Source of the DNA: Escherichia coli
Lineage (GTDB): Bacteria; Pseudomonadota; Gammaproteobacteria; Enterobacterales; Enterobacteriaceae
Direction: 5' to 3' (one strand)
DNA length: 64,000 nucleotides
NCBI RefSeq assembly: GCF_003334405.1
Contig: NZ_QOWM01000005.1
Under the pieces are notes generated by a model, which did not search any database, was not told the origin of the DNA, and saw only the letters and a list, made by a program, of their open reading frames with translations. Shown here piece after piece: positions 1 through 64,000 of the stretch. How positions within the stretch are numbered: position 1 is the stretch's first letter; every line of letters begins with the position of its first letter. Made by a program: the position numbers and the translations under genes.

Positions 1-9804: not shown

Positions 9805-10536
9805 TTAGCTGCGCTGGCGCACCGCTTCAAATAAGCAAATTCCGGTCGCAACCGAAACGTTCAGGGAAGAAACGCTTCCAGCCATCGGGATGCTGATCAA
9901 CTCATCGCAATGTTCACGAGTCAGGCGACGCATACCTTCACCTTCCGCACCCATCACCAGCGCCAGGCGTCCGGTCATTTTGCTCTGATAGAGTGTATGA
10001 TCCGCCTCGCCTGCCGTACCGACGATCCAGATATTCTCTTCCTGCAACATACGCATGGTGCGCGCAAGGTTAGTCACCCGAATCAGCGGAACGCTTTCTG
10101 CCGCGCCGCAGGCTACTTTTTTCGCCGTAGCGTTGAGCTGTGCGGAGCGATCTTTCGGCACAATCACCGCATGAACGCCTGCGGCGTCCGCACTACGCAG
10201 GCACGCGCCGAGGTTGTGCGGATCGGTTACGCCGTCGAGGATCAGCAGGAACGGTTGATCGAGCGAAGCGATCAGATCCGGCAGATCGTTTTCCTGATAC
10301 TGACGTCCTGGCTTCACGCGGGCGATAATGCCCTGATGCACGGCACCGTCGCTTTTCTCGTCGAGATATTGGCGGTTTGCCAACTGGATAACCACGCCCT
10401 GAGACTCAAGGGCGTGAATCAGCGGTAACAGACGTTTATCTTCACGGCCTTTTAAAATAAAGACTTCCTGAAAACGTTCAGGGGCGCGCTCCAGCAGGGC
10501 CTGCACTGCGTGGATGCCGTAAATCATTTCGCTCAT
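9805..10536 (-). CDS. rlmB: 23S rRNA (Gm2251) 2'-O-methyltransferase, SpoU family
   Basis: 243-aa ORF with SPOUT-class motifs. Confidence 0.93.
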
Positions 10537-10560
10537 TAATGTACTCGTTGTTTACGTTTT

Positions 10561-10665
10561 GCCTGATGCACTACGTTTATCCGGCCTACATGATCTCTGC
10601 AATATATTGAATTTGCGTGATTATGTAGGCCGGATAAGGCGTTCACGCCGCATCCGGCATGAACA
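10561..10665. repeat. REP pair (BIME-like) between rnr and rlmB
   Basis: two inverted REP units (...tatccggcctacat ... atgtaggccggataaggcgttcacgccgcatccggca). Confidence 0.6.
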
Positions 10666-10715
10666 AAGCGCATTTTGTCAGCAATCTAACCCTCTTCTTT
10701 TAAAGAGGGTATTGA

Positions 10716-13157
10716 TCACTCTGCCACTTTTTTCTTCGCCGCACGCTTCGCTTTGGTCGCTGCAGCTATTTTCTGCGTTTTCGCCGATGGCTTTTTCGCT
10801 TTTCTCGCGTCTTTCTTCGCCGCTTTCGGCTTCGTTTTTTTCTCACCGCGGAAGGCGCTGTCTGGCTCAAAGTTTACCTTTTTACCGACCTGACGACGCT
10901 TGCCGCCTTTTTTACCTGCATCGCCTTTTTTCGCTTTCTCGCGCGCCGTTTTACCGACGTTGCGCGGTGCGCGTTCGCTGGAGATCAGGCTAAAGTCGAT
11001 TTTGCGCTCGTCCATATTAACCGCTTCGACGCGAACTTCCACGCGATCGCCCAGGCGATAAGTCTGGCCGCTGGATTCCCCCATCAGGCGTTGCCCTACC
11101 TGGTCAAAGCGATAGTAGTCATTGTCCAGCGAAGAGACATGGACCAGACCATCAATGAACAAGTCGTCCAGACGGACGAAGAAGCCAAAGCCAGTGACGC
11201 TGGAAATTACGCCTTTAAAGACGTTACCTACCTGGTCGAGCATGAAGTCACACTTCAGCCAGTCAGCCACATCGCGCGTTGCTTCGTCGGCACGACGTTC
11301 CGCCATCGAACAGTGCTGACCCAGTTGCAGCATCTCTTCCATCGAATAATGGTAGCCGCCGGTTTCAGTGGTGTTGCCCTGATGCCCCTGCTCTTTCGCC
11401 AGCAGATATTTAATGGCGCGGTGCAGCGTCAGGTCTGGATAACGACGAATCGGCGAAGTAAAGTGCGCATAGGACTGCAATGCCAGGCCAAAGTGACCAC
11501 GGTTTTCTGGATCGTAAATCGCCTGTTTCATCGAGCGCAGCAGCATGGTTTGCAGCATTTCTGCATCAGGACGATCGGCAACCGACTCCAGCAGCTCCGC
11601 GTAGTCACGCGGTTCCGGCTTGTTACCGCCCGGCAGTTCCAGCCCCAGCTCCGCCAGCACTGAACGGAAAGAGGTAATCGCTTCGGTGCTCGGCTTGTCG
11701 TGAATACGGAACAGTGCCGGTTCTTTCGCTTTCTCAACGAAACGCGCCGCCGAGATATTCGCCAGAATCATGCACTCTTCAATTAATTTGTGCGCGTCGT
11801 TACGCTGGGTCTGTTCGATACGTTCAATACGGCGTTCAGCGTTGAAAATGAACTTCGCTTCTTCGCTCTCAAATGAGATCCCACCGCGTTCTTCACGGGC
11901 TTTATCCAGCACTTTATAGAGGTTATGCAACTCTTCGAGATGCTTAACCAGCGGGGCGTACTGCTCGCGCAGATCCTGATCGCCCTGCAGAATATGCCAG
12001 ACTTTGGTGTAGGTCAGACGCGCGTGAGAGCTCATCACCGCTTCGTAGAATTTGTAGCCCGTCAGGCGGCCTTTCGACGAAACCGTCATCTCGCACACCA
12101 TACACAGGCGGTCTACCTGCGGGTTGAGCGAACACAGGCCGTTAGAGAGCACTTCCGGCAGCATCGGGATAACCTGCGAAGGGAAGTACACCGACGTGCC
12201 ACGGTTACGCGCTTCTCTGTCCAGCGGCGTTGACGGACGCACATAGTAGCTGACGTCGGCAATCGCGACCCATAAACGCCAGCCGCCGCCGCGTTTTTTC
12301 TCGCAGTAAACTGCATCGTCAAAGTCACGGGCGTCTTCGCCATCAATGGTGACCAGCGGTAAATCGCGCAGATCAACACGGCCCGCTTTTGCTTCTTCCG
12401 GCACTTCTTCTTTCAGCCCGGCAACCTGTTGCTCAACAGCCTGCGGCCAGATGTACGGAATTTCATGGGTACGCAGAGCGATATCAACCGCCATGCCGGT
12501 GCCCATATTGTCGCCCAGCACTTCGACGATTTTACCCACCGCTTTGGTGCGGCGAGTCGGACGCTGAGTCAGTTCGACTACGACCACAAAGCCCATCCGC
12601 GCGCCCATGATCTGATCGGGCGGGATTAAGATATCGAAGCTCAGACGGCTGTCGTCAGGAACCACAAAGCCGACGCCCGCTTCGGTAAAGTAGCGACCAA
12701 CAATCTGGCTGGTTTTTGGCACCAGTACGCGGACAATACGCGCTTCACGACGACCTTTACGGTCAGCACCCAGCGGCTGAGCCAGCACCTGATCGCCATG
12801 AATGCAGGTTTTCATCTGCTCGCTGGAGAGATACAAATCATCTTTACGCCCTTCAACCCGCAGAAAGCCGTAGCCATCACGGTGGCCAATAACGGTACCT
12901 TTCACCAGGTCGAGGCGTTCCGGCAGCGCATAGCACTGACGACGAGTGAAGACCAGTTGACCATCGCGCTCCATCGCGCGCAGGCGGCGACGCAGGCCTT
13001 CAAGCTGCTCTTCGCCTTCAATGTGCAGTTCTACCGCCAGCTCATCACGGCTGGCCGGTTTTTCACGTTTGGTTAAATGTTCGAGGATAAATTCCCGACT
13101 AGGGATGGGATTCGCGTATTTTTCAGCTTCGCGTTCCTGGAAAGGATCTTGTGACAT
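10716..13157 (-). CDS. rnr: ribonuclease R (RNB-family 3'-5' exoribonuclease with S1 domain and Lys-rich tail)
   Basis: ORF 10716..13199 trimmed to [14 protein letters not shown]... (813 aa) preceded by a GGAGGAACC Shine-Dalgarno. Confidence 0.95.
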
Positions 13158-13195
13158 CTCGGTTCCTCCGTTGTCATCTCTGATGAAGATTTTCG

Positions 13196-13621
13196 TCACT
13201 CCACCAGCAATAATTTATAAAGCGGTTGATTCTCTTCAACCAAATCGGCAAGCGTGTAGTTATCCAGTTCCGTAAGAAAACTTTGCACGGCCTTAGAAAG
13301 TGCCTGTTTCAACCTACAGGCAGGTGTAATGTGGCAAAACTCACTGCTGCAATTCACCAGCGATAAGGGCTCCAGCTCGCGCACCACATCACCAATACGT
13401 ATCGCACTCGCCGGTTTACCCAGGCGAATGCCGCCATTTTTTCCACGAACAGCAGTCACGTAGCCGGCACGACTAAGTTGATTGATTATTTTGACCATAT
13501 GATTACGGGAGACGCCGTAGACGTCAGTCACTTCAGAAATACTGGTCATCCGCCCTTCTGGCAATGACGCCATGTAGATCAGCGCACGTAATCCGTAATC
13601 AGTGAAACTCGTTAACTGCAC
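13196..13621 (-). CDS. nsrR: Rrf2-family NO-sensing repressor NsrR
   Basis: 141-aa ORF; Rrf2 HTH and conserved Cys cluster; stop overlaps the upstream part of the rnr ORF (operon arrangement). Confidence 0.93.
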
Positions 13622-13825
13622 ATCAACCTCAAAAGGGAAATCGGGAAAAAATACATTTATATTGATGATAAACCAGCCACAAGCTGTGTCGCTAATTTAT
13701 TTCAGTTCGGGGAAGGAAAAAAGCGAGGATTTAACACTGTGTCGGATAGCGTAATGGCTTACCCGACACAGCAATGTATCACACTGTTCGCCCGGCAGGC
13801 AAAATATCTGCCAGGCGTACCAGAA

Positions 13826-15127
<1,302 letters not shown>

Positions 15128-15227
15128 TCAAAATCACCGTTTGCTTAAAAATGGATTCTACCATCGCTTTTTCAGAGTTACAGCACTTTTTGCACTCAAA
15201 AATGACCTCGATCAGTCTGTTTTTTGT

Positions 15228-15425
15228 TCAGCCAATCGTTTTCCTCAACATGTAGTAGACCACAACGCCCGCAACCACAAGTCCACCGCCAAAACGACGT
15301 AAAATATTATCGGGCAAATTGGTCATCGCAGAGATCATCTTCTTCCATGCCTTCGGGTAAAGCATCGGCCCTAAACCTTCCAGTACCAAAACCAGGGCAA
15401 GCGCCAGCCAGATTGTCGAATTCAT
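15228..15425 (-). CDS. yjeT: small membrane protein YjeT (DUF2065)
   Basis: 65-aa hydrophobic ORF between hflC and purA. Confidence 0.8.
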   Translation of the reverse strand: MNSTIWLALALVLVLEGLGPMLYPKAWKKMISAMTNLPDNILRRFGGGLVVAGVVVYYMLRKTIG

Positions 15426-15506
15426 TCATTATCCTTATAGAAAAAGAAAACCACCGACATCCCTGAGGATGCGGTGGCTTTATTGACCTGTACCGCAGTC
15501 GTTATA

Positions 15507-16511
15507 TTAACGCGTTGCGGAAGTCGGCGTCTTCATGTAGCGGAAGAAATCGCTATCCGGGCTCATGACCATCACGTCCTGATTGCCAGAGAAGCTGTTC
15601 TCATAAGCACGCAGGCTACGGATGAATGCGTAGAAGTCCGGATCTTTACTGAATGCATCAGCAAACAGTTTGGCTGCTTCGGCATCGCCTTCACCACGCA
15701 TGATGCGGCCCTGACGCTCAGCTTCTGCCAGCGTTCTGGTCACTTCATAGTCGGCAGTCGCGCGCAGTTTTTCCGCTTCTTCCTGACCTTGTGAACGGTG
15801 ACGACGCGCTACCGCTTCACGCTCGGCGCGCATACGGTTGTAGATCGCTTCAGACACTTCGGTCGGCAGGTTGATCTGCTTGATACGCACATCGACAACT
15901 TCAATACCCAGCGCCGCCATACTGTTCGGGTTGATGACCGGAACTTTGCCCTTCGTCTCAGCCGTTACGCGCTCTGCCGCTTCGGCAATGGCGTTATCTG
16001 CCGCCGGGGTAGTAACTTCATCTTCTGTACCCGCAGAACCGGAGTTCAGCGCGTCACGTACTTCGAGGGTCAGACGACCACGGGAATCGGTGACGATATC
16101 TTTCACGTCCAGGCGACCAATTTCAGAACGCAGACGGTCAGAGAACTTACGTTTCAACAGCACTTCCGCTTGCGAAATGTCGCCACCACCCGTTGCCAGG
16201 TAGTAACGGCTGAAATCGCTGATGCGCCATTTGATGTAAGAGTCGACGATCAGGTCTTTCTTCTCTTTGGTCACAAAGCGGTCGGCCTGGTTGTCCATGG
16301 TCTGAATACGTGCGTCGAGCATTTTCACCGTTTCAATGAACGGTATCTTGAAATGCAGACCCGGCTCATAAACCAGAGGTTTGTTGTCATCGTCACGCAG
16401 TACCTTACCAAAACGCAGCGTAATACCGCGCTCACCTTCTTTGACGACAAAGACAGACATGTAAAGCACTACCAGCACGATGATGATAATCGCGATAACT
16501 GACTTACGCAT
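15507..16511 (-). CDS. hflC: FtsH-modulator HflC (band-7/SPFH)
   Basis: 334-aa ORF; N-terminal TM helix and SPFH domain. Confidence 0.95.
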   Translation of the reverse strand: MRKSVIAIIIIVLVVLYMSVFVVKEGERGITLRFGKVLRDDDNKPLVYEPGLHFKIPFIETVKMLDARIQTMDNQADRFVTKEKKDLIVDSYIKWRISDFSRYYLATGGGDISQAEVLLKRKFSDRLRSEIGRLDVKDIVTDSRGRLTLEVRDALNSGSAGTEDEVTTPAADNAIAEAAERVTAETKGKVPVINPNSMAALGIEVVDVRIKQINLPTEVSEAIYNRMRAEREAVARRHRSQGQEEAEKLRATADYEVTRTLAEAERQGRIMRGEGDAEAAKLFADAFSKDPDFYAFIRSLRAYENSFSGNQDVMVMSPDSDFFRYMKTPTSATR

Positions 16512-16513
16512 CG

Positions 16514-17773
16514 TTATTCCCCCTGACGCTGGTAGTCGTTACGCTGCGCGTTGGCGCGGCGTTGGTCCATAATATCGCCCTGACTGGTGGACGACGTGTT
16601 GCTTGCTCCACTGGTTGTGGAGGAAGAGGCTGGCGGCAGACGCAGCAGATTGCTGGCACCGTTATCGCTCTTCGCCGCAGGGGCGTTACCACCTTTCAGC
16701 ATCTGGTCTAACGGCAGAACCATCAGGTTGCCACCTTTATCGTTAACCAGCACTTTGCGGGTGTTACCCAACACTTTTTCCATCGTCTCGATATACAGAC
16801 GCTCGCGAGTAATTTCCGGCGCGGCTTTATATTCCGGCAGAAGTTTAGCAAAGCGCGCCACTTCACCCTGAGCTTCCAGGATGGTCTGGGCCTTGTACGC
16901 ACGCGCCTCTTCGAGGATACGTTGCGCCTGACCGTTCGCACGCGGCTGAACTTCGTTGGTATACGCTTCTGCTTCACGAATGTATTGCTGTTCGTTTTCA
17001 CGCGCGGCAATCGCATCGTCAAACGCCGCTTTTACTTCTTCCGGCGGACGAGCAGCCTGGAAGTTGACGTCCAGCAGCGTGATACCCATGTCATACGGAC
17101 GAATCGTCTCTTCCAGTTCGCGCTGAGTATCGCTACGAATCACGGTACGACCTTCCGTCAGAATGCGGTCCATGGTGTATTTACCGATAACTCCACGCAG
17201 GGCGCTGTCGGTAGCCTGACGCAGGCTGTCATCCGGGCTGGTCACGCTATACAGATATTTTTCCGGATTGGTGACGCGGTACTGCACGTTCATCTCAACG
17301 CGCACTACGTTCTCGTCCGACGTCAGCATCACACCAGAAGCGGCCAGTTCACGCACGGCTTCCACGTTCACCGGTTTGACTTCGTCGATAAACGTCGGTT
17401 TCCAGTTCAGACCCGGCTCAACCAGATGGCTGAATTTACCAAAGCGTGTTACCACGCCGCGTTCGGCTTCTTTAATGGTATAGAAACCACTGGCCGCCCA
17501 GATAATGACAATCGCTGCCGCTGCGATGGTAACGACACGACCGCCAAGCTGCGGGCGCGGGCCTTGCGATGAACTGCCACCGCCAGATCCGGTGCCTTTA
17601 CCGCCGCCCAGACCACCGAGCTTTTTGCTCAGTTTGCGGAAGATATCATCTAAATCAGGTGGCCCTTGATCGCGACCGCCTTTGTTTCCATTTCCCTCAG
17701 AGTTGCCGCCAGGTTTGCTGCTTCCCCACGGGTCGCGGTCTTGTCCGTTATTACCGGGCTGATTCCACGCCAT
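16514..17773 (-). CDS. hflK: FtsH-modulator HflK (band-7/SPFH)
   Basis: 419-aa ORF; Gly-rich N-terminus, TM helix, SPFH domain. Confidence 0.95.
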   Translation of the reverse strand: MAWNQPGNNGQDRDPWGSSKPGGNSEGNGNKGGRDQGPPDLDDIFRKLSKKLGGLGGGKGTGSGGGSSSQGPRPQLGGRVVTIAAAAIVIIWAASGFYTIKEAERGVVTRFGKFSHLVEPGLNWKPTFIDEVKPVNVEAVRELAASGVMLTSDENVVRVEMNVQYRVTNPEKYLYSVTSPDDSLRQATDSALRGVIGKYTMDRILTEGRTVIRSDTQRELEETIRPYDMGITLLDVNFQAARPPEEVKAAFDDAIAARENEQQYIREAEAYTNEVQPRANGQAQRILEEARAYKAQTILEAQGEVARFAKLLPEYKAAPEITRERLYIETMEKVLGNTRKVLVNDKGGNLMVLPLDQMLKGGNAPAAKSDNGASNLLRLPPASSSTTSGASNTSSTSQGDIMDQRRANAQRNDYQRQGE

Positions 17774-17858
17774 GTTTGTGCTCCATATTTGTTATGCGGT
17801 GATCCCTGTTGTCTTTCGACGCCAGAGGATATGACTCCACGCTTCAGACGCTACGCCG

Positions 17859-19139
17859 TTAGATCAGGTAATCGATCAACGCCGGTTCTTGTTTACAGAG
17901 GCGACGCCAGTCAACGATCGGCATACGAACTTGCAGACTTACGCTGCCGTCCTCCTCCATCCACTCTTTTTCTATTGCCTGAAGCTGATAAAAACGACTT
18001 CTCAGACGCCCTTCCTGCGGTGGCAGACGCAATGTATGCTGCGCCACCTCGCCGGAAAGCCGCTCCGTCAAAGCCTGAAAAAGCTGTGGTATCCCCGCTC
18101 CGGTCTGTGCGGAAAGCCAGACACGGATCGGTTTGTTCTCTTCGTCCCGATCAATACGCGGTTCGAAATCTTCCAGCATATCGATCTTGTTCATCACCAG
18201 CAGGGTTGGGATCTCGTGAGCGTCGATCTCTTCAAGAACCGTATTCACCGCTTCGATGTTTTCTTGTACACGCACATCCGCCGCATCAATGACGTGCAGC
18301 AGTAATGTGGCTTGCCGCGTCTCTTGTAACGTGGCTTTAAATGCCGCCACCAGATCGTGCGGCAGGTGGCGAATAAACCCTACGGTATCTGCAAGTACGG
18401 TTTCACCGACATCTGCAACGTCAATACGCCGCAACGTCGGGTCGAGGGTGGCAAACAACTGGTCTGCCGCGTAGACCCGCGCTTCGGTGATGCGATTGAA
18501 AAGGGTAGATTTACCGGCGTTGGTATATCCCACCAGCGAAACAGTAGGAACGTCGGCTTTGATACGCGATTGCCGCCCCTGCTCACGCTGCTTTTCAACT
18601 CTTTCCAGGCGCGACTGTATCTGCACGATGCGATTACGCAACAAACGACGGTCGGTTTCGAGCTGGGTTTCACCCGGACCACGCAAACCTATCCCGCCTT
18701 TCTGTCTTTCAAGGTGGGTCCAGCCACGCACCAGGCGCGTAGCCAGATGGCGCAGCTGCGCCAGCTCAACCTGCAACTTACCCTCATGGGTACGCGCACG
18801 TTGGGCGAAAATATCTAAAATAAGGCCGGTGCGGTCGATAACACGACACTCGCACAAACGCTCCAGGTTACGCTCTTGCGCCGGGCTCAGGGCATGGTCA
18901 AAAAGAACGACCGAAGCACCCGTCGCTTTGACAGCTTCCGCAATTTCAACTGCTTTACCTTCACCTACAAAATACTTTGGGTGCGGCGCTTTACGGCTAC
19001 CGGTAATCACCTGCAATGCTTCGACACCGGCGGAAGAGACCAGAGATTCAAACTCCTGGAGGTCTTCCATATCTTTGTCTTGCGTAAAATAGATGTGTAC
19101 CAGTACCGCCTGCTCACCAGCATCATAACGGTCAAACAA
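17859..19139 (-). CDS. hflX: ribosome-associated GTPase HflX
   Basis: 426-aa ORF with [10 protein letters not shown]1 motif. Confidence 0.95.
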
Positions 19140-19214
19140 GCGTATAACCCTCTAAATAGATCAGCGGGGAACGCAGGATCGCTGGCTCCCCGTGTAAAAA
19201 AACAGCCCGAAACC

Positions 19215-19535
<321 letters not shown>

Positions 19536-19608
19536 TTATATGCTTATTTGTACTTTGAACCTTTCGATTCTGAAAAAATTGCGCACGATACGTCTCAATT
19601 GTACACAT

Positions 19609-20559
19609 TCAGCCTGCGATAGCACCAACAACCTGTAATACTTCGTCACGCGCCTGTTCTGGTTTTTCACTGTCAAGCCAGTGAACCCCTTCCCAACCAC
19701 GCAGCCAGGTTATCTGCCGCTTCGCCAACTGTCTCGTGGCGCAAACACCTCGATAAACCATTTCATCGTATGAGATTTCGCCTTCAAGGTAAGACCACAT
19801 CTGGCGATAACCCACGCAACGAATGGAAGGCAAGTCCGTATGCAAATCTCCTCGGGCAAAAAGCGCCCGGACTTCTGCTTCAAAACCTGAAGCCAACATC
19901 TGATGAAAACGCTGCTCAATGCGTTGATGGAGCAGTTCACGGCTCGCCGGGGCGATGGCGAACTGATGCACCTGATACGGTAGAGCGTCTCCTGACGTTT
20001 GCGTCAGTTCCGTTAAAGTTTTACCCGAAATGAAAAAAACTTCCAGTGCCCGGGAAAGCCTTTGTGGATCATTTGGATGAATCCTTGCTGCCGCAACCGG
20101 ATCTACCTCCTGAAGTTGACGATGCAATGACTCCCAACCTTGCTCTGCCGCCTGTTGCTCAATTCTGGCCCGTACTTCCGGGTCTGCCGACGGTAGCGGC
20201 GACAACCCTTCCAGCAATGCCTTGAAATACAACATCGTACCGCCCACTAACAGTGGGATCCGCCCCGCCGCGGTGATATCGGCCATTTCCGCCAGCGCAT
20301 CGCGGCGAAAATCAGCAGCCGAGTAAGCCTGCGACGGATCGCGAATATCCAGCAATCGGTGCGGCGCGGCGAGTAACTCTTCAGCGTTCGGCTTCGCCGT
20401 CCCGATATCCATCCCTTTGTAAATAAGGGCAGAATCAACGCTTATCAACTCTACTGGTAAAATTTTACGCAGCTCAATGGCTAACGCCGTTTTACCGGAG
20501 GCCGTCGGCCCCATCAAAAAAATCGCCTTAGGCAGGCTCGCCTTACTGATATCACTCAT
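19609..20559 (-). CDS. miaA: tRNA dimethylallyltransferase
   Basis: 316-aa ORF with GPTASGKT P-loop; start overlaps the mutL stop by 8 bp. Confidence 0.95.
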
Positions 20560-22399
20560 CTTTCAGGGCTTTTATCGCCGGATGTAAATCAACAGATTGT
20601 AACAGACCACCCGGCGGCGTTTTCACAAGTTGCGGACATAACCGTTCCACGTCCGCCAGCAGGGTTATGGCCTGTGCCATTGACCACTGCGCATGTTCGC
20701 TCATCAGATTTCGTGCAATCCACTGCGCAATATTGCCAGGTTCGAATACGGACTGCTTCGCCAGGTAGCCTATCAGTTCAGGAATCAAGATTTGTAAATT
20801 TTGTTGGCGTAAGGGTAAAGGCACTGCCCTGATGGTCACATGCTGTGCATCTGACTGGAAATCAATACCCAATTCCGCTAGGGCAGACTGCGCTTTTTCT
20901 AATGCCGATTTTTCTTCGGCAGAAACTTTTAGCCGCAACGGAATCAGCAGCGGCTGGGCGCAAACGGGCGCTTCACCCGGCGTCAATTGTGCCTGACGCA
21001 GCCAACGTTCTGCCACTGGCAAGGATAAAAGTGAAATGTTGCCGTCGCGCTCCAGCAACGCACAGTCGGAATGGACGATAGTCAGTACCCGACCAAAACT
21101 CTGACTGTTCGCCGCAAGTGCAGGTTCCTGCGGTTCCGGCGCTTTTAATTTTTGCATCGGCGCGGGCGTTTGCAAAAGCTGGCGATACACTTCACCTTGC
21201 TGTTTCTGGTAGCCTGGCTGCGCATTCGGCCAGGGGGCAGCCGGACGACTGCCTGATGCTGGCGCAGGAGTGTAGCGCGGAGCTACCGGCTCACGAGCTG
21301 CCGGTTCTGCAAAGTGATTGCGCCCCGCCGCCACGCGGTTTTCCGGAATGGAACGCGGTGCAGGTTGGGGTTCATCGTCCAGCGGTAGCGGCGTTTCCAG
21401 TTGCTGTTGTAGCACGCTCAGCACGCCCTGATAGATAAAATCATGCACCAGACGCGACTGATGGAAACGCACTTCGTGTTTGGCGGGGTGCACGTTGACG
21501 TCCACCTGATGTGGGTCGATCTCCAGATACAACACAAATGCCGGTTGCTGATCGGCCCCCAGTTTGTCTTCGCAGGCCTGGCGGATCGCGTGATTGATCA
21601 GGCGATCGCGCATCATGCGACCGTTCACGTAGCAATACTGAATTTCTGCCAGTGCGGGCGTGGTGTGATTTGGATCGGCCACCCAGCCGCGTAGCGTGAG
21701 ATCGCCGTGTTGCCATTCAATCGCCAGCGCTTGTTCAAGAAAAGCGGTGCCGCAAATCGCGCCTAAGCGCCGTTCTTTTTGCCCGCCTTCCGGCACTGCG
21801 CGGTACTGACGCACAATTTTACCGTTATGCGACAGGTTGATCGTGACGTCGAAACGCGCCAGCGCAATGCGGCGGATGATCTCATCAATGTGGTTAAATT
21901 CGGTTTTCTCGGTGCGCAGGAATTTGCGCCGCGCCGGGGTGTTGTAGAACAGATCCAGCACCTCCAGCGTCGTCCCCACAGGATGCGCCGCCGGTTTTAC
22001 CGTCACGTTCATATCGCGCCCTTCGGCATAGGCCTGCCAGGCTTCCTGCTGTTCTGCGGTGCGTGAAGTGAGCGTCAGGCGGGAAACCGAACTGATACTC
22101 GCCAGCGCCTCACCGCGAAAGCCCAGGCTGATAATGGCTTCGAGATCGTCCAGAGAGGCGATTTTACTGGTGGCATGACGAGCCAGCGCCAGCGCCAGCT
22201 CATCTTTTTTGATACCGCAGCCGTTATCACGAATGCGGATAAGTTTCGCCCCACCGCGTTCGATATCAATATCGATACGCGTCGCACCTGCATCGAGGCT
22301 GTTTTCCACTAGTTCTTTGACTACCGACGCAGGTCGCTCGACCACCTCACCTGCGGCAATCTGGTTCGCCAGTTGTGGCGGTAAGACCTGAATTGGCAT
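20552..22399 (-). CDS. mutL: DNA mismatch repair protein MutL
   Basis: ORF 20552..22402 trimmed to [23 protein letters not shown]... (615 aa); GHKL ATPase N-domain. Confidence 0.95.
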
Positions 22400-22408
22400 C
22401 AATCGTCC

Positions 22409-23746
22409 TTAGTTTGGCAGCGTGCGATCTGGCGTCGTCACCGTACTGGCAGTTTGTGCCGTTGCACCCTGCGGCGCAGATTGCATCGGATGCGCAAGGA
22501 AGTAATTGCGCAGGCCTTTGTAAATGGCTTCTGCCAGCTGTTGTTGGTAATCGTCGCTCGCCAGCAAACGTTCTTCGCTGTTGTTGCTGATAAAACCGGT
22601 TTCGACCAGTACTGATGGGATATCCGGCGAGCGCAGAACGCCAAGGCTGGCGTGTTCTGGTCGACGTTTATGTATTTCGCCAATGCGTTGCAACTGACTG
22701 ATCATACTGGTCGCTACATCATACCCTACCCGCTGGGAATGACCGAACTGTAAATCCAGCACCGCCTGGCTTAAATAGGGGTCAGACTGACTGTTCGCCA
22801 GCACATCACCCGCCCCACCCAGCAGCTCCGACTGTTTCTCGTGCTGCTCCAGCCAGCTGGCCATTTCACTGTTGGCGCGACGGTTAGAGAGCACCCATAC
22901 GGAAGCGCCAGTCGCACTGCGGTTCGGTGCGGCATCAGCGTGAATCGACACGAGGAAATTGGCGTTTTGCTTACGTGCCACATCACTGCGCCCCATCACC
23001 GAGATAAAGTAATCCCCGTCACGGGTTAAAACGCCTTTAAACATCGGATCGTCATTGAGCAAAGTACGCAATTTACGCGCGATGGCGATGGTGACATTTT
23101 TCTCCCGCGTACCACCGGGGCCGATAGCGCCAGGGTCCTGACCGCCGTGTCCGGCATCAATAGCGATGATAATTTTATCGCCAGTGTTAGCCGTCGCGCG
23201 CGCTGCCGGACGCGTTACCGTATTACTGCTGATAACACCCGTAGTGCGGTTACTTTCCGTTTTAAACGGATTGCGCGCCGGTTCGCTGACGCGCGGTGCG
23301 ACAACCGCAGGCGTTTCAACGCGTTTCGCAACCACGGGCGGCGGAGGAGGCGGTGGCGGCACATCGGCGTTAATCGTAAAGACGACAGTGTAATTGCTGC
23401 CATTCTGCCGCTTCACCGCTTCGGTTTTACCGTTTTCGGTAAGATCGACCACCAGCCGTAGCGTTTGTGCATCTTTAGGCGTTCCAGAGCGAATCGCCTT
23501 CACCAGATTATTGCCGCTGAACAACAACGGCAGTCCCTGAATCACGCCCGTTTGTTTGATATCGAGCGCCACGGTGCGTTTGCTTTGATGGCTAAACGCA
23601 TAATCAGGATCGCCAATAAAACTCAACGTTATCCGCGCCTGTTGATTACCGTTAGAAACCTGAATATCAGAGAGCGTCGCGGCACCCACCGGCGTGCACA
23701 GCAGCAGCAGCGTCGCTACCAACCAATTTCTGATGCGATACATCAT
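22409..23746 (-). CDS. amiB: N-acetylmuramoyl-L-alanine amidase AmiB
   Basis: ORF 22409..23761 trimmed to [10 protein letters not shown]... (445 aa); signal peptide, poly-Pro linker, amidase_3 domain. Confidence 0.93.
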
Positions 23747-23764
23747 CCCGCCACCTTTCAAAGG

Positions 23765-25743
<1,979 letters not shown>

Positions 25744-25745
<2 letters not shown>

Positions 25746-26883
25746 GTCAGAGCCCCTCGATCTCAATCAGTTAGCGCAAAAAATTAAACAGTGGGGGCTG
25801 GAACTGGGCTTTCAGCAGGTAGGTATTACCGATACCGATCTCAGCGAGTCCGAGCCCAAACTGCAAGCATGGCTGGACAAACAATACCACGGCGAAATGG
25901 ACTGGATGGCACGTCACGGTATGCTGCGCGCTCGCCCTCATGAGTTATTGCCCGGTACGCTGCGCGTGATCAGCGTGCGGATGAATTACCTTCCTGCTAA
26001 CGCCGCATTTGCCAGCACGCTGAAAAACCCCAAACTCGGCTATGTTAGCCGTTATGCGCTGGGCCGTGACTATCACAAACTTCTGCGCAACCGACTCAAA
26101 AAGCTGGGCGAGATGATTCAGCAACATTGTGTTTCGCTGAATTTTAGACCGTTTGTCGATTCTGCGCCTATTCTCGAGCGCCCGTTAGCTGAAAAAGCTG
26201 GGCTCGGCTGGACAGGTAAGCACTCACTTATCCTCAATCGCGAGGCCGGTTCGTTCTTCTTTTTAGGCGAATTGCTGGTCGATATTCCGCTGCCCGTGGA
26301 TCAACCAGTCGAGGAAGGATGCGGCAAATGCGTGGCCTGTATGACGATTTGCCCGACCGGTGCCATCGTCGAGCCATATACCGTCGATGCTCGCCGCTGT
26401 ATCTCTTATCTCACCATCGAACTTGAAGGGGCGATCCCGGAAGAGTTGCGACCGTTAATGGGAAACCGTATTTACGGTTGCGATGACTGCCAGCTTATCT
26501 GCCCGTGGAATCGCTATTCACAACTCACCACAGAAGAGGATTTCAGCCCGCGTAAGCCGCTACACGCACCGGAACTCATTGAGTTATTCGCCTGGAGCGA
26601 AGAGAAGTTTTTAAAAGTCACGGAAGGATCGGCGATTCGTCGTATTGGTCACCTGCGTTGGCTGCGTAATATCGCCGTAGCATTAGGCAATGCCCCTTGG
26701 GATGAAACGATTTTGACAGCGCTGGAAAGTCGTAAAGGTGAGCACCCACTTCTCGATGAGCACATAGCGTGGGCGATTGCGCAGCAAATAGAGAGACGAA
26801 ATGCGTGCATAGTCGAAGTGCAATTGCCGAAAAAACAGCGTCTGGTTCGGGTGATTGAAAAAGGGTTACCGCGTGACGCCTGA
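25744..26883 (+). CDS. queG: epoxyqueuosine reductase QueG (YjeS)
   Basis: ORF 25636..26883 trimmed to MSEPLDLNQLAQK... (379 aa); 4Fe-4S ferredoxin motif CGKCVACMTICP. Confidence 0.92.
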
Positions 26884-27132
26884 TTCATCCACAGCTTGTG
26901 AATAAAAATAAAAACGCATTGCAATTCAAGACGAATAAAATCGTCAAGTGATCGACTCGACAAAACGGAATCTTAATTTTTAACTTATCTATCAATAGGT
27001 TAAAAAAATACTATTCACCGTGCGAAGTTTCTTTGAAATTAAGATTACAGCCTGAGGCTGTGGATAACTCTGTTTACAAGAGTTTGTCAGAGACAACAAA
27101 AACCAGCAATAACGCATCGCGTCGCTGTGGAT

Positions 27133-27228
<96 letters not shown>

Positions 27229-27264
27229 TTGGGTGGTCTGTGCTTTGCAGCACTTTTCAAATTT

Positions 27265-27340
<76 letters not shown>

Positions 27341-27376
27341 TTGGGTGGTCTGTGCTTTGCAGCACTTTTCAAATTT

Positions 27377-27452
<76 letters not shown>

Positions 27453-27663
27453 GTACTACTTAATTTTGCTTTCGTAATTTTCGCATTTCTGCGTCGTTAC
27501 GGGAGGCGCATTATACGAGAAATCTTTCCCTCTGCAACCCCCCCAAAAAAGTTTTTTTTGCGTTTTTATCTCAAGTGCTGAAATTATCAGCAAGACGTTC
27601 AATTTAGCGTCAAAATCACGCCGCCGCAAGTGGATTCCGGCGCTTACGTGACCAGGAAAAATT

Positions 27664-28209
27664 TTACAGCTTGATAAAATGCTCGCGGTAGTAAGCCAGC
27701 TCCGCCACCGATTCACGGATATCATCCATCGCCTGATGCGTCCCCTGCTTGGTAAAACCATCCAGAATTTCCGGCTTCCAGCGGCGCGCCAGCTCTTTCA
27801 GGGTGCTGACATCGAGATAACGGTAGTGGAAGTAGGCTTCCAGCTCCGGCATGTATTTAAACAGGAAACGACGGTCCTGACCGATGCTGTTACCGCAAAT
27901 CGGCGATTTTCCCGCAGGCACCCACTGTTTTAAAAATTCGAGCGTTGCCAGTTCAGCTTCCCGATCGCCCATCGTGCTCGCTTTCACGCGCTCTACCAGC
28001 CCGCTGGCGGTATGGGTGCGCACGTTCCAGTCATCCATCAGCGCCAGCTGTTCATCAGACTGGTGTACTGCAATGGTCGGCCCTTCTGCCAGAATATTCA
28101 GGTTGGCATCGGTCACCAGCGTGGCAATCTCAATAATGCGATCGCGCTCGGGATCCAGACCGGTCATCTCAAGATCGATCCAAATCAGGTTGTTTTCATT
28201 GGCACTCAT
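27664..28209 (-). CDS. orn: oligoribonuclease (DEDDh exonuclease)
   Basis: ORF 27664..28353 trimmed to [23 protein letters not shown]... (181 aa). Confidence 0.95.
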
Positions 28210-28303
28210 GCTATTTTCCACCCATTCACAGTGACTATATTGATCCACAATTGCGTGTATCATAGATGTTTTGCCCATCAGGGGCGACCAGGAGTCTGTA
28301 CGA

Positions 28304-29356
28304 TTGAGTAAAAATAAACTCTCCAAAGGCCAGCAGCGCCGCGTGAACGCCAATCACCAGCGTCGTCTTAAAACGTCTAAGGAGAAGCCCGACTACGACG
28401 ACAATCTGTTTGGCGAGCCTGATGAAGGTATCGTCATCAGCCGCTTTGGTATGCACGCTGATGTGGAATCCGCCGATGGCGACGTTCACCGCTGCAATAT
28501 TCGCCGTACCATCCGTTCGCTGGTAACCGGCGACCGCGTAGTCTGGCGTCCGGGTAAACCGGCGGCGGAAGGCGTAAATGTCAAAGGGATCGTGGAAGCG
28601 GTGCATGAGCGTACCTCGGTGTTGACGCGTCCGGATTTCTACGACGGCGTAAAACCTATTGCCGCCAACATCGACCAGATTGTCATTGTCTCCGCCATTT
28701 TGCCGGAGCTGTCGCTCAATATTATCGACCGTTACCTGGTGGCCTGCGAAACCTTGCAGATTGAGCCGATTATTGTGCTCAACAAGATAGACCTGCTGGA
28801 CGACGAAGGCATGGCGTTCGTCAACGAGCAGATGGATATCTACCGCAATATCGGTTATCGCGTATTGATGGTTTCCAGCCATACTCAGGATGGGCTAAAA
28901 CCGCTGGAAGAGGCGTTGACCGGGCGCATCAGCATTTTTGCCGGGCAGTCTGGCGTCGGCAAATCCAGCCTGCTGAATGCGTTGCTGGGGCTGCAAAAAG
29001 AGATCCTGACCAACGATATCTCTGACAACTCGGGGCTCGGTCAGCACACCACGACCGCCGCTCGGCTGTATCACTTCCCGCACGGCGGTGATGTGATTGA
29101 CTCCCCAGGAGTGCGTGAGTTCGGCCTCTGGCACCTGGAGCCGGAACAAATCACTCAGGGCTTTGTCGAATTCCATGACTATTTAGGTCTGTGTAAATAT
29201 CGCGATTGCAAACACGATACCGATCCGGGCTGCGCTATCCGGGAAGCGGTTGAGGAAGGGAAAATCGCGGAAACCCGTTTCGAAAACTATCACCGTATTC
29301 TGGAAAGCATGGCGCAGGTAAAAACGCGTAAAAACTTTTCTGATACGGATGACTGA
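28304..29356 (+). CDS. rsgA: ribosome small-subunit biogenesis GTPase RsgA (YjeQ)
   Basis: ORF 28271..29356; [10 protein letters not shown]-loop and C-terminal zinc motif [14 protein letters not shown]; start set to the in-frame TTG giving 350 aa, with ATG 28271 as the alternative. Confidence 0.88.
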
Positions 29357-29452
29357 CAATTAAGCTAACCGTCGTTAGAATCGTCCCCTTTTTTTCAGGA
29401 TCCGGCATGTAGGCCGGATCAGGAACGACAAAACAATGGCCTGGAGGCTACC

Positions 29453-30421
29453 TTGTTAAATTCATTTAAACTTTCGCTACAGTACATTCTGCCGAAACTA
29501 TGGCTTACTCGCCTGGCGGGTTGGGGCGCAAGCAAGCGGGCAGGATGGCTGACAAAACTGGTTATCGATCTGTTCGTTAAATACTACAAGGTCGACATGA
29601 AAGAGGCGCAAAAGCCGGACACCGCCAGCTACCGCACCTTTAACGAATTCTTTGTCCGTCCGCTGCGTGACGAAGTACGCCCAATCGATACCGATCCGAA
29701 TGTACTGGTCATGCCTGCCGATGGCGTTATCAGCCAGTTGGGTAAAATCGAAGAAGATAAAATCCTGCAAGCCAAAGGCCACAACTACAGCCTCGAAGCC
29801 CTGCTGGCAGGCAACTATCTGATGGCGGACCTGTTCCGCAACGGTACGTTTGTGACCACTTACCTCTCCCCGCGTGACTACCACCGCGTACACATGCCGT
29901 GCAACGGTATTCTGCGTGAGATGATCTACGTGCCGGGCGATCTCTTCTCCGTTAACCATCTCACGGCTCAGAACGTGCCGAATCTGTTTGCCCGTAACGA
30001 ACGCGTGATTTGCCTTTTCGATACCGAATTTGGCCCAATGGCGCAGATTCTGGTCGGAGCGACGATTGTTGGCAGCATTGAGACGGTCTGGGCGGGCACC
30101 ATTACGCCGCCGCGCGAAGGTATCATCAAGCGCTGGACCTGGCCTGCCGGGGAAAACGACGGTTCTGTGGCACTGCTGAAAGGCCAGGAAATGGGTCGCT
30201 TTAAACTCGGTTCCACCGTTATCAACCTGTTTGCACCGGGTAAAGTGAATCTGGTTGAGCAACTGGAAAGCCTGTCTGTCACGAAAATTGGCCAGCCGCT
30301 GGCAGTATCTACCGAAACCTTTGTTACGCCAGACGCTGAACCTGCCCCGCTTCCTGCTGAAGAGATCGAAGCAGAACACGACGCCAGCCCATTGGTTGAC
30401 GACAAAAAAGACCAGGTCTAA
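29453..30421 (+). CDS. psd: phosphatidylserine decarboxylase proenzyme
   Basis: 322-aa [20 protein letters not shown]... with LGST self-cleavage motif; TTG start codon. Confidence 0.95.
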
Positions 30422-30442
30422 TCCATCAAAGGAAACGCTGAC

Positions 30443-33400
30443 GTGCGCCTGATTATCACTTTTCTGATGGCCTGGTGCCTCAGTTGGGGGGCGTACGCCG
30501 CGACGGCCCCCGATAGCAAACAAATCACTCAGGAACTGGAGCAGGCAAAAGCGGCGAAACCCGCACAGCCGGAAGTCGTAGAGGCGCTCCAGTCTGCCTT
30601 AAATGCGCTTGAGGAACGAAAAGGTTCCCTTGAGCGCATCAAACAATATCAGCAAGTTATCGATAATTATCCGAAACTCTCCGCTACTCTGCGCGCACAA
30701 TTAAACAACATGCGTGACGAGCCGCGCAGCGTGTCGCCGGGAATGTCTACCGACGCGCTGAATCAGGAAATTCTCCAGGTCAGCAGCCAGTTGCTGGATA
30801 AAAGCCGTCAGGCCCAGCAAGAGCAGGAGCGCGCCCGCGAGATTGCCGATTCGCTGAATCAACTGCCGCAACAGCAAACCGACGCCCGCCGTCAGTTAAA
30901 TGAGATCGAGCGCCGCCTGGGAACGCTTACCGGCAATACTCCGCTCAATCAGGCACAAAATTTCGCGTTGCAGTCTGACTCTGCACGTCTTAAGGCGCTC
31001 GTTGATGAACTGGAGCTGGCGCAGCTGTCTGCCAATAACCGCCAGGAATTAGCGCGCTTACGCTCAGAGCTGGCGGAAAAAGAGAGCCAGCAACTGGATG
31101 CGTATTTGCAGGCCTTGCGTAATCAATTAAACAGCCAACGTCAGCTTGAGGCGGAGCGGGCGCTGGAAAGTACCGAATTGCTGGCAGAAAACAGCGCCGA
31201 TTTGCCGAAAGATATCGTCGCGCAATTCAAAATTAACCGCGAACTATCGGCGGCTTTGAATCAACAGGCGCAGCGGATGGATCTCGTTGCCTCGCAACAG
31301 CGTCAGGCTGCCAGCCAGACGTTACAGGTCCGGCAGGCGTTGAATACGCTGCGTGAACAGTCGCAATGGCTGGGATCGTCCAATCTGCTCGGCGAAGCGC
31401 TGCGGGCGCAGGTGGCACGGCTGCCGGAAATGCCGAAACCACAACAGCTTGATACCGAAATGGCGCAGTTGCGTGTGCAACGGTTACGTTATGAGGATCT
31501 GCTTAATAAACAGCCGCTGCTACGGCAAATTCATCAGGCCGACGGTCAGCCGCTGACTGCCGAGCAAAACCGTATTCTGGAAGCACAACTGCGCACTCAG
31601 CGTGAGTTGCTGAACTCATTGTTGCAGGGTGGCGACACGCTACTATTGGAACTGACCAAGCTGAAAGTCTCCAACGGGCAACTGGAGGATGCGCTGAAAG
31701 AGGTGAACGAAGCAACGCACCGCTATCTGTTCTGGACCTCTGACGTGCGCCCGATGACCATCGCCTGGCCGCTGGAAATCGCCCAGGATCTGCGTCGTCT
31801 CATTTCGCTGGACACCTTCAGTCAGTTGGGCAAAGCCAGTGTGATGATGCTGACCAGCAAAGAGACAATTTTGCCGCTGTTTGGCGCGTTGATTCTGGTC
31901 GGTTGCAGTATTTACTCGCGCCGCTATTTCACCCGTTTTCTTGAACGTTCGGCGGCGAAAGTTGGCAAAGTGACTCAGGATCACTTCTGGCTGACGTTGC
32001 GCACTCTTTTCTGGTCGATTCTCGTCGCGTCACCGTTACCGGTGCTGTGGATGACGCTGGGTTACGGCTTGCGCGAGGCGTGGCCTTATCCGCTGGCGGT
32101 CGCGATTGGCGATGGTGTAACGGCCACCGTGCCGCTGCTGTGGGTAGTGATGATTTGCGCCACCTTTGCCCGCCCGAACGGCTTGTTTATCGCTCATTTT
32201 GGCTGGCCGCGCGAACGTGTTTCCCGTGGGATGCGCTACTACCTGATGAGCATCGGGCTTATTGTGCCGCTGATTATGGCGCTGATGATGTTCGATAACC
32301 TCGACGACCGTGAATTCTCCGGTTCGCTGGGACGGCTTTGCTTTATCCTCATTTGCGGTGCGCTGGCGGTGGTCACCCTCAGCCTGAAAAAGGCCGGGAT
32401 TCCGCTGTATCTCAACAAAGAGGGCAGCGGCGACAACATTACCAACCATATGCTGTGGAACATGATGATTGGCGCGCCGTTGGTTGCCATTCTGGCGTCG
32501 GCGGTGGGTTATCTGGCAACGGCACAGGCGCTGTTAGCGAGGCTTGAAACCTCGGTTGCCATCTGGTTCCTGCTACTGGTGGTTTATCACGTTATCCGCC
32601 GCTGGATGCTGATCCAGCGCCGCAGGCTGGCGTTTGATCGGGCGAAGCATCGCCGGGCAGAGATGTTAGCGCAACGTGCGCGTGGCGAAGAGGAAGCGCA
32701 TCATCACAGTAGCCCGGAAGGAGCAATTGAAGTCGATGAAAGCGAAGTCGATCTCGATGCCATCAGTGCGCAATCCTTGCGGCTGGTGCGCTCAATTTTG
32801 ATGTTGATCGCCCTGCTTTCTGTCATTGTGCTGTGGTCAGAAATCCATTCCGCTTTCGGCTTCCTCGAAAATATTTCGCTGTGGGATGTCACCTCCACGG
32901 TACAGGGCGTAGAAAGTCTGGAGCCAATTACCCTCGGTGCGGTGCTGATTGCCATTCTGGTGTTTATCATCACCACGCAGCTGGTGCGCAACTTGCCCGC
33001 GCTGCTGGAACTGGCGATTTTGCAGCACCTGGATTTAACGCCGGGTACGGGTTACGCCATCACCACCATCACCAAATATCTGCTGATGCTGATTGGCGGG
33101 CTGGTCGGCTTCTCAATGATTGGTATTGAGTGGTCGAAATTGCAGTGGCTGGTTGCCGCGCTCGGTGTTGGTCTCGGTTTTGGTTTGCAGGAAATTTTCG
33201 CCAACTTTATCTCTGGTCTGATTATCCTGTTCGAAAAACCGATTCGCATTGGCGATACGGTGACAATTCGCGATCTCACCGGTAGCGTGACGAAAATTAA
33301 CACCCGCGCCACCACCATCAGCGACTGGGACCGTAAAGAGATAATCGTGCCGAACAAGGCGTTTATTACCGAGCAGTTTATCAACTGGTCGCTCTCTGAC

Positions 33401-33766
33401 TCGGTCACGCGCGTGGTGTTGACGATACCGGCCCCTGCCGATGCCAATAGCGAAGAAGTGACGGAAATCCTGCTCACCGCAGCGCGTCGCTGCTCGCTGG
33501 TGATCGACAACCCGGCACCGGAAGTCTTCCTGGTGGATCTGCAACAGGGGATTCAGATTTTCGAGCTGCGTATTTACGCCGCTGAGATGGGTCACCGTAT
33601 GCCGCTACGCCATGAGATCCACCAGCTGATTCTGGCTGGCTTCCATGCCCACGGTATCGATATGCCATTCCCGCCCTTCCAGATGCGTCTGGAAAGCCTC
33701 AACGGTAAACAAACGGGGAGAACGCTGACGTCTGCGGGCAAAGGTCGTCAGGCGGGAAGTTTGTAA
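30443..33766 (+). CDS. mscM: miniconductance mechanosensitive channel MscM (YjeP)
   Basis: 1107-aa ORF, GTG start; periplasmic coiled-coil region, multiple TM helices and C-terminal MscS-like domain. Confidence 0.93.
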   Translation: MRLIITFLMAWCLSWGAYAATAPDSKQITQELEQAKAAKPAQPEVVEALQSALNALEERKGSLERIKQYQQVIDNYPKLSATLRAQLNNMRDEPRSVSPGMSTDALNQEILQVSSQLLDKSRQAQQEQERAREIADSLNQLPQQQTDARRQLNEIERRLGTLTGNTPLNQAQNFALQSDSARLKALVDELELAQLSANNRQELARLRSELAEKESQQLDAYLQALRNQLNSQRQLEAERALESTELLAENSADLPKDIVAQFKINRELSAALNQQAQRMDLVASQQRQAASQTLQVRQALNTLREQSQWLGSSNLLGEALRAQVARLPEMPKPQQLDTEMAQLRVQRLRYEDLLNKQPLLRQIHQADGQPLTAEQNRILEAQLRTQRELLNSLLQGGDTLLLELTKLKVSNGQLEDALKEVNEATHRYLFWTSDVRPMTIAWPLEIAQDLRRLISLDTFSQLGKASVMMLTSKETILPLFGALILVGCSIYSRRYFTRFLERSAAKVGKVTQDHFWLTLRTLFWSILVASPLPVLWMTLGYGLREAWPYPLAVAIGDGVTATVPLLWVVMICATFARPNGLFIAHFGWPRERVSRGMRYYLMSIGLIVPLIMALMMFDNLDDREFSGSLGRLCFILICGALAVVTLSLKKAGIPLYLNKEGSGDNITNHMLWNMMIGAPLVAILASAVGYLATAQALLARLETSVAIWFLLLVVYHVIRRWMLIQRRRLAFDRAKHRRAEMLAQRARGEEEAHHHSSPEGAIEVDESEVDLDAISAQSLRLVRSILMLIALLSVIVLWSEIHSAFGFLENISLWDVTSTVQGVESLEPITLGAVLIAILVFIITTQLVRNLPALLELAILQHLDLTPGTGYAITTITKYLLMLIGGLVGFSMIGIEWSKLQWLVAALGVGLGFGLQEIFANFISGLIILFEKPIRIGDTVTIRDLTGSVTKINTRATTISDWDRKEIIVPNKAFITEQFINWSLSDSVTRVVLTIPAPADANSEEVTEILLTAARRCSLVIDNPAPEVFLVDLQQGIQIFELRIYAAEMGHRMPLRHEIHQLILAGFHAHGIDMPFPPFQMRLESLNGKQTGRTLTSAGKGRQAGSL

Positions 33767-33794
33767 GTTTGTGTGCCGGATGAACCAATCCGGC

Positions 33795-34109
33795 TCACAA
33801 ACAAAACTGATAGCGCAGAAAAAACTGCCACAGCCAGTAGCCGAAAATAGCCAGCGCGGTGGCGTACATAAACCAGCCGCGTTTTTTTCGCCACAAAGCG
33901 AACCAGAGAAAAGGGAAAAAGAGCGGTAACGTCATTATCACACCAACATCACGGGTATCGTCTTCTTCGAGATACATCAACACATCGCAGACGTTGTTAA
34001 TCCCGCGTCCATCAATCATCCACTCTTTGTCCAGCGCGGAAGTGATGGTTATCCAGAGGAACGCCACAATAAACCAGATGCAGCATAAGACAAACATGCG
34101 CGCACTCAT
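33795..34109 (-). CDS. yjeO: inner-membrane protein YjeO
   Basis: 104-aa hydrophobic ORF; start overlaps the yjeN stop by 4 bp. Confidence 0.8.
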   Translation of the reverse strand: MSARMFVLCCIWFIVAFLWITITSALDKEWMIDGRGINNVCDVLMYLEEDDTRDVGVIMTLPLFFPFLWFALWRKKRGWFMYATALAIFGYWLWQFFLRYQFCL

Positions 34110-34420
34110 AAGGTAACCGGTCGCTTAATTTCGCTATAGCGCATACGAAACAAATCGCCGTATCCCACTAATTCCCCGCGAAAAACCAGACATCGGATAA
34201 GATAAGCGCAATAAATATCCGGCAGGTTTCCCCACCGTTTACCATCGCGATCTTTGAGGGTGTTAATGGTGCTACCCACCACCATCGCCACTTTACGGGT
34301 GTGGCAGGCATCGACAAAAGAGAGAATCGTCTGCTCTATTTCCGCTACATCCCCGGCAGAAAATTGCAGCGCCCTGATTTCATCTTCGGTTATTGCCGGG
34401 TCCCGGCTGGTGTCATCCAT
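34106..34420 (-). CDS. yjeN: uncharacterised protein YjeN
   Basis: 104-aa ORF translationally coupled to yjeO. Confidence 0.8.
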   Translation of the reverse strand: MDDTSRDPAITEDEIRALQFSAGDVAEIEQTILSFVDACHTRKVAMVVGSTINTLKDRDGKRWGNLPDIYCAYLIRCLVFRGELVGYGDLFRMRYSEIKRPVTL

Positions 34421-34471
34421 AACATTTCCTGTCTTTACGCCCTATCGTCAGGTAGACGATAGGGCATCGGG

Positions 34472-35974
34472 TTATTCCACCGCCCACTGCGGATTTTTTG
34501 CCACTCTGCTGCAATAGTTCTGGTAAATCGCCATCGCTAACAGCGAGAAGAAGACAGGGCCGCCAATCATCCACAATGTGCTGTCCCAGTCTCCGGCTTC
34601 AACCACAGGTTGAATGATGGTGAAGACGTTCGCAAATGTCACCACCAGTACGACAACCACTGTCGCAATCATTGCCGACAAATGCGTTTTGAAAATCACA
34701 AACGGTCTGTCGAGATCCTGACGTGCTTTAAAGAACGGGAAAGCCAGCGCGAGGAACAGGTAAGGAAGCGTCATAGACACGTTCGCCATCAGCGTCAGCT
34801 TGTTAAAGAACGCCGATGCGGTACCGCCACCAAACGAAACCAGCAGGATGAAGACAGTAACCAACCCGCACTGCATCCACATGGCGATAGACGGCATCCC
34901 CATCGCATTCAGGCGCGTCATCGGTTCCGGCCACAATGCTTTCGGCGTCCCCTGGATGATGGCTTTCAACGGTGAATAGCAAAGCGTAAAGAACGCACCG
35001 GTATAGGCGAGGAACATCGAAAGTCCAGTAATACGCGCAAACCATACGCCCAGCGACAATGACGCTTCAGGTGACAAATGCAGTGCATTACCCAGCGTCA
35101 TCCCAAGGCTCTTCATCAGCACATAGGTAATATTGCCGAGGTTAACGGAACCATTACTTAATACCTGCTGCCAGTTTGTGCTGACGCCCCATAAAAATAT
35201 TGCCAGCGAATAACCGATTGAAATAACAATAGCGGCAAAAACAATACCTTTGGCAAAGTTCTTTTCTGGATTTTCCGTTTTATCGACCAGACCACCAACC
35301 GCTTCAATTCCGCCATAGGCAAAAATGGCAAATACCACAAACGATAGCATTGCCAGACCGGACTGATAACCCGGGTTCGGTGATGCAAGGAAATTAATAT
35401 CCTGCGCGAAATGCCCACCATTTAATAACAAAATAGTAATGCTTACTAACAGCAATACTAAATTCAGACACATTACTGCAATACCGCCCACCGCAGTAAT
35501 GCGGGCAATTTTATTAATCCCCTTAGAAGCAACGACGGTGACCAGAATCATCCATGCCACAGCCAGCAGACCAACCACCTGCGTAGGCTCCAGTCCGGCA
35601 ATACGCCAGTGCTGGGTCATGTCGCTACCATAGAGGAATGTTGAGAACGGTACCCAAACTTTCGCGGAGGTACTCACCATCCAGATGATATAAGAGGAAA
35701 ACCACATAAACGTACCAATGAAGGCAAAACGTGGTCCGACACTATTATTCATCCAGGAATAGATACCGCCTTCTTCTTTGCGATAAGCAGCTCCCATTTC
35801 AGCCATCATTAAGGCGAATGGAATAAAGAATAACAATGCAGAAAATATATAAAAGGGAATCGCACTATAACCCATTAAGTAATAAGCCGATGGGCTATTG
35901 GCAAATCCAAATACGGAAGTAAAGATCATCAATATGAGTCCTATCAGACTCATCTTTTTTATCGTGTGAGGCAT
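34472..35974 (-). CDS. yjeM: APC-superfamily amino-acid transporter YjeM
   Basis: ORF 34472..36016 trimmed to MPHTIKKMSLIG... (500 aa); about 12 predicted TM helices. Confidence 0.88.
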   Translation of the reverse strand: MPHTIKKMSLIGLILMIFTSVFGFANSPSAYYLMGYSAIPFYIFSALLFFIPFALMMAEMGAAYRKEEGGIYSWMNNSVGPRFAFIGTFMWFSSYIIWMVSTSAKVWVPFSTFLYGSDMTQHWRIAGLEPTQVVGLLAVAWMILVTVVASKGINKIARITAVGGIAVMCLNLVLLLVSITILLLNGGHFAQDINFLASPNPGYQSGLAMLSFVVFAIFAYGGIEAVGGLVDKTENPEKNFAKGIVFAAIVISIGYSLAIFLWGVSTNWQQVLSNGSVNLGNITYVLMKSLGMTLGNALHLSPEASLSLGVWFARITGLSMFLAYTGAFFTLCYSPLKAIIQGTPKALWPEPMTRLNAMGMPSIAMWMQCGLVTVFILLVSFGGGTASAFFNKLTLMANVSMTLPYLFLALAFPFFKARQDLDRPFVIFKTHLSAMIATVVVVLVVTFANVFTIIQPVVEAGDWDSTLWMIGGPVFFSLLAMAIYQNYCSRVAKNPQWAVE

Positions 35975-36192
35975 GAAACCATCCTTCATTTCAGCGCGTG
36001 TATAACACGTGCCCACTGAACTGCACTGCGCAACATTGAGCAGGCAGCGTAAAAACCAATACAGAATTGATACCTGGATGATATCAAATATCCAGTCTTA
36101 AATTGTGGCCTTTAACGGAAAAATGAAAACATATGCTACAGAATGGCGCTTATCACGCCATTCTTCGCTGTTAATTCAGTAATTTTTCAGAA

Positions 36193-37170
36193 TTATGCCC
36201 GGTCAACGCTAAAGGCGATGACTTCAGCCAGTGTCTCCGCGCCCAGCGCCAACATCACCAGACGATCAACACCTAATGCCACGCCGGAACAGTCAGGCAT
36301 ACCGACTTTCAAGGCTTCAATCAGATTCTGGTCAATGGGGTGCTGCGGCAAACCGCGCGCCGCGCGCTTACGGTTATCTTGTTCAAAGCGTTGTTGCTGC
36401 TCACGGGCATCCGTCAATTCATGGAAACCATTCGCCAGCTCAATACCTTTATAATAAACCTCAAAGCGTTCAGCGACCCGATGATCTTCGGTACTGATTT
36501 GCGCCAGTGATGCCTGGCTGGCTGGAAAGTGGTACACAAAGGTCGGTTTTTCTTTGCCAATATTTGGCTCTACGCCAAAGGTAAACAGCAATTGTAGCAG
36601 CGTGTCGCGGTCTTCTTCGGTATCAGCAACATTGCTCAAATCCAGTTTCGCTGCGACTTCCCGCAGTTGCGTTTTGTCGGCAGAGAGCGGGTCAATTTCC
36701 AGATAACGCAAGAAAGCTTGTTGATAAGAAAGGCTTTCTGCTGCCGGGCAGTCCAGCACCTGTTGTAAGAGATCGTCCACCTCGTTCATCAACCGGTACA
36801 TATCATAGTGCGGTCGATACCACTCCAGCATAGTGAACTCAGGGTTGTGATAACGCCCCATCTCTTCATTACGGAAGCTGCGGCACAGCTGGAATACCGG
36901 CCCACAACCGGCAACCAGCAGGCGTTTCATATGGTATTCCGGGCTGGTCATTAACCAGAGATTCATCCCCTGCGAATGCCCGGGGCCAACGAAACGTGTC
37001 TCAAACGGGACCAAATGAATATCGGTTACCGTCGCCTGGCTCATACAAGGCGTCTCCACCTCCAGCACTCCACGATCGGCAAAGAAACGACGGATCTCCG
37101 CCATAATCGCCGCGCGTTTTAATAAGTTAGGAATGGATGCGCTCGGCTGCCAGGATGCCGTTTCGCTCAT
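36193..37170 (-). CDS. epmA: EF-P lysine-lysyltransferase EpmA (PoxA/YjeA), class II LysRS paralogue
   Basis: ORF 36193..37215 trimmed to [20 protein letters not shown]... (325 aa); class II aminoacyl-tRNA synthetase catalytic core. Confidence 0.93.
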
Positions 37171-37348
37171 AGTTAAATCTCCAGTTTTTGACAAGGGCAC
37201 GAAGTCTACTCGCAACGCGACGGCGAGACAAATTTTACGCAGGAATCAAACAGCGGTGGGCAGTGACTAAAAAAAGCACGATCTGATGGTTTAGTAATTA
37301 AATTAATCATCTTCAGTGATAATTTAGCCCTCTTGCGCACTAAAAAAA

Positions 37349-37362
37349 TCGATCTCGTCAAA
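37349..37362 (+). promoter_or_regulatory. FNR-type site in the frdA promoter region
   Basis: TCGATctcgTCAAA matches the FNR consensus TTGAT-N4-ATCAA with one mismatch per half-site, about 135 bp upstream of the frdA start. Confidence 0.5.
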
Positions 37363-37494
37363 TTTCAGACTTATCCATCAGACTATACTGTTGTACCTAT
37401 AAAGGAGCAGTGGAATAGCGTTCGCAGACCGTAACTTTCAGGTACTTACCCTGAAGTACGTGGCTGTGGGATAAAAACAATCTGGAGGAATGTC

Positions 37495-39295
37495 GTGCAA
37501 ACCTTTCAAGCCGATCTTGCCATTGTAGGCGCCGGTGGCGCGGGATTACGTGCTGCAATTGCTGCCGCGCAGGCAAATCCGAATGCAAAAATCGCACTAA
37601 TCTCAAAAGTATACCCGATGCGTAGCCATACCGTTGCTGCAGAAGGGGGCTCCGCCGCTGTCGCGCAGGATCATGACAGCTTCGAATATCACTTTCACGA
37701 TACAGTAGCGGGTGGCGACTGGTTGTGTGAGCAGGATGTCGTGGATTATTTCGTCCACCACTGCCCAACCGAAATGACCCAACTGGAACTGTGGGGATGC
37801 CCATGGAGCCGTCGCCCGGATGGTAGCGTCAACGTACGTCGCTTCGGCGGCATGAAAATCGAGCGCACCTGGTTCGCCGCCGATAAGACCGGCTTCCATA
37901 TGCTGCACACGCTGTTCCAGACCTCTCTGCAATTCCCGCAGATCCAGCGTTTTGACGAACATTTCGTGCTGGATATTCTGGTTGATGATGGTCATGTTCG
38001 CGGCCTGGTAGCAATGAACATGATGGAAGGCACGCTGGTGCAGATCCGTGCTAACGCGGTCGTTATGGCTACTGGCGGTGCGGGTCGCGTTTATCGTTAC
38101 AACACCAACGGCGGCATCGTTACCGGTGACGGTATGGGTATGGCGCTAAGCCACGGCGTTCCGCTGCGTGACATGGAATTCGTTCAGTATCACCCAACCG
38201 GTCTGCCAGGTTCCGGTATCCTGATGACCGAAGGTTGCCGCGGTGAAGGCGGTATTCTGGTCAACAAAAATGGCTACCGTTATCTGCAAGATTACGGCAT
38301 GGGCCCGGAAACTCCGCTGGGCGAGCCGAAAAACAAATATATGGAACTGGGTCCACGCGACAAAGTCTCTCAGGCCTTCTGGCACGAATGGCGTAAAGGC
38401 AACACCATCTCCACGCCGCGTGGCGATGTGGTTTATCTCGACTTGCGTCACCTCGGCGAGAAAAAACTGCATGAACGTCTGCCGTTCATCTGCGAACTGG
38501 CGAAAGCGTACGTTGGCGTCGATCCGGTTAAAGAACCGATTCCGGTACGTCCGACCGCACACTACACCATGGGCGGTATCGAAACCGATCAGAACTGTGA
38601 AACCCGCATTAAAGGTCTGTTCGCCGTGGGTGAATGTTCCTCTGTTGGTCTGCACGGTGCAAACCGTCTGGGTTCTAACTCCCTGGCGGAACTGGTGGTC
38701 TTCGGCCGTCTGGCCGGTGAACAAGCGACAGAGCGTGCAGCAACTGCCGGTAATGGCAACGAAGCGGCAATTGAAGCGCAGGCAGCTGGCGTTGAACAAC
38801 GTCTGAAAGATCTGGTTAACCAGGATGGCGGCGAAAACTGGGCGAAGATCCGCGACGAAATGGGCCTGGCTATGGAAGAAGGCTGCGGTATCTACCGTAC
38901 GCCGGAACTGATGCAGAAAACCATCGACAAGCTGGCAGAGCTGCAGGAACGCTTCAAGCGCGTGCGCATCACCGACACTTCCAGCGTGTTCAACACCGAC
39001 CTGCTCTACACCATTGAACTGGGCCACGGTCTGAACGTTGCTGAATGTATGGCGCACTCCGCAATGGCACGTAAAGAGTCCCGCGGCGCGCACCAGCGTC
39101 TGGACGAAGGTTGCACCGAGCGTGACGACGTCAACTTCCTCAAACACACCCTCGCCTTCCGCGATGCTGATGGCACGACTCGCCTGGAGTACAGCGACGT
39201 GAAGATTACTACGCTGCCGCCAGCTAAACGCGTTTACGGTGGCGAAGCGGATGCAGCCGATAAGGCGGAAGCAGCCAATAAGAAGGAGAAGGCGA

Positions 39296-39303
<8 letters not shown>
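37495..39303 (+). CDS. frdA: fumarate reductase flavoprotein subunit
   Basis: 602-aa ORF, GTG start; FAD-binding [13 protein letters not shown] and HYTMGG motifs. Confidence 0.97.
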
Positions 39304-40436
<1,133 letters not shown>

Positions 40437-40446
40437 GGAGCCTGAG

Positions 40447-42002
<1,556 letters not shown>

Positions 42003-42090
42003 AATTCCATCGGGTCCGAATTTTCGGACCTTTTCTCCGCTTTTCCTTGCTGTCATCTACACTTAGAAAAAAACCAGTAAGGAAACATTT

Positions 42091-42624
42091 ATGCGCCTGC
42101 TCCCTCTCGTTGCCGCAGCGACAGCTGCATTTCTGGTCGTTGCCTGCAGTTCTCCTACGCCGCCGCGTGGCGTGACCGTAGTAAATAATTTCGACGCCAA
42201 ACGTTATCTCGGTACCTGGTATGAGATTGCCCGTTTTGATCACCGCTTTGAACGTGGACTGGAAAAAGTCACCGCAACATACAGCCTGCGTGATGACGGC
42301 GGCCTGAATGTCATTAATAAAGGCTATAACCCTGACAGAGGAATGTGGCAGCAGAGTGAAGGGAAAGCGTACTTTACCGGCGCACCAACTCGCGCTGCGC
42401 TGAAAGTGTCATTCTTTGGTCCTTTCTATGGCGGTTATAACGTTATTGCACTCGATCGGGAATACCGCCATGCGCTGGTTTGCGGCCCGGACCGCGACTA
42501 CCTGTGGATACTCTCCCGCACGCCAACCATTTCTGACGAAGTGAAACAGGAGATGCTGGCAGTCGCGACCCGGGAAGGGTTTGATGTCAGTAAATTTATT
42601 TGGGTACAGCAGCCTGGTAGTTAG
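42091..42624 (+). CDS. blc: outer-membrane lipocalin Blc
   Basis: 177-aa ORF with signal peptide plus lipobox (VVACSS) and lipocalin fold motifs. Confidence 0.93.
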
Positions 42625-42938
42625 TGAGTGCTGAGTTTCAGACCAATAATCCCCAATACGATTAACGCCAGACTCGCCAGGCGCATCGGGTTAGCGGACT
42701 CACCGAGCAGCACAATGCCGGTTATGGCCGCGCCGACTGCGCCAATACCCGTCCACACGGCATAAGCCGTCCCTACTGGTAACGATTTCATCGCCCAGGC
42801 AAGTAGCGCCATACTGACAATCATCGCCGTCACAGTAATAACACTCGGCGTCAAACGACTAAAGCCGTGGGTATATTTCAGGCCAACGGCCCATACCACT
42901 TCCAGCAGACCAGCAATAACTAAGATAATCCAGGACAT
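42621..42938 (-). CDS. gdx: SMR-family guanidinium exporter Gdx (SugE)
   Basis: ORF 42621..43088 trimmed to [26 protein letters not shown]... (105 aa, 4 TM helices). Confidence 0.93.
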
Positions 42939-42956
42939 ATCAGGCTCCGGAGAATT

Positions 42957-42999
42957 GGGGCCGTCCCCGGTGAAAAGAGGCGTTTGCAGGTCGTCCTGC
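42957..42999 (-). ncRNA. guanidine-II (mini-ykkC) riboswitch in the gdx 5' UTR
   Basis: minus-strand transcript contains two short hairpins with ACGR loops: GCAGG-ACGA-CCUGC and GGGG-ACGG-CCCC, about 15 nt apart, ending about 18 nt before the gdx AUG and next to its GGAG Shine-Dalgarno. Confidence 0.8.
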
Positions 43000-43069
43000 A
43001 AAGCTGATGGTTGAACGGATATTTTGCCAGGTGGCAGGGGAATTTCAACTATTACCTTTGTGACTATCG

Positions 43070-43108
43070 CAGAAAAAACAAACGGCACGACACAGCTGTC
43101 GTACCGTT
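43070..43108 (-). terminator. rho-independent terminator downstream of ecnB
   Basis: minus-strand hairpin ACGGUACGACAGCUGUGUCGUGCCGU followed by UUGUUUUUUC. Confidence 0.65.
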
Positions 43109-43113
43109 ATTGC

Positions 43114-43260
43114 TTATTGCTGCGCTTTCGTTGCTGCGCCAGAAATCGCGTTACCGCCATCAGAAATGTCTTCACCAACGCCACGCGTGGTGTTGCAGGC
43201 AGTTAATACTGTTGAAAGCACCAGAACAGAAAAGATCGCTGCAATTGTCTTCTTCACCAT
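43114..43260 (-). CDS. ecnB: entericidin B (small lipoprotein toxin)
   Basis: manual translation [48 protein letters not shown] (48 aa); below the ORF-track size cut-off. Confidence 0.9.
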
Positions 43261-43370
43261 AACGTCTTCCTTTTAGGTAATGTTATTTATGTTTGCCTAT
43301 AGCAAATTAATAATAGACAACATCGCCAAAAATGATGGGAATCTGATGATTTTTCGGAAGAGAAGAAAAA

Positions 43371-43496
43371 TTAGCTGGCAGCGCGAGAGATGGAGTTGCC
43401 GAGATGTTTGATGTCTTCGCCGAAACCGCGAGCGGTGTTACAGCCCGTGAGCAGCGTGCTGGCAAGCAAAACAAGAACGATAAGGCGTTTCATCAT
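43371..43496 (-). CDS. ecnA: entericidin A (small lipoprotein antidote)
   Basis: manual translation [41 protein letters not shown] (41 aa); below the ORF-track size cut-off. Confidence 0.9.
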
Positions 43497-43547
43497 CTCT
43501 GACCTGAATAAGTGATGGTGCAGCCTGCAGGCCGCACCACAACCGCA

Positions 43548-44114
43548 TTACTTCACGCGAGAGACGTATTCACCAGAGCGGGTATCCACTTTGATGACTT
43601 CGCCGATTTGTACAAACAGCGGAACTTTAACCACAGCGCCAGTAGACAGGGTAGCCGGTTTGCCACCAGTACCTGCGGTATCACCTTTCAGGCCCGGATC
43701 GGTATCAACGATTTCCAGTTCAACGAAGTTCGGCGGAGTAACGGAGATCGGCTGACCATTCCACAGAGTTACGATACACTCTGCCTGATCCAGCAGCCAT
43801 TTAGCGTTGTCACCAATTGCTTTTGCATCAGCAGACAGCTGCTCGAAAGTTTCGTTGTTCATGAAGTGCCAGAACTCACCGTCGTTGTACAGGTAAGTCA
43901 GGTTCATATCGACAACATCAGCGCCTTCAGCGGAATCAGTAGATTTGAAGGTTTTTTCTACGCGAGTACCGGTCAGCAGACGACGCAGTTTAACGCGAGC
44001 AAATGCCTGGCCTTTACCCGGTTTTACGAATTCACTCGCTTCAACCGCGTAAGGTTCGCCGTCTAACATGATTTTAAGACCAGCACGAAAATCGTTGCTA
44101 TAGTACGTTGCCAT
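43548..44114 (-). CDS. efp: translation elongation factor P
   Basis: 188-aa [27 protein letters not shown]... with the KPGKG loop carrying the modified lysine. Confidence 0.97.
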
Positions 44115-44155
44115 AAGGCCCTCTGAAATTTGTTAATTGGTAGCTAAGCCACAAA

Positions 44156-45184
44156 ATGGCGCATATTGTAACCCTAAATACCCCATCCAGAGAAGATTGG
44201 TTAACGCAACTTGCCGATGTTGTGACCGATCCTGATGAACTTCTGCGTCTTTTGAATATAGACGCGGAGGAAAAACTGTTAGCCGGACGCAGCGCCAAAA
44301 AGCTTTTTGCCCTGCGTGTGCCCCGCTCATTTATCGATCGCATGGAGAAAGGCAATCCGGACGATCCTCTTTTGCGTCAGGTACTTACCTCGCAAGATGA
44401 GTTTGTCATCGCGCCCGGATTCTCCACCGACCCACTGGAAGAACAGCACAGCGTAGTGCCTGGTTTGTTGCATAAATACCACAACCGGGCGCTTTTGCTG
44501 GTCAAAGGCGGCTGCGCGGTAAATTGCCGCTATTGCTTCCGTCGTCACTTCCCCTATGCCGAAAATCAGGGCAACAAGCGTAACTGGCAAACTGCACTTG
44601 AGTATGTTGCTGCGCATCCGGAACTGGACGAGATGATTTTCTCCGGCGGCGATCCGCTGATGGCGAAAGATCACGAGCTGGACTGGTTGCTCACACAACT
44701 GGAAGCCATCCCGCATATAAAACGTCTGCGGATTCACAGCCGTCTGCCGATTGTGATCCCGGCACGTATCACCGAGGCGCTGGTTGAATGCTTTGCCCGT
44801 TCTACGCTGCAAATCTTGCTGGTGAATCACATCAACCATGCCAATGAGGTAGATGAAACATTCCGTCAGGCGATGGCTAAGTTGCGCCGGGTAGGCGTTA
44901 CTTTGCTGAACCAGAGCGTTCTGTTACGTGATGTGAACGATAACGCACAAACGCTGGCAAACCTGAGTAATGCGTTGTTCGATGCCGGCGTAATGCCGTA
45001 TTACCTGCATGTGCTCGATAAAGTACAGGGCGCGGCGCATTTTATGGTGAGTGATGACGAAGCACGGCAGATTATGCGTGAGTTGCTGACACTGGTGTCG
45101 GGATATCTGGTGCCGAAACTGGCGCGAGAAATTGGCGGCGAACCCAGCAAAACGCCGCTGGATCTCCAGCTACGCCAGCAGTAA
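44156..45184 (+). CDS. epmB: EF-P beta-lysylation lysine 2,3-aminomutase EpmB (YjeK)
   Basis: 342-aa ORF with radical-SAM CxxxCxxC motif (CAVNCRYC). Confidence 0.95.
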   Translation: MAHIVTLNTPSREDWLTQLADVVTDPDELLRLLNIDAEEKLLAGRSAKKLFALRVPRSFIDRMEKGNPDDPLLRQVLTSQDEFVIAPGFSTDPLEEQHSVVPGLLHKYHNRALLLVKGGCAVNCRYCFRRHFPYAENQGNKRNWQTALEYVAAHPELDEMIFSGGDPLMAKDHELDWLLTQLEAIPHIKRLRIHSRLPIVIPARITEALVECFARSTLQILLVNHINHANEVDETFRQAMAKLRRVGVTLLNQSVLLRDVNDNAQTLANLSNALFDAGVMPYYLHVLDKVQGAAHFMVSDDEARQIMRELLTLVSGYLVPKLAREIGGEPSKTPLDLQLRQQ

Positions 45185-45216
45185 CTGATTAAACAGGGAA
45201 GTTAAACATTAAAATT

Positions 45217-45325
45217 GCCTGATTCGCTACGCTTATCAGGCCTACATCGTGCATTGAAATTGAATGGATTTGCAATGAACTGTAGGCCGGATAAGGCGTT
45301 TACGCTGCATCCGGCAAGAGCAACA
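45217..45325. repeat. REP pair (BIME-like) downstream of epmB
   Basis: gcctgattcgctacgcttatcaggcctaca ... tgtaggccggataaggcgtttacgctgcatccggca. Confidence 0.6.
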
Positions 45326-45578
45326 AACGCAAGTACAGCAACCTGTCATTAAACTGGGAAGTTTAATCTTTGCCCGTTGCATAACCTTTAATTATTCATA
45401 TGCATTGCTGTTGTTACTTTTTATATAGCTAACACCAATAATTAACCTTTCTTTTCTGTTTATATAGAGTGAGTACGGCTATTTATGTTATTTTAACAAC
45501 TATTACTACCAAGCCCATTTATCTGGCTTATAAATTAAAATTAATTATTTAATTGAGAAATGGTTAGGGAGAACCTAC

Positions 45579-46448
45579 ATGGCCATAAGCATCAAGGGTG
45601 TTAATACCGGTGTTATTCGCAAGAGTAATAATTTCATTGCACTGGCGCTGAAAATTAAAGAACCTCGCAATAAAGAATCGTTGTTCTTTATGTCTGTCAT
45701 GGAACTGCGCGACCTGCTGATTGCGCTGGAAAGTCGTCTGCATCAAAAGCATAAACTGGATGCTGCTGCACACCTTCAGTATGAGCAAGCTCGCGATAAA
45801 GTCATTAAGAAAATGGCAGAAAACATCCCAGAAATTCTGGTTGATGAGCTTAAAAATGCCGATATTAATCGTCGGGTTAACACGCTGGAACTTACCGATA
45901 ATCAAGGCGAAAATCTTACCTTCGTATTAACGCTACATGACGGTAGCAAATGTGAGTTAGTCGTCAATGAGTTGCAGATTGAAATGCTGGCGCGAGCAAT
46001 CATTCATGCAATTAATAATGCGGAAATGCGTGAACTGGCATTACGTATTACCTCACTGTTAGATTTCCTGCCGTTATACGACGTTGACTGCCAGGACAAT
46101 GGCAATCTGGAATATGACACCTATTCCCAACCGGAATGGAAACATAACTTGTTCGACCATTATCTGGCGGTGCTTTACCGCTTTAAAGATGAAAGTGGCA
46201 AAGAACAATTTAGCGGCGCAGTGGTGAAAACGCGTGAAGCAACGCCGGGTAAAGAAATAGAAGCGATCACTCGCCGAATGCTTGATTTCAGCCCACGACT
46301 GAAAAAACTCGCGGGTGTGCCATGTCAGGTCTATGTTCGCACCGTAGCGGCGAATAACGCCCAACCGCTAACCCAGGATCAATGCTTACGCGCGCTGCAT
46401 CACTTACGTGTTCAATCCACCAGCAAAACTGCACCACAGGCGAAATAA
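45579..46448 (+). CDS. yjeJ: uncharacterised protein YjeJ
   Basis: 289-aa ORF; visibly AT-rich (about 37% GC in the first 60 nt), preceded by a very AT-rich stretch of about 240 bp. Confidence 0.85.
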   Translation: MAISIKGVNTGVIRKSNNFIALALKIKEPRNKESLFFMSVMELRDLLIALESRLHQKHKLDAAAHLQYEQARDKVIKKMAENIPEILVDELKNADINRRVNTLELTDNQGENLTFVLTLHDGSKCELVVNELQIEMLARAIIHAINNAEMRELALRITSLLDFLPLYDVDCQDNGNLEYDTYSQPEWKHNLFDHYLAVLYRFKDESGKEQFSGAVVKTREATPGKEIEAITRRMLDFSPRLKKLAGVPCQVYVRTVAANNAQPLTQDQCLRALHHLRVQSTSKTAPQAK

Positions 46449-46516
46449 TCTCATCTTTGCTAATGCGAGGCTGGAGCCATCCAGCCTGAAATGACTGATA
46501 ACGTGATCGTTGGTCA

Positions 46517-46617
<101 letters not shown>

Positions 46618-46650
46618 ATTATACGTTTGTCACCCAGCCTCTGGATCACA

Positions 46651-47004
46651 TCAGTTCGGGCACTTATAAACCTGACCGATAATCTGGCTATCCGTCGGGA
46701 CAAAACTGGACAACATTCCCTGCGACGGGCTACTGATGCCATAAATCACGTTACCGCCCATTGCAGCCGCCTGGTTGCGCAGATCGTTTGCTGCGCCGCG
46801 CATAGAACCGCCTTCTTCTCCGTGTTGCCCGGAAAGCCAGTTGCTTTGCTTACCTGTCGCAGTACCAATCAGCTGGCACTCTGCGCCTGGCTGCTCGTCC
46901 ACAATGCGTACACTCTGACCGGCAGCACTCAATTCGTTGCTGGAGCTACAACCCGCCATCAGTAGCGCGGCACCGACAATCCCTGCTAAGTATTTTACGT
47001 GCAT
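46651..47004 (-). CDS. yjeI: DUF4156-family lipoprotein YjeI
   Basis: ORF 46651..47037 trimmed to MHVKYLAGIVGAALLMAGCSSS... (117 aa); lipobox LMAGC. Confidence 0.85.
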   Translation of the reverse strand: MHVKYLAGIVGAALLMAGCSSSNELSAAGQSVRIVDEQPGAECQLIGTATGKQSNWLSGQHGEEGGSMRGAANDLRNQAAAMGGNVIYGISSPSQGMLSSFVPTDSQIIGQVYKCPN

Positions 47005-47082
47005 GTTATTCCCCATAATCAATGAGCTGGACGCCACTCGCGTCGTCCGTGTCTGAATCTTATACTAGAAAGATGACCAAAA

Positions 47083-47115
47083 GAAAAACCCCCAGACATT
47101 TCTGCCCGGGGGTTT
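47083..47115 (-). terminator. rho-independent terminator of the groESL operon
   Basis: minus-strand hairpin CCCCCGGGCAGAAAUGUCUGGGGG followed by UUUUUCUUUU, 27 nt after the groEL stop. Confidence 0.7.
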
Positions 47116-47141
47116 GTTTATTTCTGCGAGGTGCAGGGCAA

Positions 47142-48800
<1,659 letters not shown>

Positions 48801-48831
48801 TTAAATTCGTATGTTCAGTGTCGTGCGCGGA

Positions 48832-49176
<345 letters not shown>

Positions 49177-49199
49177 TTACGTGGTTTCCCGGCTGGTGA

Positions 49200-49240
49200 C
49201 CAGAGAAATGGGGATGAGGCTTCGCCCCTTCAAGGGGGAA
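49200..49240 (-). promoter_or_regulatory. sigma-32 heat-shock promoter of groESL
   Basis: minus-strand CCCCCTTGAAGGGGCGAAGCCTCATCCCCATTTCTC: -35 CTTGAA and -10 CCCCATTT match the sigma-32 consensus with 14-bp spacing. Confidence 0.75.
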
Positions 49241-49400
49241 AAAGAAAAAAAATTCTGATCAGCACAAAATCGGGTGAAAACCCTGATTCACCTCACATTT
49301 CATCGCAATTTCTTCATCGCCGTCATAAGCGAATCTGATTGTGCTACCATCGAAAATCTACGCAGTTGCCCAAAATTTGGGCGCAATCGGACATCAACCC

Positions 49401-50657
49401 ATGAGTGGACTCAAACAAGAACTGGGGCTGGCCCAGGGCATTGGCCTGCTATCGACGTCATTATTAGGCACTGGCGTGTTTGCCGTTCCTGCGTTAGCTG
49501 CGCTGGTAGCGGGCAATAACAGCCTGTGGGCGTGGCCCGTTTTGATTATCTTAGTGTTCCCGATTGCGATTGTGTTTGCGATTCTGGGTCGCCACTATCC
49601 CAGCGCAGGCGGCGTCGCGCACTTCGTCGGTATGGCGTTTGGTTCGCGGCTTGAGCGAGTCACCGGCTGGCTGTTTTTATCGGTCATTCCCGTGGGTTTG
49701 CCTGCCGCACTACAAATTGCCGCCGGGTTCGGCCAGGCGATGTTTGGCTGGCATAGCTGGCAACTGTTGTTGGCAGAACTCGGTACGCTGGCGCTGGTGT
49801 GGTATATCGGTACTCGCGGTGCCAGTTCCAGTGCTAATCTACAAACCGTTATTGCCGGACTTATCGTCGCGCTGATTGTCGCTATCTGGTGGGCGGGCGA
49901 TATCAAACCTGCGAATATCCCCTTTCCGGCACCTGGTAATATCGAACTTACCGGGTTATTTGCTGCGTTATCAGTGATGTTCTGGTGTTTTGTCGGTCTG
50001 GAGGCATTTGCCCATCTCGCCTCGGAATTTAAAAATCCAGAGCGTGATTTTCCTCGTGCTTTGATGATTGGTCTGCTGCTGGCAGGATTAGTCTACTGGG
50101 GCTGTACGGTAGTCGTCTTACACTTCGACGCCTATGGTGAAAAAATGGCGGCGGCAGCATCGCTTCCAAAAATTGTAGTGCAGTTGTTCGGTGTAGGAGC
50201 GTTATGGATTGCCTGCGTGATTGGCTATCTGGCCTGCTTTGCCAGTCTCAACATTTATATACAGAGCTTCGCCCGCCTGGTCTGGTCGCAGGCGCAACAT
50301 AATCCTGACCACTACCTGGCACGCCTCTCTTCTCGCCATATCCCGAATAATGCCCTCAATGCGGTGCTCGGCTGCTGTGTGGTGAGCACTTTGGTGATTC
50401 ATGCTTTAGAGATCAATCTGGACGCTCTTATTATTTATGCCAATGGCATCTTTATTATGATTTATCTGTTATGCATGCTGGCAGGCTGTAAATTATTGCA
50501 AGGACGTTATCGACTACTGGCGGTGGTTGGCGGGCTGTTATGCGTTCTGTTACTGGCAATGGTCGGCTGGAAAAGTCTCTATGCGCTGATCATGCTGGCG
50601 GGGTTATGGCTGTTGCTGCCAAAACGAAAAACGCCGGAAAATGGCATAACCACATAA
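49401..50657 (+). CDS. yjeH: APC-family amino-acid exporter YjeH
   Basis: ORF 49341..50657 trimmed to MSGLKQELGLAQGIGLL... (418 aa); about 12 TM helices. Confidence 0.88.
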   Translation: MSGLKQELGLAQGIGLLSTSLLGTGVFAVPALAALVAGNNSLWAWPVLIILVFPIAIVFAILGRHYPSAGGVAHFVGMAFGSRLERVTGWLFLSVIPVGLPAALQIAAGFGQAMFGWHSWQLLLAELGTLALVWYIGTRGASSSANLQTVIAGLIVALIVAIWWAGDIKPANIPFPAPGNIELTGLFAALSVMFWCFVGLEAFAHLASEFKNPERDFPRALMIGLLLAGLVYWGCTVVVLHFDAYGEKMAAAASLPKIVVQLFGVGALWIACVIGYLACFASLNIYIQSFARLVWSQAQHNPDHYLARLSSRHIPNNALNAVLGCCVVSTLVIHALEINLDALIIYANGIFIMIYLLCMLAGCKLLQGRYRLLAVVGGLLCVLLLAMVGWKSLYALIMLAGLWLLLPKRKTPENGITT

Positions 50658-50672
50658 TCCGGCGTTTCGACA

Positions 50673-51149
50673 TTAATCCTGGCGATCGTCTTTATGATCA
50701 AGGCGGTCGCGCTCATCATCCTTTCGCTGGTACTCACCATCAAAAGTATTACCGCCACCGGTCCCGGCGCTAAAACCGCCGCCAGGCATGCGAGAAAAGC
50801 GCAAATGCGGCATCAACTTCACTGTCAGATGCTTTTGCACCGGCGGCAATAAAAGTAGAAGACCGAGGAAGTCGGTAAAAAAGCCCGGTAATAAAAGCAG
50901 CAAACCAGCAATGATCAGCGAAACACTTTTAATCATCTCCGCCGCTGGGTTTTCACCCGCCGCCATTTTTTGCTGCATCAGCACGAAATTCTTAAAGCCC
51001 TGGTTACGTACCAGTGACATACCGATAACTGACGTGAATATAACCAGCACGAGGGTCAGCAATACCCCCAATACATGGGCAACCTGAATAAAGATTGAAA
51101 TCTCAATATAGACATAAAGGAAAATGGCAATAAAAGGTAACCAGCGCAA
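50673..51149 (-). CDS. fxsA: inner-membrane protein FxsA
   Basis: 158-aa ORF; N-terminal TM helices and charged C-terminal tail. Confidence 0.9.
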   Translation of the reverse strand: MRWLPFIAIFLYVYIEISIFIQVAHVLGVLLTLVLVIFTSVIGMSLVRNQGFKNFVLMQQKMAAGENPAAEMIKSVSLIIAGLLLLLPGFFTDFLGLLLLLPPVQKHLTVKLMPHLRFSRMPGGGFSAGTGGGNTFDGEYQRKDDERDRLDHKDDRQD

Positions 51150-51485
51150 AGGTTTCTCCTGTAATAGCAGCCGGTTAACCCCGGCTACCTGAATGGGTTG
51201 CGAATCGCGTTTAGCTTATATTGTGGTCATTAGCAAAATTTCAAGATGTTTGCGCAACTATTTTTGGTAGTAATCCCAAAGCGGTGATCTATTTCACAAA
51301 TTAATAATTAAGGGGTAAAAACCGACACTTAAAGTGATCCAGATTACGGTAGAAATCCTCAAGCAGCATATGATCTCGGGTATTCGGTCGATGCAGGGGA
51401 TAATCGTCGGTCGAAAAACATTCGAAACCACATATATTCTGTGTGTTTAAAGCAAATCATTGGCAGCTTGAAAAAGAAGGTTCAC

Positions 51486-52922
51486 ATGTCAAACAACATT
51501 CGTATCGAAGAAGATCTGTTGGGTACCAGGGAAGTTCCAGCTGATGCCTACTATGGTGTTCACACTCTGAGAGCGATTGAAAACTTCTATATCAGCAACA
51601 ACAAAATCAGTGATATTCCTGAATTTGTTCGCGGTATGGTAATGGTTAAAAAAGCCGCAGCTATGGCAAACAAAGAGCTGCAAACCATTCCTAAAAGTGT
51701 AGCGAATGCCATCATTGCCGCATGTGATGAAGTCCTGAACAACGGAAAATGCATGGATCAGTTCCCGGTAGACGTCTACCAGGGCGGCGCAGGTACTTCC
51801 GTAAACATGAACACCAACGAAGTGCTGGCCAATATCGGTCTGGAACTGATGGGTCACCAAAAAGGTGAATATCAGTACCTGAACCCGAACGACCATGTTA
51901 ACAAATGTCAGTCCACTAACGACGCCTACCCGACCGGTTTCCGTATCGCAGTTTACTCTTCCCTGATTAAGCTGGTAGATGCGATTAACCAACTGCGTGA
52001 AGGCTTTGAACGTAAAGCTGTCGAATTCCAGGACATCCTGAAAATGGGTCGTACCCAGCTGCAGGACGCAGTACCGATGACCCTCGGTCAGGAATTCCGC
52101 GCTTTCAGCATCCTGCTGAAAGAAGAAGTGAAAAACATCCAACGTACCGCTGAACTGCTGCTGGAAGTTAACCTTGGTGCAACAGCAATCGGTACTGGTC
52201 TGAACACGCCGAAAGAGTACTCTCCGCTGGCAGTGAAAAAACTGGCTGAAGTTACTGGCTTCCCATGCGTACCGGCTGAAGACCTGATCGAAGCGACCTC
52301 TGACTGCGGCGCTTATGTTATGGTTCACGGCGCGCTGAAACGCCTGGCTGTGAAGATGTCCAAAATCTGTAACGACCTGCGCTTGCTCTCTTCAGGCCCA
52401 CGTGCCGGCCTGAACGAGATCAACCTGCCGGAACTGCAGGCGGGCTCTTCCATCATGCCAGCTAAAGTAAACCCGGTTGTTCCGGAAGTGGTTAACCAGG
52501 TATGCTTCAAAGTCATCGGTAACGACACCACTGTTACCATGGCAGCAGAAGCAGGTCAGCTGCAGTTGAACGTTATGGAGCCGGTCATTGGCCAGGCCAT
52601 GTTCGAATCCGTTCACATTCTGACCAACGCTTGCTACAACCTGCTGGAAAAATGCATTAACGGCATCACTGCTAACAAAGAAGTGTGCGAAGGTTACGTT
52701 TACAACTCTATCGGTATCGTTACTTACCTGAACCCGTTCATCGGTCACCACAACGGTGACATCGTGGGTAAAATCTGTGCCGAAACCGGTAAGAGTGTAC
52801 GTGAAGTCGTTCTGGAACGCGGTCTGTTGACTGAAGCGGAACTTGACGATATTTTCTCCGTACAGAATCTGATGCACCCGGCTTACAAAGCAAAACGCTA
52901 TACTGATGAAAGCGAACAGTAA
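51486..52922 (+). CDS. aspA: aspartate ammonia-lyase
   Basis: ORF 51441..52922 trimmed to [24 protein letters not shown]... (478 aa); fumarate-lyase signature [10 protein letters not shown]. Confidence 0.97.
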
Positions 52923-52944
52923 TCGTACAGGGTAGTACAAATAA

Positions 52945-52978
52945 AAAAGGCACGTCAGATGACGTGCCTTTTTTCTTG
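52945..52978 (+). terminator. rho-independent terminator of aspA
   Basis: hairpin GGCACGUCAGAUGACGUGCC followed by UUUUUUCUUG. Confidence 0.75.
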
Positions 52979-53039
52979 TGAGCAGTAACTTAAAAATAAC
53001 AATCTAATATCAACTTGTTAAAAAACAAGGAAGGCTAAT

Positions 53040-54341
53040 ATGCTAGTTGTAGAACTCATCATAGTTTTGCTGGCGATCTTCTTGGGCGCCAGATTGGGGG
53101 GAATAGGTATTGGTTTTGCAGGCGGATTGGGGGTGCTGGTTCTTGCCGCTATTGGCGTTAAACCCGGTAACATCCCGTTCGATGTCATCTCCATTATCAT
53201 GGCGGTTATCGCCGCTATTTCTGCCATGCAGGTTGCTGGCGGTCTGGACTATCTGGTTCATCAGACAGAAAAGCTGCTGCGCCGTAACCCGAAATACATC
53301 ACGATCCTCGCACCGATCGTGACCTATTTCCTGACTATCTTTGCTGGTACTGGCAACATCTCTCTGGCGACACTGCCAGTTATCGCTGAAGTTGCGAAGG
53401 AACAAGGCGTTAAACCTTGCCGTCCGCTGTCTACTGCAGTGGTATCCGCGCAGATTGCGATCACCGCATCGCCAATCTCAGCGGCAGTGGTTTACATGTC
53501 TTCCGTGATGGAAGGTCATGGCATCAGCTACCTCCATCTGCTCTCCGTGGTCATCCCGTCCACCCTGCTGGCGGTTCTGGTGATGTCCTTCCTGGTCACT
53601 ATGCTGTTCAACTCCAAACTCTCTGACGATCCGATTTATCGCAAGCGTCTGGAAGAGGGCCTGGTTGAACTGCGCGGTGAAAAGCAGATTGAAATCAAAT
53701 CCGGTGCAAAAACGTCCGTCTGGCTGTTCCTGCTGGGCGTAGTTGGCGTGGTTATCTATGCAATCATCAACAGCCCAAGCATGGGTCTGGTTGAAAAACC
53801 GCTGATGAACACCACCAACGCAATCCTGATCATCATGCTCAGCGTTGCAACTCTGACCACCGTTATCTGTAAAGTCGATACCGACAACATCCTCAACTCC
53901 AGCACCTTCAAAGCAGGTATGAGCGCCTGTATTTGTATCCTGGGTGTTGCGTGGCTGGGCGATACTTTCGTTTCCAACAACATCGACTGGATCAAAGATA
54001 CCGCTGGTGAAGTGATTCAGGGTCATCCGTGGCTGCTGGCCGTCATCTTCTTCTTTGCTTCTGCTCTGCTGTACTCTCAGGCTGCAACCGCAAAAGCACT
54101 GATGCCGATGGCTCTGGCACTGAACGTTTCACCGCTGACCGCTGTTGCTTCTTTCGCTGCGGTGTCTGGTCTGTTCATTCTGCCGACCTACCCGACGCTG
54201 GTTGCTGCGGTACAGATGGATGACACGGGTACTACCCGTATCGGTAAATTCGTCTTCAACCATCCGTTCTTCATCCCGGGTACTCTGGGTGTTGCCCTGG
54301 CCGTTTGCTTCGGCTTCGTGCTGGGTAGCTTCATGCTGTAA
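53040..54341 (+). CDS. dcuA: anaerobic C4-dicarboxylate transporter DcuA
   Basis: 433-aa hydrophobic ORF MLVVELIIVLLAIFLGARLGGIG... Confidence 0.95.
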   Translation: MLVVELIIVLLAIFLGARLGGIGIGFAGGLGVLVLAAIGVKPGNIPFDVISIIMAVIAAISAMQVAGGLDYLVHQTEKLLRRNPKYITILAPIVTYFLTIFAGTGNISLATLPVIAEVAKEQGVKPCRPLSTAVVSAQIAITASPISAAVVYMSSVMEGHGISYLHLLSVVIPSTLLAVLVMSFLVTMLFNSKLSDDPIYRKRLEEGLVELRGEKQIEIKSGAKTSVWLFLLGVVGVVIYAIINSPSMGLVEKPLMNTTNAILIIMLSVATLTTVICKVDTDNILNSSTFKAGMSACICILGVAWLGDTFVSNNIDWIKDTAGEVIQGHPWLLAVIFFFASALLYSQAATAKALMPMALALNVSPLTAVASFAAVSGLFILPTYPTLVAAVQMDDTGTTRIGKFVFNHPFFIPGTLGVALAVCFGFVLGSFML

Positions 54342-54456
54342 TGATCAATCGCGGGGCGTTCACGCCCCGCTTTCTTTCCCGCCGACTAACATCCTTCCCC
54401 CGTCCGTTGTATAGTGACCTCTCTCTTGCGGTTCCATCTGTTCTTGCGAGGTGTTT

Positions 54457-54795
54457 ATGCTTGATGAAAAAAGTTCGAATACCGCGTCTGTCGTGGTGCT
54501 ATGTACGGCACCAGATGAAGCGACAGCCCAGGATTTAGCCGCCAAAGTGCTGGCGGAAAAACTGGCGGCCTGCGCGACCTTGATCCCCGGCGCTACCTCT
54601 CTCTATTACTGGGAAGGTAAGCTGGAGCAAGAATACGAAGTGCAGATGATTTTAAAAACTACCGTATCTCACCAGCAGGCACTGCTGGAATGCCTGAAGT
54701 CTCATCATCCATATCAAACCCCGGAACTTCTGGTTTTACCTGTTACACACGGAGACACAGATTACCTCTCATGGCTCAACGCATCTTTACGCTGA
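54457..54795 (+). CDS. cutA: divalent-cation tolerance protein CutA
   Basis: ORF 54451..54795 trimmed to [15 protein letters not shown]... (112 aa). Confidence 0.93.

Positions 54796-64000: not shown

What the first reader, a model, noticed from the sequence alone, without database searches (positions are those of the whole stretch)
34439..34465. Perfect 11-bp inverted repeat between yjeM and yjeN
gccctatcgtc-aggta-gacgatagggc sits between the yjeM stop and the yjeN start on the coding strand, 7 nt after the stop and 18 nt before the ATG. It has no following U-run, so it is not a canonical terminator. It may act as an mRNA processing or stability element, or as a protein-binding site that sets differential expression of the transporter and the downstream small genes.
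Basis: seen in the sequence. Interest (0 to 1): 0.25.

Follow-up and report, generated by a model that had tools for sequence, protein, structure and literature searches.

The report
Stem-loop ending the yjeM mRNA
The inverted repeat is real and folds into a stable RNA hairpin without a U-run that sits just upstream of the mapped 3' end of the E. coli yjeM transporter mRNA, an ordinary example of the protective 3' stem-loops already described genome-wide.

Summary
An 11-bp perfect inverted repeat with a 5-nt loop lies at 34439-34465, between yjeM and yjeN, which are on the minus strand. The window here is identical to E. coli K-12 MG1655. As RNA it forms a 13-bp hairpin (-23.7 kcal/mol) with no U-tract after it.

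Published Term-seq data (Dar & Sorek 2018, re-analysed in PMC10687069) place the primary 3' end of yjeM mRNA 2-9 nt downstream of the 11-bp repeat. The dominant position is 6 nt downstream (window 34433), just upstream of the yjeN Shine-Dalgarno.

Among 5,426 complete E. coli genomes:
- 2,756 carry this hairpin.
- 2,659 carry a second allele at the same place, with a different stem base but intact pairing (four pairs changed on both sides).
- Loops and flanks vary; the stem does not.
- The hairpin stays whether yjeN/yjeO are present, deleted or replaced.

In other Enterobacteriaceae yjeM also ends in a hairpin that usually lacks a U-run.

Best reading: a 3'-end-defining, exonuclease-blocking stem-loop of yjeM mRNA that uncouples yjeM from yjeNO. 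Rho-dependence is inferred, not shown. It is not a REP element, a canonical terminator or an RNase III site, and an operator is unlikely. It is a new member of a known kind, of low interest.

The parts
34455..34465 (-). 5' arm of the hairpin in mRNA sense (GCCCUAUCGUC)
34450..34454 (-). Loop, UACCU in K-12. It is hypervariable among strains: UACCU, UGCCU, UGUCU, GGCCU, GGUCU.
34439..34449 (-). 3' arm of the hairpin in mRNA sense (GACGAUAGGGC)
34437..34467 (-). Full RNA stem-loop of 13 bp, including the flanking U.G and A-U pairs. dG -23.7 kcal/mol in a 36-nt context.
34430..34437 (-). Published Term-seq peak for the primary 3' end of yjeM mRNA (MG1655 4385376-4385383). The dominant position is 4385380 = window 34433.
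   Evidence: [quoted passage not shown]
34472..35974 (-). yjeM CDS (500 aa, glutamate/GABA-family transporter). The stop codon is at 34472-34474, 6 nt before the hairpin.
34427..34430 (-). yjeN Shine-Dalgarno core AGGA. It lies 8 nt after the 11-bp repeat and is overlapped only by the 3'-most position (34430) of the mapped 3'-end peak.
   Evidence: (sequence)
34106..34420 (-). yjeN CDS (104 aa, uncharacterised). Its ATG is 18 nt after the hairpin.
33795..34109 (-). yjeO CDS (104 aa, DUF2645 inner-membrane protein). It overlaps yjeN by 4 nt.
34375..34510 (-). Approximate extent of the ~130-nt patch that is only 50-60% identical between the two E. coli alleles. It runs from the last 12 codons of yjeM through the hairpin to the first ~15 codons of yjeN, inside DNA that is otherwise 97-100% identical upstream in yjeM and 86-100% identical downstream.

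Best explanation
The repeat is transcribed as the 3' untranslated end of yjeM mRNA and folds into a stable 13-bp stem-loop with no U-tract. This stem-loop defines and protects the steady-state 3' end of the yjeM transcript.

Proposed mechanism. Transcription runs past it into yjeN/yjeO and ends further downstream, either by Rho or after endonucleolytic cleavage. The 3'-to-5' exonucleases (PNPase, RNase II) then trim back and stop a few nucleotides 3' of the stem. The result is a stable yjeM message that ends just before the yjeN ribosome-binding site, so yjeM is expressed separately from, and probably more strongly than, yjeN-yjeO.

Shown: the structure, its conservation, and the position of the 3' end.
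Inferred: where the precursor terminates, which nucleases act, and the effect on yjeN/yjeO expression.
For: 1. Structure. An 11-bp perfect repeat gives a 13-bp RNA stem, dG -23.7 kcal/mol, z -8.2.

2. Mapped 3' end. Term-seq of E. coli BW25113 (exponential phase, LB; Dar & Sorek 2018) was re-analysed by TRS. It gives a 'Primary' yjeM 3' terminus at MG1655 4385376-4385383, dominant 4385380. The local signal is 0.974 and it is significant in all three replicates. The hairpin is MG1655 4385348-4385374, so the dominant end is 6 nt after the repeat. The same table puts the frd operon end 7 nt after its canonical terminator hairpin (window 40853 versus stem 40826-40846 followed by TTTTGT). This validates both coordinates and resolution.

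3. Known class. [quoted passage not shown]

4. Selection on pairing. In 12 variants 98.1% of pair cells are paired. Five pairs change on both sides, and slid controls give only 23-55% paired. Within allele 1, 1 of 22 stem sites varies against 12 of 23 loop and flank sites, Fisher p = 6e-4.

5. Linkage to yjeM. One or other hairpin allele is found in 5,415 of 5,426 complete E. coli genomes. It remains when yjeN, or both yjeN and yjeO, are deleted or replaced.

6. Other genera. In 30 of 50 enterobacterial loci an uninterrupted hairpin of dG <= -10 starts within 45 nt of the yjeM stop, and only 2 of these have a U-run. Most of the remainder show REP-like imperfect palindromes by eye.

7. Read-through exists. 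An RNA-seq assembly joined yjeM, yjeN and yjeO in one transcript.
Against: - Rho-dependence of this particular end could not be checked. The Dar & Sorek supplementary tables and Peters 2012 are not held.
- There is no C-over-G skew typical of rut sites in the 600 nt downstream.
- The 3' end comes from one laboratory dataset. It is absent from the Adams 2021 supplementary files, perhaps because yjeM is weakly expressed.
- The compensatory changes reflect essentially one split between two alleles, so they are few independent events. Template-switch repair of quasi-palindromes could keep a palindrome perfect without selection on the RNA.
- No stability or expression measurement exists.
Confidence: 0.7

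Rival explanations
1. It is a non-canonical intrinsic terminator. The hairpin itself makes RNA polymerase stop and release a few nucleotides downstream without a U-tract, possibly helped by NusA or NusG.
For: The 3' end lies 4-6 nt after a strong GC-containing stem, about the distance seen for true terminators such as frd in the same dataset. The local signal of 0.974 means few 3' ends are seen further downstream.
Against: Only one U occurs in the 8 nt after the stem (GUAAAGAC), and the terminator scan does not call it. From established knowledge, a U-rich RNA:DNA hybrid is needed for efficient hairpin-driven release in E. coli. A transcript spanning yjeM-yjeN-yjeO has been assembled.
Confidence: 0.1
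2. Its main role is translational, like REP elements close to stop codons. A stem starting within 15 nt of the stop hinders the terminating ribosome, lowering YjeM output and triggering cleavage or trans-translation.
For: The stem starts 4-6 nt after the stop in allele 1 and 12-15 nt after it in allele 2. Both are within the limit of fewer than 16 nt reported for REPs by Liang, Rudd & Deutscher 2015, as summarised in PMC12306157.
Against: The stop-to-stem distance is not conserved (about 6 versus 12-15 nt), whereas the stem-to-yjeN-ATG distance is nearly so (16-18 nt). The effect has been shown only for REP sequences, and nothing was measured here. It would not by itself explain a dominant 3' end downstream of the stem.
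Confidence: 0.1
3. It is a DNA palindrome bound by a dimeric regulator, that is, an operator controlling yjeN-yjeO.
For: It is a perfect 11-5-11 dyad lying 18 nt upstream of the yjeN start. RegulonDB lists yjeNO as its own operon, as cited in PMC4168707.
Against: No sigma-70-like promoter is predicted near it. Allele 2 changes four base pairs of each half-site yet keeps complementarity, and the spacer varies freely. The hairpin persists in about 2,400 genomes that lack yjeN and yjeO. The RNA 3' end maps right beside it.
Confidence: 0.04
4. It is a recombination or insertion boundary for the variable yjeN/yjeO segment, or a neutral palindrome kept perfect by template-switch repair.
For: The mscM-yjeM interval is polymorphic. 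One genome, O157:H7 TR01, has a hybrid joined inside the hairpin.
Against: The common deletions do not start at the hairpin. The yjeO-only form is deleted from 9 nt after it, and the form lacking both genes keeps the hairpin, the Shine-Dalgarno and about 13 yjeN codons. The TR01 hybrid is a singleton among 5,426 genomes. The element is single-copy per genome.
Confidence: 0.05

Closest known systems
U-less 3'-terminal protective stem-loops of Rho-dependent or processed E. coli transcripts (Dar & Sorek 2018, PMC6061677)
   Same: It is a stable stem-loop with no U-rich tail. The steady-state 3' end lies a few nt downstream and is narrowly distributed (8-nt peak). The gene is weakly expressed. This 3' end comes from their own Term-seq data.
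   Different: Rho-dependence and PNPase/RNase II trimming are not shown for this site. No C-over-G skew is seen downstream. A translated gene starts 18 nt after the stem.
REP (repetitive extragenic palindromic) elements, e.g. the malE-malF intercistronic REP that stabilises the upstream message
   Same: It is an intercistronic or 3' palindrome that blocks exonucleases and gives unequal expression within a transcription unit. REP elements occupy the same position after yjeM in Citrobacter, Kluyvera and Salmonella.
   Different: There is no REP consensus. It is single-copy per genome, and it is not annotated as REP in NC_000913.3.
Rho-independent (intrinsic) terminators
   Same: GC-containing stem of similar length, loop size and folding energy. 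The 3' end is at a similar distance from the stem.
   Different: No U-tract and no upstream A-tract.

Membership tests
Intrinsic terminator | Stable GC-rich stem-loop | tested here: met
   13-bp stem, -23.7 kcal/mol
Intrinsic terminator | U-rich tract immediately 3' of the stem | tested here: not met
   The tail is GUAAAGAC, with 1 U in 8 nt. The scan gives no hit.
Protective 3' stem-loop of Rho-dependent transcripts (Dar & Sorek) | Precise steady-state 3' end immediately downstream of a stable stem-loop | tested here: met
   Published Term-seq peak at 4385376-4385383, with the stem ending at 4385374
Protective 3' stem-loop of Rho-dependent transcripts (Dar & Sorek) | No U-rich tail and no upstream A-tract | tested here: met
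   Sequence
Protective 3' stem-loop of Rho-dependent transcripts (Dar & Sorek) | Bicyclomycin-dependent read-through (Rho-dependence) | not testable with these tools
   Supplementary Table S2 is not held. Peters 2012 is not held.
Protective 3' stem-loop of Rho-dependent transcripts (Dar & Sorek) | Longer 3' tails in pnp or rnb mutants | not testable with these tools
   Supplementary Table S3 is not held.
Protective 3' stem-loop of Rho-dependent transcripts (Dar & Sorek) | Mild C-over-G enrichment downstream (rut) | tested here: not met
   C/G is mostly 0.5-1.0 in 78-nt windows through yjeN and yjeO. This is a statistical tendency of the class, not a strict requirement.
REP element | REP consensus sequence and many copies per genome | tested here: not met
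   One place per genome in 2,756 genomes. No match elsewhere in the window. No REP feature annotated in NC_000913.3.
RNase III substrate | About two helical turns (~20 bp) of double-stranded RNA | tested here: not met
   The stem is 13 bp. The length requirement is from established knowledge.
Any Rfam family | Covariance-model match | tested here: not met
   Only two chance-level snoRNA matches elsewhere in 33700-36300

The most novel reading that the evidence does not exclude
The hairpin could be more than a passive exonuclease block. It might be a conserved gate that sets how much yjeN-yjeO is made, for example by condition-dependent read-through or by remodelling next to the yjeN ribosome-binding site. 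In that case the two deeply diverged alleles of the ~130-nt patch around it would be kept in E. coli at about 50:50 by selection rather than by drift.
Probability: 0.08. Interest if true: 0.4.

Novelty: new member of a known kind. Interest (0 to 1): 0.15.

Why it matters
It matters little beyond annotation. It explains why yjeM and yjeNO behave as separate units despite a 51-nt gap with no terminator. It also adds a clean, evolutionarily supported example of a 3' stem-loop without a U-run to a class already described genome-wide. The two-allele hairpin with compensatory stem changes is a convenient natural test case for how such 3' structures evolve.

Tried and rejected
- **REP or repeat family:** rejected. 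The element is single-copy and has no REP consensus.
- **Rfam:** no family matches.
- **Recombination or deletion boundary:** I first suspected this because megablast matches broke near or in the hairpin. Alignments then showed that the common deletions begin 9 nt or more downstream. The junction inside the hairpin is a single genome.
- **rut-like C>G skew downstream:** not found.
- **Third allele:** a search for the L009-type variant in complete E. coli genomes found no match.
- **Literature, no data obtained:** Adams 2021 supplements have no yjeM/N/O entries. Choe 2022, the Rend-seq annotation paper, Herzel 2022, the 3'-seq comparison preprint and Dar & Sorek 2018 have no supplementary text held. 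The RepRanger supplements have no entry. Peters 2012 is not held. A search for bicyclomycin plus yjeM found no paper.
- **Proteins:** YjeN, YjeO and the 237-aa protein of the alternative insert have no NCBIfam or PADLOC match.
- **ampC-amplicon papers:** they place many amplicon ends within yjeM but report no fixed site and make no link to this repeat.

Full report
**Observation**

The window around the finding is E. coli K-12. Positions 33713-36113 are the exact reverse complement of MG1655 4383700-4386100. The genes lie on the minus strand:
- epmA
- yjeM, 34472-35974
- yjeN, 34106-34420
- yjeO, 33795-34109

mscM converges on them from the plus strand.

The inverted repeat is exactly as described. 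The arms are 34439-34449 and 34455-34465, 11 of 11 complementary, with a 5-nt loop. Six nt separate it from the yjeM TAA and 18 nt from the yjeN ATG.

Perfect repeats of this size are expected 0.13 times per shuffled window. The other three in the window carry A/T flanks typical of bidirectional terminators. As RNA the stem extends to 13 bp through U.G and A-U pairs. It folds at -23.7 kcal/mol, z = -8.2. The tail GUAAAGAC has one U, and the terminator scan does not call the site.

**What it is not**
- It matches no Rfam family.
- It occurs once per genome and nowhere else in the window, so it is not a REP-type repeat.
- No REP feature is annotated there in NC_000913.3.

**Population survey**

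All 5,426 complete E. coli genomes have mscM and yjeM, but the interval between them varies:
- yjeO-yjeN, as in K-12.
- yjeO only, from an internal yjeN deletion that starts 9 nt after the hairpin.
- Neither gene, for example O157:H7 and BL21-type strains. These keep the hairpin, the Shine-Dalgarno and about 13 yjeN codons.
- A larger insert with an IS630 remnant and a 237-aa hypothetical protein.

The hairpin goes with yjeM in all of these forms.

There are two alleles:
- Allele 1, GCCCTATCGTC-N5-GACGATAGGGC, in 2,756 genomes.
- Allele 2, CAACTCATCGTC-TCTCC-GGCGATGAGTTG, in 2,659 genomes.

Together they account for 5,415 of 5,426 genomes.

The alleles share the top of the stem (AUCGUC/GRCGAU) and differ at its base by changes on both sides of four pairs. 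A further variant, in a genome from the species-representative collection (L009, E. coli strain E69), turns a U.G pair into C-G. That variant has no match among the 5,426 complete genomes. Overall 98.1% of pair cells are paired, against 23-55% when the partners are slid.

Within allele 1 the loop has five versions and the flanks vary, but only one stem site varies, in one lineage. That is 1 of 22 stem sites against 12 of 23 loop and flank sites, p = 6e-4.

The two alleles differ in a sharply bounded patch of about 130 nt. It covers the last 12 yjeM codons, the hairpin and the first ~15 yjeN codons, and is 50-60% identical. The surrounding DNA is 97-100% identical upstream in yjeM and 86-100% identical downstream.

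E. albertii carries allele 2. E. whittamii and another Escherichia lineage carry allele 1.

The caveat is that the compensatory changes stem from essentially one split. Palindromes can also be kept perfect by template-switch repair.

**Other genera**

Downstream of yjeM in 50 enterobacterial loci there is almost always a hairpin before the convergent mscM end. These are REP elements in Citrobacter, Kluyvera and Salmonella. In Enterobacter they are GC-rich stems that are mscM's terminator read backwards. Of the 30 uninterrupted hairpins with dG <= -10 that start within 45 nt of the stop, only 2 are followed by a U-run on the yjeM strand. Salmonella enterica subsp. arizonae has a yjeN homologue preceded by a REP-like hairpin. 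So a hairpin without a U-run after yjeM is a conserved feature even though its sequence is not.

**Transcript evidence**

[quoted passage not shown] It lists this row: + strand, 4385376-4385383, dominant 4385380, signal 0.974, adjusted p of 0, 2.7e-9 and 0 in the three replicates, class 'Primary', gene yjeM. The signal is L/(L+D), the share of local 3' ends relative to local plus downstream ones.

The hairpin is 4385348-4385374. The dominant end is therefore the G six nt after the 11-bp repeat, which is four nt after the 13-bp stem, at window 34433. Only the 3'-most position of the peak (34430) touches the yjeN AGGA at 34427-34430.

As a check, the frd end in the same sheet (4378960 = window 40853) falls 7 nt after the classic frd terminator stem followed by UUUUGU.

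An RNA-seq assembly study found a transcript joining yjeM, yjeN and yjeO, while RegulonDB lists yjeM and yjeNO separately. Some polymerases therefore pass the hairpin.

**Mechanism**

Dar & Sorek showed that Rho-dependent transcripts have precise steady-state ends just after stable stem-loops lacking U-tails. They showed that PNPase and RNase II trim back to these structures. They also found such genes to be weakly expressed.

The yjeM element fits this class in structure and in the position of the 3' end. I therefore propose that it is the 3'-end-defining, exonuclease-blocking stem-loop of yjeM mRNA, and that it leaves the yjeN-yjeO part of any read-through RNA unprotected.

Not shown: that the precursor ends by Rho, since no C>G skew is seen downstream; which nucleases act; and any effect on expression.

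Rivals:
- A terminator without a U-tract.
- A REP-like effect on the terminating ribosome. The stem starts 4-15 nt from the stop in both alleles, within the limit of fewer than 16 nt reported for REPs.
- An operator, which is disfavoured by the compensatory half-site changes, the variable spacer, the absence of a promoter and persistence without yjeN.
- A recombination boundary, which is rejected.

**Verdict**

The feature is real and under selection for pairing. It is best read as an ordinary member of a known class of mRNA 3' stem-loops. Interest is low.

Noticed in passing
window 33767-34471 (mscM-yjeM interval); loci L001-L006, L087-L089: The interval is a presence/absence polymorphism in E. 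coli. The forms are yjeO-yjeN, yjeO only (internal yjeN deletion), neither gene (about 45% of complete genomes, including O157:H7 and BL21-type), or a larger insert with a second yjeO-like gene, a 237-aa hypothetical protein and an IS630 remnant. YjeN, YjeO and the 237-aa protein have no NCBIfam or PADLOC match.
   Followed up: partly
window ~34375-34510: A sharply bounded ~130-nt patch (yjeM C-terminus, hairpin, yjeN N-terminus) is only 50-60% identical between two alleles that split E. coli about 51:49. The flanks are 97-100% identical upstream in yjeM and 86-100% identical downstream. The YjeM C-terminus is ...VAKNPQWAVE in one allele and ...MANKPELALD in the other. The origin (import or ancient dimorphism) is unexplained.
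   Followed up: partly
window 34450-34454: The hairpin loop has at least five versions among closely related strains (TACCT, TGCCT, TGTCT, GGCCT, GGTCT on the mRNA strand), while the stem is invariant.
   Followed up: yes
L001 2985-3015 (E. coli O157:H7 strain TR01): A single genome carries a hybrid: the allele-1 5' arm is joined to a truncated allele-2 hairpin, giving only a weak structure (-11.5 kcal/mol, not better than shuffles). Other O157:H7 genomes have allele 2.
   Followed up: yes
window 33767-33802: A bipartite inverted repeat (GTTTGTG-T-GCCGGAT ... ATCCGGC-T-CACAAAC) sits directly after the mscM stop and contains the yjeO stop codon. It is probably the shared 3' structure of the convergent mscM and yjeO genes.
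   Followed up: no
window 36140-36164: A 9-bp perfect inverted repeat lies in the epmA-yjeM intergenic region, 28 nt after the epmA stop, again without an immediate U-run. No epmA 3' end is listed in the Term-seq sheet read.
   Followed up: no
window 40826-40853; also 52943-52974, 57272-57297, 63355-63380, 8528-8554: These are the other strong perfect inverted repeats in the window. The frd operon terminator (stem followed by TTTTGT) has its published Term-seq 3' end 7 nt after the stem. The three repeats at 52943-52974, 57272-57297 and 63355-63380 have A/T-run flanks typical of bidirectional intrinsic terminators; 8528-8554 was not examined.
   Followed up: partly
L018 4503-4570 (Salmonella enterica subsp. 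arizonae): A yjeN homologue follows yjeM here too. It is preceded by a REP-like hairpin (GCCGGATAAGACCCAACGGGTCGCATCCGGC) instead of the Escherichia hairpin.
   Followed up: no
window 34472-35974 (yjeM): A 2025 laboratory-evolution study (PMC12625342) reports yjeM as the most frequent gene (38%) holding an end point of ampC amplicons, with no single fixed site.
   Followed up: no

Follow-up and report, generated by a model that had tools for sequence, protein, structure and literature searches.

The guanidine-II riboswitch in the sugE/gdx leader of Escherichia coli: comparative support, natural variants, and a possible OFF state involving the second hairpin

Genomic setting of sugE/gdx

The window, that is, the whole stretch of 64,000 nucleotides (64 kb) analyzed here, was 100% identical to E. 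coli K-12 strains (MG1655, C600, and J53), and none of the 5426 complete E. coli genomes searched lacked the region. The annotated neighbourhood was frdCD-ampC-blc-sugE-ecnB-ecnA-efp-epmB. The NCBIfam equivalog model NF008512 matched the sugE product with 193.5 bits (cutoff 126) in an alignment over positions 1–104 of 104 from the ATG at 42938, and the scores of the EmrE/Qac drug-exporter SMR models were far under their cutoffs. The SMR exporter gene that an earlier note on this DNA had placed directly downstream of the leader was identified in this way, together with the RefSeq annotation, as SugE/Gdx. Passages of two reports describe Gdx as an SMR-family guanidinium/2H+ antiporter (PMC12186494, PMC13064478). 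The gene and the signals at the 5' side of its leader were as follows:

42938..42621, minus strand: sugE/gdx coding sequence, 105 aa (NCBIfam NF008512, RefSeq WP_000118482.1)
43108..43081, minus strand: ecnB intrinsic terminator, a 12-bp stem followed by UGUUUUUU (terminator scan and ecnB annotation)
43048..43021, minus strand: candidate promoter, TTGAAA, a 16-nt spacer, and a TG-extended CAAAAT (consensus scan)

The ecnB terminator separates the sugE transcript from ecnB. The site at 43048..43021 was the single promoter candidate between this terminator and the first leader hairpin (P1); the consensus scan, which gave 1 site against 1.1 expected in shuffles, is weak by itself. Judged from its position, the candidate promoter would start transcription near 43014, approximately 12 nt 5' of P1. 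At the other end of the gene, blc (plus strand) and sugE (minus strand) are convergent with overlapping stop codons (42621..42624), leaving no space for a terminator between them. The program-made list of open reading frames gave sugE a longer in-frame version of 155 aa that begins with a GTG at 43088 and runs through the leader element described below; the true start of sugE is the ATG at 42938 rather than this GTG.

Two-hairpin element in the sugE/gdx leader

The leader contained two small hairpins, each capped by an ACGR tetraloop (ACGA at 42994..42991 and ACGG at 42964..42961), with the following components:

43002..42983, minus strand: P1 hairpin, UUUGCAGG-ACGA-CCUGCAAA, 8-bp stem with ACGA tetraloop (sequence and Rfam alignment)
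42982..42969, minus strand: linker, CGCCUCUUUUCACC, 14 nt, pyrimidine-rich; published as a putative anti-SD (PMC9300104, PMC9094411)
42968..42957, minus strand: P2 hairpin, GGGG-ACGG-CCCC, 4-bp stem with ACGG tetraloop (sequence and Rfam alignment)
42956..42949, minus strand: spacer between P2 and the Shine-Dalgarno sequence (SD), AAUUCUCC (alignments)
42948..42945, minus strand: SD, GGAG, 6 nt 5' of the AUG; labelled as SD in PMC13064478 Fig. 1
42944..42930, minus strand: predicted partners of the P2 5' strand, namely CC 42944..42943, the G of the AUG, UCCU (42936..42932), and G42930 (from MFE folds)

The P1 ACGA loop is the first guanidinium-binding loop, and P2 is the second, weaker guanidinium site. 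By folding, P1 becomes a 10-bp stem with a one-base bulge if GC at 43004..43003 pairs with GC at 42981..42980. The GGAG is followed by CCUGAU and then by the AUG at 42938 on the minus strand. The span 42957..42999 given in the earlier note was exact, opening at the first base of GCAGG and closing at the final C of P2, and its two minus-strand ACGR hairpins were borne out by the sequence and by the Rfam model. The P1 stem that it had drawn as 5-bp GCAGG-ACGA-CCUGC proved to be a real hairpin but a longer one, of 8 bp, so that the separation that it had put at about 15 nt is exactly 14 nt with full stems or 17 nt with the 5-bp version. It had also placed the 3' hairpin immediately upstream of the SD; the order is correct, but 8 nt lie between P2 and GGAG.

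In an Rfam 15 scan of the window, Guanidine-II (RF01068, mini-ykkC) matched 42956..43002 on the minus strand over model positions 1–48 of 48 with 50.4 bits (E = 5.2e-7), 18 bits over the gathering threshold of 32. The covariance-model scan that the earlier note had put forward as a check was therefore positive. The only other matches in the whole window were four tRNAs: three identical tandem genes at 27156..27452 (minus strand) with 112-nt spacing and the anticodon loop GCC (tRNA-Gly), and a single gene at 57187..57259 (plus strand) with a GAA anticodon loop (tRNA-Phe). The motif GGACGRCC-N10-30-GGACGRCC had one match in the 64-kb window and was found in 0 of 100 dinucleotide-preserving shuffles.

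The class is marked by 16 conserved nucleotides, including two G-C pairs that close each tetraloop (PMC5558903). Both of these pairs were present in each hairpin (GGACGACC and GGACGGCC), in columns that were invariant in the nine leaders compared below. The inter-hairpin linker of 14 nt (42982..42969) lay within the family range of 7–40 nt (PMC5558903), and the 8 nt from the end of P2 to GGAG, with a SugE equivalog downstream, correspond to the placement expected of a 5' leader element. We identify the element, with a probability of roughly 0.95–0.97, as the guanidine-II riboswitch that switches on translation of the E. coli K-12 sugE/gdx mRNA. The guanidine-II architecture proposed in the earlier note was thus upheld by the RF01068 match, by compensatory P1 changes in orthologues, and by the literature on the same sugE leader. 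That note was right on identity and did not mention that the element is a textbook example.

Published work on the same RNA and related classes

The element is already known, has been structurally characterized, and is a reference example of its riboswitch class; E. coli is listed among guanidine-II organisms in reviews (PMC12186494). [quoted passage not shown] Schamber et al. applied NMR and SAXS to a 49-nt guanidine-II aptamer from E. coli SugE, both whole and as separate P1 and P2 halves, and found that Gdm+ binds, more tightly at the P1 ACGA loop, and that two new G-C pairs appear, which they attributed to a kissing interaction (PMC9300104). Their aptamer consists of a P1 part of 23 nt including two added Gs, the native 13-nt linker, and a 13-nt P2 part; in this isolated 49-nt construct, which does not contain the SD region, P2 imino signals were seen by NMR without ligand (PMC9300104). 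Fuks et al. examined a 47-mer by smFRET and simulation and described an intramolecular kissing state; in the coarse-grained simulations P2 unfolded while P1 remained folded (PMC9094411). The published Gdn23 construct of PDB 5NDI is the P1 hairpin (PMC9300104, PMC9094411, PMC12117010). According to PMC9094411, this PDB entry is a crystal structure in which P1 of E. coli SugE forms a homodimer; a chemical-shift assignment of P1 has also been published (PMC12117010). Ligand binding and loop kissing of this RNA are taken from that literature (PMC9300104, PMC9094411), and the hairpins, family membership, gene context, and conservation are observations of the present analysis.

The published in vitro aptamers end 5' of the SD, and the linker is called only a "putative" anti-SD (PMC9300104, PMC9094411). 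The window copy differs from these E. coli constructs in that it is the native genomic element with its expression platform. The literature searched contained no direct reporter assay for the E. coli sugE leader. Indirect support for guanidine-dependent gdx expression in vivo comes from the caesium-resistant E. coli strain ZX-1 of Kojima and Ito, which carries a 20-bp deletion from 30 to 11 bp upstream of gdx (PMC13064478). In ZX-1 gdx is constitutive and gdx mRNA was raised by RNA-seq, and added Gdm+ enhances gdx-dependent Cs+ resistance (PMC13064478). The deletion string is the reverse complement of CCGGGGACGGCCCCAATTCT and mapped exactly to 42970..42951; owing to a flanking CC repeat, the product is the same as that of deleting 42968..42949, that is, all of P2 and the spacer. 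The linker is retained in ZX-1 while P2 and the spacer are lost.

The guanidine-II element of Pseudomonas aeruginosa (Reiss and Strobel 2017, PMC5558903) resembles that of E. coli in having two ACGR hairpins ahead of a SugE-type gene and in turning translation on through loop-loop dimerization. The anti-SD proposed for P. aeruginosa consists of part of the linker and the 5' end of P1 (PMC5558903); in E. coli, by contrast, pairing of this type is weak and fold prediction favours P2. Guanidine-III (ykkC-III, RF01763) has the same ligand, the same kind of gene, and predicted translational control, but differs in its unrelated pseudoknot fold with one ligand and in also controlling RNase E access, for which documentation is cited in PMC9094411 and PMC12186494. 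Guanidine-I (ykkC, RF00442) shares the ligand and an overlapping regulon (Gdx exporters and guanidine carboxylase), but has an aptamer of approximately 100 nt and is a transcriptional ON switch acting by anti-termination (PMC5558903).

Against this background, the finding in the sugE/gdx leader adds nothing new, and its value is an annotation point. The RefSeq rows carry no leader feature, and therefore annotation limited to genes overlooks the element that controls gdx, as the earlier note had said of ORF-based annotation.

Comparison with leaders of other organisms

RF01068 was found upstream of gdx in a Citrobacter-derived blaCMY-2/blc/sugE plasmid cassette (47.2 bits), Citrobacter werkmanii (47.2 bits), Klebsiella pneumoniae (43.4 bits), Proteus mirabilis (39.7 bits), Pseudomonas sp. 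(45.1 bits), and Desulfoplanes (45.8 bits), and the family model also matched in Thiomicrorhabdus (37.6) and Afipia (37.4). The gdx leader of Paraburkholderia hospita had a canonical P1 and P2, yet scored 27.1 against the gathering threshold of 32. In this megaplasmid element (L127:511-578) the linker is 36 nt long and contains a 7-bp hairpin of its own, and the Rfam model mis-aligns it; because of this extra hairpin in the linker the score falls below the threshold, which is likely a false negative of the Rfam model.

A comparative set of nine leaders from nine genera, five of them Enterobacterales, was placed in a gap-free alignment of the hairpins, in which 95.4% of the cells fell in standard pairs. 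Changes on both sides of a pair (compensatory changes) occurred in 7 of the 12 pairs, with P1 accounting for six (of its 8 pairs) and P2 for one (of its 4). None of 500 shuffles reached the observed covariation score, in a set of which four of the nine leaders had been pre-filtered for at least two extra P1 pairs, and the paired share fell to 34–56% when the registers were slid. P2 (GGGG/CCCC) is nearly invariant, and its support in these sequences is conservation, not covariation. The SD GGAG was invariant across all aligned leaders, and the spacer AAUUCUCC (42956..42949) differed between genera, with no conservation in the leader alignments.

Eight Gdx homologues were picked by protein match alone, and for the six of these with less than 60% identity there was no guanidine-II element within 600 nt upstream. 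In these sequences guanidine-II accompanies gdx in close orthologues but not in SMR homologues generally. On the Deinococcus sp. plasmid NZ_CP092189 (L005:1412-1485), a guanidine-III element (RF01763, 47.8 bits) and no guanidine-II precedes a sugE homologue. In Pseudomonas sp. BN411 (L104:10130-10229), the segment GUCGUCC between P2 and the SD is the exact complement of the P1 core GGACGAC; this complementarity suggests a further OFF-state arrangement in which a downstream segment may sequester the P1 loop. A plasmid DNA search returned almost one allele alone, that of the Citrobacter-derived blaCMY-2/blc/sugE cassette, with little diversity.

Within E. coli, the 93-nt leader was identical in 3146 records and had 1–4 differences in 2270. 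No variation was seen in P1, P2, the SD, the bases between SD and AUG, or the first codons of the sampled full-length chromosomal alleles. Substitutions in the sampled leaders occurred only at 42979 (C/G/U, in the linker), 42952 (C/U, in the P2-SD spacer), and 43005 (A/U, just 5' of P1 on the minus strand). At 42979, G was the majority base among the sampled alleles and the K-12 base was in the minority.

A chance resemblance, that is, two hairpins without function, is barely conceivable here. What speaks for it is that the bare core motif is common in high-GC genomes. When species-representative genomes were scanned with GGACGRCC-N8-38-GGACGRCC, at least 120 loci were returned; the matches listed were mostly chance occurrences in high-GC actinobacterial genomes, up to a dozen per genome, and a stem filter kept only 14 of the 127 listed, of which 6 were accepted by Rfam. 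Motif-only searches for guanidine-II are unreliable outside moderate-GC genomes. For the window copy, however, the motif did not arise in any of the 100 window shuffles, the covariance-model score was 18 bits over gathering, P1 covaries, the sampled full-length chromosomal E. coli alleles show no change in P1, P2, or the SD, and there are direct biophysical data on the same RNA (PMC9300104). Together with the covariation and the published binding data, the shuffles led us to reject a chance origin.

Mode of control and possible OFF states

Descriptions of the class agree on translational control (PMC5558903, PMC12186494), and an ON switch at this level, in which guanidinium binding and loop kissing would free the ribosome-binding site, is the most likely mode of control. 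The general mechanism rests on class knowledge (PMC5558903, PMC12186494) combined with work on this particular RNA (PMC9300104, PMC9094411): the P1 ACGA and P2 ACGG loops each bind one guanidinium ion, and the bound loops pair through their C-G residues to form a P1-P2 kissing complex. The kissing complex would keep P2 closed and leave GGAG and the AUG free for the 30S subunit, so that the Gdx exporter would be translated when guanidinium accumulates and otherwise not.

For the OFF state, folding suggested that the weak 4-bp P2 may open in the absence of ligand. Its 3' strand CCCC would then pair with GGAG; its 5' strand GGGGACGG would bind G-UCCU, which spans the start codon, as well as the CC behind the SD. 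The second aptamer hairpin would itself be the expression platform, and enterobacterial gdx leaders would have no separate anti-SD. We put forward this P2 opening tentatively, at somewhat less than even odds. In the unconstrained MFE structure of the leader P1 was kept and P2 was opened onto the SD and start region, a pairing calculated at -12.4 kcal/mol: C42957, C42958, and C42960 paired with the Gs of GGAG, G42962-G42961 with C42943-C42944, and GGGAC (42967..42963) with G-UCCU (42936..42932). P2 opening with SD/start pairing was the MFE structure in 5 of 5 Enterobacterales leaders, where the duplex of P2 with the translation initiation region (TIR) was calculated at -11.7 to -13.1 kcal/mol, that of the linker with the TIR at -3.5 to -6.5 kcal/mol, and the P2 hairpin at -5.4 to -5.6 kcal/mol. 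The SD of Proteus is GGGG, which pairs fully with CCCC, and its Ser-2 codon UCU keeps a G-U pair; among the six Ser codons, UCC at Ser-2 gave the strongest P2:TIR duplex. GGAGCCU and AUGUCCUGG were invariant across E. coli, Citrobacter, and Klebsiella. The polymorphic positions 43005, 42979, and 42952 were all unpaired in the P2-open fold, and whichever of the six allele combinations at 42979 and 42952 was folded, the MFE was -24.5 kcal/mol. In ZX-1, the predicted sequestration of the initiation region fell from -14.2 to -4.0 kcal/mol. P2 opening also agrees with the constitutive expression of this mutant in spite of its retained linker (PMC13064478) and with the unfolding of P2 in the coarse-grained simulations (PMC9094411). 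The unpaired probability of the SD in the partition function hardly differed (0.46 in the wild type and 0.49 in ZX-1); in these models the useful predictor is helix stability, not the unpaired probability of the SD.

Our confidence in P2 opening is held at this level because the P2:TIR pairing was not significant beyond chance, ranking 4 of 39 among the SD-ATG contexts in the window (approximately p = 0.1); because 26% of random SD-AUG spacers matched the strength of the P2:TIR duplex; and because the P2-open fold was only about 1.5 kcal/mol better than a fold with P1, P2, and a local SD hairpin, an advantage that vanished when 45 nt of coding sequence were added and the MFE structure left P2 closed. 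The CCCC strand pairs with any SD, and the P2:TIR pairing is partly generic. In addition, the pairing was absent by folding from the leader of Desulfoplanes, and the P2:TIR residues were invariant in the Enterobacterales set, which gives no covariation. The P2 imino signals of the ligand-free 49-nt aptamer likewise speak against P2 opening, although the SD region is missing from that RNA (PMC9300104).

In the published OFF state, the linker (CUCU/UCUUUU) acts as an anti-SD on GGAG while P1 and P2 are folded, and kissing frees the SD. This model has been drawn for the E. coli RNA (PMC9300104, PMC9094411) and for P. aeruginosa (PMC5558903), although the papers call the linker element "putative" and none of them probed an SD-containing construct. 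The linkers of all enterobacterial leaders are pyrimidine-rich, the Citrobacter leaders folded with linker:SD pairing when P1 and P2 were enforced, and in the O157 allele (U at 42979) the linker:TIR duplex reached -6.7 kcal/mol. In K-12 and in the common G allele, however, this duplex was calculated at only -3.5 kcal/mol, the weakest of the 39 GGAG-ATG contexts in the window, and 42979, the sole polymorphic position of the linker, lies inside the proposed anti-SD, where it shifts the duplex from -3.5 to -6.7 kcal/mol. ZX-1 is constitutive despite having the whole linker (PMC13064478). On this evidence we regard the linker as an unlikely anti-SD in E. coli. A smaller chance still is given to a local hairpin between UCUCCGG (spacer and first SD Gs) and CCUGGA (codons 2–4) that would mask the SD, with P2 only modulating it. 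Such a hairpin, of about -5.6 kcal/mol, formed in the E. coli fold when P1 and P2 were enforced, and most of its 5' arm is lost in ZX-1, but a weakened helix (-4.0) persists in that constitutive strain; moreover, the spacer is unconserved, and Klebsiella has GCAAA there, which makes the helix impossible.

Control at the level of transcription or mRNA stability, through P1 and the U-rich linker as an attenuator or through a ligand that shields the mRNA from RNase E, is highly improbable. A terminator scan did flag P1 with CGCCUCUUUU, P1 of Proteus is directly followed by UUUUU, RNase E control is on record for guanidine-III as noted above, and gdx mRNA was raised in ZX-1 (PMC13064478). The U-run of E. 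coli, however, is interrupted and begins 6 nt past the stem, the class is described as translational, and raised mRNA is an expected secondary effect of translation. P1 as an intrinsic terminator was rejected, since ligand would stabilize it and produce an OFF switch, contrary to the induction by Gdm+.

Simple folding favours an OFF state unlike that in the published cartoon. If P2 opening is true, it would revise the linker anti-SD cartoon of the best-studied guanidine-II riboswitch and account for constitutive expression after loss of P2, as in ZX-1 and the natural EC488 allele described below; it also predicts that plasmid copies with a truncated P1 are locked off.

Natural deletion and plasmid copies

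The chromosome of E. coli EC488, a clinical urine isolate (NZ_CP109874, L134), carried a natural 16-nt deletion, CACCGGGGACGGCCCC, corresponding to 42972..42957 of the window, which takes away P2 completely together with the last bases of the linker. It resembles the laboratory deletion of ZX-1 that renders gdx constitutive. The predicted sequestration of the initiation region in EC488 fell from -14.2 to -5.6 kcal/mol.

In some blaCMY-2/blc/sugE plasmids, the cassette junction lies inside the riboswitch, and unrelated sequence takes the place of the P1 5' arm and the ACGA loop. One example is the Salmonella Heidelberg IncI1 blaCMY-2 plasmid NZ_CP012923 (L003:1480-1560), and there were two further plasmid matches. 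These copies keep the P1 3' arm, the linker, P2, the SD, and sugE, and Rfam did not detect guanidine-II in them. Judging from the missing loop, a kissing complex should be impossible. The natural and plasmid copies with P2 deleted or P1 truncated would be ready-made tests of the mechanism, and they may alter the biocide and guanidine tolerance of strains with blaCMY-2 plasmids. An orphan leader of the Citrobacter type, with P1, the linker, and the 5' half of P2, was present on the E. coli AR_0085 plasmid NZ_CP029743 (L140:1478-1560), where it is cut inside P2 beside an IS66 transposase with no sugE after it.

Follow-up and report, generated by a model that had tools for sequence, protein, structure and literature searches.

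Two short tandem open reading frames (ORFs) on the minus strand of a 64,000-nucleotide stretch of Escherichia coli DNA, hereafter the window, are almost certainly the chromosomal ecnA and ecnB genes, whose products are paralogous small lipoproteins of the entericidin family that would be exported, lipidated and sorted to the outer membrane. With regard to their function, we lean slightly towards EcnB being a dose-dependent, membrane-active envelope lipopeptide, with which its paralog EcnA competes or which it modulates. The genes are already known, having been described in 1998 and being annotated in all complete E. coli genomes, and as a discovery the locus is ordinary. A reading of the raw sequence recovered, with exact coordinates, two genuine genes of fewer than 50 amino acids that had been hidden by the 60-amino acid ORF cut-off. 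The two genes and their upstream neighbor are located as follows:

43371..43496, minus strand: ecnA coding sequence, 41 amino acids, ATG start; the ORF has the same coordinates as the RefSeq CDS ecnA
43114..43260, minus strand: ecnB coding sequence, 48 amino acids, ATG start; the ORF coincides with the RefSeq CDS ecnB
43548..44114, minus strand: 188-amino acid ORF upstream of ecnA (efp), from the ORF listing

On the E. coli chromosome, the window extends from ulaG to cadA/dtpC, and the gene order at the locus in the RefSeq annotation is efp-ecnA-ecnB-sugE-blc-ampC, with 51 nt separating the efp stop codon from ecnA. The preliminary description, made from the sequence alone, had placed two tandem minus-strand genes of 41 and 48 amino acids here, and both are found exactly where it put them, matching the RefSeq coding sequences of the colinear K-12 record base for base (colinearity was checked). 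The surrounding 801 bp (42900-43700) share 100% identity with E. coli K-12 MG1655 and many other strains, while the ecn region is found in 5426/5426 complete E. coli genomes. The locus, its DNA, proteins and neighbors are thus the same as those of the K-12 entericidin locus ecnAB (EcnA: WP_000977757.1; EcnB: WP_000239596.1), for which the reference is reportedly Bishop et al. 1998, J Mol Biol 280:583.

The entericidin identity proposed from the raw letters is likewise borne out by the family models. EcnA passes the NCBIfam EcnA equivalog model NF007319 (114.9 bits; cut-off: 86) and EcnB the corresponding EcnB model NF007487 (121.9 bits; cut-off: 94), while on the model of the other paralog they score 44.5 and 46.5 bits, respectively. 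As each protein falls below the cut-off of the other paralog's model, the A/B assignment of both is unambiguous. Furthermore, both contain the Pfam Entericidin EcnA/B family domain (PF08085; EcnA e-value: 7.6e-06; EcnB e-value: 5.9e-07), and a weak LPAM_1 match is also observed in the Pfam scan of EcnA. An additional Ibs_toxin match of EcnA (e-value: 2.5) is meaningless. A search for PDB relatives of EcnB yielded none even at an e-value of up to 1, and hence no relative with a solved structure. In RefSeq, the product of ecnA is named "lipoprotein antitoxin entericidin A" and that of ecnB "lipoprotein toxin entericidin B".

That both ORFs had been missed through a length cut-off is plausible, given that the default minimum of the ORF lister is 60 amino acids and that both are listed only at the minimum of 20 amino acids to which it was lowered here. 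Their coding status was assessed in 80 Enterobacterales loci fetched by means of an EF-P anchor, in which ORFs of 25-90 amino acids were searched with EcnA and EcnB. The pN/pS set comprised 46 EcnA-like and 54 EcnB-like genes adjoining efp, compared over the first 20 mature codons in ungapped windows anchored on the lipobox cysteine and with out-of-frame controls, a design adopted on account of one mis-anchored locus (L042) and the pseudogene of Citrobacter amalonaticus (L012). The mature part of EcnA shows a pN/pS of 0.257, against 1.13 and 1.68 in the other two frames (46 sequences), and that of EcnB 0.225, against 1.50 and 1.88 (54 sequences), these ratios being conservative as pS is near saturation (~0.7). 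Variation is concentrated in the third codon position, both in EcnA (47 vs 25 and 12) and in EcnB (48 vs 15 and 10), and all 100 sequences (46 A-like and 54 B-like) share the mature motif C-x4-G-x-G-x-D-x4-G-x2-I without variation. Both ORFs are under frame-specific purifying selection and are thus real protein-coding genes.

A translation signal, whose lack the preliminary description had named as the finding that would speak against the two genes, is on record for EcnB, which ranks with the small proteins that mass spectrometry (MS) most often detects in E. coli and, in minimal medium, reaches up to ~70,000 copies per cell (PMC12529367). The literature further describes very high copy numbers of EcnB in minimal medium as well as in stationary phase, and its level is 100-fold higher in a clpP mutant (PMC12529367), which is consistent with RpoS control. 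EcnA is never mentioned in PMC12529367 and neither protein in PMC10117744, while no direct EcnA translation data were found in the accessible small-protein and ribosome-profiling literature. Chance ORFs in the non-coding efp-sugE intergenic region, a reading that could draw on the length of both ORFs, under the usual gene-calling thresholds, and on the weak Shine-Dalgarno sequence of ecnA, are refuted by the curated family models that both proteins pass, the MS detection of EcnB and the pN/pS values for the 46 and 54 orthologs, while the annotation in all complete E. coli genomes also speaks against them, so that their probability is negligible.

Both proteins have the architecture of small lipoproteins. 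The N-termini are rich in lysine and arginine and are followed by a hydrophobic core and a lipobox. In EcnA, the signal peptide comprises residues 1-18 and the lipobox is L16-T-G-C19 (Cys19 codon: 43442..43440), leaving a mature lipopeptide of 23 amino acids, while the EcnB signal peptide comprises residues 1-21, with the lipobox L19-T-A-C22 (Cys22 codon: 43197..43195) and a mature lipopeptide of 27 amino acids. The LTGC and LTAC lipoboxes and the paralogy noted previously are both evident here, with EcnA and EcnB sharing 24/44 identical residues (55%; e-value: 4e-14). A lipoprotein signal peptide with a lipobox cysteine, as in other members of the family, is thus present in both, as is a short mature peptide with the conserved C-N-T-x-R-G-x-G-x-D core, amphipathic character and a predicted helix. 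The maximum 18-residue helical hydrophobic moment is 0.68 in EcnA, reached by 0/2000 shuffles, and 0.49 in EcnB, reached by 0.9% of shuffles, and these computed values are consistent with surface-active amphipathic helices.

The Lgt/LspA/Lnt lipoprotein pathway and the Lol "+2 rule" are established lipoprotein biology and form the basis of the biogenesis proposed here. The EcnA and EcnB precursors would be exported by the Sec system, receive a diacylglyceryl group on Cys19 or Cys22, be cleaved by signal peptidase II and subsequently be N-acylated. As residue +2 is Asn and not Asp, both lipoproteins are predicted to be routed to the outer membrane, and the end products would be two peptides held by a lipid anchor, 23 and 27 residues long, whose helical periodicity is strongly amphipathic. 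Lipidation of EcnB at C22 is curated in UniProt, according to PMC12529367, while top-down MS in the same study shows only truncated EcnB without the lipidated residue. For EcnA, no direct evidence of lipidation was found in the accessible literature.

Several putative regulatory features can be observed around the two genes:

43081..43108, minus strand: intrinsic terminator serving ecnB and any joint ecnAB transcript, with a 12-bp stem, a 4-nt loop and a U-tract
43261..43370, minus strand: AT-rich ecnA-ecnB spacer of 110 nt (31% G+C), containing the ecnB promoter and 5′ untranslated region (sequence; PMC5389655)
43316..43310, minus strand: candidate sigma-S-type -10 element C-TATTAT, placed here provisionally
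43304..43296, minus strand: -10-like TGCTATAGG, matching the published sigma38 pause motif TGcTATA(A/C)T, likewise a putative placement
43272..43266, minus strand: ecnB Shine-Dalgarno sequence AAGGAAG, 5 nt before the ATG
43497..43506, minus strand: weak ecnA Shine-Dalgarno region, CAGGTCAGAG directly before ATGATG, as read from the sequence
43511..43544, minus strand: G+C-rich 11-bp hairpin without a U-tract in the 51-nt efp-ecnA gap, from the RNA fold

A terminator after ecnB had been noted, and a 12-bp stem followed by a U-tract indeed lies at 43108..43081, 6 nt after the ecnB stop codon. Its stem has 12 pairs, six of which are G-C, and is followed by UGUUUUUU, with the tail TGTTTTTTCT; the fold has a free energy of -21.4 kcal/mol (z = -5.89), and 0/200 shuffled sequences are as stable. 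The hairpin between efp and ecnA (-22.6 kcal/mol; z = -2.64) is located right after the efp stop codon and 14 nt before the ecnA ATG (43496), and was not scored as terminator-like by the scan. It could be a partial terminator or a stabilizer of the efp transcript. Since a stable hairpin lacking a U-tract is all that this gap contains, ecnA may be partially co-transcribed with efp, and the hairpin suggests partial read-through or a coupling of the two genes through RNA stability.

The ecnB gene has a promoter of its own in the spacer, with the AGGA core of its Shine-Dalgarno sequence at 43271..43268, 7 nt before the ATG. In vitro, the sigma38 form of RNA polymerase uses this promoter ("ecnB P"), whereas the sigma70 enzyme does so poorly; a sigma38-dependent promoter-proximal pause at +17/+18 requires a -10-like motif within the initially transcribed region, with an overlapping OmpR site (PMC5389655). 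A generic sigma70 scan detected no site in the ecnA-ecnB spacer, its only hit (43048..43021) being located upstream of sugE, which agrees with the published sigma38 dependence of ecnB. The literature further describes negative control of ecnB by OmpR, repression of its mRNA by the sRNA MicA (PMC3551931), and sigma-S-dependent induction of ecnB, without induction of ecnA, upon inhibition of LolCDE (PMC5105897).

Beyond the entericidin genes, three further features of the window were annotated:

42956..43002, minus strand: guanidine-II (mini-ykkC) riboswitch before sugE/gdx (Rfam: 50.4 bits; gathering cut-off: 32)
26866..26919, minus strand: yjeV, a 17-amino acid "hypothetical protein" (MRFYFYSQAVDESGVTR) between queG and three tRNA-Gly genes (RefSeq)
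57187..57259, plus strand: tRNA-Phe gene (pheU), followed by a frameshifted integrase fragment at about 57460..57620

The riboswitch is located immediately downstream of the ecnB terminator, with the annotated ATG of sugE/gdx at 42938, and explains two features of this region. A second "terminator-like" hit (43002..42983) is not a terminator, being the first hairpin of the riboswitch with its ACGA loop, and a 155-amino acid sugE ORF called from a GTG at 43088 by the longest-ORF rule is spurious, as it spans the riboswitch; the annotated protein has 105 amino acids.

The suggestion of the preliminary description that more tiny proteins may be hidden in the window is weakly borne out, as yjeV is the sole annotated CDS of fewer than 60 amino acids besides ecnA and ecnB in the colinear RefSeq annotation (window 1-63700); that there are others is speculative. 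The literature on yjeV concerns the DnaA-inactivating locus datA. DnaA-box matches are located at 26897..26905, within the yjeV ORF, and at 27059..27067, and the scan of the whole window returned three matches, without enrichment over shuffled sequences. The matches are thus only anecdotally consistent with datA, and yjeV may be either a real protein or a mere ORF inside datA.

The window is 99.99% identical to the K-12 MG1655 record from position 22898 onward, with four differences, while 73 substitutions are found in its left 21 kb (24..7334; also 18127 and 20879), with clusters in ulaG-ulaR-yjfP (24..2797) and in yjfC (5821..5944). Over its first 8 kb, the window is 100% identical to various wild and livestock isolates. 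The left-end substitutions and the identity to these isolates point to a strain that resembles K-12 without being K-12, in which the left end is a recombined mosaic. The integrase fragment after pheU is also annotated in the K-12 record (L001 34561..34720), and together they resemble a vestigial island integration site.

The distribution of the two genes was surveyed in the 80 Enterobacterales efp loci over 3 kb on each side of efp, where in distant genera an A-like or B-like call denotes the higher-scoring E. coli paralog. At least one entericidin gene is present within ~500 bp after efp in 61/80 loci, and the window locus has this enterobacterial position, directly downstream of efp and on the same strand. 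Both genes are found directly downstream of efp in 41 of the loci, including that of C. amalonaticus L012 with its frame-broken ecnA, while 19/80 loci have neither, one of which (L044) extends only 527 bp downstream of efp. The Morganellaceae genera and several others lack an entericidin gene after efp.

An ecnB-like gene alone is present within 3 kb of efp in 14/80 loci (13 plus L056), and an ecnA-like gene alone follows efp in 6/80 (L062, L063, L075, L079, L080 and L081; Tatumella, Rosenbergiella and Budvicia). Five of the loci with ecnB only belong to Enterobacteriaceae (L011, L014, L016, L027 and L037) and have the gene at about 3741..3939, encoding an EcnB which shares 89.6-95.7% amino acid identity with that of E. 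coli; the remainder (L041, L045, L048, L050, L051, L054, L055, L056 and L078) include Yersinia, Brenneria, Erwinia persicina and Mixta. The gap between efp and ecnB is ~180 bp in the ecnB-only loci, and no ecnA remnant was detected there by tblastn. Among the species with ecnB only are also Escherichia sp. ESNIH1, Kluyvera genomosp. 1, Superficieibacter electus and Enterobacter asburiae INSAq146. A second entericidin gene could be present elsewhere in these genomes. In C. amalonaticus S646 (L012), the reading frame of ecnA (3746..3931) is broken immediately behind the CNTARG motif (…CNTARGLNILVTPFLTQPADRFPLS); the neighboring ecnB (4020..4166) is intact, and the locus represents either a natural "toxin without antidote" or a sequencing error.

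A search of 72,556 plasmid records gave matches in 13. Several of these are records of 0.37-5.4 Mb in size, and among the plasmid matches listed six (H24, H25, H26, H27, H28 and H30) carry efp too. The large records and the presence of efp suggest that most of the plasmid matches are chromosomal sequence filed as plasmid, and the entericidin pair is essentially absent from plasmids.

The historical "antidote/toxin" function of the entericidins is said to go back to Bishop et al. 1998. In calling the genes an antidote/toxin pair, the preliminary description is in line with this annotated function, but the phyletic pattern fits an addiction module poorly. Overproduction of EcnB is reported to lyse cells and ecnA in cis to counteract this effect (relayed in PMC7296081 and bioRxiv 10.1101/505081), and a secreted EcnB homolog of Enterobacter C6-6 is reportedly lytic to Flavobacterium (relayed in PMC7296081). 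The antidote/toxin function has, however, been contested, and the Keio deletion of ecnA is viable (PMC7296081). We give a little better than an even chance to the lipopeptide with a modulating paralog, and prefer it over an addiction-type module, which we consider improbable.

Somewhat short of an even chance, in our view, is that each of the two is a small envelope lipoprotein acting independently of the other, with a non-toxic role in, for example, envelope or osmotic stress, outer membrane vesicles (OMVs) or at the cell surface; the lysis would then be an artefact of overexpression, as is common with small membrane-active lipoproteins. The very high native abundance of EcnB (PMC12529367) argues for such a role, as does its membership of sigma-S, OmpR and MicA envelope-stress regulons (PMC5389655, PMC3551931, PMC5105897). 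Furthermore, Atu8019 of Agrobacterium, a homolog exposed at the surface and associated with OMVs, has no lytic activity, the OMVs of several pathogens reportedly contain EcnB homologs (PMC7296081), and an ecnA mutant of Xanthomonas citri shows biofilm and stress phenotypes and not death (bioRxiv 10.1101/505081), while in the survey either paralog has been retained independently in different lineages. Some functional coupling is, however, suggested by the relayed antagonism of EcnB lysis by EcnA and by the conserved tandem arrangement in most Enterobacteriaceae. A further, tentative proposal, to which we likewise give less than an even chance, is that the two genes do not form a toxin-antitoxin system of any kind: EcnB would be an outer-membrane lipopeptide, abundant and under sigma-S control, whose role is structural or related to stress, and EcnA a dispensable paralog, gained and lost independently by different lineages.

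A classical toxin-antitoxin module, in which EcnB would be a stationary-phase bacteriolytic toxin and EcnA a dedicated antidote needed for survival, is in our estimation unlikely. It agrees with the RefSeq and NCBIfam product names, the relayed lysis upon overproduction and its counteraction by ecnA in cis, the lytic Enterobacter C6-6 homolog, and the tandem arrangement in 41/80 Enterobacterales loci. In an addiction module, the toxin gene would always occur with its cognate antitoxin and plasmid or mobile-element carriage would be frequent, whereas 14 of the surveyed loci have an ecnB-like gene without ecnA after efp, C. amalonaticus keeps ecnB beside a broken ecnA, and the 13/72,556 plasmid records show that the pair is essentially not plasmid-borne. 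Furthermore, the ~70,000 copies of EcnB are found in growing cultures, in a study whose text does not include EcnA (PMC12529367), LolCDE inhibition induces ecnB without ecnA (PMC5105897), the ecnA deletion is viable (PMC7296081), and the separate ecnB promoter (PMC5389655) implies that EcnA and EcnB are not stoichiometrically coupled.

In experiments on ampC amplification, the amplicon boundaries are unusually often located at ecnB or in the ecnA/ecnB spacer, such that the amplicons carry sugE-blc-ampC without ecnA, and the authors invoke selection for sugE (PMC12625342). Selection against an over-dosage of ecnB may be an alternative explanation.

As in the window, the ecn locus of Citrobacter freundii (L029) has the order efp-ecnA-ecnB-...-sugE-blc and encodes EcnA-like and EcnB-like lipoproteins. 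In C. freundii M-21, however, a divergent 197-amino acid ORF (4048..4641, minus strand), which is absent from E. coli, is located between ecnB and sugE, while in the window the ecnB-sugE gap is only 175 bp and holds the terminator and the guanidine-II riboswitch. This ORF may correspond to the LuxR-type regulator gene ecnR, a label taken from a gene annotated beside ecnB in a Salmonella plasmid match, the product name of which is "LuxR C-terminal-related transcriptional regulator".

Small membrane toxins of chromosomal toxin-antitoxin loci are short hydrophobic or amphipathic peptides which damage the envelope on overproduction, and the entericidins are alike in this respect. They differ in that the entericidins would be Sec-exported and lipid-anchored in the periplasm or outer membrane, and in that the proposed antidote is a paralogous protein. 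Outside the Enterobacterales, Atu8019 of Agrobacterium and the X. citri ecnAB products are also small PF08085 lipoproteins with a mature part of ~25-32 amino acids (PMC7296081; bioRxiv 10.1101/505081). Atu8019, however, is encoded by a single gene, in addition to its surface exposure, association with OMVs and lack of lytic activity (PMC7296081), while the X. citri pair is under quorum-sensing control (bioRxiv 10.1101/505081), and the functions of both appear to differ from those of the lysis module proposed for E. coli.

The occurrence of orphan ecnB and ecnA genes, the absence of the pair from plasmids and the published abundance of EcnB add weight to the existing doubts about a toxin-antitoxin function of the entericidins. 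If the pair is not a toxin-antitoxin system, the "toxin" and "antitoxin" product names carried across enterobacterial annotations would be misleading.
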